DNA of 64,000 nucleotides from positions 2,721,060 through 2,785,059 of the forward strand of contig NW_003314269.1 of assembly GCF_000143415.4 (NCBI RefSeq). Direction: 5' to 3'. The notes under the pieces are model-generated. The model was not told the DNA's origin, did no database searches, and saw nothing but the letters and a program-made list of their open reading frames with translations. The stretch is from Selaginella moellendorffii. Taxonomy: Eukaryota > Plantae > Lycopodiophyta. The translations under genes were made by a program, and so were the position numbers. How positions within the stretch are numbered: position 1 is the first letter of the stretch; each line of letters starts with the position of its first letter. Below, piece after piece: positions 1 through 64,000 of the stretch.

Positions 1-106
1 ACACTGTTATTTTCTAGTGCTCACTGTTTCCTCTCAACCAGATTCATAACATACGACGGGACATGGTTAATGTTCTCAAGGAAAATTTTTCACATTTGCC
101 GCTTAC

Positions 107-500
107 TTACTCGATCGGTGGCCAGATTAGTTTCGATGTAAGCTCCAGGCACACTGCTCGCCTTCTCGGATTCTAAACTTCTGTGGTTTTTCCAGGTTTT
201 TCCCAGAGGCTGGGATAAAACTTACTGCCTCCAGTTCCTCGACGATTTCAAGGAGATCCATTTCTTCGGAGACAAAACTTTCAAGGTACGTGTACCATTT
301 CTTAGCGTCTTCAAAAACTCGGTTTTGATTCTCAGGGAGGCAACGATCACGAAATTTTCGAGTCGGAGAGGACCATCGGGCACACTGGTATGTGAAAATC
401 TTTCAAGTGTTCCGCTACAAACTACATTTTCTTGGCTTCTCGCAGTCACCAGCCCTGGAGACACGAGAGAACAGTGCACGCGTTTGTTCCTCACAACCAT
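107..500 (-). CDS. 5' part of a spliced gene of unknown product, probably continuing off the window
   Basis: ATG at 500. Donor CA|GTAAG near 225 is phase-compatible with acceptor CAG|A, giving ...[30 protein letters not shown], followed by another GTAAGT donor. No family recognised. Confidence 0.35.
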
Positions 501-595
501 GTAATTTAATTGAGTGATTAAATTATCAATAAATTAAAGAAATAAGCATTGTTTAACAAGACCTAACCCCTAGCTAGGGTTTTTTTCGGCGAGCG

Positions 596-1899
596 ATGGG
601 CTTGCGAGGTAGGATCCGCGGCGCAGTGATCTGATTTTCGTCTGTGGATTTCTAGGATTTCTTGCTGCTGCTCTTCTCATCTGCCTTTGGAGCTTGATTC
701 AAGCCGATCCCAAGGATGCGTCGACCATTCTCGTCTCGGATGTCGCGATCTCTATCTGGGACACCGACACTCCCGACTACAAAACAGAGTAAATTTTTTG
801 CTCTGCATTTCTTTCTTTGTGGAGTGGAAATTCGGCTGCCAGGTTGAAATTCGAGGAGAAAAAATCCGTTGCGCTGTCCGCAAACCACCTGCAAAAGCTT
901 AAGATTTCCTTCAAGCTCACTACTCCAGAAGGAGCTCTATTTTCTGCTCATCAGGTATGACTTTTTTTACAAAGAAGTTTTTTTCTTGCTCGAGATCTTC
1001 TGTAATCCATATGTTTGGGTCGTGGAAGGTGTTTTTCCGATTACGGTATGGCAAATCTGAGCGTCTGTTTCTCTTCAAGTCGTCGAAAAAGGGATACGCT
1101 CTTCAGCTGGTAAGCTGCCATCGCTAGTTTTACGCAATTCCCAGCTTTCGTATAGGATTTCCTTGGACTCGTAGAGGAGCTGCATTATCTATCGGGCCAA
1201 TACGACATGGATCTCATTGTCGGGGACGCCAAAATGGTACATACACTTTATCTCTCGAACAAATGCTCATTTTTTTTTTCTGTCTTTGCTTTCAACCAGG
1301 CCAACTCTTTCCTCTGGAATCTGGGAAGTCTGGAACTCGACCTTCCAGAGCCTCCAGAGGGCGCGTCAAAGAAAACACCGGCCGTGGAGACCGATCCCAT
1401 GGCTGTTTTCAAACCAAAAGCCGAGATAGCACACATCTTCCGGACTCCCGAGAAACGGCCTCCAACAGCGCTCTCTTACACGTTTCTGGCCTTCACCATC
1501 CTTCCCTTCCTCGCTTTCCTTGTTGGGGTATGGCAAAACGCTTCCTCTATTTTATAGTTCCTTTGATTTTGAATTCTCTGGCAGATGAGGCTGTTGAATA
1601 TCAACTTTGGCAACGCGCCTACTTCCGGTCTTCCAGCTCTCTCGGCTCTTGCGTTTCACGGTGGCCTTGCATCGATCCTTGGGCTTTATCTTCTCTTCTG
1701 GCTCAAGGTATAATCACTTCGCATTGTCATTTCAGTAGAGCTGTGACCTATGCCTCATTTGATGATTTTTTCTTTTTTGCAGCTCAATCTCTTCACAACT
1801 CTGCAGATTCTGGGATTTCTTGGCCTCCTCACAACTGTTGCGGGGTATGGTATCTTGTCACATCTTGCAGATGTGTCCTACAAGGTTAAAGTAGCATAG
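596..1899 (+). CDS. RPN2: Oligosaccharyltransferase subunit ribophorin II (RPN2/HAP6/Swp1), short ~295-aa form, 8 exons
   Basis: Manual splicing gives signal peptide MGLRGFLAAALLICLWSLIQA, then LSANHLQKLKISFKLTTP, DFLGLVEELHYLSGQY, KAEIAHIFRTPEKRPP, three TM helices and a C-terminal KVKVA* (KxKxx ER-retrieval motif). Confidence 0.93.
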
Positions 1900-2479
1900 C
1901 CTTCTGTCAAATGCTGGACAAAAGTTTTGAAGATAACGAACCTGTTTTTCGTTTATAATTGTCAGCTTTGTGCATGCAATGTACTAACAAATCACTATTT
2001 TTGTGTGTTTTGCTACATATTTTTCCACCCTAAGCTGGATTGGGAAGGAGGAGAATAAGAAAATCATAATGATTTTAAAAATTGTCCGGATGGATATTTC
2101 AAATTTCACAGATGAATGAAGGTAATAATGTCACATGGTTTATATAAATAAACATACTAATAAGTACTCAATTTGGTATAAATGGATGCCATCAAATTAA
2201 TATATTAAACTATAAAATGTGTTCCCCATAGCCCGGAAAAAACATGAAGTAGGTAAGAACCTAGTAACACATTAAGCTTATAAATGGTGTCCTTCAAGAA
2301 GTTTTCAAAACTAATATAGCCACCACCCATCAAGTTTATGTACAATTTTGAAACACTTCAAAAGTAATATCATGCTGAGATGTAATGCTTTAAGTTTTAC
2401 TCTTAAATCTACATCTGTTCTGCATTTTTCGTTTTATTTAAATAGTATAAAAATAATATAAAAGGAAAAGAAACTAAAA

Positions 2480-3650
2480 ATTATATCTAGAACTAGTTGG
2501 GATCCCAGCTCCACAGAGAGAAGTACAAATATTTTGGGCTATCAACTTTTCAAGCACTTTAGCATCAAGAGTAAGCATTTTAATATTAACTTTAAGTAAA
2601 CATATTGTTCACTTAAAAGCTATGGCTGTAAACTCTAGAAAGCAAGAATTTGTATTTAATCAAAAGCTGGCTCCTCTTATACAGGTTTGCAAGTCTTGAC
2701 TAGGACATAATTAAATTGAAAGTAAATGCCTGAATGAGAGAAATAAAAAGTTCTAACAGATTCTAAATCTACCATATTAGAGATGGAGCATAATCTATGA
2801 CATCTACTTAATGTTGAGGGAGGTTTCAGGTGTTCTAGCATAAGAGTGACAACACTCTCAACCAAATTTGTTTCTAGTCATTGTATGCTTATAAACTGTG
2901 GAAATGAGAGGTTTTGCAACTTCTAGATTTCTTTAACCAGTTTCAACTAGTGATGTTCTACTTCCAATGTTCTACAGTATCTTTTCCAAATTATGATATA
3001 TATCATCAAACTTTTATATTGCCCTCAAATAACCAAGGCTGATGTGAAGAACATCTTGAGATAGCTAATCAGTGTTAAATTTTGTCATTCAAGATCCTCT
3101 TCGTAGAAATATCAAATTCTTCAGGTTTATAAGAGGTCTTGTAAAAACTTTACTCATCTTCTTGTTTGATATAAAAGCCTTTGGCATAGCAGTCTTAAAC
3201 ACCAACCAAAAGTGTATTAGAAATCTTAAGCTTAAATTTGGTTAAGATTTCCTCTTTAAACATTATTTAAGGTTAAGGAGTAAAGAAAAAGAAAAATATT
3301 ACTGGAGTTATATCTAACAGATGATGAATTCTTTTCTAGAAATGATGCACATATACCATTATATCTGCCAATGGTTGAGAAATGGAATGTCTAGCTTTAG
3401 CAGGTGCCAACCCCAACACTCTAGCCTAGACTCTTCTTATCATCAAAAATTCCAAAACACTAGTGATCAAGCTTGCTAATTAGATTAGTCCACCTGAAAA
3501 CTTACTGCTTGCCTTGGATGCTCACCAAATGCTCACAAAAATCTGCTAACTTGCACCCCTAATTAGCCATATAAGTAGTAAAAATAAATTTCTGGTGCAA
3601 AGAGTATGTCTCTCACTTCTAACAGAGTGTGCTTCTATGGTCAATGTTAA
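2480..3650 (+). mobile_element. Possible highly degenerate DNA transposase remnant (hAT-like)
   Basis: Stop-riddled translation has WSIIYDIYLML...PNLFLV and P-L...KFL...SLTSNRV segments loosely resembling hAT motifs. No TIRs identified. Confidence 0.25.
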
Positions 3651-4040
3651 TATACTTGAAGATTTTAGCAATTCATATAAATTCACACATAGAGCCTCAG
3701 TGTATCCATTGTGCTTTTGAAGAGATGGATGATGGTGAGCACCATGTTATGCTATGGTGCCTTATAGCCTTTTGAAACTTCCCATGTCTCTAGCAAGAAG
3801 GTACACATGAAGTTTTTCTCAATGACTCACTAAAAAGTGGCAGGAAAAAATTGAAGGGAGGTGATGGAAGAGGACTTGAGTAGGTTTCTTCTGCTCAACA
3901 TAGACATTGAGTTTAGAGCCATCACCTTTTAGAACATATCAAAAGTAATCTGTGAGTTCATCTTGCAAAGACATGTTCTCTTTTGACCACAAAACATTTA
4001 AAATAGAGAAAAAAAAAATAATCATAATAGTACAGTGTGG

Positions 4041-4950
4041 TGTTAGACTATCTACTACTATAAGGAGCAATTGCCAAACTTTGTGGGCCACCGTTGGTGC
4101 CATAAAATGTGGGGTAACCTAATAAATATTAGTTTCTTACCACACTTCCTTTTGAAATATTTTTGCGAGGTTTTGGGCTGGCTAGTGGGCACGTGGCATG
4201 GCCTGGGCCAAGGGAGGAGGTGTGAGCAACATCTGTCTATTTGCATGGCCTAGGAGGCATAAAAAACTCTCCTTTTACCATAGCTCATCCCAGCCACAAA
4301 GTTTCTAGGGGAAGCAAAAGACAAGGCACTACACAGTGGCAGAGATGGATGGCCACGAGCTCCAGGGCTTGTGGAGAAGTAGGAGAGGAGGCGACCAACA
4401 AGTGGTCAACAGCCACCCAACACCAAAGATGGAGGCCTAGGAGCTCTAGGGTTTGTGGATGGGCATGTTGAGTTTGTTGTGCTTAACTTATGTGTATGCT
4501 CTCTTCCATCCTTTTTGCAAAAGTTCTCACTTCTTTCCCTAGGGCTAGTGGAGTGCTATGGCCAGCACTCTAAAGCAATGGAGTGCCAACTGGAGTCCCA
4601 TAACTATCCAATAGTGGAGTGCCATAGAAAATTGATTGATTCAGTCTATTATTGGCATTTAGTTCTGTGGTGAGCATTTACCATTTGAATTTGTGGGCGG
4701 AGACTGGGTGCTGGGGCATAAGCCATGGACAGCAGGTGACAAGAAATGTTGCCTATTATATTTATGGCCCTCCTGCATTGCTTATCAATTTTTTTTGGCT
4801 CCTCGAAAACTCTCGCGAGGGATTGTGGGGGCACGAGAACAACTCTTGGGGTTTCCATAGGGCATAGCTGTTGAGTCTACTGGTGATTGTACAAGAGATG
4901 TTGCTTAGGTGGTGAAACCATTAGGCCAAGAATATTGTTTCATAACTTGG
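4041..4950. mobile_element. Putative LTR remnant
   Basis: GC-richer block beginning TGTTAG and ending near TTCATAAC inside AT-rich DNA. No TSD verified. Confidence 0.3.
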
Positions 4951-7802
4951 ATACTATGATTAAAATTCATTTTGACTTAAACTTGCCTCATATAGTTAAT
5001 ATAATTAAGATGGCACTTAGTCTGTCTTACAATTTTCTTCTTTATATATATGTTTAGTTGATAGATAGAGTCACCCCTCACCAATTGATAAGCTATACTA
5101 ATGTATTGATTGGGCAATTACAACAATTCCATATAGATTACCTATCTCTAAGCCAAACAATGCTCAAGGTGTGGATTACTTTAGTCTTAATTCAAACAAA
5201 TTGAACACCTTTATAAATCTTACAAATATAAAATATCAGGTTTTGAATTTATAGTTTATATTAATAACAATTTTTTTTGTATTTCTTTTCTTAGTTTTAC
5301 TTGGGTCTAGGTACTAGATTGTGAGGTCCAAGTGTACAGGTATGATGCCATATATTAATATTAACATAGTGGAATTTTGGTAGTCATCGAATTGGTTTCA
5401 ATCTAGACCATTTGCTCCTGTATATAAACTATGGTTTTTGGGCTAATTAATATGCATATTTTCTATATTCCTTTTTTATATTCTATGCACTCACATTGGT
5501 GGAGGTAAAGGGGCACCTTTGATTGTTTCTAAGGAGTACTTGGATTTGGGATTTTGGTTTAAATCTAGCTTTTTATATTATTTAGATCAAACTTTTTCTA
5601 TTTCCTTTTTTTAATTTTTTCCTTTCAAGATTTTGGTTTAGATTTAGCTTTTGCATTGTCTAGATCTCCCTTTCCTTCTAGCTTTTTTAAATTTCTTTTC
5701 TTTTTTTTTTCCTTTTCATTCATCTTCATGGCAAAATAGCAGTCTCCTCCTCCTTTGACTTTGGAGCAGTAGTTGGTGCAATTGCTTGATGCTATGCAAT
5801 TGTAGTTGAACAATCAAACTCAATTGATGGTGGTATTCATAGGTACAGCTGCTTCTGCTTTTAGTGCCAATCCTCGTGTTCGGCCGAAGTTCTTTCGTGG
5901 AAATTAAGGATGCTATGTACCACTAGTTCAATCACTTCACAATGATTGCTATATATCATTCTTGGGATGATGCTCGACATTTATGTGAGTTTCCCACTTG
6001 TCTCTAAGGGACAGTGTTGCAATGGTATTATTATAAAGATATATTATTATTCTCTCCATGTTTGTTGATACAAATTTGAGTTTGAGTGTAACCACACATG
6101 AAAATTGGAGTATTCTTCTAGACATCTTCAAATGTGCATTTGGACAATTGTGATGATGCATTTCAGCAATTGCATCGTCTTTATCAAGGGTCATCCGAGT
6201 TGGTGATGCAATTTGGCATTTATTTCTAAAGCCTCTTGTTTCATGTGGAGTTAAATATGTTAGAGCAAATCAAGTTGGATATTATGGCCAACACTTCGTT
6301 AAAATTTTGTAGAACTTGTGTATGCACTTGCTCCAACCACCCTTAACAATGCTTTTCGTTTGGCACAACGTTATAAGATGTCATCTCTTCCACTTTTCGA
6401 TGCATGTCCTTTAACTCCACTTCCTATGGGAGATGATCCTCTTCCAATTGAGGTTGATGCTGCTGCTACTTAAGTTCAAGGCAAGGGTGAGGACGTGGTC
6501 GTGGTTGTGATGTTCGCTGTTCGGTGTGTGATGAAGTTGGTCACACTTATCAGTGTTGTCAGCGTTTTCCAAATTAACAGCTTCCATTTCTTGGGTGGAG
6601 ATTTTGGCATCAACAATGTCTTGTCAGTGTTGCTACAGTGGAAGGTCTGGACAGTGAAATGCATCTAGAAAACGAGGAATCACATAAGTAATAGAGGGGT
6701 CTTACATGAATAAGTCAATAATCCCTCCATATTTTTTCAGAGTATCATCAAGGGGTTCACTTGGCACTAGTTTATCTAATATTTGCTTTCCAAGCTTGTT
6801 TTTATAATAAAAAGTATATTATTATTCTCTTCATATTGGTTGATACAAATTTGAGTTTATCTTTTATTGCTCGACCTTTTGCCATATGTTGCCATCTACA
6901 CTTGCATCATACGATAGAGCCAGTTTTCATTCTTTATGGCAACGGTTATATACATGCATGTGCATGGGATGAAATGAACATTGTTGTGCATGTGGGCAAT
7001 TTTGAATTTGGTTTGCAGTCATTGCGGATGGTGCTGAGTCAAGCTTTTGACTTTATCTTTGGTATGAATTGGTTGCAGGGTAATCATGCCAAATATGACT
7101 TTGAGGCTTCTCCCCCTTGTCTCATACTTCTTTATATTTTATACATTCCCCTCACTTCTGTACCTTTTCATCCTTTTGTTTCTACTTTTGCTTTTATTAC
7201 TTTTATCTCCCCATTACTTCCTTTTATATTTCCATCTTGTTCTACTCTTCCCTTTTCTGATCCCTTTGACAGTCTTAGTGTTGCAGCGGTTGACTAGCTC
7301 ATGAAGGAGTATACCAATATCTTTGAATTTGACTTATTGTTTGAAGTTAAGATTGCCATACGTCATATGATTCCAATTAGAGATGCTCATCCAACGAAGG
7401 TTCTTATTTGTCATCGGTCACCCAAAGAGATCAAAATTTTACATACAAACATCAAGGATATTTTGGAAAAGGGTATTATTCAAAAGTTGCAAAGTCTTTA
7501 GGTATATGCTCATCTTGTGACGAAGCCTGATAGGAGTATTTGTTTTTGCATCAACTATCATCCGTTAAACAAAGTGACGATCCCAGATATATATCCTCTT
7601 CCTCACACTACTAATCTCTTAAATTGTCTAGAGAGAAATTGTTAATTCACCAAACTCGATCTTGCTTCTAAGTACTAATAAGTACTAATGGCCAAAGAAG
7701 ATATTTCTAAGGCTACTTTTTGTACACTATTTGGTTTGTACAAGTTCTTGGTGATGTTGTTTGGTTTGAACAATGCTCCAGTGAATTTCTAGTAGATGAT
7801 GG

Positions 7803-9526
7803 TGTGAGACACAAAATCCCTAGGCCCCAAAGTGGAGCCGGAAGGGTGCCACGTGGTAGTGGCCTGAAGCAAAAGCCAAACGAGTGTAACACGTTTGGAT
7901 TGAAAGCTCCGACTTGAAAAGGTCAAGAGCGAGGGTGGAACTCCCAGCGAAGGGCTTGAGGAACAAGTACGAAGCGAGCAATAAGCGAGGCTCCAAAAAG
8001 GGACCCAAAAGGACCAACACATGACACGTGGATGAGTCTGAGATGGACTGAGACGGAGTCCGAGATGGACCGAGACAGAGTCCGAGATGGACCGAGACGG
8101 AGTCCGAGATGGAGTCTGAGATGGACCGAGACGGAGTCCGAGATGGACCGAGATGGAGTCCGAGATGAAGTCCGAGATGGATCCGAGATGGAGTCCGAGA
8201 TGGAGTCCAAGATAGAGTCCAAGATGGACCCGAGATGGAATCCGAGATGGACCCGAGATGGAATCCAAGATGGAGTCCGAGAAGGACCCGAGATGGAGTC
8301 CGAGGTCAAGACCGAGACCGGGACCGAGACCGGGACCGAGACCAAGACCGAGACCGGGACCGGGAACGAGACCGAGACCGAGACTGAGTCTGAGATCGGG
8401 ACCGAGGCCGAGGCCGAGACCGAGCCCAAGCCCGAGCCCGAGCCCTAGTCTGAGTCCGAGTCCAAGTCCGAGTCCAAGTCCGAGTCCAAGTCCGAGTCCG
8501 AGTCCGAGTCCGAGTCCAAGTTCGAGTCTGAGAGGGTGAAAGCCCAAAGCATTCGTCTCCCAGACCTTGGGGGGTTTGGTGAGCTCCAAAAGTATAGTAA
8601 GGGGGAGGACTGTAGTGGAGCCAGTTTGGCCAGGAAAGGCCAATTTGGCCCAGGAAGGCTATACCCAGTGTTGGGTGATGAGTTGCCCATTGGGAAGTCC
8701 AAGACTAGAGTGAACACGGATCGATAAGCGGGGTAGTTTGGTGAAGTGTTCAAGAGCCGGCTCTAGTTCCCCTGGGAGATCAACTGGCCAATGCTCCTAG
8801 TCCAAGTGTGGGTGGCACTACTTACTTGGATACCTGGTGTGGCTCAATGGAACCTCGCTCTAAGCCCACGGCTAGAGCACCCAAAGGTAGAAGGCGGGGA
8901 GAGTACCCACGAAGCTCGCGTAAGGCCACGGTGTTCTAAAATGTTTCCCCAAGGTCCCAGATTGTGAAAAGGAAGAGGAACCGTCCTATAGTGTAGAGAC
9001 CAAGGATACGGTCATATGAGGAGGAAGTCCCAGAGGACCAGGGGCTTAGTGGTCGGGCCTGTGGGCTTTGATCCAGTGGCAGTGTTGACAAACACGGCCA
9101 TGGGCAGAAAGGGACTTGGTGGGGACCGGAAAAGGGATATTGAGGAAGGCTAATCCCCATGTCTGTGGGCATCCTAAGGATGCTAAGGAGTGGATCTGGG
9201 ATGATTGCTCATAGACGGATGGCCCAATCTTTAAGACACGGGACTGTGATGGAGGTGGTGTCAAACCACCGGTGTGACCAAGGTGAATGGGCATGACCTT
9301 AGCGTAACGGGCTGATATATCGATGGTACCTTGGGGTGTCGGTCATGGGATTGGACACATGGAGCACTTGGACCAAGTGCAAAGGTTCAGTGGCAAGGAT
9401 ACCATTCTTGGGGCTAGCAAGCCCAAGTCCAAAATAGGACTTATGGAGGTTGTGAGTGAGACTTCTCCAAGTGGTCAGTGGTGTGGTTAAGTGACTAAAG
9501 TAGAATGGAAAAATTAGTCGCTTATA
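7803..9526. mobile_element. Solo LTR (family B) with internal minisatellite, inserted in the RT of the Gypsy
   Basis: Starts TGTGAGACAC and ends GTCGCTTATA (CA>TA). 5-bp TSD GATGG at 7798-7802 and 9527-9531. Homologous to 19932-21417 and to the reverse complement of 36912-39091. Confidence 0.9.
8030..8535. repeat. Composite minisatellite: ATGGAGTCCGAG/ATGGACC(C)GAG 10-12-mers followed by GAGACC and GAGTCC hexamers
   Basis: Directly visible tandem units. Confidence 0.95.
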
Positions 9527-12232
9527 GATGGATAAAGTTCTTTGCGATATGCCGAAAGTGACTACTAACTTTATTGATGATATCTTGATCCACTTGGAAG
9601 GGATGTGGGAGGAACACATCCACGATGTTCATAAAGTATTAGATCAACTACCAAAAGTTGGTTTAAAGTTGAAGTGGTCGAAGTGCGTGTTTAGGTTTAA
9701 AGACACAACTTATCTTGGGTACCGTATTCTCAGGAGGGTTTGCAAGTTGATCTTGACAAACTTATGGCTGTTTTAAAGTTTTTTACTCTAAAGTGTGTGA
9801 ATGATTTGTGGGCAAGGTGTAGTATTTCAGTTGTTTGTGGATCATCTTTCTGATTGCACTGCACTGTTATAAGCATTGCTAAAGTCATCAACATCATTTT
9901 TCATTTGGTTTGTAGATTGTGAGTGGGCATTCATGGATCTTAACGAGCTATTGACAACTCCTTTGGTTTTAGCATATCCTAATTACAGTCAACCTTTTAT
10001 TTTGTGTGTAGATGCTTTTAATTCTGGTTTTGGAGGTGTGTTGATGCAAAAGAGCCCAAGTGTGTCTAGTTAGTACCATCCCATTGTATATATAAACTGT
10101 ACATTACAATAAGCGAAGTTGAACTACTCCATAACAGAAGAGTGTTTAGCAGCAATCTAGGGTTTCGAGAAACTTCATGCATATCTACATTGTTCTCAAA
10201 TATTACTAGAAGGTGATCATAATGTCGTTACTTCATTATTGAAGTGGAAAAACTTAGTTGATTGTACTGTTCGGTGGGCTTTGAAGCTTTAGATATATGA
10301 TTTTGGTGTTGTTCATTGCCCGGGGAGTTCTATAATTGATGCTAATGCCCTTTTTCGAGCTCCTCTTCCTTTTTCACTCTCTTCTCATATTTCTAATGAG
10401 CCTGTTGTTCTAGCATTTATAAATTTTCTAGACGAGGATTCTGTGCCATCGGCGGTGTTGAGTGCTATAAATCTCTATCGGTGGAATGTGGCATTTATGT
10501 TGTATTTTGTCAAATTGAGTTAGCACTTAATACCCACATAAACCTTTAAAGTAATTACATAGATGTTAATTGTGGTGTTGCTTAATAGATGATCAAGTCA
10601 TTGTAATTTTATATCATATCCATGTGATAATGAGAAATGTGTTTGCAAAGTTGCTTGGTTAATCGATGATCAACCCTAAAGTGGTTAATGGTGAAGCTAG
10701 TCTACTTGCATGTAATAGTATTGTATTAACTTTGACTGGATTCTCAATAGTGATCTATGATATGCTAAACTTATGTTAGTACCTTGTTTACTTGACGGTT
10801 TGCCCATTAAAGTGTTGGAAAGGGTTATAACATTCACTTGCTATGGCTTGTTGGTTTATCTATTAGTACTTGGAATAGATTATTGGATAGAGAAGATGTG
10901 TAGTTGAGGCATTAATATCGCTAACACTTGTGTTAGTGAGTGGCATTATTATTTCGAGTGATAAGGAATGTTCTTTAGAATTTAATTTTCCATGTCATTT
11001 TTTTTATAGTGTTTTGGTTTCACATTGGATCTTGAAGGTGGTTAAAAAAGAGTGTTAGTGCAATATGGATATCTGAAGATATGATCTTCGTGATCAGGCT
11101 TTGGATGTTCATTTTGCATTTTGCGGATGTCAGTGTTGGATGTCAGAAATATAGGCATGATGTTTGATGCTTAAGTATATTATTGGGTCATGAGAATTTG
11201 TGTTAAAATAAACCTATGTGAAGTTGTTAGTAGAAGGAAGTTGGTTGAGTTTTAAAAGTTTGCATTTTTAGACTGAGAATTATTTTTTCTCTAGGATGGA
11301 AAAATTTCCATAAATTTTCTTCGGCTTTCCAATAACTGATTTATTGATCACTTTGCTTGAAAATTATTTCATTTTCATAAGGTAATACAAACTAAGCAGT
11401 TGAAGTTAACTTCAGTTATCTTAAACCTTAATAAGTAGTTTATATGATGCAACCTAAAAAAGATATTGACTTCTGGGGCTAAAATAATTGAGTTGGATAA
11501 AGTCTAAAATTAGTCTAGAAAAGTGGCTATTGCACTTTTCTAAAAAGGTGATCCTTATACCTTTCTTCTATAGTATTTTGCTAGGTGGTAGGTTGCACCT
11601 TGTATTTTGTTACACTCTATGAGAGTAGTGTACTGATCTTGACTTAGTCTTGGTACCCCTGCGCCTTGGCTAAGGATAGTGATGTCCAACTTAGTTGTTT
11701 GCAGTTGAAATGTTAATACTCATACTATAGCTTTGTCTATAAGGAGGTTATATACTACTATGAGTTCATCTCATGGTCTTCATTTTAGTTTCAACTAAAT
11801 GTTGATCATGTATAGCTAGCCTCTTTAAGGCATGCTCAAAGCTAACAGCTAAATGCATTAGTGAGCTTATTGTAATTGAATTGGATTCAAGTGGTCATTT
11901 AGTTTGTGCTTGTCTGTGTTCCTATATTTTATACTTGAAATATTACATTCATGTTGGACAAATATATAACTTGATGGCAAGAGTTTAGTGTTTGGGTCTT
12001 GTGAAGGCAAGTTGAAGAGGGATTATTAATTTCTTTATAACTAGTGGTTGCTTGTAAACTTTATTGAGGACTATTGACACTTGATTTACTCGATGATGAT
12101 TTAACAATGATAAATTTACTTTATTGGATGGTGTTGTAGATGATTGTGTCATTAAACTTACATGGTTTTTCTATGTTGCATTGACTCTACCTCTGTTGTA
12201 TCATTTAGTTATGTTTAGTCTATGATGTTAGA

Positions 12233-12332
12233 NNNNNNNNNNNNNNNNNNNNNNNNNNNNNNNNNNNNNNNNNNNNNNNNNNNNNNNNNNNNNNNNNNNN
12301 NNNNNNNNNNNNNNNNNNNNNNNNNNNNNNNN
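12233..12332. other. Assembly gap (100 N)
   Basis: Run of N. Confidence 1.
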
Positions 12333-13240
12333 CACTTTTGCTTTTTTTTAGTTTTGTTCTAATATTGATGGTATTGAAGTGATAGCATTGACATTTATGA
12401 TTCATTCCTCTTGTCTGAAGCACTTATGCTTGAAGTTGGCTATGTCATCTTTATCCTACCCATGCAGTAACAGTTTTATAATAAATTTTATAGGTTTTAA
12501 TATAGTTTTGATATGATAAAATAGTATTATTATATTGTTTGAACTAATTGCTAAAAGTATTTTGTGTTGTATTATGTTATAGTCTATGTTGTCTGATTAA
12601 TACAAATAGTTAAAGAAATTGAAAGTAAAATTTATATATTTACAATTTTTATACTATACTAAGAATTTTAATGGTATAATAACTTATTCTCAAATAAAAT
12701 ATTAATATATTTTATAATAATGCTTTTCTTTAGGTAGTAAAATTTTTTATATTTATGATTGAGCTAAATGTTTCTCTTTATGGGAGATTTTGAGAACTTT
12801 TATTTATGAATAAGCCATCTTATATAAGAAATTTTTTAAAAATCCTATAATTATGTATAATAATAATTAGTTTAATATAATAATAATAATAATAATAATT
12901 GATCATACATTAAAAATTGACTTAAATCATGTGGAGTGCTGCTATATAGCAAATATTTTATTAGTATGAATTTGTGAATGAACACCTTGAAAAACAATTT
13001 ATCAATAAATTAGTTCAACTGAATCAATATAATCATTTTATGTATAACATGTTTTAAATAATTTAGTGCCAATTAAGTGGAAAGCCTGATACTTTTTTTC
13101 GTGCTTGAACACCAAAAAAAACATAATCTAGAAACAGATTTATGGCAATTTGTATAACTGATGCCTAAAGTGATAGTAAATGAGCTCAATGTCTTCAAAT
13201 ACTCCCACCTATAACAATGACTAATGCGCCATTTTAAACG

Positions 13241-13491
13241 TTGTATGCCGACTGCAAGGGGCCGATTAGCGTGAATGAATACGAGTATTTTTTAAGGTAA
13301 TCTATAGTATCCACGGTTTCTTTTTGAACTCGTGCAAGAATGATATGGGCTCCAAGTTAATTGCCGACTGCTTGAACTTAGATAAAGTTTATAAAAGCTC
13401 TGAGATAAACTTGGAATATATCATCCAAAGTAACCATGGCAAGCTTGAACAGTGTTTTCAAAAGAATGTTGAAATAGTCATGTACATATAG
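13241..13491 (+). pseudogene. Degenerate CVNH (cyanovirin-N homolog) lectin copy
   Basis: Reads LYADCKG / ISVNEY, then in frame FLNSCKNDMGSKLIADCLNLDKVYKSSEINLEYIIQSNHGKLEQC. This aligns to FKKSCYND...KIVADC...SDIDLNDIFYNNYGHLDPC of 14265-14594. The 5' part is missing. Confidence 0.75.
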
Positions 13492-14188
13492 TAAAACAAA
13501 AGTTGGAAGAGAAAAATGTAAACATAATTAAAATGTCAGAAAATCTTAATAAATGTGAATAATACATTTTTTTTTATTTTAAGACCACTATGCAATGGAT
13601 AAGAAGACAATATTCATTATGAAGTTCACGTTTTTTTTTTTCAAATTTTAGTTTGGTTTAACTCATATATGTTTTCAAATTTCATCCATATCAAATATTT
13701 TTTGGTTTGCTTAAGCAAACTTGTATGGTAGTGGATATACTTAGAATATATTTAGATATTCTAGAATATTCTACCATCTAACGGTTGTTATCATTTAGAT
13801 TAATTTTGTATTTATAATTTATAAACATGTTTATAATTTATAAACTTTCTTAAACCTTTTCTAGTATATTATTTTTTATTCTATCATATAATCTTGTGTT
13901 TATAAATTACAAACATGCTTATAATTATAAACTTTATTTGATCAATTGAATTATAATACTACTATTAAGAAAACTAACCATTGCTACATGCAATGCATAG
14001 CAATTTGTTATATAATTTATAAAATAATGACAAAAAAGTAGCAATACCAAGAACCATATTTTGATAATTATGTTTGCTCTTTTGTCCCATTCACCTTTCG
14101 AAAACATGTCATTTCCTGGATTTCTTATTGCATAAACGATAACGTGGCAGCACTAATTCTTCTTCTGCGATTTGGTATATTTATCAGC

Positions 14189-14594
14189 ATGGCTTTCTTG
14201 ATCTGCAGCATGGTTAGTAAATTATTTATCAATTATTTACAAACTCCACTACTAACTCTTTAAAATGCAGGGCTGTGACGATTTTTCAGACTCTTGCGGT
14301 GATGTATCGTATTCAAATGGTGTATTGTCTGCAGAGTGCAACAACATTGATAACAAACCAATTCCATCCAACATTAGCGTGAATGCTTACATCCAAAATA
14401 TAAATGGACAGCTGAGTTTTGATCGCTCTGGAAATGGCCATTTTAAAAAATCATGCTATAATGATAAACTAAATGGTACTAAGATTGTTGCTGATTGTTA
14501 TGATTTCAGTAAGCACCGCATAACATCTGATATAGACCTCAACGACATCTTTTACAACAACTATGGCCACCTTGATCCATGTTTGGTTTGGTAA
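14189..14594 (+). CDS. Cyanovirin-N homolog (CVNH) lectin, probably secreted
   Basis: Two repeats of the CVNH pattern F-x-x-SC...L/I-x-A-x-C...S-x-I-x-L/V-N...N-x-x-G-x-L. A hydrophobic upstream exon (VAALILLLRFGIFISMAFLICSM) joins through a phase-0 intron GTTAGT...TGCAG. The start codon is uncertain. Confidence 0.85.
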
Positions 14595-14689
14595 CGATTA
14601 TCTTACTTCTCAATATTTTATCACGGAAGACTGGTAAGAAATTAAAAATAAAAAAGAAAGAAATAATTAAATGCCATGAATGAAATAAA

Positions 14690-17600
14690 ACATTAGTCCC
14701 CTTGATCACATTCTTCTTTGCCGTTGTCAATGTGGATGCTCACCAGAAGATGTCATCACACCAGATCATTGGTAACCAGCAAAGATTTGAAACACATTCT
14801 ACTTTTTCAGGGAATACTATGGATGAATCGTCTGGTGAGTTTCTAGGGGATCATGTGGCAAGTGCTTGTTAGTGATGATTGCTTTTTCAGTGGAAGGTCG
14901 AGAAACAGAGACTTTACGACTATTTCAAATGCACAAGCAGCAGCAGTAGCAGCAGCAACGCAGGACATTGCATGAAACACAGGATCATCCAACGACTTCT
15001 TGCCGAATCTCCAAAGTCAAGTCCAAAGCCTGGTTCGGGAACCAAGGCAACATCACCTTCTTCAACGCCAGCATTGGCCACTGCTCCATCCACGAGAGCA
15101 TCTGCGCCCTTCACTGGCACTGTACCAGTTGCGTCTCCAATTGTGACTGTCCCGGTTACGGCTCCAGTGTCATCGCCACCTATGGCAACTTCTCCACCAG
15201 TGGCTAGTCCAGTTGTGGCTCCTCCTGTCACTACTCCGGTTGTGGCTTCGACTCTGGTAATGTCACCACTCTTGGCAACTCCAGTGGTGTCTTGGCAACT
15301 CCAGTCACTGCTCCAGTTGTCTCAGATACTCCAGTTACGACTGGAGGATAGCTCCTTCAGTCGCGACTCCAGTGTCAACCCCGCCAGTGGCTGCTCCAGT
15401 CGTTACGCCTGTGGCTGTGCCTGTGGTGCAGTGGCTCCAGTTGCAGTTCCAGTGACAGCTCCAGTCGAGCCCCTGGTTGTTGCTCCGTGGCAGCTCCAGT
15501 TATGCCTCCTGCTCCAGTCTCGTATCAAGTTGTGGCTCCAGCTCCTTCTCCAAAGAAGCACAAGAGATCCCCGGTGCTAGCACCAGCTCCAATCCTGGGA
15601 CCACCTCCAGTTTCATCACCAATATCTCCAGCTACCTCAGTAGAAGCCCTTGACTGAAACAAACAAGAGAGCAAACCCCAAGCCAACCAGGCGTTATGGC
15701 TTTAAATCCCATATGCCATAGAATATTCTTAGATTATTCTTATGGTTTGTGTCATTCTCCCCTCCCTCATGACTTAGCCACGTACGGCAGCCTTAAGAAG
15801 CTAAACAAGCCTCACATGAAGGGAGTCGAAGGCGTATTGAGCCATGGAGAAAAGATGGCAAACGACAAAACTAATGTCGTGATAAATGGCTACGAAAGAA
15901 AGAAAACAATATGGTTTTCTTGCATGATAATATAGTCATGAAAACAAGAGAATGAGAATAGAATAAATAACTTAAATCATATAATAATACGGTTATAGAA
16001 CTCAATTCTCCCCTTCCTTAGGAATATTATCTAAGTCATAACCAAAACTTGGAAACACTCTCTTCATGTCATCTTTAGTTTCTGATGTAATTTCATCCAT
16101 AGAATAACCATTCCATTAAACTAACAACTCCTTAGTTGTTTTCTAGTGTGTTTTCACTAATCTTTGAGCAAGAATGTTGGCTAGTTCAACTTTCTTAGCA
16201 TTAATCTTTGGGATCTGGATGATGGACTGATCCATGATATCACCAAAGTGCAAACACATTTTAAGTTTGCTCACATGGAACATTAGATGAATCTTTGAAT
16301 TAGCTAGCAATTCCAAAATGTATGTAAGATCTCCCACACGCTGTAAAATTGTCCAAGGCCCACAATATCGTGGAAACAACTTAGCACTACTACCTCCTTT
16401 CAGAAACCGTTGTGCATCTAATAGCTTAAGGAAAACTTTATCACCAACTTTGTATTCTTGATGATAATGATGCTTATTAGCCAATCTTTTGTCTTGATCT
16501 TGAACTTACCTCACGTTCAACTTTGCCATCTCAAGCTTGTTTTGAAGAAATCACAAGCATGAGGTACCCGAACCAAAGCTAAACTCAAACTCACAGGAGA
16601 CTTAGGCTTATAACCACATATCACCATAAATGGAAACATGCTAATAGCTGATTGATATGTGTTGTGTCTACCCATCTGATTGTGGATGCTCACCACTACT
16701 CATGCTCAATTTAATCTCTAGCTTCTCAAAGACTGTTTGCCAAAACTTGGATGTGAACTTGGGTTCTGAATCACTCACAATGTCATTCAGGAAACCATAG
16801 AGACTAAATAACAGGTCTATAAACAACTAAGTAAATTCAAAAGCTTTTATTGTCGTCTTCACAGGGAAGAAGTGAACCATCTTCGTCAAATGATTCACAA
16901 CAACCCAAATAGCATCATTTCCTTGAAAGGTCTTAGGCAAACCAATGATAAAGTCTATCAAAATGCTATCCCATTTATTCTTAGATACACATAAAGGATG
17001 ATAGAGGCTAGTGAGCTTCTGATGACCAACTTTGACTACTTGGGAAGTCAAACAACCATGTACGTACTTCTCAACATCTGACTTCATCCCAAGCCAAAAG
17101 AAATGCCTCTTCACCAATATATACGTTCTAAGTACTTTCGGATGGCCAGCATTTGGCACATCATGACACTCAAGTAAAATCCATTTGATGAATTTGTCCA
17201 CACAAGGAATCATTACATGTCCTTTCTTCACTAGGATTCCATCTCATATCTCGAATGATGCAAACTTTTCACTCTTCAAATCTGTAAAGGCTTCCCTCAA
17301 GAAAACCTTTGCACGAATATCAATGATAAAGGAGTTAAAGTTAAAATACTCTTTAAGCTCATCCAAGAGATTGTTGGATAGCTTCACAGATAAGATAGAA
17401 TTTACCATCCTAGATAATGCATTAGCCACCTTATTATCACCTCCATGCTTGTACTAGATTTTAATAGACATTTCTTGCATGAACTCTTGCTAAGGAATGA
17501 GGCAGCTTTAGAGATCCTTTTGTCGACTAAAATATTGGAGAAACTGATGATTTGAATCCACATGGAAGTCCAATCTATATAAATAATGTCACTATTCCTT

Positions 17601-19071
17601 CACAGTAGTGATCACAACATACAACTCTTTATCTTGAGTAGGCCAATTCCACTGTATGGCATCAAGCTTATGTAAAATGGCTCCAATAACAATGTCACTT
17701 GCATTTGTCTCAATCACAAAAAACTAGATATGGAAGATCTATTATAACAAATGCTTGAGCTATATCCACGATGGATCCTACTACATTCACTTTAGGATTC
17801 ATTGACCTTTTCAAAACAATCCTTACCCTAATGTCTAGCCCTATAGCAATGAAAACAATTGCCCTCCACCGTATCTTTCTCCCATTGGTCCAAATGAAGT
17901 TTCTTAGCCTCAGTGTCATTTTCACTCTTCGAGCCATAATGGAATAATAGTTGTTTCTTCCCTGAATATGAAGCATTAGTGAGCATGTTGACTACCCTAT
18001 AGACCATCCTGTTGACCAGAGTTGACCAAGTTGACTGACAGTTAGGGTGAAAAGATTTGAGCCTTAGTGATAGCATCAGTCAACATTGCTAAAAAACCCT
18101 TCTTGACCTTTTGTTGCACATCCACTAAGCTTAAACCTTTGATGAAACATTGCATCTTTAACAACTCATTATAAGTGCTTGTGAGACTAAAGAAAATATC
18201 ACGAAACTTGTGGGCATATGCATCCAAAGACAAAGTCCCCTACCGGATCTCTAACAATTGGTTCATAACATCAATCTTTTCAAACTTCTTGATAAATGAA
18301 GTGTGAAAAACCTTTGTCAAATCAATCTAAGAAGTCAATTTTAGATTAGCTTTGATGTAGTTCTTCCACCACAAAGAAGCATGGCCTATAAGTTACATCA
18401 CAAAAAAATCAATTTTGACCTTATCCTCATAAGGATTGTGAGATCAACAACTTTTCCACAATTCCAACCAAAAATCAACCTCTTGACTATCATAAACATC
18501 TGGTGATGACTTCCATTCCATGATACCATAATCTTTGACATGTTTGACATACCAATGATAATTACAGACATGAGATTTATTCAACCTTTGAGGGTTCATA
18601 TGAAGCAAGAAATCCTTAATAAGATTGACAGAATCCTTAACCTCCTTTATGTTGCTTTGAACTTCGCAAATTTAGTGTCCTTGCTACACAATGACATGAT
18701 CAAAAGTTTCTTCCTCGTCATCATGGCCACCATCACTAACACCATACTCCTCATTAGGATCAACATCTTGCTCATCTGCCATCCCCAAAAGAACATGCTA
18801 CTCTGATACCAATGAAACAAAAAAGAGAGCAAACCCCCCAACCTTTAAGGTGTTATGGCCTTAAATCCCACAGGCCATAAAATATTTTTAGAATATTCCC
18901 ATGGTGATTTTGCATAACCACTACAGTATCCTATAAGTTCTTATTTCTTTGCGTTTTTCTCTTTGCTATTTGTACTTCCTGATTTTTGGTGTTCACTTTC
19001 AGAGTAGAAGATTGATGCCTAGATCACTACTTCTCATGGCATTTTCTCTGGTTCTGGTGATATTTATGTGA
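14690..19071 (+). pseudogene. Lysine-rich arabinogalactan protein (AGP17/18/19-like) pseudogene split by a chromovirus
   Basis: Signal-like LVPLITFFFAVVNVDA, a frameshifted PAST-rich body and PAPSPKKHKRSP end at 15654. After the TE, acceptor TTTCAG opens exon 19003-19071 SRRLMPRSLLLMAFSLVLVIFM* (GPI-signal-like). Confidence 0.7.
15655..18905 (-). mobile_element. Internally deleted Ty3/Gypsy chromovirus
   Basis: 3' LTR 15655-16004, PPT at ~16005-16019, PBS TGGTATCAGAG (tRNA-Met) at 18801-18811 and a truncated 5' LTR from 18813. Coding remnants: gag with CFHCYRARH, RNase H, integrase (HDVPNAGHP, YCGPW) and chromodomain ELLV*WNGYSMDEITSE. No protease or RT seen. Confidence 0.88.
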
Positions 19072-19850
19072 TTTATTTTTCTGCACTACTACTGCTGCTG
19101 CTGTTGCCAAGAAGGCCATTTCTCCTCTTTGCAAAACTAAGTGGCCATGAGAACCAGATGCATCTCAGAATGATAAACATAAACCTCCACAAAAGAGCCA
19201 GAAGTTCCTTGGATTGAAATCATCTATACACTATACAAACAAAGAGGAATAGAGGACGATACACAAAGGATTACACTACAGCCTATACAAACTCATAGAT
19301 AATTTTTGAGCAGGTTTAAGAACAGCCAGGGATGAGGCAGTAGCAATGTTGTATGCACTCAGCTGGTAGATTCCTGCCTCACAGCTCTATTTTAATGAAG
19401 CCAAAATATTTTTTGTCAGAATGGTGCATATTTTGTTGCCTTACAGTAGCATATTTTGCTTTGAGCTATTGCTTCATCTCATTCGGACCTCTTTAAAATT
19501 CAAGAAGCATTTCCAGTAAAAAAGGCCAAGCAAGTTCGTTGCATGCAAGATTTCTACTCGCCCATACCTTTGTTTGGGCACATATAAAAGTATTAGAACC
19601 CATGAGTAGGATAGCATATAATGTATTAACTTAGTCAGTGGTTAAAAAGAAAAGCAAAGAAAAGAAAAGAGCTTTTGTTCACATATCACATATCTAGTGA
19701 GAATATAGCTCCCTAAGTAGTGAATTGAAAGAAATCTTAAATTTGTAGGGAGTTTGTGGAGTGCAATAGTCTAAATGTAAATATTATAGTAGAATGTGGA
19801 GATTTTATTCCCTTTATGGTTTTATTTTTCCCATATATATATATATATAC

Positions 19851-21790
19851 TAGAAGTTTGGAGCTTGACCTTCTAGAGCCTCCAAAGGCAACTTAACTGA
19901 AAACACCCATGATTCATTGGTTGAGCCAAGATGTGAGACACAAAATCCCTAGGCCCCAAAGTGGAGCTGAAAGGGTGCCATATGGTAGTGGTTGAGGTAG
20001 AAGCCTAATGAGCGTAATATATTTGGATTAAAAGCTCTGACTCAAGAAGTCGAGAGCGAGAGTGAAACTCCTAACAAAGTGCTCGAAGAATGAGCATGAA
20101 GCAAGTAATGAGTGAGTCTCTAAAAAAGGGACACAAGAGGACTAACACATAACACATAAAAGTGTCTAAGATGGAGTTCGAGATGGACTCGAAATGGAGT
20201 CCAAAATGGACCCAAGATAGAGTCCAAGATGGACCCAAGATGGACCCAAGATGGACTCTAAGATGGACCTGAGATAGAGTCTGAGATGGAATCGAGACTA
20301 AGACCGAGTCCAAGTCTGAAACCGAGACCGAGTTCGAGTTCGAGTCCAAAATCGAGACTGAGACTAAGACCGAGTCCGAGTCCGAGTTTGAATATTAATA
20401 CAAGCTATTGGGTGAAAGCCCAAAGTGATGATCCCCCAAGGGGGGTGGGGTTACAGGAGGTTCCAAAAGTATAGTAGGGAGAGTGTGGGGGTTGGACCCC
20501 AGTGGAGCTAATTTGGCCAAGAAAGGCCAATGTGACCTAGGAAGGCTATGCCTACATGTTAGGTGATGATATATCTACTTAGGGGTCCAAGGCTAGAGTG
20601 AATACAGATTGACAAGCAGGGTAGCTTGGTGAAGTGTTCAAGAGCTGACTTTAGTTCCCCTGTGAGATCGAATGGTTGATGCTCCCAGTCCAAGCATAGG
20701 TGGCACTACCTACTTGGATATATAGTGTGGCTCAATGAAACCTCACTCTAAGCCCATGGCTAAAGCACCCAAAGGCGGAAGGTGGGGAGAGTACCCATGA
20801 GGCTTGCGTAAGGCTACGATGTTTCGAAATATTGTCCCAAAATCCCAAACTATGGAAAGGAAGAGAAGCAATCTTCTGGTGTAGTGACCAAGGATATGGT
20901 CATATGGTGAGGAAGTCCTAGAGGACAATGGGATTTAGTGGTCAGGCCTATGGGCCTTGATACAGTGGCAATGTTGGTGAACATAGCGATGGCAGAAAGG
21001 GATTTGATAGGGACTGAAAAAAGGATATTGGGAAAGGTTGTTCCCTATATCTATTGGCATTTTAAGGATGTTAAAGAGTGGATCTAGGATAATCACTCAT
21101 GGATAGATGGCCCAATCTTTGCGAGATGAGACTATGATGTAGATGGTGTTGAATCACCGGTGTGACAAAAGTGAATAGGCATGGCCTTAGCATAACAGGC
21201 TAATATGTCAGTGGTACCTTTGGGTGTTGATCATGGGATCAGACACGTGGAGCATTTGGACCAAGTACAATGGATGAGTTGCATAAATGCCATTTTCGGG
21301 GCTAACAAGTCCTTAAGTCTGGAATAGGATTTATGCAAGTTGTGAGTGAGACTCTTCCAAGTGGTCAAAGGTGTGCTTAAGTAACTAAAGTAGAATGGAA
21401 AAATTTAGTTGTTCACACTGTGCTCTTGAGAATGGCTGCCAACAACGCTCTCAACACTTGAGTTTCACAATAGCCTTACATCAACCCTTTCTTCTCTCTT
21501 GGCTCGAGGTATGCATTGTCATTTTAGTAAATGCTTAATTTATTGGTTGATGAAATTTCTATTTTTTGCAACTCAATCACTTCATAATGCAACTGCAGAT
21601 TCTAGGTTCCTTGGCTTCCTCCCAACTATTACAGTATGGTATCTTGTGACATCTTGCAAATGTGTTTTACAAAGTTAAAATAGCATAGTGTTAGATTGCT
21701 AGACAATAGTTTTGGAGGTGACAAACTTGTTTTTCATTTACAAGCATCAACTTTGTCAATACATAGGACTGTAAATCACTGATTTTGTGT
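19851..21790 (+). pseudogene. RPN2 3'-fragment pseudogene, interrupted by a solo LTR
   Basis: 19851-19931 matches ~1322-1427. 21418-21790 matches ~1440-1475 and ~1643-2010, including the last intron, the stop codon and the 3' UTR. Confidence 0.85.
19932..21417. mobile_element. Solo LTR (family B), older copy with a short minisatellite
   Basis: TGTGAGACAC...TTAGTTGTTCACA, colinear with 7803-9526. No clean TSD (flanks CAAGA / CTGTG). Confidence 0.88.
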
Positions 21791-23567
21791 TATTTATATT
21801 CCATAGAATGATAGTACTTTGGCCTTTCTTATCAAGCTAATTAAGAAAAATTCTTCTAACTATAACATGGATTCCTAATGGCTAAAATCTCATTTTTAGA
21901 AGTTATAAGTATCACTCTGTGTATTATTGCTTATAATTATCTAAAACATGTAATATTAATTATGCAAAGCACAATTCACTTTTGAATGTTGTAAGTTTCT
22001 GGACAATCCATGTAATTGTTGGAGATTACTTCTGATTATATATCTATCTTCTACACTCAAAAGTAAACAATAAAGAACTTATAATTTATATGTGCTTAAT
22101 CATTACATATATCTTGATGAAGCTAGCAAATTGTTTCTTTGTATCCATACATTGCTCAAAATAGCACAATGGAGCTATATAGAATCTATATTTCAAAAGA
22201 AAATAATAACCATAAGCATGTGCTTTCGATATGATTATTTATATGTAGTGTTACACTTGTTTCCATGTGCAAGAGAAAAACTCACTTCAATTGTGAGAAA
22301 TAATGCTATGTACATAGGAAAAATATAGTCACTATAACTCACAACTCGCAAATAAAAAATTAATTGTTGCTTACATACAAATATTTACAGTCGATCCTTG
22401 AGAAATCACGATGGCTGGATTGAGAAAAAAAATCACATACCTTACTACAACACTTTGGTGAAGACAGCCACAAGAAAAAACTTGCATTTGTGGCCAACTT
22501 GCAATTGATCCTAGTCAATGTCAATGTGTGACCACTAATTGACCCTTGCCCTCTAGATGCACAATGATGCATTGCAATGCCCATAAATGTGAGAAAAAAC
22601 CTCACACTGTAATGGATGATACTTGTAAAAATCTTGGCTGCTTGTTATATGCTCAAGAGAGAAGCCAAGAGCTCAAAAAAGAATGTGCTAGGTAGATGTC
22701 ACTCTCATGAGTTAAAAAACCCTCACTTTACCCTTTCTGATGTCAATGTGTATTTATGATGTGGTGGGACCCATGAGAACTCATCCAAATGCATACACAT
22801 ACACATCACTTTCCAATCCCTACAGCAATTGAAATGTGATGTAAGTATGTTTGCAAATTTCGTAAAAAGTAACACTAGAAGTTCATATTGACTATTCTTC
22901 TAGGTTTGGGATCTGAGCCTCACCATCAGTTCATTATTGTCTCATCCTTATGTAATTGTCACTGTTCCTATTCTTTTTTAAAGATAAAAAATATCATCTA
23001 AAATTTTAGCTTCTTGAAGAATAGTAGAAGCATTCAAATTAATGCTGCATCAATAATCACCAATGGTACTTCTAAATAATATCAAATTAATCCCAGGAAT
23101 CATATTAGAAAAATTGGCAAATTCATTTATAAATTTTTCATTAGAAATCCCTGCCACTATTGTTAGTGTATGATAATTAATCTTCACAAACCTTGACCAG
23201 CTACAAGATCTTATATCTATCTATTTATCTATCTATATAATTAGCATGAAAATAGACTATATTAATTCTTGAAGGTTTCAATCTAAACCTAATACTTTTG
23301 AAACAAAAAATCTCTTGCAGCTCACCCTTGTTGCGCAATGCGGTATCTTTTCCCGCGAGGTGATCAAAACGGCACAGCCTTGCAAAAAAGTGTCGGTGAT
23401 AAAATGGAACGTTCTTTATTTACTTGAATCGTCAGCTTCGCCAAAGCAAGGCTGAATCTTCCCCACATCTTTCACTAGAAACATAATAATCGTTAGTTGT
23501 GTGCGTCATGTCTACCAGGAGTAGACATTGCAACTTATTCTCCCACGGATAATGCAGGCGCTCCCTG

Positions 23568-24284
23568 TCAACAGCTCCCATTCGCGGCGGCGGCGGGAGC
23601 TCCCGCGTCCCCGGAGCAGTCATAGCTGGAGAGGAAGCCGTGCTGGGCCAAGTAATCCACCACCGTCTGCGCCATGGAGTGGAGCGAGACCGCGGAGCCA
23701 TCCCCGGCATCGAAAGCTCTCAAGCAAATCTCCGGCCGGAGCGGGCGCTCGTAAGGATCGTCAATCCCCGTGAAGCCCTTGATGACGCCCGCCCGCGCCA
23801 TCCTGTACAGCCCCTTGCAGTCGCGCTGCTCGCATACCTCGAGAGGGACATCCATGAACACCTCGATGAAGCTGGGCGATCCGACCGAGGAGCGCACGGC
23901 GTCGCGGTGGGATCGATACGGCGAGATGAGGCTGACGAGGGTGACGAGCCCCGCGTCGGCGAAGAGCTTGGCGACCTCGCCCACGCGGCGGATGTTCTCG
24001 GCGCGGTCGGCGGCGGAGAAGCCCAGGTTGCTGTTGAGGCCGTGGCGGACGTTGTCGCCGTCGAGGACGTAGGCGAGCTTGCCCAGCGCCGCCAGCCGCG
24101 TCTCGAGCGCGCACGCCACGGAGCTCTTGCCGGAGCCGCTCAGCCCCGTGAACCAGACGATGCAGCCCTTTTGGCGGAGGAGATTGCTGCGCTGGATCTT
24201 GGTCACACACCCCGCGTGCCATTTGATGTTGCTGCTGCTCGGGCACAGCGGCGGTGGCGGAGGAGTAGCGGCGTCGCCGCCCAT
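23568..24284 (-). CDS. APK: Adenylyl-sulfate (APS) kinase, intronless, no obvious transit peptide
   Basis: NIKWH, P-loop WFTGLSGSGKS, LDGDNVRHGLN, ENIRRVGEVAKLF, SLISPY and FTGIDDPYE motifs. First ATG at 24284. Confidence 0.95.
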   Translation of the reverse strand: MGGDAATPPPPPLCPSSSNIKWHAGCVTKIQRSNLLRQKGCIVWFTGLSGSGKSSVACALETRLAALGKLAYVLDGDNVRHGLNSNLGFSAADRAENIRRVGEVAKLFADAGLVTLVSLISPYRSHRDAVRSSVGSPSFIEVFMDVPLEVCEQRDCKGLYRMARAGVIKGFTGIDDPYERPLRPEICLRAFDAGDGSAVSLHSMAQTVVDYLAQHGFLSSYDCSGDAGAPAAAANGSC

Positions 24285-24435
24285 CTGATCTGCCCGACCT
24301 AATCGATCGAGAATTTCTCCTTCTTTTCCTCCTCGCCCACAACAAAAAGAGACCAATCCAGGCCCGAGATCTTGGAGAAAGTTAAGAGAGAGAGAAGAGA
24401 GCATCTAATAATACCATTATAGCCGTAACAGGAAT

Positions 24436-25317
24436 CTATTGACAAATCCATGGCCGGGCACAAGCCATCGCGCAAACCATCGCCACCACGTAAATGCCCA
24501 GGTCCGCCGAGAGCGCCGCCGTGATCCTCCTGGCGGCCAGGAAAGCGTCGATGGCGTCGCCCCACATCCCCGGGATTCTCACGCCACCACTGTTCTTAAG
24601 CCGCGAAGAAAGTATCGTCGGCGTTTCCTTGGTGGTGCTGGTGGTGTTCTTGGATTTTAGCAGCGCCAGGGCGGCGACGAGCGCGATGCTGGTGGTGAAG
24701 AGCAGCATCGTCGGCTGGATAGCGGCGAAGAGGTTGTAGTCGTCCAGTTTGCCACTGCCACACTCGGCCGCCGTGCTCTGGAATGCCACCGTCACGGCGA
24801 TGGCCACCGCGAGGATTGCTCGAGCGAGCCTCGAGGACTCGATCGATGACAAGAGTGCCTTCCATGGGGAGATCGATGTTGCTCCGGACTTTGGCGTGGG
24901 AGCTGGGTTTGCTGCTGCTGGCTGATGATCCTGGCTAGGTGGTCTTCGTGTGAGATCGAGTTCTTCCAAACCTTTGCCACCATTTTCCTTTCCAGGATCC
25001 TTGTTTTGCTCTTGCTGCTGCTGATCACCGGATTGATCGTTCAGGGAGCTTAAAGGATCTTCCTCGATTTCTTGTTTTCGATCCAAGGAGCTGGCTGGTC
25101 TATCCTCGACCAGCTCTTTCTTCGTCAAATCCTTCTCTTTCTCCTCATCTACGACGAGAAAGGAAAGATCTTGAGCTGGACCCAATGGAATAGCATGATC
25201 TAGAGAAGGACGGCACTCACCCGGCACCAGAGATTTGCATTCTCCCGTAATGAAAGCCAAGCGATCAGCGCCGCGGCGAAGAATCCTCTGCCGCCTCGCC
25301 TCCCTCGCCTCCGCCAT
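24436..25317 (-). CDS. GET2: GET2/CAML-like ER receptor for tail-anchored proteins (G1IP-like)
   Basis: N-terminal REARRQRILRRGADRLAFITG basic motif, a disordered middle and three C-terminal hydrophobic segments. Confidence 0.8.
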   Translation of the reverse strand: MAEAREARRQRILRRGADRLAFITGECKSLVPGECRPSLDHAIPLGPAQDLSFLVVDEEKEKDLTKKELVEDRPASSLDRKQEIEEDPLSSLNDQSGDQQQQEQNKDPGKENGGKGLEELDLTRRPPSQDHQPAAANPAPTPKSGATSISPWKALLSSIESSRLARAILAVAIAVTVAFQSTAAECGSGKLDDYNLFAAIQPTMLLFTTSIALVAALALLKSKNTTSTTKETPTILSSRLKNSGGVRIPGMWGDAIDAFLAARRITAALSADLGIYVVAMVCAMACARPWICQ

Positions 25318-25366
25318 AGCTAGGGCTACACAAGAAACACACAAGAATTAAAACAATTTCTTCTGT

Positions 25367-27148
25367 ATGATCTTGCCTCGATCGCTCCAGAACGAAATCT
25401 CGCGGGCCAGCTACCACCAACGGACATCCTTCGTCACGCTCCTTCGCCAGTGCGTCAGCTCCAAGAATCTCGGCCATGGCAGGCGCTTGCACGAGCAGAT
25501 CGTCGATGCTGGCTTCGGCAGCGACATCCTCCTCCAGAATCTCCTCATCCGGATGTATGGAAGCTGTGGATGCCTCGAGGAAGCCAAGGCGGTCTTCGAT
25601 TCGATCGGGCAGCGCGGCAATGCCTTCTCAGGCACCGCGATGATCTCCGCCTATGTGAATCACGGCAAGCTCCCCCAGGCGCGAGAGATCTTCGACACGA
25701 TGCGGCAACGAACCCCAGCTTCTTGGACCGCGATGATCACAGCCAACGCGCAGGACCGAAATATCGCCGAGGCCTCGAGCCTCTTCGACCAAATGCCGGA
25801 GAAAGACCTCGTCGCCTGGACTGCGATGCTCACGGCGCTAGCGGACAACGATCGCCTGCGCGACGCCAGGATCTTGTTCGATCTCCTGCCGGAGTGGGAC
25901 TCCGCGGCCTGGAACGTGATGATCGCGGCCTACGCCGCCGCCGAGGACCTAGAACAATCCCAGCTCCTCTTCGCGGCTCTGCCGAACAAGAATGTCATCT
26001 CCTGGACATCGATCATCGCGGCGCACGGCGCCTGTGGCGAGATCGATCGCGCGAGGGCGATATTTCGGAAGATCCCTGCGCGCACGGCCGTCTCCTGGAC
26101 CGTGATGATCACCGCATTAGCCAACCTAGGGCATTTGGACGAGGCGAGGTCCGTACTAGCGGCGATGGGCTACCCAGAAGTGCTGGCGTACAATCTCCTC
26201 CTCACGGCCCATCTCCGGTACGGCAGCCTCGAGCAAACTGAATCCCTCTTTAATGGAATGCTGGAGAGAGACGTGGTTACCTGGAACACGATGCTCGCGG
26301 CATATGCTCAGGCAGGGCATCTTGATCAAGCCCGGAGATTATTCCAACACATTCCCGCCAAGAACGTCGTCTCCTGGACCACGCTCCTCGTCGCGCTCTC
26401 GCATAGCGGCAACTTGGGCGGCTCCAAGGACCTCTTTGATCGAATGCCCTCGAGAGATCTCATCGGCTGGAGCGCAGTGATCGCGGTCTACTCCCAGAAC
26501 GCGCAGCTTGCCACCGCCCTGGAGCTCTTTCTCCAGATGCCCGACCACCGAGGAGTTCCCGCCTGGAACGTTATAATCTCCGGCCACGCCCAGAGCGGCC
26601 ACGCCAAGCTCGGCCTCGAGCTCTTCCACCGGATGCTCCTTCATGGCCTGGATCCAAACCGGATAACTCTCACCAGCGTTCTAGCTGCTTGCTGCCACAC
26701 TGGAAACTCGAAGAGCGTCCATGCCTTCTTCCTGTCCATGACCTCCGACTTTGACATCCTTCCAGTCTATGATCACTTCCTGTGCATGGCCAGCCATCTC
26801 GGACGATCCGGGCTTGTCACCCAGGCCGAGGAGCTGCTTTGCTCGATGCCGTTCGAGCCGGATGCCATCGGCTGGATCACGCTCCTGGATGCGTGCGTGC
26901 GTCACAAGGACGTGAAGCGCGGCGAGAGAGCTGCCGATGTCGCCACAAAACTAAGTCCCGGACGAACGGCACCTTACATCTTGCTCTCCAACTTGTATGC
27001 CGCGGTTGGAGACTGGGCCGGCGTTGCCAGAGTCCGGACGACGATGAAGGAGCTCGGAATCGGTACCCAAGATCCAAAACAAACTTCTTCTACCTCTTCT
27101 TCGTCCTCCATGGATTTCCTCCCCGATCGAGAACTTGTGTTGCACTGA
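25367..27148 (+). CDS. PLS-class PPR protein with E domain (no DYW), putative organellar RNA-editing factor
   Basis: Intronless 593 aa with tandem ~31-aa repeats (SWTAMITA, TWNTMLAAYAQAG) and E motif MPFEPDAIGWITLLDAC...YILLSNLYA. Confidence 0.93.
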   Translation: MILPRSLQNEISRASYHQRTSFVTLLRQCVSSKNLGHGRRLHEQIVDAGFGSDILLQNLLIRMYGSCGCLEEAKAVFDSIGQRGNAFSGTAMISAYVNHGKLPQAREIFDTMRQRTPASWTAMITANAQDRNIAEASSLFDQMPEKDLVAWTAMLTALADNDRLRDARILFDLLPEWDSAAWNVMIAAYAAAEDLEQSQLLFAALPNKNVISWTSIIAAHGACGEIDRARAIFRKIPARTAVSWTVMITALANLGHLDEARSVLAAMGYPEVLAYNLLLTAHLRYGSLEQTESLFNGMLERDVVTWNTMLAAYAQAGHLDQARRLFQHIPAKNVVSWTTLLVALSHSGNLGGSKDLFDRMPSRDLIGWSAVIAVYSQNAQLATALELFLQMPDHRGVPAWNVIISGHAQSGHAKLGLELFHRMLLHGLDPNRITLTSVLAACCHTGNSKSVHAFFLSMTSDFDILPVYDHFLCMASHLGRSGLVTQAEELLCSMPFEPDAIGWITLLDACVRHKDVKRGERAADVATKLSPGRTAPYILLSNLYAAVGDWAGVARVRTTMKELGIGTQDPKQTSSTSSSSSMDFLPDRELVLH

Positions 27149-28255
27149 AAGAACAGGATTGCTGGCTCCAGTGTTTCTCCTTCTACGTTCCCTGTCACAT
27201 TTGCCAGATGTTCCCAATGCATACTAGGACACAGGGTATGTTGATTTCTAATGGCTGAGAAGGTTCATTTGGTTCACTGATGTTCTTTCCAGCATGGTTT
27301 GGGCACTATTCTACACTGTAGATTTGTCTTTCACAGTACAAAATACAAAAAAAATTGTATAATTCTCATTTATTTCAAAATATTTGTAATTTATTTTCTA
27401 CCAATTTATTTGAATAGAAGGAAAATATTGGATAAGATCAATTTAATTTTAACAGATTAAATTTTTTTTGTGGGAAGATCTAAATTATTGGTTTAAGAAT
27501 CTAATAGTAAATGTTTAGTAAATTTTAAAGTGTAACCACTATTTTATTTAAGGATTAACATCTTTGATATAACTCATTTCTAAGTGTTTTCATTTTCATA
27601 CTGCTTTTGTCATTTTTTTAATAAAATTCAATTGTATCCTTATTTTATCTTATAAGTTTTATGAAATATATTTTAACATTCAAATTTGTTTCTGAAGAGT
27701 AATATTTTTATATTTCCATTTAAGTTTTTAATTTTAATTATAAAAATATAATATCTAACATAAACTTAAAAATAATTTTAATTTAATTAAGGTACTTATA
27801 AAGTTCTAAGTTTTAGAAAATAAAATTAATAATTTGTATTTTATTTATTTTTGTGATGTTGCAATTAAAAAAACTGTTTAACACTATAATCTAAATCAAT
27901 TAACTAATATATTCTAAAAATAGCATTAAAATTTTATATTGATTATTTTATTTTTTCATATTATAATAGTTCTAAGTGGATGAAAAGAGAGATTTCTATA
28001 TACACAATAAGATAATATATACAATTTAAGAATTAAAAAGTATAAATAAATTAACAAAATGGTTGGATTTTATTGAGTTCTTATTTATGCTATATATTAT
28101 TAATTATATTTTAATTTTAACAAATTTATAGAATTTAAATAAAGATTATCGTTTTTAGTTTTTAAATATGAAGATACATCCTTTATATATATGATGAAAA
28201 ACAAGTAAAATTTAGATTAAAATAAATTTTATTATATATATTACAATTTTTATGA

Positions 28256-30597
28256 TGTAAAGTTTGTAAATATATGTATGTATATTTATGTATTACCCTA
28301 GTTAAGTAATATATTAATTATAAAAATATAATATATGAACCGTCCATTTGAGACTAAATTTAGTCCATCCATTTTTGTATATAAAAAGGGGTCTTAACCC
28401 TAATTAATATACTTATATCCCAAGCACTTACATTGGTGGAGAAGAGAGGCACTGCAATTTATCCTTGAAAGGTAAAGCTTTTGGTAGTGCTTTGCTGTAG
28501 TGGTCAAAATTATGCTTTTTATTTTTATTTTTTCATTCTCTTTTATTTACATTTGTATTAACTTTTTTGCAAGATCTAAAACTCTAGCTATCATCATGTT
28601 TCTTTCTTTTGATCTTCATTACATTTTCTTCTTTTACCATGCCTCATTATCATTAATCAAAGAGTATATCACTTGAGGTTGTTAATACTACTCTAATAGA
28701 TCAAACTTTTTGGTGTTGTAATGTATGACTCTTTTGGTGTTGTGTCTGTCCTTGGTGTATTGGCATCTCCAACTTCCGTAGGACATTATTACACAGCTTG
28801 TCCTATTTTTGATATTTTACCATCTCCTATTGATGTGGAGTGTGATTATGATATTGATTGGCGAGCTATGAATGATGCCGTCCAATTCTTGGAGAATTAA
28901 GTTTATGGGAAGATGACATGTATGAGCTTGAGTGGATTCCAAAGTATAATGATGAGCTTGATTATTATAGAGATAACTTTAAAGATGAAATGGACATTTT
29001 GTAGAGTAGGTATTAATCTTTTAATCTACCATTTAATCCTTTTTTTTTACTCTTTTCTCTTTCCTAACTTTTTCTTATTTCTTGGCTTAAGCCAACTTCT
29101 CATTTCTTAATATTCCTTCCTCATTTGCAATATTTCATTTTCTTGGCATATCAATCATTTCTGACTTTTATGATTTTCATTCTCAGTCTAATGTTAAGTT
29201 GAGTGTTTTTTATCCTCCTCATATTAATTTAAATGTTAAATGTGTGCATAAAGTTGAGAATCTTATTTTTATTTTTTTAGCAAAGTTTTTTATCAGTTCT
29301 GGTGTTGAGTATTCCTCTGTTCCAAAGGTTAAATCACTTTGGCCAGAGTTTCAAATTAAATGCATATATTTAATTGTGAGTGCCATTGAGAGTTTTTGTA
29401 TTATCATTGTTATTGAAGAGTTTATGTGTTCCTTTGAAAGTGTAGACATTTCTATTAATTTCCCCATTTTAAGTGTTGAGTTGTGTGTTAAGGAAGTTGA
29501 GAAGTGTGAATATTTAACTTTTATTATAGTTGCCAAAATATTTTATGATAGGAAGTCCTTTATTTTCCAAACTTTGAACATATGTCCTTTTGATTTTTTA
29601 TTTTGCATTACTAGTTACTATAAATTCCTCTTTTAATGCTTTTTTATCCATTTTTTCTTCTTCCACAATAGTTTTTCCTCAATTTTTTTTATTTTCTCCC
29701 TTTTTCTTTGACATTTCAAAATATTTTTTCTATGGAGAAGGGGGTAAATGGGATGGATGGGAGTTTAGCTTTAATATGGAATGAGGACAAGTGCATATAG
29801 TGGTGAAGTGAGGACAAGTGATATAGATTGTGGAGTGAGGATAAGCATAATGAGTTCAAATAGAATATCCAACCCCAATATAAGGTAGCCAAACAAATGC
29901 AATAGTGAAGTGAGCCTAAACATAAATAACGGAGTGAGGACAAGTGTAATGAGTTTAAACAAAACTAGTGTTTAAAATTTTTTTTTTTCCTTCGAAGAAG
30001 GGATAATGAGAATGTTAAGGATAAATGGATTGAGTTCAACCTCTTATATGTGGTGTTAAACAAGGACAAAAGTCATAAGTCTAAGTTAACACAGGTTTTG
30101 GATGTTAATCGAATGCCATGAGTCTAAGTTAATGGTTGTTTTAGAGGATTATCAATGAGTAAACTTGAAAGCAAAATGTATTATTTGTTGCAATAGCATT
30201 TTATGGAATACAGTGGTTTTCAAAGTCTCTTATTTTAGTTCAAAGTTATAACTTCATGGTTGGTTTGAGCATTTAGCAGTTGCATATGGAGTTGCAATTA
30301 ATACATCAAGATTCTGTTGATGATCTTATAGAAGCTTTAGATTCTTATGGTAGTTTATAATCACCCAACAGAAGTTCTAAATGTTATATTTGACTTATTA
30401 CCATCTTTCAGAGGGGAGGATGGTGTAAGGTTTATAAATATATGTATGTATATACATATATTACCCTAACTAAGCAATAAACTAATTATAGTACTACAGT
30501 ATATAGACTGTCCATTTGGGACTAAATCTTATTTATCCATTCTTGTATATAAAGAGGGGTTTAAACCCCAATTAATATATCTATTCCTATACTCAAA
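28256..30597 (+). mobile_element. Non-autonomous short-LTR retroelement (~2.3 kb)
   Basis: LTRs 28256-28432 and 30424-30597, PBS TGGTGGAGA, PPT AGAGGGGAGGA, and 4-bp flanks ATGA/ATGA. No pol recognisable. Confidence 0.8.
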
Positions 30598-32192
30598 ATG
30601 AGATATTAAATGATAATATTATAATATTTTTTAAAAATCTCATATCTAAGAAATGATGAATAATATATTCATTTACTAAAACTTCAAAAGTTCTTATCTA
30701 GAATCATAATTAAGTACATAGATTTTTTAATAATTTTTATTTATCTTTTTAATATTTGAATATTTGGAATTTTAATAAGTTATTGAGATTCTTATGTGTT
30801 TTTTATAAAACAAAAATAATACTACTAAAGATATTATTTTAGCTAAATACTAAATCAACAAAGTAAAATACTATCTCTAGCCAATTTCTGGGATTGCAAG
30901 TGCCCGTGTAAAAAAATTAAAATAATTTAGTTCAGCTCTATAAAATCTTTAATTTTGTGCTAAGAACTCTATTGACTTAGACTCTTCAACATACTAATTT
31001 TTATATTATTATATTATAGTTAGATTCATAATTCTCAAATTGCTAAAAGATAATTTCCTTGCAAATCTAGAGAAGAAATTAACGATTGTAAACTTCAAAC
31101 TCATATAAATCCTAACATAATCCATATCAAGGTAAATTTTTATATTTTTATATTTACAGTTTTTATACTATATTAAAAAGTCTAAAAGTATAAAATTACA
31201 TAAAATTTTATAATTACTTATTCCCGCATACCTAGTCCCTTTTCTTTGTAGATAATATGTCTTTATATATTAATTTATATATTCTATTTATTTTTATTTT
31301 TGTGATATTTATTTTTAGATTTTAGTCATTTTTAATATGTAGTTCTACTTTGAGTATTAGAAAACTTTTTAGGCCTCCATAATAATTTTATTGATGTCAT
31401 ATTTTTTATTTGTAAATAGTTTTTTCCATCTATCTCAGAAATGTTTTCTCACAACTTTTTTTTCCAAGTTGATTGTTGAGCATGGCACTTCTAACTTTGT
31501 GTAACACTTCCTTGGCTAAGCCAAGCAAGTTCATCATCTGTTCCTAAGCAGCATTGCTATCTACAATGTCTACTTCTCATCTTTCAGAACTATGGACATG
31601 AACTTCAAGAAAGAATCCTTTCTCAGTCTTAAGCATCATGTTTTACCATCCCCTGAGAGCACCACCTGAACATCAAGATATTGGAAGGACGGCTAATATG
31701 CAATTTGAAAAAAATGGACCCAAGGGTGATGCGTCTTGGTAGGTATGGCCATCTCACACAGCATTGGTACTAAGCCTTCAGGAATGGAAGTTTGAATGAA
31801 TGTTTTATCATTCTATGAAAAAGTAAAATACCTTTTGAAGGTCGTCAAAGTTGAGGCATAGTTGTCACCCAGTGTGTTGTGGACGATCCCGGGTAAATTT
31901 TCTTAGGGACAAGATTACCTATTTATGAATCAAGGTTCTCTGAGCATAATTGAGGAACAGTTTTGTGGCACTTTGTGTGCAAGGGTAAGATCGATGCCTG
32001 AAGTGATTGTAAATGAGCTCAATCTCTTCAAATCTTGAGCTCTCACCTGTAACAAATGTGAAATGTTTTGAAGTTTGACTAATGCGCCATCGCAAAACTA
32101 GAGTCTTGGGCGTTGACTCTTGACTCTTGGTAAAAAAGGGAAGGCTGAGTGTAAGTTTTATAACGCTGTTGCGAAGTCTTCACAAGATGCCG

Positions 32193-33740
32193 TCACTGAT
32201 GAGATGAGCAAACTTTGCTGCGGGCATTGTGGATGATGCTGTAGAGCAACAAGTAGGATGCTGACTTGTGAGGCTCTAGCCCGACTGCTTGCTCGGCAGC
32301 TCGTTGTCCCCTCTTCAAGTCGGAGTTTGTCTTGCAAGCGTTTAGCAGCGCCTTCCAAGCCACTTCGTCCGGCTCGAACGGCATGGTTTTGATGAGATCC
32401 TCGGCCTCCTCGAGCCGCGCTGATCTCGAGAGGATGTCCGCAAAGATGTTGTAGTGGTCCTCGTTGGGAGCCAGGCCAAAGTCACCAGTGATCGACTTGA
32501 AGTGCTGGAAGCACTCCTCGAACTGGCCGGCATGGCTGCATGAGAAGAGAAGTCCAGTGAACGATGCGTGGTCGGGCTCTAGTCCCTCGAGAACCAGAGT
32601 CCTGAAAAGCTCCACGCCTTTCCTCCCGTCGCCCCGCTGTGAATACCCGAAGATCATCACGCTCCAGGTGATGAGATCTTTAAAGACCATCCGGCTAAAC
32701 AAGCTGTGAGCTTCGTCCACCCGTCCCTTCTGCGCGTATGCCGCGAGGAGAGCGTTCCAGGACGGAATGTCGTGCTCGGGCATCTTCGTGAAAATCTCGT
32801 CGGCTCGATGCAAGTCTCCCTTGTGCACAAAGGCCATGAACAAGGTCGTCCACAGCACCACATCCTTGACGGGAATCATCTTGAAAATATCCATAGCCTC
32901 CTCGCAATCTCCCTTCTGCGAATACCCCTCCAGGATAGCGTTCCAAGTCACCTCGCTCTTCTCCTCCATGCCATCAAGGATAAACCTCGCGGTCTCCATG
33001 TCCCCACGCTGGGCATAGGCTGTTACCATAACGTTGGTGGTCACCACATTCTTCTCCGCGACCCTGTCATAAAGCTCTTTCGCCTCCCGGAGATGCCCGG
33101 CTTGGGCATACCCCGTCACCATGACCGTCCACGAGATCACGTCGTGCACTGGCATCCTGTCTAGCATCTGGCGAGCTTCTTTCAGATGCCCGTTCCGGGA
33201 GAGAACGTCGATCATCGCGTTCCAGGACACCAAGTCGTGCTTTGGATCCCGATCAAACATCTCCCTGGCCTGCTCCAGATTCCCATTGCTGCCGTAAGCC
33301 CCCATGAGAGCTGTGCAAGCCACCGAGTCCACCACCTTCATCGAGTCGAAGATAGCTCTGGCCTCTTGCAGCTGCCTCTTCTGGGCGTATCCGCTGATGA
33401 GTATAACGCAAGCGACTGTCGTGAACCGAGGCAGCTTGTCGAACAAATGTCGAGCTCGCTGCGTTTCTCCGCATCTACAGAAGGCCTGGATTGTCCTGTT
33501 CCAGCAGCTGATGCTGCGACGAGAGGTCTTGCTGAAAACACTTGCTGCGTCGTCACTGCTCCCACACTTCCCATACATGGTGACCAAATGGTTCGCGAGA
33601 AACACGTCGTCCCCGAGCCCATCGTCTATAATCTGTGCGTGGAGGCGCTTGGCATCTGCGAGGTGCTTGCATTCTTGTACCAGCTTGGTGTAGTGCTCTC
33701 GGAGGTAACTCAGATGCAAATCTATAAGCCGCTTTCCCAT
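32193..33740 (-). CDS. PLS-class PPR protein with E domain
   Basis: Intronless 515 aa with short PPR repeats and MPFEPDEVAWKALLNAC...SYLLL. Confidence 0.93.
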   Translation of the reverse strand: MGKRLIDLHLSYLREHYTKLVQECKHLADAKRLHAQIIDDGLGDDVFLANHLVTMYGKCGSSDDAASVFSKTSRRSISCWNRTIQAFCRCGETQRARHLFDKLPRFTTVACVILISGYAQKRQLQEARAIFDSMKVVDSVACTALMGAYGSNGNLEQAREMFDRDPKHDLVSWNAMIDVLSRNGHLKEARQMLDRMPVHDVISWTVMVTGYAQAGHLREAKELYDRVAEKNVVTTNVMVTAYAQRGDMETARFILDGMEEKSEVTWNAILEGYSQKGDCEEAMDIFKMIPVKDVVLWTTLFMAFVHKGDLHRADEIFTKMPEHDIPSWNALLAAYAQKGRVDEAHSLFSRMVFKDLITWSVMIFGYSQRGDGRKGVELFRTLVLEGLEPDHASFTGLLFSCSHAGQFEECFQHFKSITGDFGLAPNEDHYNIFADILSRSARLEEAEDLIKTMPFEPDEVAWKALLNACKTNSDLKRGQRAAEQAVGLEPHKSASYLLLYSIIHNARSKVCSSHQ

Positions 33741-34097
33741 GCACGCAAAGAAGCTTTTCTTAGTGAAAAAATAAACAAAGAGAAATTGATCGAAATATTG
33801 AACAGCTAGCTTCGATAAAACTCAAACCAGACCTGGTTCCAAGCATGGGATACCTCTGTTTCACCAAAACATGAGAAAAGGAAAATCTTTGCTGGCTAAG
33901 GCAATGGCGTACCTCGTATGGAGCCACTTTTCTCAGCCTGCGGGGAGCAAAAGAAAAAGAAATCAAGTCTCCAGAGGAAGAAAAAAAACCCCAAGGATTT
34001 TTGGCCTTGAATCCAAAGAAAGTGAGAGAATAGATACCTTCGACTTCACAGGATTCGCCGAAAAAACAAATGCCCCGATGCCTTGAAAAGGAAAGAA

Positions 34098-34426
34098 TCA
34101 CGCGTTTGTCCAGTCCTTCACCACCAGGATCATTCTGCATCCATCGAAGAATCCAGCTTGCTCCAGCGACACTGGGCGATCCATCGTGAACACGCCCCCT
34201 AGTTCGCAAGAACCGAGATCGAGAGATTCAAGACGAGAGGAAAGAAGACACTACCCCTGAAAATCAGCTTCTGGAGACGCCGCGGCACGCCCGTGAGGGG
34301 ATGCAAGCGCTTCATGAGATCTAGAATGCTCCAGCTTTCCGGCAAGGCGAGGAAAATCATCCTCTTGTTGTGCTCCACGCCCAGTCGAATGATCCGCAGC
34401 CTCCCCTTGGCAGGCACCGCCGCCAT
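34098..34426 (-). CDS. Small stand-alone ubiquitin-like domain protein (~90 aa, 2 exons)
   Basis: Spliced product: MAAVPAKGRLRIIRLGVEHNKRMIFLALPESWSILDLMKRLHPLTGVPRRLQKLIFRG|GVFTMDRPVSLEQAGFFDGCRMILVVKDWTNA*. TGVP..QKLIF.G is the UBL signature. Confidence 0.75.
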
Positions 34427-34559
34427 CACGCCCCTCGGTCGTCACATCGCTTCATGAGTTTTAGATTTGCCCTAATTCATTATTTATTGACAGGTGTTTT
34501 GTATTAATGTTTGCATTTCGTATTTTCGCCATATTATACGGTTGTTCTTGTGTTATAAA

Positions 34560-35400
34560 AAGCCACACATTGTTACTTTTAACGTTTTGATTGTGTTAAT
34601 GCTACTCCAATCCTTAGTGTGTTGATGTTTATAAGATGCCATAATGTCTTTTGTTTTTAGTGTCTTACCATCTCTTGTTAATGTAGAGTATAATCATATC
34701 AATTGAAGAATAATGAACAATGTAATCTGATTCATAAAGGTATGGAATTAATGAAAAGATAATTCTTGTTATTGATTATTAAGTTTGATAGTTTTGATGA
34801 TATATCAAAGGATAAGTGTCAGTTATGTTATCTTTTTTCTTTTATTTTCTTCCTTTTCCCAACCTTTTTCATATTCTTGAATTTTAAGTTTTCCTTCATC
34901 ATTTGTAAAATTTATAATTTTTAGTCAGTTTTATTAATTTTTTTCCATAATCCAATATTGAGTTGATTGTTTCTTATCCTTCTAAAAATGATCTGAATCT
35001 TGAGAGTGTGTATATTCTTTCACTCTGATCAATGATGGTTTTAAATATTTCCACTAAAATGTTAAACCACTTTTGAGTGTTTTTCCTTAATTATGAGTGT
35101 TACTAAAAGTTTTTGCCTTATTATTAGTTCAATATTAAATGTGTGATGTTATGATGGTTAGAAGTGCAAATTAAGGAAGCTTACAAGATTGGTTATTGTG
35201 TTGATTTTTTTGTGAATGATAGTGATTTGCTATATTTAGGTTTTGAAGTCCTTCATTTTCAAGATTTCCAAGTTAGGTAAAGTTAATTTAGTTCATCATA
35301 AAATTGATGATAGTGTTATAGCTTGTGGTTTTCATATTATCATGTTTATTACACTATATAAGTCAATAATTCCATGGGAGTTTCACATTTTTATATGTAG
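34560..35400 (+). mobile_element. Degenerate relative of the internal region of the 28256-30597 element
   Basis: For example, 34665 TTACCATCTCTTGTTAATGTAGAGT aligns with 28817 TTACCATCTCCTATTGATGTGGAGT, and downstream blocks are colinear. Confidence 0.55.
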
Positions 35401-36911
35401 TAATGTGCAAAAAATTGGTATAACTCCAATCTTCATGAAACCTTTTTATTTATATCTAAGATAAGTTAAAAGCTAGCTTATAGTATGAATCTAATTATTT
35501 TATAAAAGGTAGAATAAATTAAGATTTTTTTATGATATTTTAATTTTTTTATTATATAGAAAATAAGGTAGGAAATAGGTAAGAAATGAATATTAAATAT
35601 AACCATAGAACAAGGGGATGATCATAAAGTATATGAACTTTCAATATTTGGATTAAGATGGTTATATATCATCTTTCCAATATACATATATTATAAAGAT
35701 GTAGAGTTTCATTGGTACTTCACCATATAAATTTTTATATAATTGTTATCTTATTTTACCAATAGAGTTGAGGTCAGAAGTTATCAATATTAAGGTCTAG
35801 AATTAATATTTGATGAAAATTTTTCCATTGGTTCAAGTAAAATTTGTTGAACATACAAGTAGAACAATAACAACACTATGACTTTCATCATCATCCATTA
35901 ATGGAGCACAACATGGAGTGTTGGTTTATTTTCAGCAGTTTGTTTAAAGAACTAATTATCCAAAAAAAGGACTATATTGAGTATTACAGAAAATTAGGTC
36001 GCAAGTTTATAGTATTTAGCATGACATTTAATAAGTTGATCCTCCAAAAATGTACATATACAACAATTGAAATGTTTCATATGAAGAAATAAAAAAACAA
36101 GTCCTATAATGTCTTCTTTTGATATTCTTCCAAATCTTGGCCTATTGACAAGAAAACTTTAACTACCTTCTATCCTTATAAGAAGAAATGATGATTTAAA
36201 GTCCATATGTATAATTATAATGCTATATACTATTATTAGTATAGTGAGATTTTGATAACCGTAAGTTTTGTGAGGGCCAAGTGTACGGCTACGATGCCGT
36301 ATACTAATATTAGCATAGTGGGATTTTGGTAGCCGTCGGATTGATTTCAATCCGGACCACTCGCTCCTGTATATAAGCTAGAGTTTTTAGGTTAATTGAT
36401 ATGCACATTTCTATATTCCCTTTCCATATTCCATGCACTCACATTGGTGGAAGTGAGGGGCACCTTTGATTATCCCTAGGGAGTGCTTAGATTTGGGATT
36501 TCGGTTTAGATCTAGCTTTTGCATCATCTAGATCTAGCTTTTTCCATTTCCTTTCTTTTGTTCTTTCCTTTCAGGATTTTGGTTTAGATCTAGCTTTTTT
36601 CATTGTCTAGATCTACCATTTCTTTCCGGCTTTTTGTCATTTATCTTCTTTTGCTTTTTCTTTTTCGTTCATTTTCATGGCCGATCCGCAATCTCCTTCT
36701 TTGACTCTAGAGCAGCAGTTGGTTCAATTGCTTGATGCTATGCGCTTGCAATTGAACAACCAAACTCAATTGATGGCGGCATTCACGGCACGTGGTCCAA
36801 CTCCTCCTACTCTTGGTGCCAATCCTTGCATTCGGCTGGAGTTCTTTCGTGGGAATCCTGAGGATGATGTGTACCATTGGTTCGATCACTTCACGGTGAT
36901 TGCCACATATC

Positions 36912-39091
36912 TGTAAGCGACTAAATTTTCCATTCTACTTTAGTCACTTAACCACACCTCTGACCACTTAGAGGAGTCTCATTCACAACCTCCATAAGTC
37001 CAATCCAGGACTTGGGACTTGCTAGCCCCGAGAATGGCATCCATGCCACTCAACATTTGCACTTGGTCCAAGTGCTCCACGTGTCCGATCCCATGACCGA
37101 CACTCAAAGGTACCACCGACATAGCAGCCCGTTACGCTAAGGCCATGCCCAATCACCTTTGCCACACTGGTAGTCCAATACCACTTGCATCACCGTCTTG
37201 GCTCTCCAAGACTAGGCAAACCATCCGTGAGTGGTCATCTCAGATCCACTCCTTAGCATCCTTAGGATGCCCACCGACAAGGGGAATAGCCTTCCCCAAT
37301 ATCCCTCTGTCAGTCCCCACTAAGTCCCTTTCTGCCCCTGGCCGTGTTTGCCAACACTGCCACTGGATCGAGACCCACAGGCCCGACCACTAAGTCCCAC
37401 GGTCCTCTGGGACTTCCTCACCACACGACTGTGTCCTTGGTCACTACCCCAGAGGACTGCTCCTCTTCCTTTCCACAGTTTGGGCCTTTGGGACAACATT
37501 TCGGAACACCGTGGCCTTACGCGAGCCACCTGGGTACTCTCCTCGCCTTCTGCCCTTGGGTGCTCTAGCCATGGGCTTAGAGCGGGTTCCGTTGAGCCAC
37601 ACCAGGTATCCAAGTAGGTAGTGCCACCCACACTTGGACTGGGAGCATCGGCCAGTCGATCTCCCGGGGGAACTAGAGCCGGCTCTTGAACACTTCACCA
37701 AGCTACCCCGCTTGTCGGTCTGTGTTCACTCTAGTCTTGGACTTCCCAGTGGGCAGCTCATCACCCAACACTGGGTCCGGCCTTCCTGGGCCAAACTGGC
37801 CTTTCCTGGCCAAACTGGCTCCACTGCAGTCCTCCCCCTACTATACTTTTGGAGCTCACCAAACCCCCCAGGGTCTGGGAGACGAACGCTTTGGGCTTTC
37901 ACCCTCTCAGGCTCCGGACTCGGACTTGGACTCGGACTCGGACTCGGACTCGGATTCGGACTCAGACTCGGGCTCGGGCTCGGTCTCGGCCTCGGCCTCG
38001 GCCTCGGTCTCGGTCCCGATCTCGGTCTCGGTCTCGGTCCCGATCTCGGTCTTGGTCTCGGTCCCGGTCTCGGTCTCGGTCTCAGTCTTGGTCTCGACTT
38101 CGGACTCCATCTCGGACTCCATCTCAGACTCCATCTCAGACTCCATCTCGGGTCCATCTCGGACTCCATCTCGGGTCCATCTCGGACTCCATTTTGGGTC
38201 CATCTCGAACTCCATCTCAGGTCATCTCGGACTCCATCTCGGACTCCATTTCGGGTCCATCTCGGGTCCACCTCGGACTCCATCTCGGACTCCATCTCGG
38301 GTCCATCTCGGACTCCACTTCGGACTCCAACTCGGGTCCATCTCGGGTCCACCTCGGACTCCACTTCGGACTCCATCTCGGACTCCATCTCGGGTCCATC
38401 TCGGACTCCATCTCGGACTCCATCTCGGGTCCATCTCGGACTCCATCTCGGGTCTATCTCGGACTCCATCTCGGACTCCATCTCGGGTCCATCTCAGACT
38501 CTATCTCGGACTCCATCTCGGACTCCATCTCGGGTTCACCTCGGACTCCAACTCGGGTCCATCTCGGGTCCACCTCGGACTCCACTTCGGACTCCATCTC
38601 GGACTCCATCTCGGGTCCATCTCGGACTCCATCTCGGACTCCATCTCGGGTCCATCTCGGACTCCATCTCGGGTCTATCTCGGACTCCATCTCGGGTCCA
38701 TCTCAGACTCTATCTCGGACTCCATCTCGGACTCCATCTCGGGTTCACCTCGGACTCCAACTCGGACTCCATCTCGGGTCCACCTCGGACTCCACCTCGA
38801 ACTCCATCTCAGGTCCATCTCAGACTCCATTTCGGACTCCAACTCGGGTCCATCTCGGACACTTCCACGTGTCATGTGTTGGTCCTTTTGGGTCCTTTTT
38901 TGGAGCCTCGCCTTTTGCTTGCTTCATGCTCGTTCCTCGAGCACTTTGTTGGGAGTTCCACTCCCGCTCTTGACTTTTCAAGTCGGAGCTTTTGGTCCAA
39001 ACGTGTTACGCTCGTTTGGCTCTCGCTTCGGCCACTACCACGTGGCGCCCTTCCGGCTCCACTTTGGGGCCTAGGGATTTTGTGTCTCACA
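36912..39091. mobile_element. Solo LTR (family B, inverted relative to the other two copies) inserted in gag
   Basis: TGTAAGCGAC...GTCTCACA with 5-bp TSD ATATC (36907-36911 and 39092-39096). Gag reads on after its removal (…VIATY|HSWDDARRLREF…). Confidence 0.95.
37913..38860. repeat. Expanded composite minisatellite: GGACTC and GGTCTC hexamers, then CTCGGACTCCAT/CTCGGGTCCAT 12/11-mers
   Basis: Directly visible tandem units. Confidence 0.97.
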
Positions 39092-39769
39092 ATATCATTC
39101 TTGGGATGATGCTCGACGTTTGCGTGAGTTTCCCACGTATCTCCAAGGGACGGCGTTGCAATGGTACAATGGATTGAGCACGGCCACTCGTGGGGATTGG
39201 AGTGTTTTTCCGGACGTCTTCAAATGCGCCTTCGGACATGCCGACGATTGTGACGGTGCCTTCCAACAATTGCATCGTCTTCGCCAAGGGCCATCTGAGT
39301 CGGTGATGCAATTTGGCATTCGTTTCCGAAGTCTTTTGCTTCGTGCGGAGCCCAATATGTCGGAGCGGATCAAGCTAGGAATGTTGTGGCTAGCACTTTG
39401 TCAAGATCTTGTCGGACTTGTGCATGCACTTGCTCCTGCCACCCTTGATGATGCTCTTCGCTTGGCACAACGTTATGAGACATCGCCTCTTCCACTTCTC
39501 GCTACACGTCCTTCAGCTCCACTTCCTATGAGTGATAGTCCTGTTCCTATGGAGGTTGATGCTACTGCTACTCGAGTCCAAGGACAAGGGCAAGGACGTG
39601 GTCGTGGCCATGATGTTCGTTGCTGGGCGTGTGATGAAGTTGGTCATACTTATCGGCGTTGTTGGCGCTTTCCAGATTTGCGACCTCCATTTCCTGGGTG
39701 GAGACCTTGGCATCAGCAACGTCCCGTTGGTGCTGCTGCGGTGGAAAGTTTGGATACCAAGGTGCATCT

Positions 39770-39833
39770 GGGAAACAAGGAGTCGCGCAAGTAATGGAGG
39801 GACCTTGCGCGAATAAGTTAGTGACCCCTCCAT
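39770..39833 (+). promoter_or_regulatory. -1 programmed ribosomal frameshift signal (slippery heptamer plus H-type pseudoknot)
   Basis: G GGA AAC in the gag frame at 39770-39776 and a 6-nt spacer. Stem 1 TCGCGCAAG/CTTGCGCGA, stem 2 ATGGAGGG/CCCTCCAT. Pol is in the -1 frame. Confidence 0.85.
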
Positions 39834-42800
39834 CTTTCTTTCGGGAGTATCATCAAGGGGTTCACTCGGCACCGGTTCATCCAGTGTTTACTTTCCAAGC
39901 TCGTTTTTATAACAAGAGCTCTCCTATTCTTCTCTCCGTGTTGGTTGATACAGGTTTGAGTTTATCTTTTATTGCTCGACCTGTTGCCACACGTTGTCGT
40001 CTACACTTGCGTCGTGTGGCGGATCCAGTTTTCATTCTTTATGGCAACGGCCGTACACATGCATGTGCACGAGATGAGGCGGACCTGATTGTGCATATGG
40101 GTGATTTCGAGCTTGAGTTGCAGTCGTTGCGGGTGGTGCCGAGTCAAGCTTTTGACCTCATTCTTGGTATGGATTGGTTGCAACGCAATCATGCCAAGTG
40201 TGACTTTGAGGCTTCTCCCCCTTGTCTCATACTTCCTTATGTTTCATCCATTCCTCTCACTTCCGTACCTCTTCGTCCTTCTACTTTTACCTCTGTTTCC
40301 ATTACTTTTGTTCCCCCACTATTTCCTCTTGTGTTTCCATCTTGTTCTGCTCTTCCCTTTTCCGATCCCTCCGATGATCTTTGTGTTGCAGCTGTTGACC
40401 AGCTCATGAAGGAGTATTCTAATCTCTTTGAATTTAACCTATCGTTTGGGGCCAAGATTGCCATACGTCATCCCATTCCAGCCGGGGATGCTCGTCCAAT
40501 CAAGGTTCCTATTCATCGTCGGTCACCCAAGGAGATCAAGATTTTACGTGCAAACGTCAAGGAGATGTTGGAGAAGGGTGTTATTCGGAAGTCGCGGAGT
40601 CCTTGGGCATGTGAACCTCATCTTGTGATGAAGCCAGATGGGATTATTCATTTCTGCATCGACTATCGTCCGTTAAACGAAGTGACGATTCCAAATGTGT
40701 ATCCTCTTCCTCACACTGCTGATCTCTTGGATCGTTTAGGGCGCAGTCGTTGGTTCACCAAGCTAGATCTTGCTTCTGGGTATTAGCAAGTACCGATGGC
40801 CGAAGAAGATATTCCTAAGATTGCTTTTCGTACACCATTTGGTTTATACAAGTTCTTGGTGATGCCATTTGGTTTGAACAATGCTCCAGCAACTTTCCAG
40901 CGGATGATGGACGAGGTTCTTTGCGATATGCCAGAGGTGACTGTTGACTTCATTGATGATGTCTTGATCCACTTGGAAGGGACGTGGGAGGAGCACGTTC
41001 GTGATGTTTGTAAAGTGTTGGATCAGCTACGCGACGTTGGTTTAAAGCTGAAACGGTCAAAGTGTGTGTTTGGGTCTAAAGACACAACTTATCTTGGGTA
41101 CCGTATTTCTCATGAGGGTTTGCAAGTTGATCCTGACAAACTTGTGGCTATTCTAAAGTTCCCTACTCCGAAGTGTGTGAATGATGTGCAACGCTTCTTG
41201 GGTAAGGTGCAGTATCTCAGTCGTTTTGTGGATCATCTTTCCGATCGCACTACACCATTGCGAGTGTTGCTGAAGTCATCAACGTCATCTTTCATTTGGT
41301 CTCCGGATTGTGAGCGGGCGTTCGTGGATCTCAAAGAGCTATTGACAACTCCTCCGGTTTTGGCATATCCCGACTACACTCGACCTTTTATTTTGCGCGT
41401 TGATGCTTCTGATATTGGTCTTGGAGGTGTGTTGATGCAAGAAAGCTCGAGTGTGCCTGGTCAGCGCCATCCCATTGCATACATAAGCCGTACATTACAA
41501 CCAGCGGAGATGAACTACTCCACAATGGAGAAGGAGTGTTTAGTAGCAGTTTGGTAGGTTTTGAGAAACTTCATGCATATTTACATGGTTCTCGGACGTT
41601 ACTTGAAGGTGACCATGCTGCTGTTACTTCATTATTGAAGCAGAAGAACCTAGTTGGTCGTATGGCTTGATAGGCTTTGAAGCTTCAGATATATGATTTC
41701 GATGTTGTTCATCGCCCAGGGAGTTCTATGGCTTATGCTGATGCCCTTTCTCGAGCTCCTCTTCCTTCTCCACTCACTTCTCATGTTTTTGACGAACCTG
41801 TTGTTCCAGCATCTGTGGATTTTCTAGATGAGGATTCTGTGCCGTCGGCGGTTGCTGTCCTTGACGTTTAGTGTCCACAAGGCGTAGAGCAAGCTCTTGA
41901 TGAGGTTCGTGAGGCTCAAAAGATTGAGCCATGGATTCGAAGGCTTCAAGATGGGTTTGAGAATCCTGCATCACTTGCTGATGACTTGCCTTTCCGGCAT
42001 TTACATTCTCAATATTGCTTTAAAGATGGCCTTCTTTATTTTGTGGGGACAGATCCTGATGATCATTTACGACTGGTGGTGCCTTCGGTGTTTATTCCGC
42101 AGTTTCTCCATGCCTACCATGATTCTCCTATTCTAGGTGGGCATATGGGACACCGTCGTGTCACCGAGAAGCTACGCAGGTCTTTCTATTGGCCGGAGAT
42201 GCGACGTGATATTATCTGGTATGTACGTAGCTGCATTTGGTGCCAAGCTCGTAATATTCCCCCTTGTGCTGCGGAAGGACGGTTGGAGTCAATTGCAGTT
42301 TCCCGTCCGTTTGAGTTGGTGGCGTTTGATCTTATGGGACCTTTTTCACGATCGACTGCTGGCAATGAGTATGTTATTATTGCTTCTGACTACTTGACTC
42401 ATTGGATGGAAGTTGGTGCTCTTGCTAGCGCCTTTGCAACTGCTGTTGGATACTTCCTCCTCAATCGAGTGGTGTTCCAACATTCTTGTCCAGAGCGGAT
42501 TCTTTCGGATAATGGTCCTGCATTTATGGCTGAGGTATTTCATGTTTTGACATCTCGGTTGGGGATACGCCACACTTTTACGAGTGCTTATCATCCACAA
42601 TCAAATGGTCTGGTGGAACGGCTCGTTCGGACATTCAAAGGGATGATTGCGAAGTATGTGAACTTTCAACATTCAGATTGAGATGGTTATTTGCCGTCTC
42701 TTCGGTATGCCTATGTCACAGGGGTGCAGAGTTCTATTGGTGCTTCACCATATAAATTTCTATATGGTCATGATCCAATATTACCAACAGAGCTGGGTTT

Positions 42801-44578
42801 ACCTTCGCGATTACCACGAGCTCCTGATGCTAAGTCATGGGATCAATATTTGACAAGCATTCTTCCACTTGTCCGAGCAGAGTCTGCCGAACACTTAGGC
42901 CGCGTACAAGTGGGACAACAACGGCGCTACAACTCCCATCATCGTCCACCTGTGGAGTACAAAGTGGATGATTTGGTGTTAGTCTGTTTTCCCCATCTTA
43001 CAGTACGTGGTTTATCTAAGGGGCTCCTTGCGCAGTGGAAAGGACCGTATCGGGTGTTGCGGCAAGTTGGACCGCAAGTTTATGAAGTTCGGCATGATGT
43101 TCAGTAGGCTGATCCTCCGGAGATTGTGCATGTGCAGCGGTTAAAATGCTTCATACAAAAGGATCAGGAGCAGTTAATACCGTCTATAGATCCACCGATG
43201 CTTCCTCCTGACGTTCCTCCAGATCCCAGCCCATCTACAAGACAATCCTGACGGCTTTCCATTATTCCGAGAGGAGGGGATGATGTGAGGGCCAAGTGTA
43301 CGGCTACGATGCCGTATACTAATATTAGCGTAGTGGGATTTTGGTAGCCGTCGGATTGGTTTCAATCTAGACCACTCACTCCTATATATAAGCTAGGGTT
43401 TTTGGGTTAATTGATATACACATTTCTGTATTCCCTTTCCATATTCCATGCACTCATAGTTTCAATTCAAACCACTTACTCCTATATAAAATAATGTTTT
43501 TAGACTAATTAGATATACACAGTTTTTTGTATTCCATATACTAATTTTTCCAGAGTGTTTGGAGTGCTGAGAATGGCTAAGAGCACCATTGCATCCAAGG
43601 TGCAACTTTCTTAGTAGAGCATATCATACCAACAATCAATTTGCATATAGTTATTACTTGACCACAACCTCAACTACAACAATCTTGAAGTTGAATCTTC
43701 TTCTCCCCTTCTCTTTCTCTATTGTTCTTATTATTATGATTTATCAAATTTAAAGCTCTGGTGGATGAAACAATGGTGATTGCTTTTGCTGCTGCTGCTA
43801 CTCCAACCACTGTGAAAACTCTAGAAAATCTTTCCTTCCACAGCTCCTTAGGCTTGAGCTATTTAAATGCTTTAAGTTGCTCAAGCCTTGAGGATGAGGA
43901 TTTGCTGTCATTGACACCTGCAAAATGATAGTGTGGCTCCTTAGGCTTTAGCTATTTAAATGCTTTAAGTTGCTTAAGCCTCTTACGATTTACTGCCGTT
44001 GACACTTGCAAGGGTTGTCTATACTCAATGATAGTATTGTTCAACAAAATGTCAAGCCTTTACTTTTAATGAGAGAGTTCTCTTAATATCAAGCACAATT
44101 TTGCGACATTTTAGTGTGCCAAACAGGGACAACAGAAATAGTAAGCATGTATGACTTATACATTCAAAGAGAAAAATGAGAGAAGATGGAGATTTCCCTC
44201 TTTTCTTATGCTATGGAAGAAATTTATTAACCATGTCATATTTGGAGCAAGTGACTAACATTTTTTAGCACTTGATTTTCAGCCCCATGACCATGACATC
44301 TGCTGCTGATGAGCATCTCAAGCAATTTGCAAAGTTTATAGTGTTGAGAGTTGAGATTTGTGCAATGATAATGGAGGAGTGTTCTTTGGATATAGATAAG
44401 TGTCACTCATGTCATTTGGAATCTCTGCCAGAATTGTTGTGACCTCTGTGGGAAGAATCAAAGTGGCTTACAGAAAATAATTTGCATATATATATATTTA
44501 TATATATATATATATAATATATTACAAAGTAGAAACAAAATTTCTTGAGCTATAAGGAATCAAAGCTAGCTAACGAGG

Positions 44579-47500
44579 TTATGTATACATGACTAAATCC
44601 AACCTTAACGTACCAGTGGCAACTAGCTCGAGTAAATCCTTTAGCTTTTTCGCGTTAAGAGGTTTGCTAATGTACCCATCCATTCCAGCAGCTATACAGC
44701 GATCTCCGTCCCCGGACATGGCGTGTGCCGTCATTGCAACTATAGGAGTTCTCACTCCACTGCTCTTCTCAAGCTCACGAATTTCCCTCGTGGCCTGGAA
44801 ACCATCGCAAATTGGCATTTGAACCTGGATTTTTCACAAGAAAGTCTCAAACAAAAATGTAGATGAAGAAGAAAGAACTTACATCCATCAAGACGAGATC
44901 GAAAAACTCTTTTGACGATTGCTCGACCGCTTCGCTACCATTGCAAGCCAAAACGGTTGCATGACCCCACTTCTGTAGCAGTGTCATTGCAACCCGCTGG
45001 TTCACGACATTGTCTTCTGCTACCAAAATCTTGAGGCCTTTGGATTGTCCCTCAGGGATTTGCTTGAGCGATCTTCCCTGGAAAATATTCAGGCATAAAA
45101 TCAAGACAAACAAAAAACTCCATTGCATTACCTGTGGCTCCTGAGAGACAATTTCAGGATCTTCGGGAATTCCTAGAGCGGCATTTAAAGCTCGTTTTAA
45201 TAGAGCTCGTTTGATTGGCTTTGATGTGTGGACGTCAACACCTATCTGCTTACACCTGGGAGAAAAGCACGAAGTGTGCCATGAATAAGCAAAAGGAAGA
45301 ATGAAGAGATTGTACCTTGCTGCGTCCGAGTGTTCTAGAGAAGTAAGCATGACAATAGGAAGCATTGGAGTGTCTTTGAGATTTTGGTCCAGACACTTAG
45401 TACCTTCGCTTGGCGTCGAAAAGTTTTGCTCTGCCACTTGAGACTTGGAACTTTGAGCTGGTGATCCCCGATGCTTGTGGATGATTCCATTGGGGAGTTT
45501 ATTGTGTCCACGTATCAATATCGATGGACACTCGGGCTCCACTTCATGGTCTCCGTTACACAGCCTATTGCAGTGTATAGTCTGTGAACTGCTGCTAACA
45601 CCACTGAGGGGTCTCGCTGTGCTCCGGCTCTGGATCAAGCTTGGATTTTCTTGTAAACTCTTTACCAAGTCAGTAGCACTCGTCCCTTTCAGCCACATAT
45701 CGAGGAGTAAGACCCTAAAAGGCTGGCCTCTTTGAGCAGCTCTTTGGAAGGCCGAAAGAGCATCCTCAACACCATTTGCGGATTCCACAACCATTCCCCA
45801 CGCCTGAGTAAAGAAAAATAAAAATGAGGTGGAAGTAATGAAACAAAAGCTTGCCAGTCTTTTACCCTGAGCATTCGAACAAGGATGTCTCTGCTCGTTT
45901 TGTTGTCGTCCACCACCAGGGAGGAGACGTCTTTCAAGCTTTCCACGCCTAGAGGCGGCGAAGTTCCAGGCACTGATACAGGGACATGAAATGTAGCCGT
46001 GAAGTAGAAAGTACTTCCCTGCCCTTCACTTTCCACCCACATTCTTCCTCCCATGGCTGCAGCGAGCTTGGAAGATATCACGAGTCCTAACCCGGTTCCT
46101 CCATACAACCTTCAGTAAAAGAAAAAACCATTAGAAACAAGCCTTTGCAAAAACAAGGACAAGGAAAATAACTACCTCGTGGTGGAAGAATCCACCTGTG
46201 AAAAAGCCTGGAACAGTAGTGACTGCTTGTTCTTCGGGATTCCCACTCCTGAAAAAACTCAATTAGATGGATCCAAATGCTCGACTTGTATATACTTACC
46301 GGTATCGTTCACTGAAAACAGTAGTTCAACAGTTTCTTTGGTTTTGTTTTGAAGCTTCGCAAGAACCACGACTTCTCCGTCCTCCGTGAACTTAATCCCG
46401 TTACCTTTAGAGAAAGAAACGCTAAAAAGTTAGATGCGAATCCAATCTGTGTCTGAAAGATACGCTGCGTACCAATGAGATTGACGAACACTTGAAAGAG
46501 CCTCCCAGGATCGCCAACTATCTGATCAGGAACATCGGCATCAGCACTCCAAGCTAGCTCCAGGTTTTTCTTGTGTGCCCGTGCTGCTAGAACTGACACA
46601 GCGTGCTCTAGCTGGTCATACAACGAGAACTGGATGTCTTCCATCTCCAGCTTTCCAGCTTCTATCTTGCTGAAATCTAGAATGTCTGTGATTATCCGCA
46701 ACAAATGCTTCGCAGAGAAGCGCACCTGATACAACGAGGCACCCAAGTTGGTCACTCGAATCAATCTAGCTACAAGCTTGAACTTGATCTTACGTACAAG
46801 TTCCAGATATTCTTGTTGTTCTGTAGACGTCTGAGTGTCCAGGCACAGCTCCGTGCAGTTGATGATTCCGTTCAAGGGAGTGCGAATTTCGTGTGACATG
46901 TTTGCGAGGAACTCCGACTTGGCTTTGTCAGCTGCGACGGCTACATCTTTGGCCATTTGTAGCTCCATCTCCATCCGCTTTCTCTCCTCGATCTCGGTCG
47001 CCAGAATTTCATTTGCTCGAGCAAGATCTCGCGTTCGCTCTGCAACCTAGAGACAGTAGGCTTAGTATTATATGAAGTAAAAGATACACGACGAAGAAAC
47101 CTTTTGCTCCAACGTAGAGTGATGGTCAGATATCTGATCTGCCATGCTGTTGAAAATTCCCTGCAGGTCATGAATTTCATCCCGAAACCAGGCTGAGTTA
47201 CTCTTGACTCGAGCTCCCATGTCACCACTCCCAAGAGCCGCTGCTACTTTCCCAAGCTCGATAATCGGTGCGGTGAAAACCTGCAATTGCACGTTAAAAA
47301 AATAAACGAAGAAATGTTTTTCCTTCTACCTTTGCAAGGCAAAGAGAAGCGATGATTCCAACGACCAGAATCACCACTATGGTGACCACAATAACAATTT
47401 GTATGTTGGATATTGGTGCGTAAGCTTCTTTGATATCGAGCTTTGCAAGAAGACCTGCAAGTCAACCAAAGATTTTAGAACAGAATAAAAAAACCAAACC

Positions 47501-48702
47501 AACAAGCTCACCCCAGTTCAGGTATCCAACTGGAGCGTAGGCGACGATAACTTCCACTCCTCTATAGTCTCGCTCTCGTCGAACTCCAGATAGTCCGCCT
47601 ATAGCACTGGCCATGGAACCACTGAGAGGAACCGACGTAACACCGGGATGAGCTTGCGGAGGCAACAAGAGGTGTACAGTTTTATTCTCAATAGGCACCC
47701 CTACAATCAGCTCGCCAGTGTTCTGGAGCCCAGTTCTGTCGTGGATTAACGTCTTCAACGTTGTCGCATTAATCAACGCGGTCAGCACTCCTATCATGGT
47801 CTGATTCTGTAGAGCAAAACACGAAAAGAATAAAAAACAAAGGTTATAACTACTATGCAAAGTCAAAACCACGCTAAGAAATCCAAAACCAGGAAGAACA
47901 AAGACATCTTACCAGCATAATGGCTCTAGAAATGTTATACTCCCACAGCTTGTCACGCAGTTTCGGGAAAGCGATCTGTACAGGCGCGGTCTCCACAAGC
48001 TTATAATCCTGGTGGGCGAGAGATGGACTGAAAGTCTGGTTGTTGCTCGTCGCAAAGTGGAGCGAGCCTTCCTTGTTGTAGACAGCAGCACCCGTGATCT
48101 CCGAGATGGCAGAGATGGCCGACTGGAGGTCATACTTGGCGGTCTCCCGCGTAACTCCCGTGTTTGCGAGATTGTTAACGATCTGGATTCTGGAAGCGAT
48201 GAGCACCATCTTATCGATCTCGCCCAGCAGGTAGTCATTGAGTTGCTCTCGCCGGAGAACCGAGACTGCTGCCAAGCGCCGGCCAATCTCGTCAGCTAGC
48301 TGCTGGTGTGTCTTAAACCATAGAACAGCAGCTAGAACTCCAGAGGAAGATACGACCTGTAAGACGAAAAGAAAAAGATAGAGAAACTTTGCGTAAGTCT
48401 GCCACCAACATAAAGAAGCAGGCGAAAACAAAACATCAAAACGAAACAACGAGCAAGAACTTGAAAGAAAGAACACTTACCACAATTCCAATGAAGAGCG
48501 TGAGCTTGAAAAGAATGGAAGCTTTCAAGCTCATCTTCTTGCTGCTCCGGCTGGATTGACAGGCTGCGCCAGCCGAATTGTTGGGATGATCATCGGGAAC
48601 CGGGAGGGTGACGTCTGACACTGCTCCATTGATCTTGCTGGCTTCGTGGCGTTGCTCGAGAGCGCCACCAGTGGAGCTCTTTTGGAAAGCCAAGCACACC
48701 AT
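44579..48702 (-). CDS. Membrane hybrid histidine kinase: TM-Cache-like-TM-HAMP-HisKA-HATPase-REC-REC (multi-exon)
   Basis: H box [45 protein letters not shown] and [12 protein letters not shown]-like [16 protein letters not shown]...[17 protein letters not shown]. Two receivers (VVDD..LLD..KP; AEDN..LMD..SKP). The start may extend to ~48870. Confidence 0.92.
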
Positions 48703-50590
48703 GACTGATGGATTTGATGACGATCGAGTAAAAGCTGGCGATGAGGATGAAGTAAGGGGAGGAGGAGGAAGATTGAGCTTTGGAGATTGCTGCTTCCTGA
48801 ATGGAGAGCTCAGATTGCGCCCATCGTCATCAGTCTCCCTGTCCAATCCAACCCACCAGGACCAAACCTTCTAAGAAAAAGAGAGAGAACAAAGTGGAGG
48901 TGAAAGAGATTGACATTTTCCCTCCCACGAACAGCAATAGAAAGCAAGCGGGGATAAGGGGGGGGAGGAGAAAAGAGAAAGAAACAAACCCCACGGGAAC
49001 TGGTAGCTACAAAACCCTGAATTTCGAGCGCTCGCCGCCCGTCGCGCGACCGATCGCCTAGAAAACTGGAATTTCTCTCATCAATCCGTGAGAAAAAAGA
49101 TGAGCGATCTCGCCATAGTCAACAAACATCGGCTTCCGCGAAGCCGCGTCGCAAAGGCGATGTGCTGCGTTGTTTGGTGCCCTGAATTCGCGCGCAAAGG
49201 AATCACTCGTGAATCTGCCCGAGCCAGCTCCCAAAATCTCCCCCCACTTTCCCCTCCTCCCTCCTCGTCCCCTCTAGCCCTAAAATTTTGTTTTGGTGTG
49301 GCAAAACGAGCCACTCGAACATCACTGGAAGAGGACCGCTAGTAGTAGAGAGAAACACATTCACGAGTATATTCCAGGCGCATATTCTTCTCGTCTTCTG
49401 CCCAGATTATTTAATGCGGGCGTACGGCGCATGTCCGTTGCTGTTGAGCCCCACCGGCGGGTAACGTGTCCTTGCCGTACTGGCCCATTTTTTCGTTTTT
49501 ACCGCTCTGGGGCTCCACCAACTTTACTTCCATGCGAAAGACGAGTGATTAGATTTTCGATTATAAGTCAAACCCAATAGTGTTGTCGTTTATAAGTACC
49601 TTCTCCCATGCATGAAAAAGAATGAAAGCTTATTTTATTATCCTCACCATAGTCTCCTCTAAAGAACATTCCACCAACTTATATTAGCGCTAATTATCTC
49701 TAGAGAGAGAGAGCATTTAAAAGGTGGCGACCTATGACTTGCCAAAGATTTCGACGTCAAACCTCCCATGTTTGATGCAATGTGGTGTTTTACCTTCCTA
49801 GTAGAGCACTTCTCTCGGCCCCATACATATGCAGAGTTTGCAGAGTTTGTGGCAAAAGAGTTCCTATGTTTTGCTCAAGGTGGGTGGAGTGACAGATTCC
49901 ACAGGGCCCTTTTTTATTTTTTATGTTCTTGGAAAAAGGATCACATTGTCAAGTGGTGAACCCATTTCAAAATGCTATGTTGCTGTCTTGAAAAAATGAA
50001 ATGTAATAAATACATAATAGGAAGATAAGAGCTGGAAATAAAAGAGAATGGGTGATTTTGGGCTCCACAGTCATCAACTCACGAGCTTGTCATTTGACCC
50101 TCTACGGATGTTACACTACGTCTCTTCCATCTAAATGTAGTGCTGCTCGAGAGAAAGTCTTTGTCGTCTGGAGGCAAAGAAGCTCCCACCAAGAAAAAAG
50201 GAATTTTCCCTTGTCAAAGTTCTCGACCTCGACGGATGGAGAAATCGAAGCTTACATTATGAAAAAAGAGGAAAAAGAAAGATATAATTCCACAAGGACG
50301 TTTTTTTGTGTCCGAGTAGAGTGGTCCTCCTTGTCTATTAAAGCCGCATAACGTACGAGCCTCATGGCCATTCTTCATAGTAGCAAGTTTGTTTCCAGCA
50401 GCGTGGACGCTTCCCCGGATCATCTTTATGCCACTCGCTGGAAACCAATCGAGGCGTGAGCCTTGTCTGCCGAGAATTCCAAAACTTGGATTTCCTCGAT
50501 CGATGTGGCCGATCAAGTTATAGCGAGAAGCGTACCTTGTTTGTTAGCCCACTTTAAAGTGTTTTCGTTTCAAGCTTTTGTCTATGCTCG

Positions 50591-52923
50591 CTAGTCTGGA
50601 TTTATGAGAAGCTGGATCTCCTCGAGCGATTTGCCTTTGGTCTCGATGATGAAGCTGTTTGCAAAGGCGACGGTGGCCAAGGAGACGGCACCGAAGCCAG
50701 TGTAGACCGCTGGAAGGCCAAACGCTTGAATCGCGGTCAGGAAGAACAAGCCGATGAGAAAGTTGGACACCTGTAGAAATAGAACATGAGATTTTTTCTT
50801 TCTTGATACGAAAGAACACAAGAAGAGTGAAAAGAGATCACTCACCCAATGCACGCACAGGCTAAAAGCCATGATCTTTGCTCGGCTTCTCGTCGTGCAT
50901 AGCTCGGGGATGATAATACCTGTCACTGGCCCAGCTCCAAGAGCAAAGGTAAACATATATCTGTAGAGGACAAAGCTCAGTACTGGAGATCATCAAAGTC
51001 TACTACAAAGAAAAGCCTGGAAACTACAGAAGAACTACTAGATGAACGTTCCACGTACGTGAGTGTTCCAATCACGGAAAGTAAGTGCGCTACGGAGTCG
51101 TCCATGGGGGCCTCCAATGCCACTACGAGCACAGCCATGGAGATCGCCTACAAACGTGTTAAGAACAACAAGTGTTTCGAATCGAGCCTAGTTATTTGTT
51201 TTGTACCATGCCAGTGTAGCTGATCATTAAGAGCTTTCGCCGTCCTTGTTTGTCCATGAGAGACGATGCTACCAGCGCCCCTGCGAAGAGCCAAGCCATT
51301 GTAAACAAGAACACAGCCAAGCTTGAAAGACTACCCGCAAAGTTGACAACGCCAACGGCAACGCTGGCTGTTAATCCATCGCTAATCCCAGCGTCGTGGA
51401 AAGTCGAGGACGAGAAATACAAAACCCCGTTAATCCCCGCGAACTGCTGAAGGAAGAAGAGGGAGCCACCTATGAGTGCCACTGCGAAGAAATCATAGAA
51501 AAACATGAAACAAATTAAGAGAATGAGGGAGGAAACTTAAGAACCTTTTCGGTTTTGTGCGAGCAGGAGTTCTCCCCACGACGCTTGATCTTTCTCGCCA
51601 TCTACGTCGCTGGATCTTTTCAGCTCCTGGATCGCTTGCTCCACTTCGGCCTCACCCCACAGTTTTTTTATCGTGGAAAGTGCCTCTTCCCATTGTCCGT
51701 TCTGTATAGATACTCCTTGCGAGAAGTTTTAAGTACCTTTGAAGAGAAAAAAGCTTTTGCTTACTCTTGCGAGCCAGCGAGGGCTTTCCACGGCGAACTG
51801 CATTGCGACGATGAGCAATGCGGCAGGAACCGAGCCAATCCAAAACATTTCTCTCCACCTGGAAAAAGAAAGTATAAAATGTGTTTTTTTTTTTCCATCG
51901 TCGAAGTTGACGGAGTTTACTACCAGTGAGGATCGGTTTGTGCTGGAATTCCAAGGAGCAAAGAGACTATAATCCCGGTACACGTACCAATCTGGCATAA
52001 ACTACACAAGGCGCCTCGATACTTTGTGGGAGATATCTGTAAAACCAAGCTCTAAGATGTTAAGGAAAGAAATCTACGTGAAAAGTAGCAAACTCTACGA
52101 TCAAAACTTGCGGAAATAGAAAATCAAAAAACTATCACCTCTGAAATGTAGAGAGGAACGAGCGAGGTGTTGATCCCAATGCCGAGCCCCACCAAAGCCC
52201 GACCGATGAGCATTTCGTTAACTGTGTGAGCATTCGCACTGCATTCACACAAACAAGTCAGAGCAAGAAGAAACAAGAGGCAAAGAACACGACCAAGAAC
52301 TAGAAAAGAGCAAACCTGATAGCAGGCCCCAGGACGAGCGGGATCATATCCAGCTGGAAAGTTCTACGTCGTCCAATCTTGTCCGCTAGAACACCACCAC
52401 TTACGCTCCCAGCAAACGCACCCACAATGAAAATGCTCACCACGAAGCCTTGCATTATGGTGTCCCCGTCAAAGCCAAGCTCCCGGGCAATGGATTCCAG
52501 CGGTCCATTGATAACACTGCAAACCAAAAACTTAGAGCTCAAGAACACGCGAAAGAGCTCACCCAATGTGGTAACCAAACATGAAGTTCGCCATGGCCGC
52601 CGTGAGTACGTGCGGCAAAACAGGAACCCATCCGACGTCCGGATCGCCCAAATCGATGGAACTCTCCGGCTTGGTTGTCTTCGAAACATCTTCTAAAGAA
52701 GAAGAACGAGCCACAAACTCTAGCTAGTGTTCTTCAAGGGAAAGTTAAAAACCTTACCTTGTTTCGATGATAGCGTCTTGTCCTCCTCGCCAATCTTCGC
52801 ATTGGGCACTGCTCCAAAGCTCCTCCTTCTGGACCTAAATCCGGTTAAGTTTCTAGAAGAAAAGAAGGAAGAAGACGAGACTAAGGCCTTGGAATGGAGA
52901 GCTAGAGTGCACAGTGTTGCCAT
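50591..52923 (-). CDS. Plastidic glucose transporter-like (pGlcT-like, sugar porter MFS), multi-exon
   Basis: Ser/Arg-rich transit-like N-terminus, FGYHIG|VINGPLESIA, ADKIGRRRTF, LQQFAGINGVLYFSS, MDKQGRRKLL and ETKGKSLEEI. Confidence 0.92.
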
Positions 52924-52995
52924 AAAAAAGATTTTGCCTCGGAAGTCCGAGAGCTGGTTAAATCATATGGAAACAATGACATCTCAGCTTTGGCA

Positions 52996-52999
<4 letters not shown>

Positions 53000-53030
<31 letters not shown>

Positions 53031-53052
53031 CTCTCTCTTTTTTTTTTTTTTT
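53000..53052. repeat. (CT)n plus poly-T microsatellite upstream of the transporter
   Basis: Directly visible. Confidence 0.9.
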
Positions 53053-53952
53053 TCCCCATCTCTCTCTTTCAGCTGGATGATCACGGCTTGGGACAAATGT
53101 CGCAGAGAAAAGCTAGTAGCAATCCAAGAAAATAGAGATCTCTCGTTTAGTGAAGATTTATTATCACCGGCTTTATTGTTGCTTTATCGCGGTCGTAACA
53201 CGCAAGTAGCGAAAGAGAACCACACCGAATTTTCCCTATGATCACGGTAGAAACTCGATTGTCAAACTTCCAGTTCGACCAATGGATGGAGAAATTTTCC
53301 TCCGTATTTCCATTTTTCCACCCACGTGCACGGAACGAATTCGAAAACGTGGGATCTACAGCAAGCAAAGATTAGAAGATATTATTCTTACAGGAAAAAT
53401 CAATTAAGCTATTATGGAAGATGAGATGTTACCTCGAGAGAGGTTTCGGCTCTACTGCTTTCCACTCGGAAAATATCGAGTCACAGACAACCCGAGGAAT
53501 TGGAACCAGCTAGGCTGCGGCCGTACACGCCAAATAAGCCACCGCGAGCGCCAACTCGCCTCTACTCACAAACTCGTTTAAACAGAGCAAAGAGCGTGTA
53601 CGAAACGACTGTACCTTATCGCCAGTTTGATGAGCAGGTCCACCACAGATGGGGAGTATAAATACGCGACCACATCCCTCGCCTCTATCACAAAATCAAG
53701 TTTTTTAAGGTTTTATCTCGAGCAGACGAGCGAGCTAGTCCGAAAAGAGGCGAGCAATTCATTCTTTTCTCGTCCAATCCCCAGTCCAATTTGGTTTCGC
53801 TGTGAAGAGAGCTTTAAGTCGGTCCGGAAGAGAGAAAGAGAACGATTTTATTTCGCTCATATCTCACGAGATCCGATCCTCGCTACTCCAATTTCTTTGC
53901 TGCAGAGCTTGAGTTTCCTTCTTTTCTCTTTTTTTTCTTCTGTTCCGCGAAG

Positions 53953-55172
53953 ATGGTTCAAATGCCGGTGGCGACGACGATCTTTGCCACCAACAGCAGC
54001 ATCCCGGAGCAGAAGCTCCTGAGCAATTCAGCTCCTTTTCCAGCGGTTCTCAAGCCGAGTTCCTCCGAGTCGAGCGACAAGCGGAGCCTTCTGCTAGCGC
54101 TGGAGCAGCCCGGCGGCAAATCCCTGCTGCGAAACGAGCTCGCCCGCAGCGGAGCGGTCCTGCTCCGCGGGTTCAACCTCGACTCCGCTGCCGACTTTGA
54201 CGAGCTTGTGCAGCGCCTCGACGGCGAGGAGTTCCCCTACAGCGTCGGGGGAGAGGCGACCCGGCAGCGAGTGCTGGGGAGAGTCTTCACCGCCAACGAT
54301 GGAATCCCGCTCCACAAGCCCATCGGCTTCCACAACGAAGTCGCTTATGTATGTTCCACTCATCTTCCCTTTTCGCGATGATACTGACTTTCTGCCTGCC
54401 ACCAGCTTCCAAACTCGCCATCGAGGATTGTTTTCTTCTGCCAGAGCCCCGCTCCACAAGAGGCTGGCGGAAGCACGCTAGTTGCTCACGGAAGAACGGT
54501 GTATGAGAAACTTGTGGAGAGTGGACACGAGCACTTCCTCGAGGAGCTGTCGCAAAAAGGCGTGAGATACTCCAAGAAGCTGGCCCAGGGAGGGCATGGG
54601 AGCTGGAAGTCTATGTTCCAGACGGATGACAAGCTTGAGGCGGAGCAAAGGTATCCACTTGCTGTCCTCCCTCCTATCATTGCTTGGACCCGAGTTTTCC
54701 TTTCTGTCACTCTCTTTGGTTTTGCTTTGCTTCGCGTCCAAAGCTGCTTGGTCATCTTTGCCTCAAAACTTCTTTTTGCTGCCTCTAACCAGCTCCGTTT
54801 TTTGTTTCCAGGGCCGAGAAAGTTGGTTCCAGAATCGAGTGGCTCGACAACGACGAGGCTCGTTTCATTTCCAATCCCTGCCCCGGCGTGAAGATCAATC
54901 CACACACTGGCGAGAAAGTCTGGTTCAACACCATCGCCGGCATCCAAGTCTTCAAGGCCTCCGCACCCCCGGGATCCTTTGATGCTTACTTTGGAGATTG
55001 CTCTCCCTTCCCCCAGGATGCTCTGGATGCCTGCCTGCGGATCCTGGACGAGGAGAAAGTTGCCTTCCCCTGGCAAAAAGGAGACGTCCTCATCGTTGAT
55101 AACGCCAATGTTCTTCACGCCCGGCAGCCTTCCAAACGGCCGAGAACTGTTCTAGTCTCCCTGTTGAAGTGA
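53953..55172 (+). CDS. Clavaminate synthase-like TauD/TfdA Fe(II)/2-oxoglutarate dioxygenase, 3 exons
   Basis: SGAVLLRGF, VFTAND, IGFHNEVAY (HxE), VWFN and WQKGDVLIVDN.NVLHAR motifs. Confidence 0.9.
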
Positions 55173-55953
55173 CAAAGATTCGGTGCCGCTACAATTTCCA
55201 ACGTGTGCCTGCTCGCCGCGAGTATTGTCCGACATTTCCTTTTCCTTCCAGCCCTCCTCCAGGCCGGCCTTGACCCGGTTCGTGCATGTATGTGTGTCGT
55301 TCGCAGACTTCTCGGGGTGGTATCGAGTTGGACGGATAGAGACCTCCAAACCACGACGCCTTCTCGACTGCGATATAGAAGTTTTGCTACATGTGTATAA
55401 CGCTCTCGGTCCATCGTGATCGGAAATAAGAATTTGGACCGCATTTCAGTGTCACACCCCGCAGCTCCCGGGTCTCAGTACCAATCAAAGTTGCAGCAGC
55501 AGAAATGAGAAACGCCAGCACAACGTGTTTGTCACAAGTTGCAAAAATCTTCGAAAACCACTGTCGGCAAACCACCTTGCTCGACTTTCTTTCCCATTTG
55601 CCAGATCCATGCTACCTTCGGGGGGACTGCATTAGGACTGCATTAGAACTGCATTAAGCTTTGTCCAAAAATTTGTCTGGAGTTTTGTAGCTTTGCCCTT
55701 TACAGGCCCATGTCTGTGTTAAAAAGACAAGGAAAATATCATAAGAAATCGAAGCACGAGGTTTATAAAAGTCGTACCACTCATGGTCTGCGTCAATCTT
55801 TGCCTCGTTGCATTTGAGAGCGCCATATGCTTTCTTGCGAGGCCTCTGAGCACCCCACATGCAACGTGGCTGCGCCGGGAACACGAGAGCCAAAGAAGCA
55901 GCCAAAAAACAAAGAAGTAAGAAAACCATTCTCTATTGTATTACCAGGGACTT

Positions 55954-57438
55954 TTATCCTTCCCATTCCGCGCCTAGATTTACCAGCTTAGTGTAGGCCA
56001 ACGTGAAATCGGCGTAGAACTTCGACTGGTCCCGCTTGTAAAGTTGTATCCAGCTGAAAGTCGAAGAAATAAACAGTATCATCTAAAACGAAATTCAGCG
56101 ACTTACGGGAGGCACTCTTCGTCACTGACAAGGACTCTATCAGATGGCAAGCCGATCATTGACGCCATTTTGTTATCTGAAAAACAAAACAAAACAAAGA
56201 AAAAAATGAAAGAAAGGATGCACCGTCAAAGTCTTTGATCTTGGTCAGCTTACCAGGATCGCTCCAAGGCATCTTCAAGAGAACGTCGTAATAGCTGTTG
56301 TCAAACACTGTAGGATTGCCAAAACCTTTGCTGCCAAGCGTATGAGCGCCCGAAAGAGCTACCATTTCTTGAGTCCTACAAGCTTGACAAAGTCGCAGCC
56401 ATTAGGAAAGTGATAAGAAAAAAGCATGAAAAGTTCGAGCGAACTTTGACGAGACATACTCACGAGAAACCCTTGCTTTGAAAAATCTTCTTCAGGGCCA
56501 CAGCATTGAGATCCTCGCTAGGCAGCTCACCTTGTATGTCAGCAACACTGGATCAACACATAAACTAGACGGTCAATACACTGTCTTCCGGTCATAGTAA
56601 AGAGTCAACACCAACCTTGAGTCCAGTCTTCCTAACTTCACGGGAATGAAGGGTCCTCCACAGATAACGATGGCTTCTGACCCAGCAACAGCAATAAGAT
56701 CCGCCCAAGACACTTAAAAAACATCAAAATAACGCAAAATTAATTCACGAAAGCATGGCGAGAATCTATGATAAACAGTACCATGAAGAGAACCTTCTAA
56801 CTCCCCCCTAGCTTTGTTGAGGACCTAAGAAAAGGAGTGCTCATATTTGTTTAGCCTAACTTGACATGAGCATTACAATTACCTTGATGGATCGTTCGAG
56901 ACCCGCGTTCTCTGGTCTTTCCAGCTCGTAAATGATAGATCCATTCATCCCACCACCTAAATGATATAAAAGAAGATGTCTAGACATTTGCGATGAAGAA
57001 GAAACTCGTTCTACCTTTGGAAGCGCTGAAAGTCCCAGCATCATGAAACACGAGCCTCAAAAGACCAGGAGCTTTTTGCTTGCTCACAACTTTCCGCAGA
57101 GCTTCACGAATGCGACTGTCTTTTGCATCCTCGCTTCTGCGCAAGGAGAGAAAAAAAAAATCCATCAAAGAACGAAGCGAGGATTTAAAAGCAAGCCACC
57201 GACACTGCTAAAGCAAACTTGCTGCTAAGTAGGGCTGCCGACGATGAGGAAAGAAGAGCAAAACGCCTAGTGACCACTGGACTCCTTGCTACAAAACAAG
57301 AACAGCCAAGCTCGAAATAAAAGAAACAGGAGAAGCATATAAGTTACCTTCGTCTCGACAATCGCAAGAAGCGCATCGGCCGCCATCGATCTTGGGAAGA
57401 GCGCCAACGGAGGACGTCCACGCGAGTAGCATTGCCAT
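55954..57438 (-). CDS. APX6: Ascorbate peroxidase-related heme peroxidase (APX-R/APX6-like), multi-exon
   Basis: LLRLVFHDAGTF, GGMNGSIIYELERPENAGL, VSWADLIAVAG, ALSGAHTLGSKGFG and MIGLPSD, ending KLVNLGAEWEG*. Confidence 0.9.
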
Positions 57439-57469
57439 ACCTAGATTAAAAAATGGGGGAAATCTTACA

Positions 57470-57510
57470 TCCCTTGTTGTCGGGTTCGATTCCCGGCAAC
57501 GGAAACTTTT
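57470..57510 (+). pseudogene. Internally deleted tRNA (Glu-like): acceptor stem plus T arm only
   Basis: TCCCTTG-TTG-TCGGGTTCGATTCCCGG-CAACGGA, followed by AAC and TTTT. D and anticodon arms are absent. Confidence 0.7.
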
Positions 57511-57601
57511 AATCAAGCCACCATTTTTATCGCCAAAATTCAAAGACTTAAGATCGTCTAAACTTCGTCTAAACAAAACTTTGGTGTGTTCCAAAACTGT
57601 T

Positions 57602-59011
57602 CTAGCCTTCGCCTCCAAAAAGATCCATGAATCCTCCTCCATCATCTTCTTCTTCCTCGTCCTCTTCTTTCTTCTCCTCTGTAGCAGCCACCACAGGAGC
57701 AGTGCTCGATTCCTCCGGCACCAGAGCTACAGCCACGGCAAACTTGCTTGGATCCTGCACGAGGCACTAAACACGTCAAACCAAGAACACCACCTAGGAC
57801 GAAAAACAAAAGAAGGCCAACCAAGACACTATCTAGAAATCCAGAAGCTAGAAATCCCAAACGAGGTACCTTCAAGTACTCCTTGGCGTTCTCGGCTTGC
57901 GGATACGAGTAGTCGGTGCTCAGCGCAATGGCCAGGACGTTCTTGTACGAGTTGAGGAAGAAGTGCGCGGCGGCCGCCAGTGTCGGGTAGCCGAGTGCGA
58001 GAGAGATGGCCGCCACCGCCGAGACTCCTTCGGCAAACTTTGCGACGAGGTCGTCGTCGGTGAGGTCGAGCACGGCGGGATCAAACACGGAGCCACTGTC
58101 GTAGACTCTGCGGACGACGAGTCCGTAGGAGAATGGCCGGATTCTCAGCTTTGCCAGGAGCGCTGCCTCCGAGGAGCCGACTTTGGTGCCTTTGCTGATG
58201 AGCTCCACGGAGGAGACGATCTCCACGGTCCCCTTGTTGATCTTCGTCGGGATATTCAGCGCCTAGAACAAGCGGCCAACTTAGTTGATATACCATATGC
58301 TTGATCACGAGATAAAAAATATAAATTCTAGAGTTTTTACCTGGAAGAAGGATGTGTGTGATGGATCGAGGCCAGTGCTTCCTGGCTGAATCGTCACGTC
58401 GATCGGAGCGACGAGGCCAACTCTAGCAGGCGCTCCAACCTTAGGAAAAAGAAAGACAAAGCTCAAGAATCCTTGAGAAGATCGATCGGAAGTGAAAGAA
58501 CTTACCTTGTACTTCGCGATCACCTCACGGACCTCCTTAAGATCTCCTCTAGTGAAGACAAGCCCGACGTTTCCCTACAATGAACGAATGAACCTAGATC
58601 CAAGGCAGCTCCAAAATCCCATCAAGAAACCACGACATCGCCAAGAACACATCCAAGATCGAAGAGAGCCGCAAGATTTCGACAGGAAACGCGGCGAGGA
58701 GCGATGAAATCACGGGAAATCACAAAGATCACGCGCACAGGCAGATTTCTCACCACAAGGAGAGGAATGAGGTTGAGAACATCCCTGTTGCCCGTCTTCT
58801 CGGCGTACTTGCGGATCGTGCGCTTCATCAGCGTGTTCTTCCCCATGAGCACCACGGAATCGGGGCGGAGGCCCTGGCGGATCTGCTGCATCTGGTTGGA
58901 TCCAACATTGTCCGCCGCGCAGATCAGCGCCCGGGCGTAGTCATCAAGGTACTTGCAAAGCTTGAGATCGTAGGCCTCCTTCTTCTCGAGCTTCGTCCCC
59001 TTGAACCCCAT
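57602..59011 (-). CDS. RPP0: 60S acidic ribosomal protein P0 (uL10), multi-exon
   Basis: [56 protein letters not shown], and an Ala-rich then acidic tail ending [19 protein letters not shown]. Confidence 0.96.
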
Positions 59012-59143
59012 CGCCAAAAAAGCTAGAGGTTTTTGCTAGGGTTCTAGGCTATTTAAACAGCAAGAAAGCGCACTGACGGAATATCCAGAACAACACTTCA
59101 CGCGACAGAATATGCCTCGATGCTAAAGAAGACGGAATGTGCC

Positions 59144-59871
59144 TTATCTTTGGTTAAGAACCGGGGGAATCAGCTCATCGTCTAGCTGAAGAACACACAG
59201 AGGATATCAAAACAATGGCTTTCAAAAAGAATTTCTATTTCTCACCAGATCAACTCCAGTTTCGTTCTCGGGCATCGCGAGCGACCATCCCGAATCCTCG
59301 ACGCAGCTCCAAATTCTTTCGAAAGCTCGCTTGTAGGCTCCTTCGAGATCATTCTTCTCCGCTATCACCTAGAGATTCAATGCGTTGTGTTCTAGCATTG
59401 TTTCTAAAGTTTTGGAGGGATCGCAAGAGCTTACTTGGTGATCTAGCATGTTTTTGATGACGAGCACGAACCTCGCGGCGTCCAGCTTCCCTTCCTTGAC
59501 GAGATACTCCCCCGCCTCATCCAGTTCTTCCAGGCAATCCATCACCGACTTGGATTTCTTGCCGAGCATCACTTGGAGCGCATCGTTTGCCAGCTGAAAA
59601 ACGACCGGTATCACCGCAAATTTTCGCAGAGGAAACGAGAACTTGCCTCATTCAGGCCCTCTAGAACGACGTCCTCCTCTAGCAAATCTTCGCTTACCGG
59701 CGCAGGCTCTGCTACTTTTGGCGCCGGAGCATGGTCACTCACTCGCTTCTTCGCGAGGCAGACAATGTGGGCGGCCGAGAATCTCCCCCAGCTCCTCAAT
59801 CCCACGCGCAACCTGGGCACCACGGAGAAATTGAAAACCACTGGCGCTGGAGCCACCCGGAGCTCCGCCAT
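59144..59871 (-). CDS. Uncharacterised small protein with a transit-peptide-like N-terminus (4 exons)
   Basis: Clean GT-AG splicing gives MAELRVAPAP...LEGLNE|LANDALQVMLGKK...MLDHQ|VIAEKNDLEGAYKRAFERIWSCVEDSGW...|LDDELIPPVLNQR*. Confidence 0.7.
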
Positions 59872-59925
59872 AGCCACCAGGAGCCCTAAAAACAGGGGAT
59901 TAACCCCTTCCCGCTCTTTTCACGC

Positions 59926-61896
59926 TCAAATTGGAGACCCAGAGATCCAGGCATTCGACAGCAGCAAATACGGCACTGAGTTCTCGGGATCGAGCGACGA
60001 CGCGAGCCGCGCGGCTAGCGATCCCTGCTCCACATCCGCCTGGACATTGCAAGCGCCCAGCAGAATCGTCCAGGCCACCGAATCGGGCTCAAAGGGCATG
60101 CTCTCGATCAGATCCTGGGCGTGATCCAGCTGCCCAGTGCGCGCCAATTGATCTACCACGCACATATAGTGATCAAGCATCGCCGCCACGCCAAAATCCC
60201 CAACGAGCGAGACAAAGTAGCCGACGGTATTCTCTACAGATCCTATACGACCACACGCAAGGAGGACGCTCACGAATGTGACGGTATTGGGTTCGAATCC
60301 CTCCCACGCCATCGCCCGGAAGAGCCCCAGTGCTGCACGCCCATCCCCGTTTTGGGCACAAGCCGAGATAATCCCGTTCCACACGGGGAGCCCTAAATGG
60401 GGAGTTTTTGCAAACAACGACCTCGCGGCTGCCACGCGTCCATTTTGCGCGTACCCCGCGATCATTGCGTTCCACGAGACGAGGTCCAAGTGGGGCATCT
60501 TATCAAACACCTCCTTGGCTTCCTCCACATGCCCCTGTTGGGCAAGGGCCCCAACCAGGGCAGTCCACGCCACAAGATCCCGCTCCACCATACCGTGGAA
60601 TATCCTCCGCGCATCTTCCAGTCTCCCGCGCTGGGCGTGCGCGACTAGCATCGCCGTCCAGGCCAGGAGGTTCTTCTCGGGCATCCTGTCGAATATACTC
60701 TGCGCATCTTCCAGATGCCCTCTCTGGGCATATGCCGCGAGCACGCATACGTAGGTCGCGGTGTCCGGCTCGAGCATCCGATCGAAGAGCCGCCTAGCGC
60801 GGGAAATCTCGCCCAATTGGAGGAACCCATTGATGAGCGTGTTCCAAGACGCGGACGCGCGGTTGGGCATTCGATCGAACAGCCGCTCCGCCTCTGCCAG
60901 ATCACCGCTGTCGATGTAGGCGGTAATGAGCGCGTTCCAGGACGTGATCCCCGGATTAGGGCTGCGATCGAAGAGCTCCCGGGCCTCGGCGAGGCGCCCG
61001 TTGGACGTGTAGCCCGCGATGAGCGTTCCCCAGGCCTCGGGGGTCGGGTGTTCGAGTCGCGCGAACATCCGGACGGCCTCGTGGAGATTCCCATTCCGGG
61101 CACACGCGGACATCATCGCGTTCCACGTAACCGGGCACCACCGCGGCATGCCGCGGAAGATTCTCTGCGCATCTCCGAGATGCCCGTTACGGGCATATGC
61201 TGTGACGAGGCCGGTCCACGAATATTCGTCGTGCTCGGGCATCTCATCAAAAACTTGTCTTGATTCCGCAAGATGCCCGTTTTGCGCCAGCGCTGAGAAG
61301 AGCGCGTTCCAGCAAACGCTGCTTCTTTGGGGAATCTTTTCGAAGATACCACGAGCTCTGTGTAAATGCCGGTTTGAGGCATATGCTGTTGCAATGGCGT
61401 TCCAGCAGACTTCGTCTTTGCGAGAGATGGTGTCGAATACTTTCTTCGCCTCCTGAACGAAACCGGCTTTAGCGTATGCGCCCATGATCGCAGTCTCGGA
61501 TATAGTGCTTCGACTGGGCAGCCAGTCGAAGATCTCTCTTGCAGAACGCAATTGCCCTGCACTGGCAAATGCGGCGATCATCGCGGTCGCGGCCACCGGA
61601 TCCCAACGAGGCATCCGATCGTAAAAGATTGCAGCTGTGGAGAGAAACCCAGTTGTCTGCGTGTGCGCTGAGACGATGATGTTCCAGGAGAAGATGTTTC
61701 TCTTGACCATCGAGTCGAAGACACAGCGAGCCTCGCCGAGTTTGCCACACCGGGCATACATGTGAATGACAAGATTGTTGAAGAACGCCTCGGCTCCATG
61801 GCTGGAGCTGGCGATCTGGGCGTGGAGAGCCTGGGCTTGGACGGGATCTCGGCATTTTCGGAGGAGCTCAGCTGTGGCGTGCCGATCAAAACGCAT
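59926..61896 (-). CDS. PLS-class PPR protein with E domain
   Basis: Intronless 656 aa with long runs of 31-aa repeats and MPFEPDSVAWTILLGAC...PYLLLSN. Confidence 0.93.
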   Translation of the reverse strand: MRFDRHATAELLRKCRDPVQAQALHAQIASSSHGAEAFFNNLVIHMYARCGKLGEARCVFDSMVKRNIFSWNIIVSAHTQTTGFLSTAAIFYDRMPRWDPVAATAMIAAFASAGQLRSAREIFDWLPSRSTISETAIMGAYAKAGFVQEAKKVFDTISRKDEVCWNAIATAYASNRHLHRARGIFEKIPQRSSVCWNALFSALAQNGHLAESRQVFDEMPEHDEYSWTGLVTAYARNGHLGDAQRIFRGMPRWCPVTWNAMMSACARNGNLHEAVRMFARLEHPTPEAWGTLIAGYTSNGRLAEARELFDRSPNPGITSWNALITAYIDSGDLAEAERLFDRMPNRASASWNTLINGFLQLGEISRARRLFDRMLEPDTATYVCVLAAYAQRGHLEDAQSIFDRMPEKNLLAWTAMLVAHAQRGRLEDARRIFHGMVERDLVAWTALVGALAQQGHVEEAKEVFDKMPHLDLVSWNAMIAGYAQNGRVAAARSLFAKTPHLGLPVWNGIISACAQNGDGRAALGLFRAMAWEGFEPNTVTFVSVLLACGRIGSVENTVGYFVSLVGDFGVAAMLDHYMCVVDQLARTGQLDHAQDLIESMPFEPDSVAWTILLGACNVQADVEQGSLAARLASSLDPENSVPYLLLSNAWISGSPI

Positions 61897-62393
61897 CCAA
61901 ATCTCACATCGTTTTCAGTAAAGGCCAAGAGTGATAAAGTATTTCTAATTTGCATACATTGCATTGTGGTCTCAGGCCTAAGACTCCTAACAACATGTAT
62001 TATTCCATTCATCATGCTCTTAAAAAACAGTCGAGTGTGATCCTCCCAAAATCTCCAGCCAAGCTTAACAACAGTAGATTCCAAGGGAAAAACTCATCAT
62101 ACTTTAACTATACGCGTGACCAATCAAACATGGAAGATTCCACAGAAAAGGACGAGTGCTAAGCGTCGTTTTAGGAGGACTTTTATTTACAATAAACCCG
62201 GAAAAACATCTCTGCTGGCTCTATACACATTCTCCCTGCCTAGTTTCCTGTGCGAGGAATCCTCGCCCCTGTCTCCCTGATCTGATAGAACCCAAGAGAG
62301 ATCGAAAAACTATGGCTCCAGATCGATCGATCGACCAGAGATCTCGATCGCACGAGATCGAGGAGAGGGACGAACCATTGCTTTGATCATCGA

Positions 62394-63705
62394 TCACATA
62401 AGCGAGCACGCGTTTGGGTTCTCGTCGCTAAAGTACTGCGGCGCTATGATCCTCACCGTCTCGAACTGCATTGGAGGCTGGTTGGACAGCGTCCATGGCT
62501 CCGGCTCCGGTCTGTAGTAATCCCTCTCCCTCTCCTCATATCTTTCCTCGTATCTCTCCTCCTCCTCTTCCTTCTTCTCCTTCTTCTCCTCCTTCTCTTC
62601 CTTCTTCTCTTCCTTCTTCTTCTCCTCCTTCTTCTCCTCCTTCTCTTCGGCCTTCTCCTCTTTCTTCTCTTCTTTCTTCTTCTCCTCCTTCTCTTCGGCC
62701 TTCTCTTCTTTCTTCTCCTCTTTCTTCTCTTCTTTCTTCTTCTCCTCCTTCTTCTCTTCGGCCTTCTCTTCTTTCTTCTCTTCTTTCTTCTTCTCTTCCT
62801 TCGTCTCTTCCTTCTTCTCTTCCTTCTTCCCTTCCTTCTTCTCCTCCTTCGTCTCTTCCTTCTTCTCCTCCTTCTTCTTCTCTTCCTTCGTCTCTTCCTT
62901 CTTCTCTTCCTTGTCCTTCTTCTCTTCCTTCTTCTCTTCCTTGTCCTTCTTCTCCTCCTTCTTCTCTTCCTTGTCCTTCTTCTCCTCCTTCTTCTCTTCC
63001 TCCTTGAACTTCACCTCCTTGTCCTTCTTCTTCTCCTCCTTCTTCTCTCCCTTCTCTTCCTCCTTGAACTTCACCTCCTTGTCCTTCTTCTCCTCGCCCT
63101 TGTCCTCCTTCTTCTCCTCCTTCTCCTTCTTCTCTTCCTTCTTCTCCTCTTTCTTCTCCTCCTTCTCCTTCTTCTCTTCCTTCTCTTCTTTCTTCTCCTC
63201 TTTCTTCTCTTCCTTTTTCTCTCCCTTCTCCTCCTTCTTCTCCTCCTTCTCCTTCTTCTCTTCCTTCTTCTCGGATTTCTCCTCGTCGGATGATTTCTTC
63301 TCCTCTTTGGGTGGCGGAGGAGGAGATGGCCAGAAATCCGCCTGCTTTCCCGTCTTCTTGGCCCTCTTGAGCACCTCCTTGGGATCCACAAACCCTTTAA
63401 CCGTCACCTTTCCTTCGTTGCGATTCACGTCCAGCGACATAAGCCCTGAGAACACACCATCAGATCGAGAAACACGCGAAATTCGCGATAAATTTCCATA
63501 CCTTTCACCTTGTTGAGCGATTTCTTCACCTTCTTCTCGCATCCCAGGCAGTGAATTTTCACCTTGAGCACCACAGTCTGCGAGCACGAGATGAATTGGA
63601 TTCCAAATCCAGCCAAAACCCCTCACAGAAACATAAACACTCACTCACCACGGGCTCCAGCGGCTTCGCATCCTCCTTCTCCTCCTTCTTCTCCCCGTCC
63701 CCCAT
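62394..63705 (-). CDS. Heavy-metal-associated isoprenylated plant protein (HIPP) with a long E/K tract, 3 exons
   Basis: Exon 1 MGDGEKKEEKEDAKPLEPV, HMA domain TVVLKVKIHCLGC...VTVKGFVDP, C-terminal FSDENPNACSLM* (CaaX). Confidence 0.93.
62530..63310 (-). repeat. Coding purine-rich low-complexity repeat (KEEKK-like units)
   Basis: Nearly pure C/T tract on the + strand. Confidence 0.95.
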
Positions 63706-64000
63706 TCCAGACCGATTCGATTCAACCGCAGCTCCGATTGCTCCTCAGCAATTCCGGGCACCAAATTGCCCTGGATCTACCCCGACCTAACAGCAGAATC
63801 CCCCAAGAACAGATCGGCCGCGCGAATCCGACACCCGCATTTGGCATCTGGCGGCCGCGCCGGTGCTGGCGATGCGCCGCGACATCGAATTGGACAAGAA
63901 GAGATGAGGGAGAGAGAGAGAGAGAGAGCGCGTAGTGTGTTCTTGGTGGAGGTCGACAAGCTTTGGCTATGGCGGCCGACTAACGGACGAAAAAAACTAA

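Follow-up and report, generated by a model that had tools for sequence, protein, structure and literature searches.

Nearly all that is known of two-component receptors in plants comes from seed plants, in which they comprise the cytokinin and ethylene receptors, AHK1, CKI1, and AHK5. Kabbara et al. 2019 (PMC6324907) described a set of 'NarX-like' kinases, SmoelHK12, SmoelHK15, PpateHK38, and KniteHK29/44, which display a TM-sensor-TM-HAMP topology and occur as exactly two members in Selaginella, one in moss, and two in Klebsormidium, while being absent from Marchantia and seed plants; the authors proposed nitrate/nitrite sensing and suggested a bacterial transfer. As for the sensor domains, Upadhyay et al. 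2016 (PMC4822843) assigned the ectodomain of Sln1 to dCache_1 and counted CHASE as a member of the Cache clan.

Here, we compare with these systems a minus-strand gene located at positions 44579-48702 of the window, i.e., of the whole stretch of 64,000 nucleotides of Selaginella moellendorffii DNA that was analyzed. With a probability of roughly 80%, we deem it a working, transcribed S. moellendorffii gene for a two-pass dCache-HAMP hybrid kinase of a bacterial-like family, signaling in the way proposed below. The class to which it belongs may already have been catalogued as the 'NarX-like' SmoelHK12/15 (PMC6324907).

Gene model and transcripts

According to the spliced model, the gene consists of 14 exons and 13 introns, the latter all canonical GT-AG and 49 to 124 nt long, and its coding sequence of 3243 nt, running from the ATG at 48702 to the stop codon at 44579-44581, encodes a protein of 1080 amino acids. 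All 13 introns are matched exactly by spliced contigs originating from runs of three separate studies, and the exons are present in transcript data from 20 runs in 8 studies. The transcript contigs over exon 1 are unbroken from 48479 to at least 48900, and an in-frame stop lies upstream of this exon at 48871-48873. The spliced product is identical, letter for letter, to P0001, which is the NCBI entry "uncharacterized protein LOC9635761" of S. moellendorffii; the gene is already annotated, and the same Pfam domains are precomputed in the database searched. The initial annotation, made from the DNA letters, had read this span as an intron-containing plant hybrid histidine kinase, which the introns seen in transcripts confirm, and all the motifs it quoted are found in the spliced protein. 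The features of the gene are as follows.

44579..48702, minus strand: coding span of the hybrid histidine kinase LOC9635761, 14 exons, 1080 aa (splice model, contigs, identity to P0001)
48481..48702, minus strand: exon 1, aa 1-74, cytosolic N-terminal tail and first half of TM1 (model, contigs, hydropathy)
47913..48356, minus strand: exon 2, aa 75-222, remainder of TM1, stalk helix, and membrane-distal Cache module (model, contigs, phmmer, structure model)
47512..47806, minus strand: exon 3, aa 223-320, membrane-proximal Cache module (contigs; dCache_1 profile positions 143-235)
47447..48296, minus strand: dCache_1 ectodomain, aa 95-323, spanning introns 2 and 3 (Pfam)
47330..47454, minus strand: exon 4, aa 321-362, end of the Cache domain (EAYAP motif) and TM2 (model, contigs, hydropathy)
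47101..47280, minus strand: exon 5, aa 363-422, HAMP domain (HAMP 29.5 bits, cut-off 25; contigs)
46798..47046, minus strand: exon 6, aa 423-505, signaling coiled coil and first half of HisKA, with the phospho-His H474 at 46891-46893 (model, Pfam, contigs)
46473..46725, minus strand: exon 7, aa 506-589, second half of HisKA and start of HATPase_c with the N box (model, contigs, Pfam)
46300..46404, minus strand: exon 8, aa 590-624, HATPase_c to the G1 box (model, contigs, residue alignment)
46176..46248, minus strand: exon 9, aa 625-648, HATPase_c, F box (model, contigs)
45866..46109, minus strand: exon 10, aa 649-730, HATPase_c G2 box, linker, and start of REC1 with D716 and D717 (model, Pfam, contigs)
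45316..45803, minus strand: exon 11, aa 731-892, REC1 with the phospho-Asp D765 (45699-45701), the disordered insert (approximately aa 789-876, 45366-45629), and T884 (model, contigs, structure model)
45132..45255, minus strand: exon 12, aa 893-934, end of REC1 (K905) and linker (model, contigs, structure model)
44883..45077, minus strand: exon 13, aa 935-999, first half of REC2 with E955, D956, and the phospho-Asp D999 at 44883-44885 (model, Pfam, contigs)
44579..44824, minus strand: exon 14, aa 1000-1080 and stop codon, second half of REC2 with T1031 and K1053 (model, Pfam, contigs without a further joint through the stop)

Between the transcripts and the window we detected 15 differences, 10 of them amino acid changing and 5 silent; they give no sign of population-level constraint and, whether they stem from the strain or the allele, are too few to speak to selection. 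An Rfam search of the window returned no match.

Domain architecture and sensor fold

The protein is arranged, from its N terminus, as a cytosolic tail, TM1, a double Cache, TM2, HAMP, a coiled coil, HisKA/HATPase_c, REC1, and REC2. Hydropathy analysis places the TM segments at approximately aa 63-89 and 339-361. Both had been read by the initial annotation and stand, whereas the ectodomain between them measures about 250 aa instead of the ~270 aa given there. Lys/Arg residues preceding TM1 and the HAMP domain following TM2 suggest that the sensor lies outside the cytoplasm between the two TM helices. The ectodomain bears N-glycosylation sequons, among which a VNAT sequon is kept in 23 of the 26 family members.

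In the Pfam search of the full protein, dCache_1 (PF02743) matched aa 95-323 over profile positions 4-238 of 240 (37.6 bits, E 2e-9); the score for the ectodomain alone was 42.2 bits (E 9e-11), which is below the curated cut-off of 45 bits, while bacterial proteins of the same sensor clade lie above it (P0266, 50.4; P0271, 54.3; P0295, 49.0). The HAMP domain (PF00672; aa 360-413), scoring 25.8 bits in the full protein against a cut-off of 25, directly follows TM2, whose end is at about aa 361, and is succeeded by HisKA (464-529, 79 bits), HATPase_c (576-687, 85 bits), and two Response_reg stretches (128 bits, with REC1 alone at 47 bits). A search of NCBIfam gave generic kinase and HAMP matches only.

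The confident structure model of the ectodomain opens with a long helix at the N terminus and continues with two PAS-like alpha/beta modules, i.e., a double Cache. The best 50 fold matches listed by each method were all of the dCache_1 type, and the closest structures are ligand-binding domains of chemoreceptors and kinases. In sequence searches against solved structures, the ectodomain profile retrieved weak dCache matches only (best E 1.5e-4), and the single ectodomain exons nothing useful. Land plants show good conservation of the membrane-distal module, as expected if a pocket is there.

On the cytoplasmic side, the boxes of the kinase core are all present (H474, N591, G1 with D623, and G2 with G652), as are the receiver residues D716/D717, D765, T884, and K905 in REC1 and E955/D956, D999, T1031, and K1053 in REC2; the catalytic and receiver residues are kept in every land-plant member of the family. 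REC1 folds as a canonical receiver according to the structure model, with a disordered insert at approximately aa 789-876, the length of which varies from 51 to 279 aa among relatives. No Hpt domain was matched by Pfam in P0001, the protein stops 16 residues past REC2, and the transcripts contain no extra exon.

These results bear out the reading of the initial annotation in its main lines, namely a Cache and HAMP input followed by a coiled coil, HisKA, HATPase, and two receivers, both with acidic pocket, phospho-Asp, Thr, and Lys. The check that it had proposed, splicing the gene and then subjecting the ectodomain to Pfam and structure prediction, returned dCache and HAMP matches, as expected beforehand, with the dCache_1 score below the cut-off. 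Its low-complexity insert of ~100 aa in REC1 is real and amounts to ~90 disordered residues.

Family range and bacterial relatives

We searched for relatives of the ectodomain exon with exhaustive phmmer against 1.84 billion representatives and, besides, with word and profile searches. The family has members in Zygnematophyceae (Spirogloea, Mesotaenium, and Closterium), mosses, Selaginella, and ferns, and both Selaginella, where they are paralogs, and the moss Physcomitrium patens, where they encode P0028 and P0037, harbor two loci. Neither exhaustive phmmer nor the word or profile searches detected a seed-plant relative among the annotated proteomes in the databases, where the listed matches cover everything above approximately 480-520 bits; since the first word search missed zygnematophyte relatives that the exhaustive search had recovered, its silence on seed plants carries no weight alone. 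Liverwort, hornwort, or Klebsormidium members did not appear in these searches, and no search matched a fungal protein.

All our trees are unrooted and were built without sequences of AHK1-5, CKI1, and Sln1. In the sensor tree, the streptophytes form one clade (100/100) that branches in the order of the species tree, so that the family has been passed on vertically since before land plants. On these sequences, the family is monophyletic and is traced to the ancestor of Zygnematophyceae and embryophytes, in agreement with the suggestions that this is a receptor class of non-seed plants and that it is ancestral.

The nearest non-plant relatives are bacterial, and those carrying a name are mostly Planctomycetota. 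The streptophyte sensor clade lies inside a bacterial clade (100/99, and 99 in the wider set), which in turn is nested within further bacterial dCache-HAMP sensors. With P0260, identity reaches 41% across 92% of the query, the initial 800 aa of the protein, and P0266, P0270 to P0274, P0281, and P0295 are likewise colinear with LOC9635761; the identities of these bacterial look-alikes amount to 36-41% across roughly 90% of this query, with P0295 at 36% over 70%. When seven of the look-alikes were scanned, six contained dCache_1, HAMP, HisKA, HATPase_c, Response_reg, and Hpt, five of these with two receiver stretches and P0281 with one, while the seventh, P0262, has a PAS domain where HAMP is expected and is without Hpt. 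P0271 belongs to a Pirellulaceae metagenome-assembled genome (MAG), P0273 to a Planctomycetota MAG, and P0295, annotated 'BarA', to Rosistilla ulvae; P0260 is encoded in MAG GCA_964430385.1, on a dense, intron-free bacterial contig, adjoining a DUF1501 gene.

A plant clade within a bacterial dCache-HAMP clade, some members of which have the whole domain order, fits the proposal that the gene was horizontally acquired and then intronized. The kinase phylogeny, which had been put forward as a check, recovered the plants as monophyletic and left the bacterial backbone, and with it the closest bacteria, unresolved, and the wider sensor tree that included the colinear bacterial proteins formed a polytomy inside the shared clade. 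Since neither tree resolves the closest bacteria, it is only the names given to a handful of metagenomic proteins that point to a donor group.

Proposed signaling and comparison with known receptors

For the mechanism of LOC9635761 signaling, we infer the following from bacterial dCache_1-HAMP kinases. A small apoplastic molecule would bind the membrane-distal Cache module, the movement of which could be relayed through TM2, HAMP, and the coiled coil to alter the autophosphorylation of H474. The phosphoryl group would then pass from H474 to D999 of REC2, on to HPt proteins, and finally to response regulators, with REC1 (D765) possibly acting as a second acceptor or internal regulator. After the acquisition of the gene, introns and the REC1 loop would have been added and the HPt domain lost, the role of the latter in plants falling to free AHP proteins. 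We also put forward, tentatively and at somewhat less than even odds, a fuller account, in which an orphan phosphorelay receptor for an apoplastic small molecule would have been acquired whole, from sensor to tandem receivers, from an unorthodox kinase of planctomycete type before the split of Zygnematophyceae and land plants. It would have been kept for at least about 500 million years in algae, mosses, lycophytes, and ferns, lost in seed plants, and would feed, alongside the cytokinin receptors, into the same AHPs and response regulators; the published 'NarX-like nitrate sensor' label, if it refers to the same genes, would be wrong on fold.

Such a receptor has to be weighed against an osmosensor or turgor sensor in the manner of yeast Sln1 or Arabidopsis AHK1, in which the ectodomain would sense strain on the membrane or cell wall instead of binding a small ligand. 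The succession of TM, an ectodomain of ~250-300 aa, TM, and hybrid kinase is common to Sln1 and AHK1, the dCache_1 assignment of Sln1 points the same way, and we recognized no known ligand motif in the ectodomain of LOC9635761. We nevertheless consider it unlikely, in view of an ectodomain exon that retrieved no fungal or angiosperm protein in exhaustive, word, and profile searches, of nearest structures that are ligand-binding chemoreceptor and kinase domains, and of a membrane-distal module that is well conserved in land plants, as a pocket would be. Since no fungal protein appeared in any search, the likeness to Sln1/TcsB is one of architecture only; to this extent the Sln1/TcsB-like input of the initial annotation holds, and the searches showed no specific sequence kinship. 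A nitrate/nitrite sensor of the NarX type is far less probable still: although the family has two Selaginella loci, as reported for SmoelHK12/15, and the HAMP exon alone weakly matched the NCBIfam NarX model (E 0.015), no NarX or PilJ-type sensor family was matched at E up to 1, and NarX homology is contradicted by the ectodomain, a double-Cache alpha/beta fold where NarX has a four-helix bundle. If the genes are the same, the 'NarX-like' label is on this ground wrong on fold.

Just as improbable, in our judgment, is a divergent cytokinin receptor of the AHK2-4 (CHASE) class whose sensor drifted beyond recognition. The cytoplasmic order of kinase, REC, and REC is that of AHK2-4, the sequence of solved structure that matches the cytoplasmic part best is 7p8e, a cytosolic fragment of the AHK4 type (281 bits, three stretches), two fern members have a precomputed match to PF24896, the CRE1 first-receiver family, and CHASE belongs, as said, to the Cache clan. 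Yet, as the initial annotation had anticipated, CHASE (PF03924) gave no match at E up to 1 when exons, ectodomain, and whole protein were searched; the protein has a HAMP domain, REC1 retains its phospho-Asp, and the best 50 fold matches listed by each method, all dCache_1-type, contain no AHK4 sensor. Nor is there an AHK among the top 120 matches of the kinase-receiver part, a list filled by bacterial kinases at 50-57% identity. The CHASE reading is rejected on the missing CHASE match, the HAMP domain, and the fold. In view of the 7p8e match and the shared kinase-REC-REC order, within a comparison with Arabidopsis kinases that draws on similarity ranks and the solved-structure search, a common origin with the cytokinin receptors is conceivable. 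Least credible of all is that the gene came into the assembly with contaminating bacterial DNA or is a defunct remnant of a transfer, for which the strong similarity to bacterial kinases might speak. It is ruled out by the 13 spliceosomal introns removed in transcripts from several studies, the intact reading frame with all catalytic residues, and the plant genes flanking LOC9635761 on both sides (PPR, Sugar_tr, uL10, and TauD); moreover, orthologs are conserved from algae to ferns.

Should the preferred reading of a bacterial-like dCache-HAMP receptor hold, the family would represent a further class of plant receptors with a signaling chain that appears intact from its residues, and a well-resolved case in which the streptophyte lineage took up a complete bacterial receptor gene at about the time of terrestrialization. 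For ligand discovery the family offers a clean candidate, Physcomitrium with its two loci being tractable, and its double-Cache fold may correct the published nitrate-sensing label.

Compared with the systems described so far, LOC9635761 has the TM-large ectodomain-TM-hybrid kinase layout of Sln1 and AHK1, with no sequence kinship to their ectodomains detected in any search; Sln1 and AHK1 have one receiver each, against two here, and neither is known to carry a Pfam HAMP domain. With the 'NarX-like' kinases, the family shares the TM-sensor-TM-HAMP topology and the two Selaginella members, whereas that set includes Klebsormidium, in which our searches found none. AHK2-4 likewise possess an outward Cache-clan sensor between two TM segments, followed by a kinase and two receivers. 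LOC9635761 differs from them in having dCache_1 instead of CHASE, a HAMP domain after TM2, and all phospho-acceptor residues of REC1, and its family, unlike Arabidopsis AHK2-4, was not found in seed plants. Relative to the bacterial dCache_1 domains of solved structure with which it was compared (PctA/B/C, Mlp24, CtaA, TlpA, Tlp1, DctB, KinD, and the mmHK1S/vpHK1S kinases), the sensor is only 9-18% identical in sequence, and, as judged by eye in alignment A1, it appears to lack the R-x-W-Y stretch and subsequent Asp with which the PctA group binds amino acids. Unorthodox kinases of the BarA/TorS/ArcB type carry an HPt domain after their receiver(s), which LOC9635761 does not. The closest correspondence is with the planctomycete-type dCache_1-HAMP 'unorthodox' kinases, which share its similar length and the domain order TM-dCache_1-TM-HAMP-HisKA-HATPase_c-REC-REC; these kinases possess a C-terminal HPt, missing in LOC9635761, while the 13 introns, the disordered REC1 insert, and the ectodomain sequons are found on the plant side.

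Gene model, transcripts and genomic neighbourhood

Three-frame translation, read as a chain of open segments, places the kinase gene on the minus strand between the ATG at 48702 and the end of the stop codon at 44579, with 13 canonical GT-AG introns of 49-124 nt and a joined frame of 3243 nt (1080 codons). An in-frame stop lies at 48871-48873, and the next ATG downstream is that at 48702. An exhaustive phmmer search with exon 2 (47913-48356, minus strand; aa 75-222) retrieved P0001, a protein of 1080 aa that is identical letter for letter to the spliced product and that NCBI names 'uncharacterized protein LOC9635761 [Selaginella moellendorffii]'. The gene was annotated before this work but is uncharacterised, and the kinds of domain it encodes are well known.

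Words sampled from the kinase stretch are present at a fraction of about 0.4-0.6 in 20 public runs from 8 studies, which is the value expected if the runs contain exons only. Contigs from 4 of these runs were aligned to the stretch, and joints were seen in 3 runs from 3 studies; they skip exactly 58, 54, 60, 62, 66, 51, 68, 72, 54, 49, 57, 106 and 124 bases, all at predicted introns. A single contig of 3593 nt, reaching from 48900 to 44619, includes every one of the 13 joints and ends some 40 nt before the stop codon, which other contigs read through to 44576 and 44529; no additional joint beyond the last exon was seen in the transcript contigs. Since the spliced contigs carry all predicted joints, the gene is transcribed and spliced as modelled. 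Contigs and window differ at 15 coding sites between 44618 and 48643 (5 silent, 10 amino-acid changing), including 46831 C>G (Q494H), which is present in all three runs; the differences may reflect variation between strains or alleles, or errors in the assembly.

Bacterial contamination is ruled out, since the rest of the window holds ordinary plant genes (PPR, sugar transporter, uL10/P0, TauD), listed here with one further open frame:

50591-52689, minus strand: sugar/MFS transporter, intron-split, directly upstream of the kinase gene; Sugar_tr matches on 3 separate open segments
53953-55172, plus strand: TauD/TfdA-family dioxygenase, at least 2 exons
57642-59017, minus strand: ribosomal uL10 (acidic protein P0), at least 2 exons; Ribosomal_L10 match
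59926-61896, minus strand: intronless PPR protein, 656 aa; PPR 346 bits, typical of the large Selaginella PPR complement
62394-63644, minus strand: open frame of 416 aa, mostly Glu/Lys-rich (EEKK) repeats

The last frame has no Pfam match at E 0.001; a short N-terminal part resembles a heavy-metal-associated domain, its C-terminal C-S-L-M is a possible prenylation box, and it may encode a HIPP-like protein.

Domain architecture and proposed signalling

Hydropathy predicts membrane helices at aa 63-89 and 339-361. In the full protein, Pfam matches dCache_1 at 95-323 (profile positions 4-238 of 240, E 2e-9, 37.6 bits against a curated cut-off of 45), HAMP at 360-413 (25.8 bits, cut-off 25), HisKA at 464-529, HATPase_c at 576-687 and two receiver stretches, while CHASE, PilJ/NarX and HPt gave no Pfam match. 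Scanned alone, the ectodomain reaches 42.2 bits for dCache_1 (E 9e-11, same curated cut-off of 45), exon 5 reaches 29.5 bits for HAMP and the first receiver, REC1, reaches 47 bits. Every part listed in the initial annotation (two membrane helices, ectodomain, HAMP, HisKA, HATPase, two receivers) was therefore found by splicing, hydropathy and Pfam.

The kinase boxes lie at H474, N591, D623 (G1 box) and G652 (G2 box), and the five signature positions are D716, D717, D765, T884 and K905 in REC1 and E955, D956, D999, T1031 and K1053 in the second receiver, REC2, so that pocket, phospho-Asp, Thr and Lys are identified in both receivers, as had been claimed. These residues are kept in every land-plant family member; zygnematophyte members lack the second acidic residue of REC1, the sole signature loss. 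REC1 is modelled as a canonical five-stranded receiver (pLDDT > 90), split between helix 3 and strand 4 by a low-confidence, Ser-rich stretch at about aa 789-876, which matches the low-complexity insert noted initially and measures 51-279 residues across relatives.

By analogy with established bacterial dCache_1-HAMP kinases and plant multistep phosphorelays, a small molecule in the apoplast would bind the membrane-distal module, whereupon TM2 would shift and the HAMP domain rearrange, the coiled coil would pass the change to the DHp helices, autophosphorylation of H474 would be altered, and the phosphoryl group would move to D999, to free HPt proteins and on to response regulators. As a guess, REC1, whose pocket is complete, may be a rival acceptor for the phosphoryl group or a gate on REC2, and regulation would probably act through its disordered loop. 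Plant and bacterial sequences agree best in the stalk helix and membrane-proximal module (TGLxxTGE and W-GL-AK-D-EAYAP motifs); the membrane-distal module is conserved among land plants and differs from that of the bacteria, a pattern that fits signalling by the same mechanism in response to another ligand. Inspection of the alignment by eye shows no amino-acid-binding motif of the PctA type in the sensor. An osmosensing role is conceivable.

Taxonomic range and descent

The exon 2 query, which encodes the membrane-distal half of the sensor, matched only 20 of 1.84 billion cluster representatives at E <= 0.001 in the exhaustive phmmer search. Besides a Selaginella paralog, LOC9658361 (61% identity in the sensor, 64% in the cytoplasmic part), the family has members in ferns (Ceratopteris, two Adiantum species, Pteridium), mosses (Physcomitrium with 2 loci, Ceratodon, two Sphagnum species) and Zygnematophyceae (Spirogloea, Mesotaenium, several Closterium strains). 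Identity of land-plant members to the Selaginella protein is 50-54% for the sensor and 53-61% for the kinase-receiver part. In the annotated proteomes searched, none was found in seed plants, liverworts, hornworts, Klebsormidium or chlorophytes. An initial word search missed the algal members, and absence from seed plants is not based on that search alone: match lists for the kinase-receiver part and the first 800 residues are complete above about 480-520 bits, and since moss and fern orthologs score 700-800 bits, an equally conserved seed-plant ortholog would have been in them.

Two Mesotaenium proteins, the full-length P0018 (ME000202S02767) and a sensor-less kinase-receiver copy, P0141 (S02769), have near-adjacent gene numbers on one scaffold, which suggests a tandem duplicate with one copy minus the sensor. 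P0013, a 384-aa chimeric prediction with retrotransposon chromodomain and SH3 parts, matches the ectodomain exon; the probable explanation is a faulty gene model or a transposon inserted beside a family member.

In an unrooted maximum-likelihood tree of the TM1-to-HAMP region, streptophyte sequences form one clade (100/100), with zygnematophytes outside the land-plant clade (100/100), mosses together (100/99) and the lycophyte with ferns (93/75). This is the species tree, so the gene was inherited vertically from a time before Zygnematophyceae and embryophytes split. The plant clade joins a set of bacterial sensors (100/99), and other bacterial dCache-HAMP proteins, those of Nostoc and Anaerolineae included, surround this joint clade. 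When the colinear bacterial proteins described below are added, 15 plant and 24 bacterial sequences group together in the sensor tree (support 99), with a polytomy inside the group; the kinase-receiver tree has plants as monophyletic (100) and does not resolve the bacterial backbone.

A profile search found bacterial proteins colinear with the plant kinase over about 90% of the first 800 residues, at 41% identity for P0260 and 34-37% for P0266, P0270-74 and P0281. Named colinear bacteria are a Pirellulaceae MAG, a Planctomycetota MAG and Rosistilla ulvae, and another sensor relative clusters with an Isosphaeraceae protein. Five look-alikes (P0260, P0266, P0271, P0273, P0295) match dCache_1, HAMP, HisKA, HATPase_c, two Response_reg stretches and Hpt in Pfam, that is, the plant domain order plus a terminal HPt; P0281 has the same set but a single receiver stretch. 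The contig that carries P0260 is dense, intron-free and bacterial, and a DUF1501 gene adjoins P0260 there; the DUF1501 family is much expanded in Planctomycetota.

From these sequence comparisons, we read the family as the result of a streptophyte ancestor having taken up a whole bacterial kinase gene, after which introns and the REC1 loop would have been gained and the HPt lost. Although the trees are unrooted, transfer from plants to bacteria is unlikely because every non-plant relative is bacterial. Planctomycetota are only suggested as the donor phylum. The initial annotation, whose observation is confirmed in full, had proposed an ancestral or horizontally acquired, then intronised gene; that interpretation is supported by the position of the species-tree clade within a bacterial sensor clade, some members of which have the full order of domains.

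Comparison with known receptor classes

A CHASE cytokinin receptor was the alternative to be separated from a dCache/HAMP protein. The cytoplasmic order of kinase, receiver and receiver is common to both, and the top solved-structure sequence match is the AHK4-type cytosolic fragment 7p8e (281 bits in three stretches). However, Pfam matched dCache_1 and HAMP and not CHASE, and the best 50 fold matches by each method are all dCache_1-type. The second solved-structure match is 6qrj, titled 'Hybrid kinase', probably Caulobacter ShkA, in which two receivers follow the kinase in the same order. In the kinase-receiver search, bacterial hybrid kinases (50-57% identity) rank above any AHK.

The likeness initially drawn to bacterial dCache-HAMP kinases holds through the colinear relatives, whereas that to fungal Sln1/TcsB is one of architecture only: across the searches made, none linked the sensor to a fungal or angiosperm protein. 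Upadhyay et al. (2016) assigned the Sln1 ectodomain to dCache_1 and reported Cache in plants and fungi as confined to histidine kinases thought to be horizontally transferred (PMC4822843); plant Cache kinases have thus already been catalogued. Among the sensors of streptophyte histidine kinases, a 2026 survey describes CHASE, MASE1, GAF and PAS, and no Cache or HAMP clade (PMC13730384). The family is worth a ligand screen and moss knock-outs.

The receptor class may already be listed under another name. Kabbara et al. (2019) interpreted kinases from Selaginella (two), Klebsormidium (two) and a moss (one) as nitrate/nitrite sensors of NarX-like type, for which they suggested bacterial transfer (PMC6324907). 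Their two Selaginella loci and the lack of a Marchantia member fit the dCache family, whereas their set includes Klebsormidium, in which we found no member. If these kinases are the genes described here, the NarX label fails on fold.
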